This document shows, one piece after another, positions 1-5,142 of a stretch of 5,142 bases of DNA (positions within the stretch are counted from its first letter, which is position 1; each line of letters starts with the position of its first letter). Where the stretch lies: the IMG/VR virus record IMGVR_UViG_2681813263_000003. One strand, 5' to 3'. A program made the translations under genes and the position numbers. The notes beneath the pieces were generated by a model. That model searched no databases. It saw nothing but the letters and a program-made list of their open reading frames with translations, and was not told the DNA's origin. This DNA comes from a virus. Its lineage: Duplodnaviria > Heunggongvirae > Uroviricota > Caudoviricetes.

Positions 1-26
1 AAGCGTAAGGCTGCGAGAGGTGAATA

Positions 27-524
27 ATGTCGCCATCATTACGCAAGGCTGTTGCAGTTGCTATTGGTGGCGGGGCTGTTGCTATAGCATCTGTGTTAAT
101 CACTGGCCCAGGTGGTAACGATGGTCTGGAAGGTGTCAGCTACATACCATACAAAGATATCATTGGTGTATGGACTGTATGTCACGGACACACCGGAAAA
201 GACATCATGCCTGGTAAAACGTATACCGAAGCAGAATGCAAAGCTCTCCTGAATAAAGACCTTGCCACTGTCGCCAGACAAATTAACCCGTACATCAAAG
301 TCGATATACCGGAAACAACGCGCGGCGCTCTTTACTCGTTCGTTTACAACGTGGGCGCTGGCAATTTCAGAACATCGACGCTTCTTCGCAAAATAAACCA
401 GGGCGATATCAAAGGCGCATGTGACCAGCTACGTCGCTGGACATATGCTGGCGGTAAGCAATGGAAAGGGCTGATGACCCGTCGTGAGATTGAGCGTGAA
501 GTCTGTTTGTGGGGGCAGCAATGA
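27..524 (+). CDS. R: Phage endolysin (lysozyme, GH24-like) with an N-terminal signal-arrest-release (SAR) domain, phage 21 R-type
   Basis: 165-aa ORF. N-terminus [30 protein letters not shown] is a Gly/Ala-rich, weakly hydrophobic segment typical of SAR domains, followed by the lysozyme catalytic region ([12 protein letters not shown]...[11 protein letters not shown]). From memory it is near-identical to the phage 21 R endolysin. GAGG at 17-20 sits 6 nt upstream of ATG 27. Stop TGA 522-524 overlaps the next start (ATGA). Confidence 0.93.
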
Positions 525-985
525 GCAGAGTCACCGCGATTATCTCCGCTCTGGTTATCTGCATCATCGTCCGCCTGTCATGGGCTGTTAATCATTACCG
601 TGATAACGCCATTACCTACAAAGAGCAGCGCGACAAAAACGCAAGAGAACTGAAGCTGGCGAACGCAACCATTACTGACATGCAGCAGCGCCAGCGTGAT
701 GCTGATGCACTCGATGCTAAATACACGAAGGAGTTAGCTGATGCGAAAGCTGAAAATGAAACTCTGCGCGCTGATGTTGCCGCTGGTCGTCGTCGGTTGC
801 ACATCAAAGCAGTCTGTCAGTCAGTGCGTGAAGCCACCACCGCCTCCGGCGTGGATAATGCAACCAGCCCCCGACTGGCAGACACCGCTGAACGGGATTA
901 TTTCACCCTCAGAGAGCGGCTGATGACGATGCAGATGCAACTGGAAGGGGCACAGGAGTATATCCGCACTCAGTGCATTAAGTAG
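521..985 (+). CDS. Rz: Rz-type inner-membrane spanin subunit (i-spanin)
   Basis: N-terminal TM helix ([20 protein letters not shown]) followed by a long charged, coiled-coil-like periplasmic domain rich in R/E/A/K/D/Q. Sits immediately downstream of the endolysin and contains a nested +1-frame lipoprotein gene. The ORF track starts at GTG 509, but ATG 521 (MSRVTAI...) overlapping the lysozyme stop is the more plausible start. Confidence 0.88.
741..923 (+). CDS. Rz1: Rz1-type outer-membrane lipoprotein spanin subunit (o-spanin), nested inside Rz in another frame
   Basis: 60-aa [27 protein letters not shown]... with a signal peptide and lipobox (VVGC; Cys20 would be the lipidated residue, with T and S at +2/+3 and no Asp). 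Proline-rich stretch PPPPP. AAGGAG at 727-732 lies 8 nt upstream of ATG 741. Entirely inside the Rz ORF in a different frame, the classical Rz/Rz1 arrangement. Confidence 0.87.
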
Positions 986-1027
986 CCTTTTTATCGTGGT
1001 AAACATTTCGCAGGGTATGAGGTATTT

Positions 1028-1378
1028 ATGCCATCACTAATCCCACGTGCCTGCCGTAAGCGTGGATGTGCAGGTACAACCACAGACAGTTCGGGTTACT
1101 GCGATAAACATCGCGGTGAAGGCTGGGTGCAGCACCAGCGCGGACTGAGCCGCCACCAGCGTGGCTATGGCTCAAAATGGACGGTGATTCGTGCCCGTAT
1201 TCTGAAGCGCGATAAAGGTCTGTGTCAGTTGTGTCTGCGTGTCGGTGTGGGGAGCGAGGCGAAAACCGTCGACCACATCATCCCGAAAGCGCATGGCGGA
1301 ACAGACGCAGACAGCAACCTGCAGAGTCTGTGCTGGCCCTGCCATAAAGCGAAAACAGCGCGCGAACGAATCCGGTGA
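1028..1378 (+). CDS. Phage-associated HNH endonuclease (terminase-associated type)
   Basis: 116-aa ORF with Cys pairs (CQLC ... CWPCH) and the motif DHIIPKAHGGTDADSNLQSLC, typical of HNH/zinc-ribbon nucleases. Located directly upstream of the terminase genes, as in HK97-like packaging modules. GAGG at 1019-1022 lies 5 nt upstream of the ATG. Confidence 0.88.
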   Translation: MPSLIPRACRKRGCAGTTTDSSGYCDKHRGEGWVQHQRGLSRHQRGYGSKWTVIRARILKRDKGLCQLCLRVGVGSEAKTVDHIIPKAHGGTDADSNLQSLCWPCHKAKTARERIR

Positions 1379-1400
1379 TAATTATTCTCACTTGTAGGGA

Positions 1401-1460
1401 GGGGCGGGGCAAATCCCTGTGACCTGACGTCTTCCGGACTGCCCGCCCCATCGTTTTTTT
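1401..1460 (+). terminator. GC-rich imperfect dyad followed by a T7 tract; candidate rho-independent terminator and/or part of the cos region
   Basis: GGGGCGGGGCA (1401-1411) can pair with TGCCCGCCCC (1440-1449), giving about 8 GC pairs plus 2 more after a one-base bulge, around a loop of about 28 nt that contains the palindrome GACGTC (1426-1431). Followed by TTTTTTT (1454-1460). The loop is long for a canonical intrinsic terminator, hence the low confidence. Confidence 0.35.
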
Positions 1461-1499
1461 ATACCCGCGAAAAATGAAATTTAACCAGGAGTGCCGCAT

Positions 1500-1994
1500 A
1501 TGGCTGGAACGGCGGGGGGGTCCGGGCGTCGCCCCAAGCCAACGGCGCGCAAGGCGCTGGCCGGAAACCCCGGCAAGCGAGCCCTGAACAAAGATGAACC
1601 TGTTTTTACGCCCATCAAAGGTGTTGAGCCACCAGAGTGGTTCGCTGAAGAAGATCTCCCTCTCGCCACGATCATGTGGCAACTGACAACCAAAGAACTC
1701 TGCGGTCAGGGCCTGCTGTGCGTGACTGACCTGGCGGTACTTGAGCGGTGGTGCGTGGCCTATGAGTTCTGGCGACGTGCCGTGAAAAATATTGCCATAC
1801 AGGGCAACACCATCACCGGTGCAATGGGCGGCAGGGTCAAAAATCCGGAGCTGACCGCCAAAAAAGAACAGGAGTCCGAGATGAGCAGCACGGGGGCAAT
1901 GCTCGGACTCGACCCCAGCAGCCGCCAGCGTCTGATTGGCCTGGCGGGGCAGAAGAAAGCCACTAACCCGTTTCTGAAAATTATCGAATCATGA
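1500..1994 (+). CDS. terS: Terminase small subunit, P27 family
   Basis: Translation [36 protein letters not shown]... with downstream ...[22 protein letters not shown]... has the characteristic P27-family N-terminus and core. AGGAG at 1486-1490 favours ATG 1500 over the GTG 1491 used in the ORF track. Stop TGA 1992-1994 overlaps the large-terminase start (ATGA). Confidence 0.88.
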
Positions 1995-3724
1995 GCCGGA
2001 AATCTTACCCCAACGTAAATGCTGCAAATCAGTATGCCCGGGATGTCGTGCGCGGAAAGATTGTTGCCTGCCAGTTTGTGATTCAGGCCTGCCAGCGCCA
2101 TCTTGATGACCTGATGGCGGAAAAAAGTAAGTCGTTTCGTTACCGCTTCGACAAGGACCTGGCTGAACGGGCCGCGAAATTTATTCAGCTGTTGCCGCAC
2201 ACCAAGGGGGAGTGGGCATTCAAACGGATGCCCATCACGCTGGAGCCGTGGCAGCTATTTGTGATCTGCTGTGCGTTTGGCTGGGTCAATAAAGGCACCC
2301 GGTTGCGCCGCTTCCGGGAGGTGTACACCGAAATCCCCCGTAAGAACGGCAAATCAGCAATCTCTGCCGGTGTTGCCCTGTATTGTTTTGCCTGTGATAA
2401 CGAGTTTGGCGCGGAAGTGTATTCCGGTGCCACGACAGAGAAACAGGCGTGGGAAGTCTTTCGCCCGGCGCGACTGATGTGTAAACGCACACCCATGCTG
2501 ACGGAAGCGTTCGGGATTGAGGTTAACGCCTCAAACATGAACCGTCCGGAGGATGGCGCGCGGTTTGAACCGCTGATCGGCAACCCAGGTGATGGTTCAT
2601 CACCCCACTGTGCCGTGGTTGATGAATATCACGAGCATGCCACCGATGCGCTTTATACCACAATGCTTACCGGGATGGGGGCGCGACGTCAGCCACTGAT
2701 GTGGGCCATCACCACCGCCGGGTACAACATTGAGGGGCCGTGCTACGACAAGCGGCGGGAAGTCATCGAGATGCTCAACGGCTCGGTGCCTAACGATGAA
2801 CTGTTCGGGATCATCTATACCGTTGATGAAGGTGACGACTGGACCGGCCCGCAGGTGCTGGAAAAAGCCAATCCAAATATTGGCGTGTCGGTTTATCGCG
2901 AATTTTTGTTAAGTCAGCAGCAGCGTGCGAAAAATAACGCCCGTCTGGCAAACGTCTTTAAAACAAAACACCTCAATATCTGGGTGTCGGCGCGTTCGGC
3001 GTATTTCAACCTGGTGAGCTGGCAGAGCTGCGAGGATAAATCACTGACCCTTGAGCAGTTCGAGGGGCAGCCGTGCATTCTGGCCTTTGACCTGGCGCGT
3101 AAGCTGGATATGAACAGCATGGCGCGACTTTATACCCGCGAGATTGACGGTAAAACGCATTACTACAGTGTGGCCCCGCGTTTCTGGGTACCGTATGACA
3201 CGGTGTACAGCGTCGAGAAAAATGAAGATCGACGGACAGCCGAACGCTTTCAGAAATGGGTGGAAATGGGCGTTCTGACCGTTACCGATGGTGCGGAGGT
3301 GGATTATCGCTACATCCTCGAGGAGGCCAAAGCGGCGAACAAAATCAGCCCGGTCAGTGAGTCACCCATCGACCCCTTCGGGGCGACCGGGTTGTCACAT
3401 GACCTTGCTGATGAAGACCTGAATCCCGTCACTATCGTCCAGAACTTCACCAATATGTCCGATCCGATGAAAGAGCTGGAAGCAGCGATTGAATCGGGAC
3501 GTTTTCATCATGACGGCAATCCCATCATGACCTGGTGTATCGGCAACGTGGTCGGCAAAAACATGCCGGGTAACGATGATGTGGTGAAACCCGTCAAAGA
3601 GCAGGCGGAAAACAAAATCGATGGTGCAGTTGCGCTGATTATGGCGGTTGGCAGAGCCATGCTGTACGAGAAAGAAGACACGCTGTCTGACCACATTGAG
3701 TCCTACGGGATCCGCTCGCTTTAA
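1991..3724 (+). CDS. terL: Terminase large subunit (ATPase plus nuclease; Terminase_1-like)
   Basis: 577-aa ORF. Walker A-like motif EIPRKNGKS and Walker B-like motif [10 protein letters not shown] in the N-terminal ATPase domain; C-terminal RNaseH-like nuclease signatures ([11 protein letters not shown] ... [12 protein letters not shown]). Size and position downstream of terS are typical. Confidence 0.96.
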
Positions 3725-3735
3725 CTGAGGTAATT

Positions 3736-3918
3736 ATGATCATGCTGATTCTCGCGCCTCTGGTGGGCGTGCTGGGTGCGCTTTTGCTGGCGTATGGTGC
3801 CTGGCTGATTTATCCCCCGGCGGGTTTTGTTGTTGCCGGGGCGCTGTGCCTGTTCTGGTCGTGGCTGGTGGCGCGATATCTCGACCGTACACGGCAGTCT
3901 GTCGGCGGAGGTAAATAG
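3736..3918 (+). CDS. Small hypothetical membrane protein (60 aa, two predicted TM helices)
   Basis: [26 protein letters not shown] - PPAG - [19 protein letters not shown], followed by a short basic tail. GAGG at 3727-3730 lies 5 nt upstream of ATG 3736. Its stop TAG 3916-3918 overlaps the portal GTG start by one base. I recognise no family from the sequence alone. Confidence 0.55.
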
Positions 3919-5131
3919 TGTTCTTTTCGGGATTATTTCAACGAAAAAGCGATGTGCCGGTGACCACGCCAGCAGAACTGGCTGATGCTATCGGGCTGTC
4001 ATACGACACCTATACCGGAAAGCGGATCAGTAGCCAGCGGGCCATGCGCCTGACGGCGGTCTATTCTTGCGTCAGGGTGCTGGCAGAGTCTGTTGGTATG
4101 CTGCCCTGCAGTCTCTACAAAATCAGCGGTACCCTGAAAACACGGGCGGTGGATGAACGACTGCATAAGTTGGTTTCGGCAAAACCTAATGGCTACATGA
4201 CACCGCAGGAATTCTGGGAGCTGGTTATTGTCTGCCTGTGTCTACGGGGGAATTTTTACGCCTACAAGGTAAAGGCACNNNNNNNNNNNNNNNNNNNNNN
4301 NNNNNNNNNNNNNNGANNNNNNNNNNNNNNNNNNNNNNNNNNNNNNNNNNNNNNNNNNNNNNNNNNNNNNNNNNNNNNNNNNNNNNNNNNNNNNNNNNNN
4401 NNNNNNNNNNNNNNNNNNNNNNNNNNNNNNNNNNNNNNNNNNNNNNNNNNNNNNNNNNNNNNNNNNNNNNNNNNNNNNNNNNNNNNNNNNNNNNNNNNNN
4501 NNNNNNNNNNNNNNNNNNNNNNNNNNNNNNNNNNNNNNNNNNNNNNNNNNNNNNNNNNNNNNNNNNNNNNNNNNNNNNNNNNNNNNNNNNNNNNNNNNNN
4601 NNNNNNNNNGTTGNNNNNNNNNNNNNNNNNNNNNNNNNNNNNNNNNNNNNNNNNNNNNNNNNNNNNNNNNNNNNNNNNNNNNNNNNNNNNNNNNNNNNNN
4701 NNNNNNNNNNNNNNNNNNNNNNNNNNNNNNNNNNNNNNNNNNNNNNNNNNNNNNNNNNNNNNNNNNNNNNNNNNNNNNNNNNNNNNNNNNNNNNNNNNNN
4801 NNNNNNNNNNNNNNNNNNNNNNNNNNNNNNNNNNNNNNNNNNNNNNNNNNNNNNNNNNNNNNNCGAAGAGCTGGGGCTGGGATTTATCAACTATTCACTG
4901 GTGCCGTATCTGACCCGCATCGAACAGCGGATCAACACCGGACTGGTACGAAAAAGTAAGCAGGGCGTTTATTACGCCAAATTTAACGCCGGGGCGTTAC
5001 TGCGCGGGGATATGAAGTCCCGTTTTGAAGCCTACGCCACCGGGATCAACTGGGGAATTTACTCTTCCAATGACTGCCGCGACCTGGAAGATATGAATCC
5101 GCGTCCCGGTGGTGTAATGCCGATCAGTTAA
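3918..5131 (+). CDS. Portal protein, HK97 family; interior masked by Ns with an apparent frame change across the gap
   Basis: GTG 3918 is preceded by GGAGG (3906-3910, 7 nt spacing). N-terminal 120 aa (…RAMRLTAVYSCVRVLAESVGMLPCSLYK…QEFWELVIV…) resemble HK97-type portal proteins. After the N block the portal-like sequence (…FINYSLVPYLTRIEQRINTGLV…ATGINWGIYSSND…) continues to TAA 5129-5131 but in a different frame (pre-gap frame 0, post-gap frame 2). Total span of about 404 codons fits a portal protein. The end coordinate and integrity are uncertain because of the gap. Confidence 0.8.
4279..4863. other. N-masked or unresolved block (585 positions) containing isolated called bases GA (4315-4316) and GTTG (4610-4613)
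   Basis: Directly visible run of n characters; it lies inside the portal gene. Confidence 0.99.
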
Positions 5132-5142
5132 GGATCAGTTGA

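Follow-up and report, generated by a model that had tools for sequence, protein, structure and literature searches.

The region between positions 1028 and 3724 of the window, by which we mean the whole 5,142-nt stretch of viral DNA that was analysed, is an intact, near-identical copy of the HNH/cos/terS/terL DNA-packaging cassette of the SfV–SfI–phiP27 family of Shigella and E. coli phages. The packaging module is already known and the finding is an ordinary one, with a value that lies mainly in annotation: the window is confirmed as the lysis-to-head junction of an SfV/phiP27-like prophage. We consider it very likely (probability about 0.88) that this region serves a lambdoid prophage of the SfV/SfI/SfII/SfIV/phiP27/ST64B group as its DNA-maturation and packaging cassette and that it operates by the cos-based mechanism set out below. 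The preliminary description of this DNA had proposed the order HNH gene, intergenic site, P27-family terS and terL, and this order was confirmed at 1028–1378, 1379–1499, 1500–1994 and 1991–3724, respectively, with all three genes on the plus strand. Profile searches placed the HNH, Terminase_4/P27 and Terminase_1-type TerL assignments above the curated Pfam and NCBIfam cut-offs, and the module also succeeded as the internal consistency check on the gene calls that it had been expected to provide.

A known cassette at the junction of the lysis and head genes

The cassette occupies the junction of the right (lysis) and left (head) ends of the phage map, as these meet in the integrated or circular form. 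The region shares 94–98% DNA identity with SfV, SfI, SfII and SfIV, a range that applies to terS and terL, and 82% with phiP27 and ST64B. The four Shigella flexneri serotype-converting phages have the same gene order as the window, namely HNH (as the last gene), cos, terS, terL, a membrane protein gene and the portal gene, with no differences in the cos 10-mer TGCCCGCCCC or its flanks. Their terminases are also nearly the same, with amino acid identities of 98.8% for TerS (SfII) and 99–99.5% for TerL, the highest value being that for SfIV. SfI differs from the window in its HNH allele, the product of which is 78% identical, compared to 98% for the HNH protein of the Stx2e phage phiP27. This phage, the namesake of the "P27 family" of small terminases, has this gene order too, with an annotated 10-nt cos-site between its HNH gene (L34) and terS (L35), matches the window at nine of the ten positions of the cos 10-mer, and shows ~98% DNA identity in the ymfR-like gene and where the portal gene starts. 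In contrast, phiP27 has another terS-terL allele, with amino acid identities of 48% for TerS and 77% for TerL.

Downstream of terL, we found a gene for a YmfR-like small integral membrane protein (3736–3918, plus strand; PHROG 502, E = 2.8e-28), relatives of which are annotated as ymfR in E. coli and as "putative integral membrane protein" in phiP27 and SfII. This is followed by the start of the portal gene (3918–4278, plus strand), which was recognised by Pfam Phage_portal (PF04860, 66.9 bits) and PHROG 12. The remainder of the portal gene is masked by runs of N between 4279 and 4863, and the intactness of the whole packaging machine therefore cannot be judged; the element that carries the cassette could be a defective prophage.

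A match to the cassette was present in 2228 complete E. coli genomes and reached at least 80% coverage in 882 of them, and the five-gene annotation was identical in these 882. An identical copy was not found among complete E. coli genomes or phage records, where the best match over the whole query was ~95% identical, and in several relatives the megablast match did not include the initial ~120 nt of the HNH gene. With partial copies so common, and with the portal gene hidden by masking, one might suspect that the cassette itself is decaying and non-functional, left over in a cryptic prophage in the way that ymfR/beeE is left over from e14 in K-12. We consider this unlikely, since HNH, terS and terL are all full-length and free of frameshifts and stops, 98–99.5% of their amino acids are identical to those of genes of the plaque-forming phages SfII and SfIV, and both the catalytic residues and the lysis genes that flank the module are intact. 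When the entire window was scanned for Rfam families and tRNAs, there were no matches. A search of species-representative genomes for an exact 80-nt match also gave none, and a search with a 56-nt cos pattern retrieved two prophages of Shigella flexneri and a MAG contig, each ~93–94% identical, so that none of the three is the source.

An intact HNH endonuclease gene lies directly upstream of cos

The HNH gene (1028–1378, plus strand) encodes a protein of 116 aa and is the last gene at the lysis end of the late operon. Its product matched PHROG 144 (E = 2.7e-42) and the full length of the Pfam HNH model (PF01844, model positions 1–47; E = 1.4e-16), with a score of 60.8 bits against a cut-off of 21.4. 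The best match in the PDB was the packaging-associated HNH endonuclease of Geobacillus virus E2, GVE2 HNHE (5H0M, E = 7.7e-12), which is encoded beside cos and the terminase genes and which could be aligned from end to end. The alignment includes an N-terminal zinc-ribbon-like motif (C9-x4-C14 ... C25-x2-H28, encoded by 1052–1111, plus strand) and the catalytic core (residues 66–112, encoded by 1223–1363, plus strand; 47 positions of the Pfam model). Within the core, H83, N97 and H106 correspond to H93, N109 and H118 of GVE2 HNHE, which have been tested there by mutation, and the zinc cysteines C66, C69, C102 and C105 correspond to C76, C79, C114 and C117, with both CxxC pairs kept. The catalytic His-Asn-His residues, the lack of which had been named beforehand as a ground for refutation, are thus all present on alignment. 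GVE2 differs in being a thermophilic Gram-positive phage, its HNH protein has been described solely as a nickase that is non-specific or site-preferring, and the alignment to the HNH of the window needs several gaps. In the scheme of Xu & Gupta, an N-terminal zinc ribbon (ZR) defines "Group 1", and HK97 gp74, which has no ZR, belongs to Group 3; the HNH protein of the window, as judged from its predicted N-terminal motif, has the Group 1 architecture. Sequence similarity extends to the HNH protein of the Staphylococcus aureus phage phiSLT (36% identity, E = 4e-14) and to HK97 gp74 (34% identity over 70 aa, E = 1e-9).

The genomic context of the gene is consistent with a role in packaging. An HNH gene was present in 11 of the 11 related modules inspected. 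In every relative examined it directly preceded terS, and these relatives include two, Vibrio pVa5 and Moraxella Mcat17, that had been picked by TerL similarity only. In the window, the HNH stop at 1378, cos at 1440–1449 and the terS start at 1500 reproduce the layout of packaging-associated HNH genes, as found likewise in phiP27, phiSLT and HK97, and both expected partners are present, namely a Terminase_1-type TerL (PF03354/PF20441) and an HK97-type portal (PF04860). Kala et al. reportedly showed in 2014 that HNH proteins are specifically tied to Terminase_1 TerL. In HK97, gp74 is essential in vivo, stimulates the cutting of cos by terminase and depends on its metal-binding His, and in S. 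aureus phages HNH is reported as required for, or stimulating, terminase cleavage at cos; in the current model, one strand is nicked by HNH and the opposite strand by TerL. By analogy with the experiments on HK97 and phiSLT/phi12, we infer that the HNH protein of the window acts as an accessory factor for cos cleavage. Mutants of phiP27 were reportedly tested by Quiles-Puchalt in 2014, which was not used as evidence here.

A different role for the HNH protein, as a free-standing selfish homing endonuclease or as a nuclease that acts outside packaging, for example in lysis timing, seems to us quite improbable. The protein is 98% identical to its phiP27 counterpart while TerS and TerL are only 48% and 77% identical, indicating that the HNH allele is inherited independently of terS-terL and therefore does not co-evolve tightly with TerS. 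Such uncoupling, with a mosaic junction right after the HNH gene, is what might be expected of a mobile gene; however, this junction falls within the conserved cos block, and the crossover is therefore explained without homing. Likewise, a homologue of the protein is labelled "homing endonuclease" in some phage records, and HNH proteins of the packaging type nick DNA non-specifically in vitro, but the protein itself is minimal, consisting of a zinc ribbon and an HNH core with no extra DNA-targeting domain, and the place of the gene, just ahead of cos and terS, is conserved in Escherichia, Salmonella, Klebsiella, Vibrio and Moraxella modules as well as in Staphylococcus phiSLT and in HK97. The lysis-timing role is an unsupported speculation in the SfIV paper (PMC3851460).

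A P27-family small terminase and an HK97-like large terminase

The terS gene (1500–1994, plus strand) encodes a 164-aa small terminase of the P27 family, as identified by Pfam Terminase_4 (PF05119, E = 3.9e-20; 72.5 bits against a cut-off of 24.7) and by the NCBIfam equivalog TIGR01558, "sm_term_P27" (72.2 bits against a cut-off of 45.6); each of its 623 database homologues also carried PF05119. Translation most likely starts at the ATG at 1500, because a Shine-Dalgarno sequence, AGGAG (1487–1491, plus strand), lies 8 nt upstream and the homologous ATG is annotated in SfII and SfV. A GTG at 1491, the start of the mechanically called reading frame, was rejected. In the AlphaFold model of TerS, a core comprising residues 40–140 was predicted with confidence and the N-terminal 36 residues were disordered. 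A profile search of the PDB with TerS found no terminase, and the P27-family small terminase has no solved structure that can be recognised from sequence. Comparison with HK97 gp1 revealed no sequence similarity (BLASTP E = 6.3; hhalign probability 0.3%, with a 7-sequence profile), and gp1 itself matched no Pfam or NCBIfam family.

The large terminase gene, terL (1991–3724, plus strand), encodes a protein of 577 aa with an ATPase domain at about residues 86–256 (TerL_ATPase, PF03354; E = 8e-26, 91.2 bits) and a nuclease domain at about residues 268–558 (TerL_nuclease, PF20441; E = 4e-33, 115.2 bits), and it matched PHROG 9 with E = 3e-195. No other terminase family in Pfam matched at E ≤ 0.01. 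The protein has the features of an HK97-like (Terminase_1) large terminase, with an intact Walker A motif (R-K-x-G-K) and Walker B motif (D-E), and its residues R117/K118/K121 and D211/E212 align with R56/K57/K60 and D153/E154 of HK97. Identity was 29% to phiSLT TerL, over the full length (E = 2e-68), and 26% to HK97 TerL (E = 8e-31), which falls into the same two Pfam families. In the PDB, even at E ≤ 10, TerL of the cos phage HK97 was the sole match, with no headful terminase and no other solved terminase among the hits. The earlier designation of the module as HK97-type is a loose one, which fits TerL, HNH and the cos layout but, at the level of sequence, not TerS.

As had been noted before, terS and terL overlap in an ATGA, which can be read directly in the sequence at 1991–1994 (plus strand) and combines the terL start codon (ATG, 1991–1993) with the terS stop codon (TGA, 1992–1994). 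The same 4-nt overlap occurs in SfII, SfV, Klebsiella phi6.3, Vibrio pVa5 and Moraxella Mcat17, and the two genes are probably translationally coupled through it.

The HNH-terS gap contains the cohesive-end sequence of SfI

The 121-nt gap between HNH and terS (1379–1499) contains blocks that are conserved among the window, phiP27, Salmonella "Adana", Klebsiella phi6.3 and Moraxella Mcat17, and it can be aligned to the HK97 end junction. The 10-nt sequence TGCCCGCCCC occurs once in the window, at 1440–1449 (plus strand), where it exactly matches the end sequence of SfI: the SfI record ends with the same 10 nt at the aligned position, and in SfI virion DNA these nucleotides were missing from the run-off reads of both ends (PMC3636060). 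Taken alone the 10-mer is not beyond chance, with an expectation of 0.67 occurrences at up to one mismatch; it is significant because of its aligned context and the experimentally defined SfI end. The feature annotated as "cos-site" in phiP27, CGCCCGCCCC, also aligns to 1440–1449, and the end|start junction of the HK97 record aligns at 1449|1450. The probable mature genome end is at 1449|1450, and the left end of the mature genome is predicted to start at 1450. The point at which the SfV record was opened into linear form lies 7 nt before the 10-mer and is either arbitrary or reflects a differently placed end. The cohesive end is most likely a 3' overhang, because the "gap" in the SfI run-off reads is expected from recessed 5' ends and because the site aligns with that of HK97, where the cohesive end is a 10-nt 3' overhang (PMC11331095).

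Conserved blocks were found on both sides of the cohesive-end sequence. The upstream block, GGGAGGGGCGGGGCAAATCCCTG (1397–1419), is kept in four enterobacterial relatives, has a similar counterpart in HK97, GGGGGGGGGATCAAATC, and coincides with the left-hand mosaic crossover seen in comparison with phiP27. Within this block lies the left arm (GGGGCGGG, 1401–1408) of an inverted repeat of 8 nt with 100% complementarity, the right arm of which (1442–1449) lies inside the cohesive-end sequence, and the block may be a functional element of cos. The downstream block (1454–1482) is made up of seven T residues (1454–1460), ACCCGCG (1463–1469), five A residues (1470–1474) and AAATTT (1477–1482). Within it, the pattern TTTTTA.ACCCGCGAAA together with AAATTT is invariant in the window, phiP27 and the Salmonella and Klebsiella relatives, and it is still recognisable in Moraxella Mcat17. 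HK97 TerS binds from +15 to +29, a stretch that consists of ACCCG followed by a T tract, and by analogy 1454–1482 is a candidate TerS-binding (cosB-like) site. The clear phylogenetic footprint of the cos region could guide work on TerS binding.

The prediction that the element packages by cos rather than by the headful route was well supported by the near-identity to SfIV TerL, the exact SfI 10-mer, the aligned phiP27 cos-site and the sole PDB match to HK97. The authors of the SfIV study reported a cos site identical to that of SfI, SfII and SfV together with precise restriction fragments, and set these terminases against those of the pac phages Sf6 and SfX (PMC3851460). A TerL tree would be weaker evidence of end type than this close match to phages whose cos ends have been defined experimentally. 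That the cassette instead packages by headful (pac), with the intergenic sequence acting only as a transcription terminator or regulatory hairpin, is hardly tenable: the inverted repeat followed by seven T residues does resemble an intrinsic terminator with a long loop, and membership of the TerL_ATPase and TerL_nuclease families is by itself no proof of end type, but cohesive ends with this exact sequence were found experimentally in SfI, which already contradicts headful packaging, cos sites with precise restriction fragments are reported for SfIV, SfII and SfV and a cos-site is annotated in phiP27, and TerL finds HK97 TerL alone among solved structures. The intrinsic-terminator reading of the hairpin was also rejected on its own terms, as the RNA fold was no better than that of shuffled sequences (z = −1.43) and a terminator scan made no call.

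Comparison with the phiSLT and HK97 modules

Among experimentally dissected modules, that of phiSLT/phi12 (Quiles-Puchalt et al. 2014) is the closest one in which all three proteins match; at the level of sequence, all three are closer to this staphylococcal module than to HK97. Its TerS is also a Terminase_4 protein, its terS and terL overlap, and its layout of HNH, 70 nt, an annotated 10-nt cos, 48 nt, terS and terL resembles that of the window, where 50 nt separate cos from terS. The phiSLT module differs in that its TerS has 101 aa and is without the conserved basic N-terminal ~45 residues, its HNH protein is without the N-terminal zinc ribbon (the alignment begins at residue 35), its cos sequence is unrelated, and there is no membrane-protein gene between terL and the portal gene.

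HK97 also resembles the window in its arrangement, as its circular map places gp74 right before cos and terS. The two cos junctions can be aligned, with the genome end in the same column and with ACCCG and an A/T tract downstream. Unlike the HNH protein of the window, gp74 has a helical insertion in the HNH loop in addition to lacking the zinc ribbon. The distance from the gp74 stop to the genome end is ~320 nt, compared to 61 nt from the HNH stop in the window, and HK97 has neither a terS/terL overlap nor a ymfR-like gene.

A model for cos cleavage and packaging

What was observed directly is that the genes have these identities, that their catalytic motifs are intact and that the cohesive-end sequence of SfI stands at the homologous position, and around these observations we propose the following sequence of events. 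Late transcription would run through endolysin-Rz/Rz1-HNH-cos-terS-terL-ymfR-portal, and the ATGA overlap would allow coupled synthesis of TerS and TerL. TerS, as a ring-forming protein of the P27 family with a conserved basic N-terminal arm, would recognise the cos region on concatemeric DNA, most likely at the T-tract/ACCCGCG/A-tract block just downstream of the cut. TerL, which combines an ASCE ATPase with an RNase-H-like nuclease, and the small HNH nuclease would then introduce a staggered cut around 1440–1449 that leaves TGCCCGCCCC as the 10-nt cohesive end. Finally, TerL would dock on the portal and pump a single genome unit, up to the point where the next cos is encountered and cut.

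A more speculative extension, which we think doubtful as a whole, is that the cos sites of HK97 and of the P27/SfV type are homologous, that P27-family TerS proteins read their downstream site in an HK97-like manner, and that HNH and TerL set the position of the cut. The features shared by the two kinds of site may then comprise a G-rich/TCAAATC block, a cut in one and the same column of the alignment and, 14–30 bp downstream, ACCCG with an A/T tract, and TerS may use its invariant, disordered basic N-terminal arm as an HK97-like "arginine clamp". If the cut position were indeed set by HNH and TerL, this would explain how 98%-identical HNH proteins and nearly identical cos sites work with TerS alleles that are only 48% identical.

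Packaging from cos implies unit-length genomes. With this mode of packaging, generalized transduction should be low, and satellites that carry the cos site could be mobilised.

A cos site between the HNH and terS genes

The packaging module of the window comprises genes for an HNH endonuclease (1028-1378), a small terminase subunit (terS, 1500-1994) and a large terminase subunit (terL, 1991-3724), and sequence comparison indicates that the 121-nt gap between the first two is the cos site. Run-off sequencing from both ends of SfI virion DNA, compared with the prophage, had left a 10-nt gap, 5'-TGCCCGCCCC-3' (PMC3636060). The window contains this 10-mer a single time, at 1440-1449, inside the intergenic site that the preliminary description had listed between HNH and terS. 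The SfI record is linearised to end at cos, and its last 10 nt are TGCCCGCCCC at the same aligned position; the phiP27 record has an annotated 'cos-site', CGCCCGCCCC, which falls on these 10 columns of the alignment. According to the SfIV authors, who gave precise restriction fragments, SfI, SfII, SfIV and SfV have an identical cos site (PMC3851460). Because a gap, not an overlap, in both run-off reads is the outcome of recessed 5' ends, we infer a 3' overhang of 10 nt. HK97 likewise has a 3' overhang, given as 10 nt (PMC11331095) and as 12 nt (PMC9410871) for the same packaging system. The SfV record (U82619.2) begins TCCGGACTGCCCGCCCC and is linearised 7 nt upstream of TGCCCGCCCC, at window 1432|1433; this start is either arbitrary or marks an end that was reported differently.

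When the gap was aligned between the window, phiP27, one Salmonella phage and one Klebsiella phage, with Moraxella phage Mcat17 compared, four conserved blocks emerged: GGGAGGGGCGGG(G/T)CAAATCCCTG at 1397-1419, GGAC followed by the 10-mer at 1436-1449, a T tract at 1454-1460 and ACCCGCG-AAA...AAATTT at 1463-1482. The first two contain the arms of an 8-nt inverted repeat (1401-1408 / 1442-1449). Folded as an RNA hairpin, this repeat did not exceed shuffled sequence in stability (z=-1.43), and the terminator scan gave no call there; the intrinsic terminator reading was therefore rejected and the repeat treated as a DNA-level feature of cos.

The HK97 end junction, with the right end joined to the left, aligns to window 1397-1482. 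It carries a G-rich run, then ATCAAATC and, after approximately 26 nt, GACCGCCGCC, and in the alignment window 1449|1450 is exactly where the HK97 genome ends. Both sequences share GAC(C/T)GCC..GCC and, downstream of the cut, ACCCG followed by an A/T tract. HK97 TerS binds +15 to +29, reading ...ACCCGATTTTTTT; numbered from the predicted mature left end at 1450, the window reads ACCCGCGAAAAAT at +14 to +26, a resemblance that is suggestive only. The likeness of the two cos regions exists despite no sequence similarity between the two TerS proteins.

Protein and gene features of the module

Profile searches bore out all three protein assignments made in the preliminary description. The HNH protein scored 60.8 bits against PF01844 (curated cut-off 21.4), TerS scored 72.5 against PF05119 (Terminase_4; cut-off 24.7) and 72.2 against TIGR01558 (NCBIfam 'phage terminase small subunit P27 family'; cut-off 45.6), and TerL scored 91 bits against PF03354 and 115 bits against PF20441, both above curated thresholds. 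The best solved-structure match of the HNH protein, aligned end to end, was the enzyme of Geobacillus virus E2 (GVE2; PDB 5H0M). H83, N97 and H106 align with the mutationally characterised catalytic residues H93, N109 and H118 of GVE2, the CxxC pairs C66/C69 and C102/C105 align with C76/C79/C114/C117, and the N-terminal zinc ribbon (C9x4C14...C25xxH28) is also covered. With this architecture the protein belongs to 'Group 1' of the phage HNH nickases encoded beside cos and terminase genes, whereas HK97 gp74 is a 'Group 3' HNH that lacks the N-terminal zinc ribbon. The window protein is 34% identical in amino acids to gp74 and 36% identical to the HNH protein of the Staphylococcus aureus phage phiSLT. 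Matches to the NCBIfam models of IscB, an RNA-guided endonuclease (44 bits, cut-off 175), and Zorya ZorE were sub-threshold and reflect the shared HNH domain only, not membership.

Even at E<=10, HK97 TerL (6Z6D, E=5e-26) was the only PDB match of the window TerL, in which R117/K118/K121 and D211/E212 correspond in the alignment to R56/K57/K60 and D153/E154, residues of HK97 TerL that have been tested functionally. TerL is nearer to its phiSLT counterpart (29%, E=2e-68) than to that of HK97 (26%, E=8e-31). The term 'HK97-type', originally applied to the whole module, holds for TerL, HNH and the cos layout only; all three proteins are of the P27/phiSLT type. TerS residues 1-36 (1500-1607) are predicted to be disordered (pLDDT <50) and are nearly invariant among Enterobacterales, Vibrio and Moraxella homologues, whereas the short phiSLT TerS lacks the equivalent stretch. 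By analogy with HK97 TerS, these residues are a candidate DNA-binding arm.

In all likelihood terS begins at the ATG at 1500, because AGGAG at 1487-1491 precedes it and the SfII and SfV annotations agree; GTG 1491, which opens the mechanical ORF, was rejected in its favour. The ATGA overlap of terS and terL lies at 1991-1994 as initially described, and the same 4 nt overlap in SfII, SfV, one Klebsiella phage, one Vibrio phage and one Moraxella phage. This conservation fits the proposed translational coupling of the two genes, which may well operate here.

All genes in the window lie on the plus strand; minus-strand ORFs were rejected as shadows of the coding strand, and a scan of the window found no tRNA or Rfam families. 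Upstream of the module, the end of the endolysin gene (27-524, Phage_lysozyme) overlaps the start of the Rz spanin gene (509-985) at 509-524, and the Rz1 lipoprotein gene (741-923) lies wholly inside Rz in the +1 frame, a classic embedded spanin pair. Downstream, terL and portal are separated by the gene for a YmfR-like, two-helix membrane protein of 60 aa (3736-3918, PHROG 502). The whole SfV/phiP27 group has this protein at that position, and it is absent from HK97 and phiSLT; the SfII record has a putative rho-independent terminator annotated inside its gene. The portal gene (3918 onward) is mostly masked by three N runs at 4279-4314, 4317-4609 and 4614-4863 (36, 293 and 250 nt), and ORFs called across them were discarded as artefacts of X translation. 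Because of this masking, there is a small chance that the cassette is the decayed remnant of a cryptic prophage, a further reading that was considered. On either side of the masked stretch, the portal N-terminus (3918-4278) and a C-terminal piece (after 4864) retain their matches to relatives.

Distribution, mosaicism and packaging mechanism

The module DNA is 94-98% identical to that of the Shigella flexneri phages SfV, SfI, SfII and SfIV and 82% identical to that of phiP27 and ST64B. It is present at >=80% coverage in 882 complete E. coli genomes, annotated as 'HNH endonuclease / terminase small subunit P27 family / terminase large subunit / YmfR / portal'. No record identical to the window was found among the phage records, complete E. 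coli genomes and species-representative genomes searched. The literature already describes the module, its cos sequence and the partnership of HNH and terminase, all of which are annotated as a matter of routine, and the window is one more copy.

Compared with phiP27, DNA identity is 94-100% in the HNH gene and 98% in the ymfR-like gene and portal start, but 56-90% in the terS-terL cassette (about 1420 to 3700), with junctions at ~1400-1450 and ~3700; amino acid identities are 98% (HNH), 48% (TerS) and 77% (TerL). In the Salmonella phage the left-junction pattern is reversed. The left crossover falls in the conserved cos block GGGGCGGG(G/T)CAAATCCCTG. Nearly identical HNH and cos sequences thus appear to work with quite different TerS alleles, and conservation of the TerS N-terminal arm and cos blocks in both alleles would be a plain explanation of this tolerance.

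Such decoupling of HNH and terminase alleles would also suit a selfish homing endonuclease, a label used for the HNH homologue in some records, and the SfIV authors speculated about a role in lysis timing (PMC3851460). Both readings were considered. Against them stand the position of HNH, conserved across seven genera, and its minimal set of domains, as well as the SfI ends known from published work and the unbroken ORFs, whose identity to their counterparts in viable phages is 98-99.5%. Headful packaging is essentially excluded; the SfIV authors set SfI, SfII, SfIV and SfV against the pac phages Sf6 and SfX, which have unrelated terminases (PMC3851460).

The original observation of the module is confirmed and its interpretation as a cos-cleavage cassette supported. 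By homology, we infer that the module would use HK97/phiSLT-like, HNH-assisted terminase cleavage at cos. Its layout (HNH, 61 nt, 10-nt cos, 50 nt, terS) has almost the spacings of phiSLT (HNH, 70 nt, 10-nt cos, 48 nt, terS). In HK97, there is a physical interaction between gp74 and TerL. The gp74 protein stimulates the cutting of cos by terminase in vitro, the phage cannot do without it in vivo, and it depends on its metal-binding histidine. In current models, either TerL cuts one strand and HNH the other, or TerL cuts both with HNH stimulating. When TerS is bound immediately downstream of the cut, it stalls the motor and brings cos into the nuclease site. We found no experimental test of this mechanism for the enterobacterial clade in the literature consulted.

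A stretch of 3.1 kb with 94% identity to this enterobacterial prophage module lies on a 5596-nt contig labelled 'MAG: Bacillota bacterium' (JAEWTL010000102.1), which is very likely mis-binned or a contaminant. In Vibrio phage vB_VspP_pVa5, the HNH homologue is annotated 'holin' and ends 6 nt before terS, which leaves no room for cos between the two genes; this phage must therefore have its cos at another position or within a gene.

Follow-up and report, generated by a model that had tools for sequence, protein, structure and literature searches.

In phage SfI, the ends of the virion DNA were compared with the prophage by direct run-off sequencing, which revealed a 10-nt gap of sequence 5'-TGCCCGCCCC-3' and led to the conclusion that packaging is by cos (PMC3636060). 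The same cos site is given for SfI, SfII, SfV and SfIV in the SfIV paper (PMC3851460). The virion DNA of HK97 carries 10-nt 3' overhangs (PMC9410871 Fig. 1 legend; PMC11331095), and cleavage of its cos site is stimulated by gp74 (PMC9410871; PMC11331095); a division of labour has been suggested in which gp74 cuts one strand and TerL the other (PMC11331095). The minimal TerS site of HK97 extends from +15 to +29 and includes an essential A-tract, with G21 read by Arg128 and T16 by Arg7 (PMC11331095). For the Stx2e phage phiP27, a 10-nt cos-site feature, CGCCCGCCCC, is annotated at 21806–21815 of the record (AJ298298).

Lambda cos (cosQ, cosN, cosB) is also cut in a site-specific, staggered manner, with the lysis genes on one side and the small terminase gene on the other, and its TerS site lies on the terminase-gene side. 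The 12-nt overhang (GGGCGGCGACCT, at the start of the lambda record) is a 5' extension, the small terminase is of the Nu1 type (annotated nu1), and no HNH gene is annotated near the site. IHF is a packaging factor of lambda (PMC13595911).

Gene neighbourhood and cohesive end

The window, which is the whole stretch of 5,142 nucleotides analysed here, is the late region of a lambdoid prophage and contains the following genes.

27–524: lysozyme gene; intact ORF, full-length Pfam match
521–985: Rz; intact ORF, full-length Pfam match
1028–1378, + strand: HNH endonuclease gene, packaging accessory nuclease (HK97 gp74-like); Pfam HNH PF01844, E 1.4e-16
1500–1994, + strand: terS, P27-family small terminase; Pfam Terminase_4 PF05119, E 3.7e-20
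1991–3724, + strand: terL, large terminase; Pfam TerL_ATPase and TerL_nuclease
3736–3918: 60-aa membrane-like, hydrophobic ORF between terL and the portal gene, from the ORF list
from 3918: portal gene, start only, interrupted by a masked stretch

The arrangement of HNH (1028–1378), terS (1500–1994) and terL (1991–3724) around the intergenic spacer is also that of HK97. The HNH gene ends with the stop codon TGA at 1376–1378, and its product is 34% identical to HK97 gp74 (E 1e-9) and matches the GVE2 HNH nickase 5h0m over the full length (E 7.7e-12), an entry that corresponds to GVE2 HNHE (PMC5304195). TerL has 26% identity to HK97 gp2 over about 520 aa (E 8e-31). The terS product is 47% identical to L35 of phiP27; no BLASTP similarity to HK97 gp1 was detected, and no homologue was found among solved structures. 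The start of terS is taken as ATG 1500 because of the AGGAG ahead of it at 1487–1491 and the SfV annotation, where orf1 runs from SfV position 68; the mechanical ORF list places the start at GTG 1491. The 60-aa ORF at 3736–3918 has no Pfam match. The portal gene is masked at 4279–4863 (N, with a few bases left), and the prophage is visible over 5 kb only. When a 967-bp HNH–terS query was run against complete E. coli genomes, matches were returned for 1934 of 5426, the best at 96.5% identity.

Two further open reading frames were observed. An Rz1-like ORF (741–923) is nested in the +1 frame of Rz and has a lipoprotein-type N-terminus (…LVVVGC) and a proline-rich tail; the pair forms the standard spanin arrangement. 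An antisense ORF of 134 aa (1278–1682, - strand) covers the spacer and overlaps both HNH and terS, and is most likely spurious.

The elements of the HNH–terS spacer, discussed in turn below, are as follows.

1397–1479: cos core, block common to prophages of this type and PICI-like satellites, delimited by an isolated satellite copy
1397–1415, + strand: conserved upstream cos element, composed of the G-box GGGAGGGGCGGGG (1397–1409) and CAAATC (1410–1415)
1416–1439: 24-bp variable spacer with GACGTC (1426–1431), ending in AC (1438–1439)
1440–1449, + strand: 10-nt cohesive end TGCCCGCCCC, identical to the SfI end mapped by run-off sequencing
1454–1460, + strand: T7, an A/T-rich run on the downstream side of the cut (+5 to +11)
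1463–1479, + strand: ACCCGCGAAAAATGAAA at +14 to +30, candidate TerS recognition site, from conservation and HK97 analogy

Positions 1440–1449 agree with the mapped SfI cohesive end at 10 of 10 bases, and the 10-mer is unique in the window. The SfI record closes with ...GGACTGCCCGCCCC, the last base of which matches 1449, and reopens with GTCGTTTTTTTATACCCGCG at 1450. A search of phage records returned several that begin or end inside the HNH–terS spacer; the SfV and SfIV records start at 1433, 7 nt upstream of the 10-mer, and that of SfII starts at 1375, about at the HNH stop codon. The phiP27 cos-site feature is annotated at the aligned position, and the last 10 bases of the HK97 record align with 1440–1449 in the same register. 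The mapped SfI end, the phiP27 annotation and the HK97 register agree with one another and support the earlier proposal that the virion DNA ends in this spacer. We regard it as very probable, from these sequence comparisons, that a lambdoid prophage of SfV/SfI/phiP27 type has its cos site in this spacer and uses HK97-style, HNH-assisted cos packaging. The cos reading is correct but already known, and the identification is an ordinary one that brings nothing new on packaging itself. Its value lies in annotation: the ends of the virion genome are located for a prophage module that is very common in enterobacteria.

The Sf phages (SfI, SfV, SfII, SfIV) share with the window the identical cohesive end, flanks that are 97–100% identical from 1420 to the end of terS, and the gene order HNH, cos, terS, terL. 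They differ from it upstream, where the window is phiP27-like in its HNH gene and onwards as far as 1419, with about 74% identity to SfV-type HNH DNA; base +1 is A in the window and in SfV, and G in SfI. With phiP27 the window shares the position and register of the site, 9 of 10 overhang bases (the first being C in phiP27 and T here), the G-box, CAAATC and ACCCGCGAAA at +14 to +23, with 93.5% DNA identity in the HNH region and 47% identity in TerS. The 24-bp spacer of phiP27 is, however, a different one lacking GACGTC, and its A/T run is T5 rather than T7.

The cos site of HK97 likewise lies between an HNH gene and terS, with homologous HNH and TerL proteins. At its right end, GGGCAGGGGGGGGGATCAAATC is followed by 24 nt that finish in GAC, and the record closes with CGCCGCCAAA, so that a G-rich box and CAAATC stand exactly 34 nt before the end and AC precedes the overhang (GAC|CGCC...); downstream there is a CCCG motif followed by an A/T tract. 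The differences are the overhang itself (CGCCGCCAAA), the absence of the dyad (3 of 8 pairs), a TerS unrelated by sequence, a shift of about 4 bp in the CCCG and A-tract motif, and an HNH gene located 319 bp upstream of the end as compared to 71 bp in the window. The spacer does not fit a cos site of lambda type: the overhang sequence is different, TerS belongs to another family (Terminase_4, not Phage_Nu1), and there is no match to the consensus of IHF, which lambda uses.

Conserved columns and the inverted repeat

The HNH–terS spacer (1379–1499) comprises 121 bp. The preliminary description had noted in it a dyad, a GACGTC palindrome and a T tract, and all of these are present: GGGAGGGGCGGGGC occupies 1397–1410, TGCCCGCCCC 1440–1449, GACGTC 1426–1431 and T7 1454–1460. 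The dyad is a perfect 8-bp inverted repeat formed by GGGGCGGG (1401–1408) and CCCGCCCC (1442–1449), with 33 nt between the arms, and it lengthens to 10 pairs if a 1-nt bulge is allowed. GACGTC lies within the dyad loop but is not concentric with it (centre 1428.5, versus 1425 for the dyad).

By itself, the dyad symmetry is not beyond chance. Of 5000 dinucleotide-preserving shuffles of the spacer, 387 (7.7%) contained a perfect inverted repeat of 8 bp or more whose loop was 3–60 nt long, and the fold z-score of the 121-nt spacer is -1.2. The fold of 1395–1462 that had been suggested as a check does yield a GC-rich hairpin (-27 kcal/mol as RNA), but one no better than shuffled sequence (z -1.6, with 12 of 200 shuffles as good); the z-score of the DNA fold of the same segment is -1.7. 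It is through sequence homology, and not through the statistics of symmetry, that the element is recognised as real. Within the 4278 readable bases ahead of the masked stretch, T7 is the sole run of A or T of at least 7, and inverted repeats of at least 8 bp occur at one locus besides the spacer, namely a perfect 9-bp repeat inside terS (GAGTCCGAG at 1872–1880 and CTCGGACTC at 1902–1910). Scans of the spacer returned no promoter, no match to the IHF consensus and no Rfam match at E up to 1.

From 80 IMG/VR loci gathered via the HNH protein, together with phage records, 51 distinct cos variants were obtained in an ungapped register. Behind a nearly invariant left part, the right-hand sequence of these variants falls into four classes.

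Class A, TGCCCGCCCC: the window and the Sf phages
Class B, CGCCCGCCCC or CGCCCGCCTC: phiP27
Class C, CGCCCGCCAA or CGCCCGCCTA: cut position predicted from register
Class D, CGCCGCCTGA: cut position predicted from register

No phage record with informative ends was found for class C or D, 11 of 11 matches being internal to their records. The columns that are invariant or nearly so are those of the G-box and of AAAT, the AC directly in front of the overhang, and overhang positions 2–4, which read GCC. The G-box and CAAATC are present in all 51 variants, HK97 included, and also in the Klebsiella phage ST101-KPC2phi6.3 (L093), which has a TerS of class A type at about 75% DNA identity; the overhang of this phage is CGCCGCCTCA, and it is preceded by an unrelated 24-mer that likewise ends in GGAC. 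As had been proposed, the site can be compared with those of the HK97 family: they are alignable in register, and CAAATC precedes the mapped or annotated end by exactly 34 nt in HK97, phiP27 and SfI, the same distance as in the window. The 24-bp spacer in between is constant in length and class-specific in sequence, and the AC that closes it (1438–1439) is invariant (51 of 51 variants). These features provide a rule for locating cos in HK97-like prophages, which reads G-box, CAAATC, 24 nt ending in AC, and a 10-nt overhang. A G-quadruplex reading of the G-box was set aside, since the box has three G runs only; a literature search for the cos or G-box sequences returned unrelated papers only, mostly on G-quadruplexes and eukaryotic promoters.

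The inverted repeat does not follow the same pattern. In-register pairing of the arms is complete (8 of 8) only for the two ...CCCGCCCC overhangs (class A and phiP27); it amounts to 6–7 of 8 in class C and in the CGCCCGCCTC and CGCCCCCCTC variants, and to 3 of 8 in class D and HK97. Where the left arm varies (GGGGTGGG, GGGGAGGG, GGGGCAGG), there is no compensating change in the right arm, and the equivalent 68-nt segments of six types fold with z-scores from -1.7 to +1.07. GACGTC is confined to class A, the loci of which are 100% identical to the window over 1420–1499. Because pairing is not maintained across the classes and GACGTC is found in class A only, the dyad and the palindrome are incidental and not the functional signal. 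The right arm is the cohesive end itself and the left arm is part of the separately conserved G-box, the symmetry being a by-product of a G-rich box that faces a C-rich overhang. The view of the dyad as a conserved signal is hence not borne out, with pairing at 3 of 8 in class D and HK97 and no compensation; GACGTC, although it does sit inside the loop as described, was rejected as a functional palindrome, being off-centre and restricted to one class.

Downstream block and predicted cleavage

Downstream of the overhang, the window carries ACCCGCGAAAAAT at +14 to +26 (1463–1475). The same register is kept by ACCCGCGAAA in classes A and B (in phiP27 at +14 to +23), and ACCCGCG-A5 at +14 to +25 is strongly conserved, also in an isolated satellite copy of the site (described below), which retains the downstream sequence up to 1479. 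The block 1455–1492 (T6-ATACCCGCGAAAAATGAAATTTAACCAGGAGT) is identical at 38 of 38 positions in the Klebsiella phage, against 75% identity overall. The T tract is T6 in the satellite and the Klebsiella phage and T5 in ST64B and phiP27, and it lies at another distance in classes C and D and in HK97. The HK97 letters at +15 to +29 are CTAACCCGATTTTTT, which 1463–1479 of the window resembles, and by analogy the TerS site is predicted at about 1455–1479. The placement stays an analogy because this TerS is without similarity to HK97 gp1 or to any solved structure. The T run is better read as part of an A/T-rich recognition or bending region than as the tail of a terminator.

That the hairpin and T7 might instead, or in addition, constitute an intrinsic terminator, read through under late antitermination, was the other half of the preliminary description; such a terminator would end the lysis–HNH transcript, and Q-antiterminated transcription would pass it. 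The RNA of 1395–1462 can indeed form a long imperfect hairpin with a GC-rich base of 8–10 bp (-27 kcal/mol), followed by a run of U7. The geometry is nevertheless poor, as the arms are 33 nt apart where a short loop of about 3–8 nt is expected, and the 4-nt gap between the stem end at 1449 and T7 at 1454 compares with an expected U-tract offset of 0–2 nt. The terminator scan did not flag the site, Rfam returned no match for the spacer, and 12 of 200 shuffles folded as well (z -1.6). The hairpin is neither conserved nor covarying, with 3 of 8 pairs in class D and HK97 and z-scores of -0.4 to +1.07 for the equivalent segments of relatives, and the T run is shortened to T5–T6 in ST64B, phiP27 and the Klebsiella phage; the corresponding tract of HK97 is part of its TerS site (PMC11331095). 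A terminator here is distinctly unlikely, and this part of the description is not supported. It is highly improbable that the dyad itself is a recognition feature directing the cut, whether as a cruciform or as inverted half-sites for a dimeric terminase or HNH protein. The perfect 8-bp arms in all class A loci and in phiP27, and the coincidence of the right arm with the cohesive end, would fit such a role, but the two arms do not covary: the right arm differs between variants, the left arm hardly at all, 6–7 of the 8 pairs are left in class C and 3 in class D and HK97, and the left-arm variants GGGGTGGG, GGGGAGGG and GGGGCAGG are uncompensated. The Klebsiella phage, with its class A-type TerS and identical downstream block, has only a 5-bp match, and an inverted repeat of this size arises in 7.7% of shuffles.

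A different objection concerns use rather than identity, namely that the site descends from a cos but has fallen out of use in a defective prophage. Many E. coli prophages are cryptic, and only part of this one is visible, with the portal gene masked at 4279–4863. Against this, lysozyme, Rz, HNH, terS and terL are all intact ORFs with full-length Pfam matches, the cos core is that of inducible phages save at positions that vary among those phages, and an IMG/VR locus (L010) carries the same module at 99.6–100% identity. We consider disuse unlikely.

With a functional cos site as the preferred reading, concatemeric DNA would be cut here after induction by TerS and TerL together with the HNH protein. 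Staggered nicks, one in the top strand after 1449 and one in the bottom strand opposite 1439/1440, would leave 10-nt 3' cohesive ends, TGCCCGCCCC, and the virion DNA would then have its left end on the terS side and its right end on the HNH side. The 3' polarity is suggested by the SfI gap and by HK97: the 10-mer is absent from both SfI run-off reads, and therefore the 5' ends would be recessed and the overhang would be 3'. The top-strand nick is predicted at 1449/1450. The site would be composed of three parts: upstream, the G-box with CAAATC, always 34 bp away from the top-strand cut; in the middle, the region of the cut itself, AC|TGCCCGCCCC|; and downstream, the block of A/T run and ACCCGCG-A5, which is the most likely binding site of TerS by comparison with +15 to +29 of HK97.

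The GVE2 HNHE nick site is CG^GT, which is AC^CG on the other strand (Xu and Gupta; PMC3592412 Table 1). If a 3' overhang is assumed, the bottom-strand nick would fall at CG^GT in HK97, phiP27, the Klebsiella phage and classes B to D, and at CA^GT in the window (1438–1441). The invariant AC before the overhang thus corresponds to a bottom-strand nick of C(G/A)^GT, the specificity reported for the HNH nickases of GVE2 and phage gamma. The top-strand cut is not conserved in sequence, base +1 being A, G or C. The match fits the division of strands suggested for gp74 and TerL, and is for now a coincidence of motifs.

A tentative generalisation, which we find possible but rather doubtful, is that HK97-family cos sites follow a three-part grammar, and that some satellites combine such a site with a second cos. 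The G-box and CAAATC, always located at -53 to -35 relative to the top-strand cut, would travel with the HNH gene across mosaic junctions; the HNH protein would make a bottom-strand nick specified by AC, TerL the top-strand nick by measuring 10 bp; and a TerS-specific downstream block would complete the site. No description of such a grammar was found in the literature searched. Only three side observations could interest a specialist: the constant distance of the G-box, the bottom-strand cut at a nick motif of HNH type, and the satellites with two cos types.

Mosaic junction and satellite copy of the core

A mosaic junction lies inside cos at 1419/1420. The sequence to its left is of phiP27 type, with an HNH gene that is 95–97% identical to class B and C loci and 100% identity over 1379–1419. 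To its right the sequence is of SfV type, 1420–1499 being 100% and terS 97% identical, as compared to only 74% for SfV-type HNH DNA. The crossover falls within the conserved G-box/CAAATC block.

The HNH–terS query of E. coli genomes also returned an isolated 84-bp match where no gene is annotated. It belongs to a PICI-like satellite (L089; E. coli 51489, NZ_CM135151.1), in which positions 8001–8084 form an isolated cos copy of 83–84 bp that is 94–95% identical to the window, without HNH or TerL nearby. The block in common runs from AGGGAGGGGCGGG to GAAAAATGAAA, corresponding to 1396/1397–1479 of the window, and when the satellite was used as the query, its prophage matches spanned only 8002–8084, which is 1397–1479. 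Since the satellite keeps exactly 1397–1479 and nothing else of the module, the functional cos would appear to be a self-sufficient packaging signal of about 83 bp. The island adjoins clpS, with the cos copy at the island end, and encodes Icd-like and DUF4222 proteins, a primase, SSB, a major capsid protein, a decoration protein and a Nu1-like small protein. The same context is present in about 349 of 5426 complete E. coli genomes.

The satellite carries two unrelated cos types, a lambda-type site at 6745–6815 and the SfV/HK97-type core at 8002–8084. The lambda-type cosN region, GGGCGGCGATCT, precedes the Nu1-like (possibly Rpp-like) gene and is part of a 76-nt stretch that aligns with the lambda cos junction at 7 mismatches. 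In the PICI literature searched, only lambda-like cos1 and cos2 are described. If true, the presence of two cos types would let a widespread E. coli PICI-like satellite use two unrelated families of helper phage.

Follow-up and report, generated by a model that had tools for sequence, protein, structure and literature searches.

The 60-codon gene that lies between the large terminase (terL) and portal genes in the 5,142-nucleotide stretch of caudoviral DNA analysed here (hereafter the window) is the named prophage gene ymfR, and so is already known. On sequence comparison, ymfR is inherited with the portal gene rather than with terL. The gene itself is ordinary, being a named prophage gene that roughly one complete E. 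coli genome in four carries; the newer element is the coupling, across the whole family, of the stop codon of a membrane hairpin to the start codon of the portal gene, in portals that have diverged to about 28% identity. No description of this pattern at the family level was found in the literature searched. The small gene is best read as an accessory component of the head module, and its reading as a moron finds no support; HK97 lacks it, as do many other phages.

The ymfR gene and its product

The window covers a phage late region that runs from lysis genes through the terminase to the 60-amino-acid ORF and the portal gene. The lysozyme gene (positions 27-524) is followed by Rz (509-985), in which Rz1 is embedded (741-923), then by genes for an HNH endonuclease (1028-1378), the small terminase (1491-1994) and the large terminase. 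terL occupies 1991-3724 on the + strand, with the Pfam TerL_ATPase and TerL_nuclease domains and a TAA stop codon at 3722-3724. The HK97-type portal gene, annotated as portal in phiP27, SfII and RefSeq, starts at 3918 on the + strand and reaches position 5142; it is incomplete here, since it exceeds the end of the window and is interrupted by runs of N at 4279-4314, 4317-4609 and 4614-4863. No RNA family was detected anywhere in the window with Rfam.

The ymfR orthologue, coding for a small membrane protein of PHROG 502, is found at 3736-3918 on the + strand, with an ATG at 3736 and a TAG at 3916-3918, only 11 nt after terL. A Shine-Dalgarno-like GAGG, read from the sequence, lies 5 nt before the ATG (3727-3730, + strand). 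The end codons of ymfR, GGC GGA GGT AAA (Gly-Gly-Gly-Lys), contain the GGAGG Shine-Dalgarno motif of the portal gene (3907-3911, + strand), and the two genes overlap in a TAGTG (3916-3920, + strand), the portal GTG at 3918-3920 sharing G3918 with the ymfR stop codon. Identical boundaries are annotated for ymfR in phiP27, SfII and E. coli K-12. The 60-residue ORF, its GAGG ribosome-binding site and the one-base TAG/GTG overlap with the portal gene, as described in a sequence-only reading of the window, were therefore confirmed from the sequence.

The deduced protein is identical to K-12 YmfR (b1150) at 58 of 60 residues (97%), and its exact sequence is recorded as 'protein YmfR [Shigella sonnei]'. 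In K-12 MG1655, ymfR (b1150; UniProt YMFR_ECOLI, 'IPR020297 domain-containing protein') sits in the cryptic prophage e14, flanked by what remains of the terminase gene (ymfN/aaaE) and of the portal gene (beeE), and the one-base overlap is kept there. The two genes share their length, ribosome-binding site, overlap and position, and the DNA is nearly identical, both junctions included; the proteins differ by two conservative changes in the C-terminal tail, R53Q and Q54S. The flanking genes of e14 are decayed, whereas in the window terL is intact and the portal gene apparently so, part of it being masked by N and its end running off the window. When 5426 complete E. coli genomes were searched by megablast, 1362 of them contained the region, with the RefSeq label 'ymfR: protein YmfR' between 'terminase large subunit' and 'phage portal protein'. 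The description of this ORF as the least expected coding element of the window does not hold for a named gene that a quarter of complete E. coli genomes possess and that is annotated in phiP27, SfII, ST64B and phiKO2 as well.

The product matches PHROG 502 ('membrane protein') with an E value of 2.8e-28 over residues 1-55. This family includes phiP27 L37 and SfII_03 of SfII, both annotated as 'putative integral membrane protein', the ST64B homologue Sb3, and members in SfI and 118970_sal3; all lie between terL and portal and show no difference of substance from the window protein, phiKO2 gp3 being more distant. Remoter relatives comprise this phiKO2 gp3, which its record describes as 'similar to Bacteriophage phi27 gene', an ORF of PY54 that has no annotation, and further ORFs from phages of Marinobacter, Halomonas and Synechococcus. 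The gene is left unannotated in SfV, SfIV and PY54 and labelled 'head-tail joining protein W' in several records. As a practical point, it is thus missed in some phage records and mislabelled in others. The latter label is positional and unsupported: lambda gpW is encoded by a small gene in the same map slot, between A (large terminase) and B (portal), but no gpW match was obtained for YmfR in Pfam (E ≤ 1) and all its PHROG matches were to families classed as membrane or unknown. Unlike the hydrophobic hairpin of YmfR, gpW is soluble.

In 82 of 82 related viral loci the ORF is unbroken, 183 nt long, with an unchanged start and unchanged junctions on both sides, so the conservation of position that the sequence-only reading had left to be checked was borne out. 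Among these loci the ORF occurs in 16 different DNA versions; 23 sites vary, of which 13 fall at third, 6 at first and 4 at second codon positions, and the pN/pS ratio over the 82 close loci is 0.21. The terL-ymfR junction is identical in 77 of them, the other 5 departing from it by a single base 5' of the GAGG. In a large protein collection, 167 homologous clusters of the ymfR product were found. A spurious ORF in an intergenic spacer might have been suspected from the shortness of ymfR and from its being left without annotation in the SfIV, SfV and PY54 records; against this stand the 82 intact loci with coding-type substitutions, the PHROG match at 2.8e-28 with a deep family and conserved residues, and the presence of a ribosome-binding site and of coupling to the portal gene. 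On these sequence data such a reading is already refuted by conservation, and we give it next to no probability.

The anatomy of the protein was delineated by hydropathy, an AlphaFold2 model and the family alignment. Hydrophobic helix 1 spans residues 2-25 (3739-3810, + strand) and contains the family-invariant residues G11, G14, L18 and G21. It is followed by a short Y-P-P-A-G turn (residues 26-30; 3811-3825, + strand), predicted from loop composition to be periplasmic, and by hydrophobic helix 2 (residues 31-47; 3826-3876, + strand) with the invariant G35. The basic and poorly conserved C-terminal tail (residues 48-60; 3877-3915, + strand) is predicted, from its K+R counts and the alignment, to be cytoplasmic. 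Kyte-Doolittle maxima over 19 residues are 2.67 (residues 1-19) and 1.81 (residues 28-46), and the GRAVY value is 1.16. The AlphaFold2 model, computed from an alignment of 30 sequences, presents helices at residues 2-25 and 27-56 with a mean pLDDT of 71 (moderate confidence); hydropathy and model together uphold the two strongly hydrophobic helices proposed earlier.

Over 268 family members, the mean number of K+R residues is 0.76 in the N-terminal tail, 0.05 in the loop and 2.61 in the C-terminal tail. Considering the positive-inside rule, this distribution places both ends in the cytoplasm, and YmfR is predicted to be an inner-membrane hairpin, N-in/C-in, with its YPPAG turn toward the periplasm; 'YPPA' is the commonest loop (113/268 members). 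Conservation is concentrated in the helices (small-residue motifs, an aromatic Y20/W23/Y26 belt and the P-A-G turn) and is low in the tails. As it lies in the membrane helices and not in the tails, helix-helix contacts within the membrane are indicated.

Searches against other families gave little. In Pfam and NCBIfam, the ymfR product obtained only sub-threshold matches to unrelated membrane families, and therefore no family was assigned from them. A profile search of PDB sequences returned nothing meaningful among solved structures, and the best Foldseek hit of the YmfR model in the PDB, a hairpin of the T3SS export apparatus with an E value of 3.9, is not meaningful either, because a two-helix hairpin is too generic. 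DUF1056 is a family of small proteins found at the same map position in lactococcal phages; the window ORF has no DUF1056 match in Pfam. The homologues that had been sought for the ORF were found in PHROG 502 and K-12 YmfR, with no match to a head-morphogenesis family in PHROGs or Pfam. In the literature searched there is no functional study of YmfR and only incidental mentions, such as the inclusion of ymfR among uncharacterised clones screened for alanine export (PMC10299036).

Linkage and coupling to the portal gene

The surroundings of the small ORF were compared in distant loci from Reyranella, Bradyrhizobium, Xanthobacter, Roseateles, Mangrovibacter, Sphingopyxis and many uncultured viral contigs, with neighbours classified by iterated HMM searches. 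All 118 distant loci contain the small ORF, and a portal homologue lies directly downstream of it in 110 of the 112 that have downstream room. A terL homologue ends at most 400 nt upstream in 87 loci. In 19 others no terL end was found within 400 nt upstream; terL is mostly 600-2200 nt away, and in a few no terL was detected. Those of the terL-distant loci that were inspected carry reverse-strand ORFs between terL and the small ORF, which still abuts the portal gene, and in one of them terL is extended in an intein-like way. No insertion between the small ORF and the portal gene was seen in the loci inspected. Three further distant members present, by Pfam, the order HNH, Terminase_4, TerL, small ORF, Phage_portal, Peptidase_S78 and Phage_capsid.

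The co-inheritance of the three genes was assessed on 75 distinct loci, giving 2775 pairs that are not independent of one another. No pair combined a YmfR identity of at least 80% with a portal identity below 50% (0/2775), nor the reverse, portal at least 80% with YmfR below 50% (0/2775), while 17 of the 2775 pairs combined YmfR at 80% or above with terL below 50%. In the same way, the partial rank correlation was 0.34 between YmfR and portal given terL, and 0.14 between YmfR and terL given portal. The physical overlap of the genes could by itself yield the co-inheritance of YmfR and portal.

A natural exchange is seen in the comparison of the window with SfV. Their terL genes are 95.5% identical up to position 3643, after which SfV has another terL tail and another portal; the last ~27 codons of terL in the window (about 3644-3724) are unlike those of SfV and travel with ymfR and portal, so that the terL tail, ymfR and portal were exchanged as one unit. 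The terL-portal gap of SfV, seemingly empty in the record, holds an unannotated ORF of 53 amino acids with two helices, which belongs to PHROG 7105 (E 3e-22) and also matches PHROG 502 at 5.7e-6, as a remote homologue. This SfV-type ORF has the same position as ymfR and shares with it two hydrophobic helices, a basic C-terminal tail and invariant glycines. It differs by its ~27% identity, its length and its junctions, which overlap terL by 4 nt and portal by 11 nt; the SfV portal is itself only 28% identical to the window-type portal.

At 71 of 81 distinct junctions the stop codon of the small ORF overlaps the start codon of the portal gene, 57 of them by one base (TGATG, TAATG or TAGTG) and 14 by four bases (ATGA). 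At 31 of the 81 junctions the portal start is not preceded by an SD-like motif, and therefore portal initiation probably relies there on upstream translation. The enterobacterial junctions displayed mostly carry GGAGGT(A/G)A before the stop codon, with variants including GGAGAT and GGAGGGAA. The commonest C-termini of the family are GGE (54), GGK (37) and GGD (6), the residues that an SD-like GGAGG or GGAGA encodes.

The frequency of the stop/start overlaps, the 31 junctions that lack an SD-like motif and the C-terminal residues dictated by the portal Shine-Dalgarno motif would all fit a pure translational coupler, that is, an ORF whose only task is to bring ribosomes to the portal start and whose peptide is functionless. 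Mere coupling, however, needs neither hydrophobicity nor a constant length, and HK97 couples terL straight to portal without such an ORF. The two helices, four invariant glycines and the xPAG turn are moreover retained throughout the 906 clusters and in members of only ~25% identity, the gene is under a pN/pS of 0.21, and tandem-duplicated versions exist. We therefore regard a functionless peptide as unlikely.

Direct fusion of the two proteins was not observed, with no natural YmfR-portal fusion among the 118 loci. A database protein, P0199, in which the small ORF runs into the portal leader, looks like a frameshift or gene-call artefact. An N-terminal 'GLFG' or 'GLF' motif of the portal was considered as a mark of YmfR-linked portals, which could have favoured direct contact of the two proteins, and proved not to be specific; the portals of Bcep176 and Javan159 have similar hydrophobic N-termini and no YmfR gene.

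Distribution of the family

In a joint alignment of the window and SfV types, G11, G14, L18, G21 and G35 are invariant. A profile built from it retrieved 906 clusters at E ≤ 1e-3 in a search space of 1.84 billion representative proteins. Among the best 150 of these 906 clusters, member lengths range from 36 to 131 amino acids and are mostly 47-85; the pattern D-x-x-G-L-x-G-x-x-L-x-x-Y-G-x-W-L-x-Y-x-P-A-G-x-I-x-x-G is common to the matches listed, and a few members among the family matches listed are tandem-duplicated. The hosts of the carriers are mainly Proteobacteria, and the family spans phages of Gamma-, Alpha- and Betaproteobacteria.

HK97-type portals are found in 1646 phage records, and presence of the small gene was surveyed in HK97 and 16 diverse HK97-type portal loci. 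In HK97, terL overlaps portal directly, with no gene between them. Two sampled Vibrio phages (K341 and H2) clearly carry the family. In Pseudomonas phage PAJU2 a marginal two-helix relative precedes portal; upstream of it, in place of terL, are a gene for a protease-capsid fusion and a small ORF annotated as hypothetical. The family is absent from HK97 and from 13 of the 16 other loci sampled, which include all the phages of Gram-positive bacteria and actinobacteria in the sample as well as Bcep176, 16-3, CP1, BUCT603, Carrot, D164 and Mcat21. Therefore, portals of the HK97 fold do not generally need ymfR. The earlier statement that such packaging modules usually have no gene between terL and portal stands for HK97 itself. 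The P27-type, SfV-type and HK97 portals are mutually only 27-32% identical; this divergence, together with the patchy presence of the gene, indicates that the ymfR family is old within part of the portal family, and accessory.

With regard to transcription, no promoter-like or terminator-like site was found on the + strand in 3300-4250, and the GC content of ymfR (0.58) is close to that of its flanks (0.51-0.57), without a compositional break. A rho-independent terminator annotated inside the ORF in SfII folds like shuffled sequence (z −0.02) and was rejected. On exposure to LP-600, which also induced the SOS regulon, ymfR RNA rose with the rest of e14 (log2 change 4.52) (PMC10012262).

These observations bear on the proposal of the sequence-only reading that the ORF is a moron, i.e. 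a gene acquired independently that benefits the lysogen or blocks other phages by superinfection exclusion or as a toxin or modulator acting on the membrane. The small size and two membrane helices of the protein would suit such a role, and its architecture resembles that of HK97 gp15 and T4 Imm, known small membrane exclusion proteins. The gene is missing from HK97 and from many other HK97-type modules, and the category given to family 502 in PHROGs is 'moron, auxiliary metabolic gene and host takeover'; this category is only a label, which the context does not support. HK97 gp15, like other such proteins, is a small predicted inner-membrane protein whose gene lies within a late operon; it is encoded by a superinfection-exclusion moron of the tail region and expressed from the prophage, whereas ymfR has no signals of its own, is coupled to portal and is conserved with it. 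It lies 11 nt after terL and overlaps portal, and its position and coupling are fixed across portals of ~28% identity and across bacterial classes. ymfR tracks the portal type, and no sporadic presence is seen among close relatives (82/82). No homology to exclusion morons was found in PHROGs and PADLOC, and neither the window ORF nor the SfV-type ORF matched a PADLOC defence family at E ≤ 1. The rise of ymfR RNA with the other e14 genes (PMC10012262) is what is expected if ymfR is co-regulated with the prophage and not expressed separately in the lysogen.

Additionally, exclusion specific to DNA injection would be expected to follow the tail type. Carriers of ymfR differ in this respect (SfV/ST64B-like versus phiKO2/PY54) and the gene follows the portal, which would argue against a blocker of that kind. 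With no signals of its own, no sporadic pattern, no compositional break and a fixed, coupled position, the moron proposal fails these tests on sequence, and we consider it decidedly unlikely.

Possible functions at the membrane

The reading that we favour, with low confidence, is a composite in which YmfR, made late and linked to the portal, would act at the inner membrane in starting proheads, in translation of the portal gene or in both; we place it somewhat below an even chance. In this proposal, ymfR would be made late, on one mRNA with terL and portal, and ribosomes ending ymfR would begin portal by termination-reinitiation. YmfR would then act with the portal at the cytoplasmic membrane, siting or assisting the initiation of the portal ring and prohead in the manner of T4 gp40 with YidC, while translation of ymfR would also set the amount of portal made.

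In T4, gp40 and the host protein YidC take part in assembly of the portal (gp20) on the inner membrane (PMC4493910), the only precedent cited here for membranes in head assembly. The likeness of YmfR to gp40, a phage-encoded membrane chaperone reported to help the portal assemble there, is a possible functional analogy only. No sequence similarity of YmfR to T4 gp40 was found, nor any head-assembly family in PHROGs (E ≤ 1) or Pfam. In the T4 genome, genes 40 and 20 are not neighbours. Because similarity to gp40 is lacking and many portals of the same fold work without YmfR, the specific mechanism of portal assembly at the membrane, which is drawn by analogy, is possible but doubtful.

Against a role as portal partner, the predicted cytoplasmic tails of YmfR are short and poorly conserved, so that a soluble portal would find little there to bind specifically.

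A membrane protein of this shape could also regulate the timing of lysis, as a late holin-, antiholin- or pinholin-like protein. The two transmembrane helices with N-in/C-in topology, the basic C-terminal tail and the glycine-rich helices would agree with it, class II holins resemble YmfR in architecture, late expression is expected, and the lysozyme-Rz-Rz1 cassette of the window lies ~2.7 kb upstream of ymfR. Nevertheless, no holin match was obtained in Pfam, PHROGs or NCBIfam, and in none of the loci compared does the gene belong to the lysis cassette, its place being always beside portal. The relatives' own holins vary (Phage_holin_2_1; holin_8 with holin_3_7; phiP27 L29) while the type of the small gene is constant; that ymfR stands beside cassettes with differing holin families argues against a lysis function, which we find very unlikely.

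The tight linkage to the portal gene would likewise be compatible with a virion or ejection protein, a hairpin packaged at the portal that helps DNA across the inner membrane at the next infection, and hydrophobic hairpins can form channels. A protein with a GRAVY of 1.16 should, however, enter the membrane of the producer cell. The sequence search of the PDB gave no relative in any solved phage structure, the literature searched holds no report of YmfR as a virion protein, and the differing tail types of the carriers would make it improbable that the gene follows the entry route. A packaged hairpin is accordingly, in our estimate, highly improbable.

The portal-linked reading, in its widest form, would make YmfR hairpins dedicated portal partners in many Gram-negative HK97-like phages, made together with the portal by termination-reinitiation and nucleating or tethering the portal ring and prohead at the membrane; in this general form we hold it to be rather unlikely. 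The finding matters in that a membrane protein without an obvious role belongs to a head-assembly and DNA-packaging module, and its coupling to portal throughout the family makes a clear genetic test possible, which could assign a function to YmfR and show whether head assembly in these phages begins at the membrane. If the wide form is true, head initiation sited at the membrane, so far a matter of T4, would be widespread by way of an unrelated 60-amino-acid protein.

Lysis genes and the putative cos region

The window opens with lysis genes, comprising a lysozyme (27-524), Rz (509-985) and Rz1 (741-923), the last lying wholly within Rz in another frame. The N-terminus of the lysozyme is hydrophobic and Gly/Ala-rich, and from its sequence the enzyme looks like a signal-anchor-release endolysin.

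Between the HNH gene (1028-1378) and terS (1491-1994), a cos-like sequence, GCCCGCCCCA (1440-1449), aligns to the annotated 10-base cos site of phiP27, GCCCGCCCCG. The resulting order, HNH - cos - terS - terL, agrees with the layout of HK97-like phages, in which cos cleavage is assisted by an HNH protein.

Annotation of YmfR homologues and of the portal start

A 53-aa YmfR-like ORF of SfV (U82619.2; 2289-2450 of the SfV locus, L002) was left out of the annotation of that record, and the YmfR-like ORFs of SfIV and PY54 are also unannotated. The portal of a close homologue aligns only from residue 17 of the SfV portal onward, which gives a candidate GTG start at 2440; by this alignment, the start annotated at 2392 probably lies 48 nt upstream of the true one. 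The candidate GTG yields an 11-nt overlap with the small ORF, as is likewise found in another compared locus, L086.

The records of phages As1, vB_EcoM-689R6, -720R4 and -606R7 give the YmfR homologue the name 'head-tail joining protein W'. Nothing in the sequence supports this name, which was apparently taken from the lambda gene order. The SfII annotation places a 'putative rho-independent terminator' within the small ORF (2370-2419 of the SfII locus, corresponding to window ~3744-3793). The terminator scan gave no match to it, and the segment showed no folding advantage over shuffled sequence (z -0.02).

In the window portal gene (3918 onward), three N runs cover most of the central part, at 4279-4314 (36 bases), 4317-4609 (293 bases) and 4614-4863 (250 bases). 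The gene cannot be read through because of these runs, and ORF calls there are artefacts of X residues.

Gene neighbourhood of ymfR and exchange with the portal

Among the YmfR-family proteins P0176, P0228, P0246 and P0199, some are tandem duplications of the two-helix unit, of 102-122 aa. P0199 runs from the small ORF on into the portal leader, a read-through that is probably a frameshift or a gene-call artefact.

In PAJU2 and the Stx2a phage, the gene ahead of the portal is a protease-capsid fusion and not terL, and a small ORF precedes and overlaps the portal in both. That of PAJU2 (L213 2149-2367) is hydrophobic and two-helix, with a weak YmfR-family match, and that of the Stx2a phage (L214 2196-2417) is hydrophilic, with 73 aa.

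In Reyranella-type loci, reverse-strand ORFs of 162-393 aa (as at L169 1869-3922 and L093 3454-3942) separate terL from the small ORF, and accessory genes therefore insert upstream of YmfR; in L183 (3-2480), terL is also lengthened to 825 aa in an intein-like manner. The YmfR/portal interval was never an insertion point in the Reyranella-type loci examined.

The window terL (1991-3724) is 95.5% identical to that of SfV up to position 3643, while its final ~27 codons (window ~3644-3724 vs SfV 2212-2292) diverge along with ymfR (3736-3918) and the portal. This shared divergence indicates, at the sequence level, that the terL C-terminal tail, ymfR and the portal are exchanged as a single block. 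In lambda, the C-terminus of terminase binds the portal, and by analogy a one-block exchange would fit terminase-portal binding of the lambda type.

Follow-up and report, generated by a model that had tools for sequence, protein, structure and literature searches.

An N block in the portal gene of an IS4-truncated P27/SfIV-like prophage remnant

Gene content of the contig and composition of the N block

The window, that is, the whole stretch of DNA analyzed (5142 nt), corresponds to the entire contig CXDG01000221.1 of the draft assembly GCA_001252135.1. The list of open reading frames, the annotations of relatives and Pfam identified it as the late-gene start of a P27/SfIV-type prophage, with the following features.

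27-524: lysozyme
509/521-985: Rz
741-923: Rz1, embedded in Rz
1028-1378: HNH endonuclease
1491/1500-1994: small terminase (TerS)
1991-3724, + strand: large terminase (TerL), with PF03354 and PF20441
3736-3918, + strand: ymfR-like small membrane protein of 60 aa, directly 5' of the portal gene
3918-4278, + strand: 5' part of the portal gene, HK97/P27-type, codons 1-120 plus one base, from a GTG start at 3918 (ORF list, nucleotide identity, PF04860)
4279-4863, no strand: N runs, very probably an unresolved assembly gap; 585 positions stated, 56 more than the 529 nt of every resolved copy
4315-4316, no strand: island GA within the gap (direct count)
4610-4613, no strand: island GTTG within the gap (direct count)
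4864-5114, + strand: 3' part of the portal gene, from the third base of codon 297 to codon 399, SfIV-like allele (nucleotide identity, PF04860)
5115-5142, + strand: first 28 nt of the IS4 terminal inverted repeat, reaching the contig end (comparison with IS4)

The gene order TerL, ymfR-like protein, portal is the same in the window, in phiP27 and in SfIV. In both phages (NC_003356, P27p38, and NC_022749, gp03), as in the window, a PF04860 portal gene directly follows the genes for TerL and a 60-aa membrane protein. The phage portals are intact, 413 aa long, with genes for prohead protease and capsid next in order, whereas the portal gene of the window stops in IS4. The layout of HNH endonuclease, cos and small terminase appears to be the one usual for the P27 type. 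A G+C-rich inverted repeat (GGGGCGGGGC ... GCCCGCCCC) with a T run after it lies between the HNH and TerS genes, at window positions 1396-1470, and occupies the position of the annotated cos site of phiP27 (phiP27 locus 1774-1783).

The block at 4279-4863 was described in a preliminary description of this DNA as 585 N. A direct count confirmed the 585 positions, of which 579 are N, in three runs of 36, 293 and 250; the remainder are the islands GA and GTTG. There are no ambiguity codes elsewhere in the window. The portal-like ORF that starts at GTG 3918 (coordinate mod 3 = 0) is open through 4278, and 3' of the block the sole portal-like open frame runs from 4865 (mod 3 = 2), with a translation beginning EELGLGFINYSLVPYLTRIEQ. 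The change from frame 0 to frame 2 reported in the preliminary description was therefore found as stated. For the record as it stands the discontinuity is genuine, and chance plays no part in it, the Ns being literal in the stored public sequence.

Length of the stretch in resolved relatives and the portal reading frame

The block was compared with 14 near-identical, N-free copies of the same locus, hereafter called siblings: seven finished chromosomes, including that of S. sonnei Ss046 (CP000038.1), three drafts and four IMG/VR contigs. The four IMG/VR contigs were retrieved with an exact 29-mer across the 3' junction of the window, which gave no match in genome_contigs and none in metagenome_contigs. 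The ten others were retrieved by look-up of the TerL protein, which is identical in the window and in the IMG/VR siblings. The four IMG/VR siblings were 99.3-99.65% identical to the window 5' of the block and 100% identical 3' of it, and over the 279 nt that follow the block the identity between the window and the siblings was 100%.

The distance between the two flanks was 529 nt in all 14 siblings, and the sequence between them was identical in every one. The same anchors were also 529 nt apart in the intact portal genes, each of 413 aa, of four more remote relatives (phiP27, E. coli A36, SfIV and MSI001). The left flank of the window showed 94% nucleotide identity to the phiP27 and E. coli A36 portal genes and 81% to that of SfIV, and the right flank 99.6% to the portal gene of Shigella phage SfIV and 81% to that of phiP27. 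Compared with 529 nt, the 585 positions of the window are 56 in excess, which is 2 mod 3 and exactly the frame jump, indicating that the frameshift is apparent only.

When the 529 nt of the siblings were placed between the flanks of the window, the resulting 1158 nt gave 385 codons and a single terminal stop, with no internal stop. In agreement with this, the left portal fragment alone matched positions 2-73 of the PF04860 profile (E 4.6e-19) and the right fragment positions 250-321 (E 8.6e-20), while the restored protein matched positions 2-321 of 321 (E 2.6e-107) and was collinear with the profile across the restored block. The step in the profile from 73 to 250 corresponds to about 177 missing residues, compared with 195 implied by 585 nt.

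The preliminary description had offered two accounts of the frame change, namely that the N run is not true to length or that a frameshift or insertion lies under it, and had proposed to align the flanks to intact portal genes. That alignment gave 529 nt against the 585 of the window. The first account was borne out, since 529 nt was found in 18 of 18 relatives and brings both flanks into one frame, and the second was without support in any of the 18. A continuous portal ORF of about 400-425 aa had been named as the result that would mark a pure artefact. The restored frame is indeed continuous across the block; its length falls short of that range (385 codons), as IS4 cuts the 3' end at 5115.

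We hold with high confidence that the block is a gap artefact with an estimated N count, that the true stretch is the 529 nt of the siblings and that the truncation by IS4 is the lesion of the gene. According to this explanation, the N block would be a scaffolding or assembly gap in a short-read draft of an S. sonnei-type genome, its N count having been estimated and not measured. The sequence under the Ns would almost certainly be the 529-nt stretch of the siblings, from which the bases of this isolate are inferred, and it would yield a continuous portal frame. IS4 at window 5115 truncates the portal gene, and the downstream part of the prophage (protease, capsid, tail) is lost. IS4 is a multicopy element at which short-read assemblers halt, and the contig ends 28 nt into IS4 for this reason; several sibling contigs likewise end inside IS4.

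Origin of the Ns and of the islands

As described by Page et al. (2016, PMC5320598), the Sanger pipeline of Velvet, SSPACE and GapFiller has produced thousands of ENA drafts, among them 299 assemblies of S. sonnei, on average in 405 contigs, and the gap sizes in such scaffolded short-read drafts are estimates. The accession table of that paper contains a sibling assembly, CWXX01; CXDG and the neighbouring accession prefixes had no match among its listed rows, and a literature search for the accession of the contig gave no match either. From the accession series and the contig numbering we infer that CXDG came from a Velvet/SSPACE/GapFiller-type pipeline. The window resembles the scaffold gaps of that paper in having an N run in an otherwise well-assembled small contig of an ENA draft, with a length at odds with resolved genomes. 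Islands of 2 and 4 nt such as those of the window are not described in the paper. The case serves as a caution: across the N runs of scaffolded short-read drafts neither length nor reading frame is kept, and a frameshift across such a run is not to be taken as biology.

The islands were compared with the siblings in different registers. At the offset of the GA island the siblings read GC, and their own GA occurs at shifts 7, 11, 22 and so on; since GA recurs at several shifts, the register of this island is uninformative. At the GTTG island the siblings read GGAG at shift 0 and CGTA at shift 56, and GTTG is found in them only at shift 60 (sibling block positions 272-275) or farther. Models with a single insertion or with a 56-nt tandem duplication were also considered, and neither sets both islands in register, except when GTTG lies inside the insert itself. 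Judging from these positions, we conclude that the N counts are probably not position-faithful, and a misfit of the islands is what would be expected if the counts are estimates.

In Velvet scaffolds, graph nodes of very small length can appear as tiny islands surrounded by Ns, and the 2- and 4-nt islands of the window are probably by-products of the assembly software. The view of the preliminary description, that the islands come from poor or ambiguous sequence rather than from a clean gap, is compatible with the evidence. An origin of the gap from a repeat of this stretch in a second prophage of the same genome was considered and found unsupported, as a 38-mer from the block occurred once per sibling genome in IMG/VR.

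The N run could also be faithful in length, for instance through position-wise masking of low-quality bases, if this isolate carries a private change of about 56 nt (insertion, duplication or replacement) or another indel in its portal gene, which would then be frameshifted here too. The excess in length equals the frame jump exactly, the window has private variants elsewhere, including an HNH protein variant unique among the indexed assemblies, and the islands can be accommodated by an insert between sibling block positions 276 and 331, with GTTG inside it and GA as a synonymous C-to-A change. However, the 529-nt block is identical in all 14 siblings and the next 279 nt are 100% identical to the window, a simple 56-nt tandem duplication misplaces GTTG, the islands do not fit at shift 0 or at shift 56, and the scaffold gap sizes given in short-read drafts are estimates (PMC5320598). 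We consider a private change very unlikely; if present, it would have no functional meaning, as the gene is already dead through IS4.

Less likely again is that the Ns were applied to normal sequence at a later stage, as a mask by a pipeline or a database screen that hides something at this site. A few stretches of one collection are masked as N runs, and three abutting N intervals with leftovers of 2 and 4 nt resemble adjacent masked intervals. On the other hand, the stored NCBI record CXDG01000221.1 is identical to the window base for base, including the three N runs and both islands, and its genes were called on the N-containing sequence. The gene table of this record has no gene across the block and lists a 76-aa portal fragment from GTG 4901; a look-up of this post-gap product matched CXDG01000221.1 only. 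Since no gene in the table spans the block, the Ns predate gene calling, indicating that they are part of the deposit and not a later mask. Moreover, none of the 14 sibling copies is masked in any collection, a length-preserving mask would give 529 positions and not 585, and the stretch, once resolved, is ordinary portal coding sequence in which nothing calls for a mask.

A mobile element (intron, intein, homing endonuclease gene or MITE) or a programmed frameshift site under the Ns can practically be dismissed: intron-, intein- and endonuclease-type insertions are known in structural and packaging genes of phages and an HNH gene lies upstream at 1028-1378, but an excess of 56 positions is too short for an intron, intein or endonuclease gene, none of the 18 relatives has extra sequence at the site, the PF04860 alignment is collinear over the restored block, and the HNH gene is the usual P27-type one adjoining the cos site and the small terminase gene.

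The IS4 junction and the Shigella sonnei siblings

The last 28 nt of the window showed no match to any portal gene. Comparison with an independent 1426-bp copy of IS4 from E. coli ER1709, which has the matching inverted repeat 1426 bp away, placed the first base of IS4 at window position 5115. Past window position 5114 the siblings run on into sequence that is 100% identical to the IS4 copies of over 2500 E. coli genomes. Identity to IS4 (insG, 1426 bp) covers the terminal 28 nt of the window and 160 nt or more of the siblings; the window contains these first 28 nt of the element only and ends 5' of the transposase gene. The transposase in the siblings contains PF13006 (Nterm_IS4) and PF01609 (DDE_Tnp_1) and is 442 aa long in two finished genomes (L108 and L109). 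The junction is the same in 11 of the 14 siblings; two drafts (L112 and L113) end short of it and in one finished genome (L110) it is offset by one.

IS4 interrupts the portal gene at codon 399 of 413, and the ORF ends within IS4 (codon 385/399), with the stop codon at 5129-5131 supplied by IS4. The portal gene is thus a pseudogene through IS4, about 250 bases past the N block. The preliminary description had suggested, as one alternative, a pseudogene or something inserted in the portal gene; an element is indeed inserted there, namely IS4, which that description did not notice, but at 5115 and not under the Ns. An intact 413-aa portal gene followed by prohead protease and major capsid genes was not found at this locus. 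In the finished siblings IS4 is followed by raiA-pheL-pheA or by a further rve-family IS, and protease, capsid and tail genes were never present after IS4 in the finished S. sonnei siblings. On the far side of IS4 the finished siblings also lack the 3' end of the portal gene, and this points to a deletion associated with the IS more than to a simple insertion.

The same copy of IS4 is intact in L108 and L109, with raiA-pheL-pheA next to it, and is cut by the rve-family IS in L105-L107 and L111; in these finished chromosomes (L105-L111) it falls at locus positions ~7100-9500. The presence of this second element within IS4 shows ongoing IS-driven decay of the locus.

The prophage remnant of Ss046 (CP000038.1, 2926425-2936158) is 99.65% identical to the window over 4278 nt and 100% identical over its last 279 nt. 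Holin, lysozyme, Rz/Rz1, HNH, TerS, TerL, ymfR-like and portal genes, together with the same IS4 junction, are common to both. The TerL protein of the window has 4305 indexed blocks in the collection, most of them on contigs of 2-10 kb, indicating that the remnant is widespread and routinely assembled as a small contig. What is observed at the N block is nothing new: it is an artefact of assembly, in a defective prophage that is known and widespread. The locus, an IS4-truncated defective P27/SfIV-like prophage of S. sonnei, recurs in thousands of public assemblies as well as in finished genomes, and poses no open question.

No other member of the sibling set is as divergent as the window, which differs from Ss046 by 14 substitutions and one indel in the 4278 nt 5' of the block, and 14 substitutions over this length are unusually many for a clonal species. 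The substitutions lie at window positions 58-704, 1251, 1518-1520 and 3011, and cluster in the lysozyme, Rz, HNH and TerS genes. A window-specific 37-mer of Rz was present in 94 other, unrelated prophage contigs and represents a common allele, while the HNH protein variant of the window had one record in the whole index, CXDG01000221.1. Where the siblings read GGGGCGT, the window has seven consecutive G (1514-1520). These differences could result from recombination with another lambdoid prophage or from a chimeric or low-quality consensus.

A further difference was found around portal codon 21 (window positions ~3978-3981), where the window reads GAACTGGCTG and the siblings read GAACTG-CTG, one base being missing in all 14. 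This one-base deletion frameshifts the 5' end of the portal gene in the siblings, where gene calling gives a 343-aa portal product that begins at an internal start; in the window, as in phiP27, the frame is intact. Either the isolate branched off before the deletion occurred or this is a difference of consensus. A window-specific 44-mer at this codon had a sole match, in a different phage (L103) with 93.7% identity.

Restoring the block of the siblings gives a portal gene of mosaic make-up. Its first ~880 nt are phiP27-like (94-97% identity; 94-100% in 63-nt windows), with only 62-80% identity to SfIV between gene positions ~130 and 690, and from gene position ~883 onwards the gene is 100% SfIV-like and 75-87% phiP27-like. 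The crossover lies where phiP27 and SfIV resemble each other, beneath the N block or at its right border.
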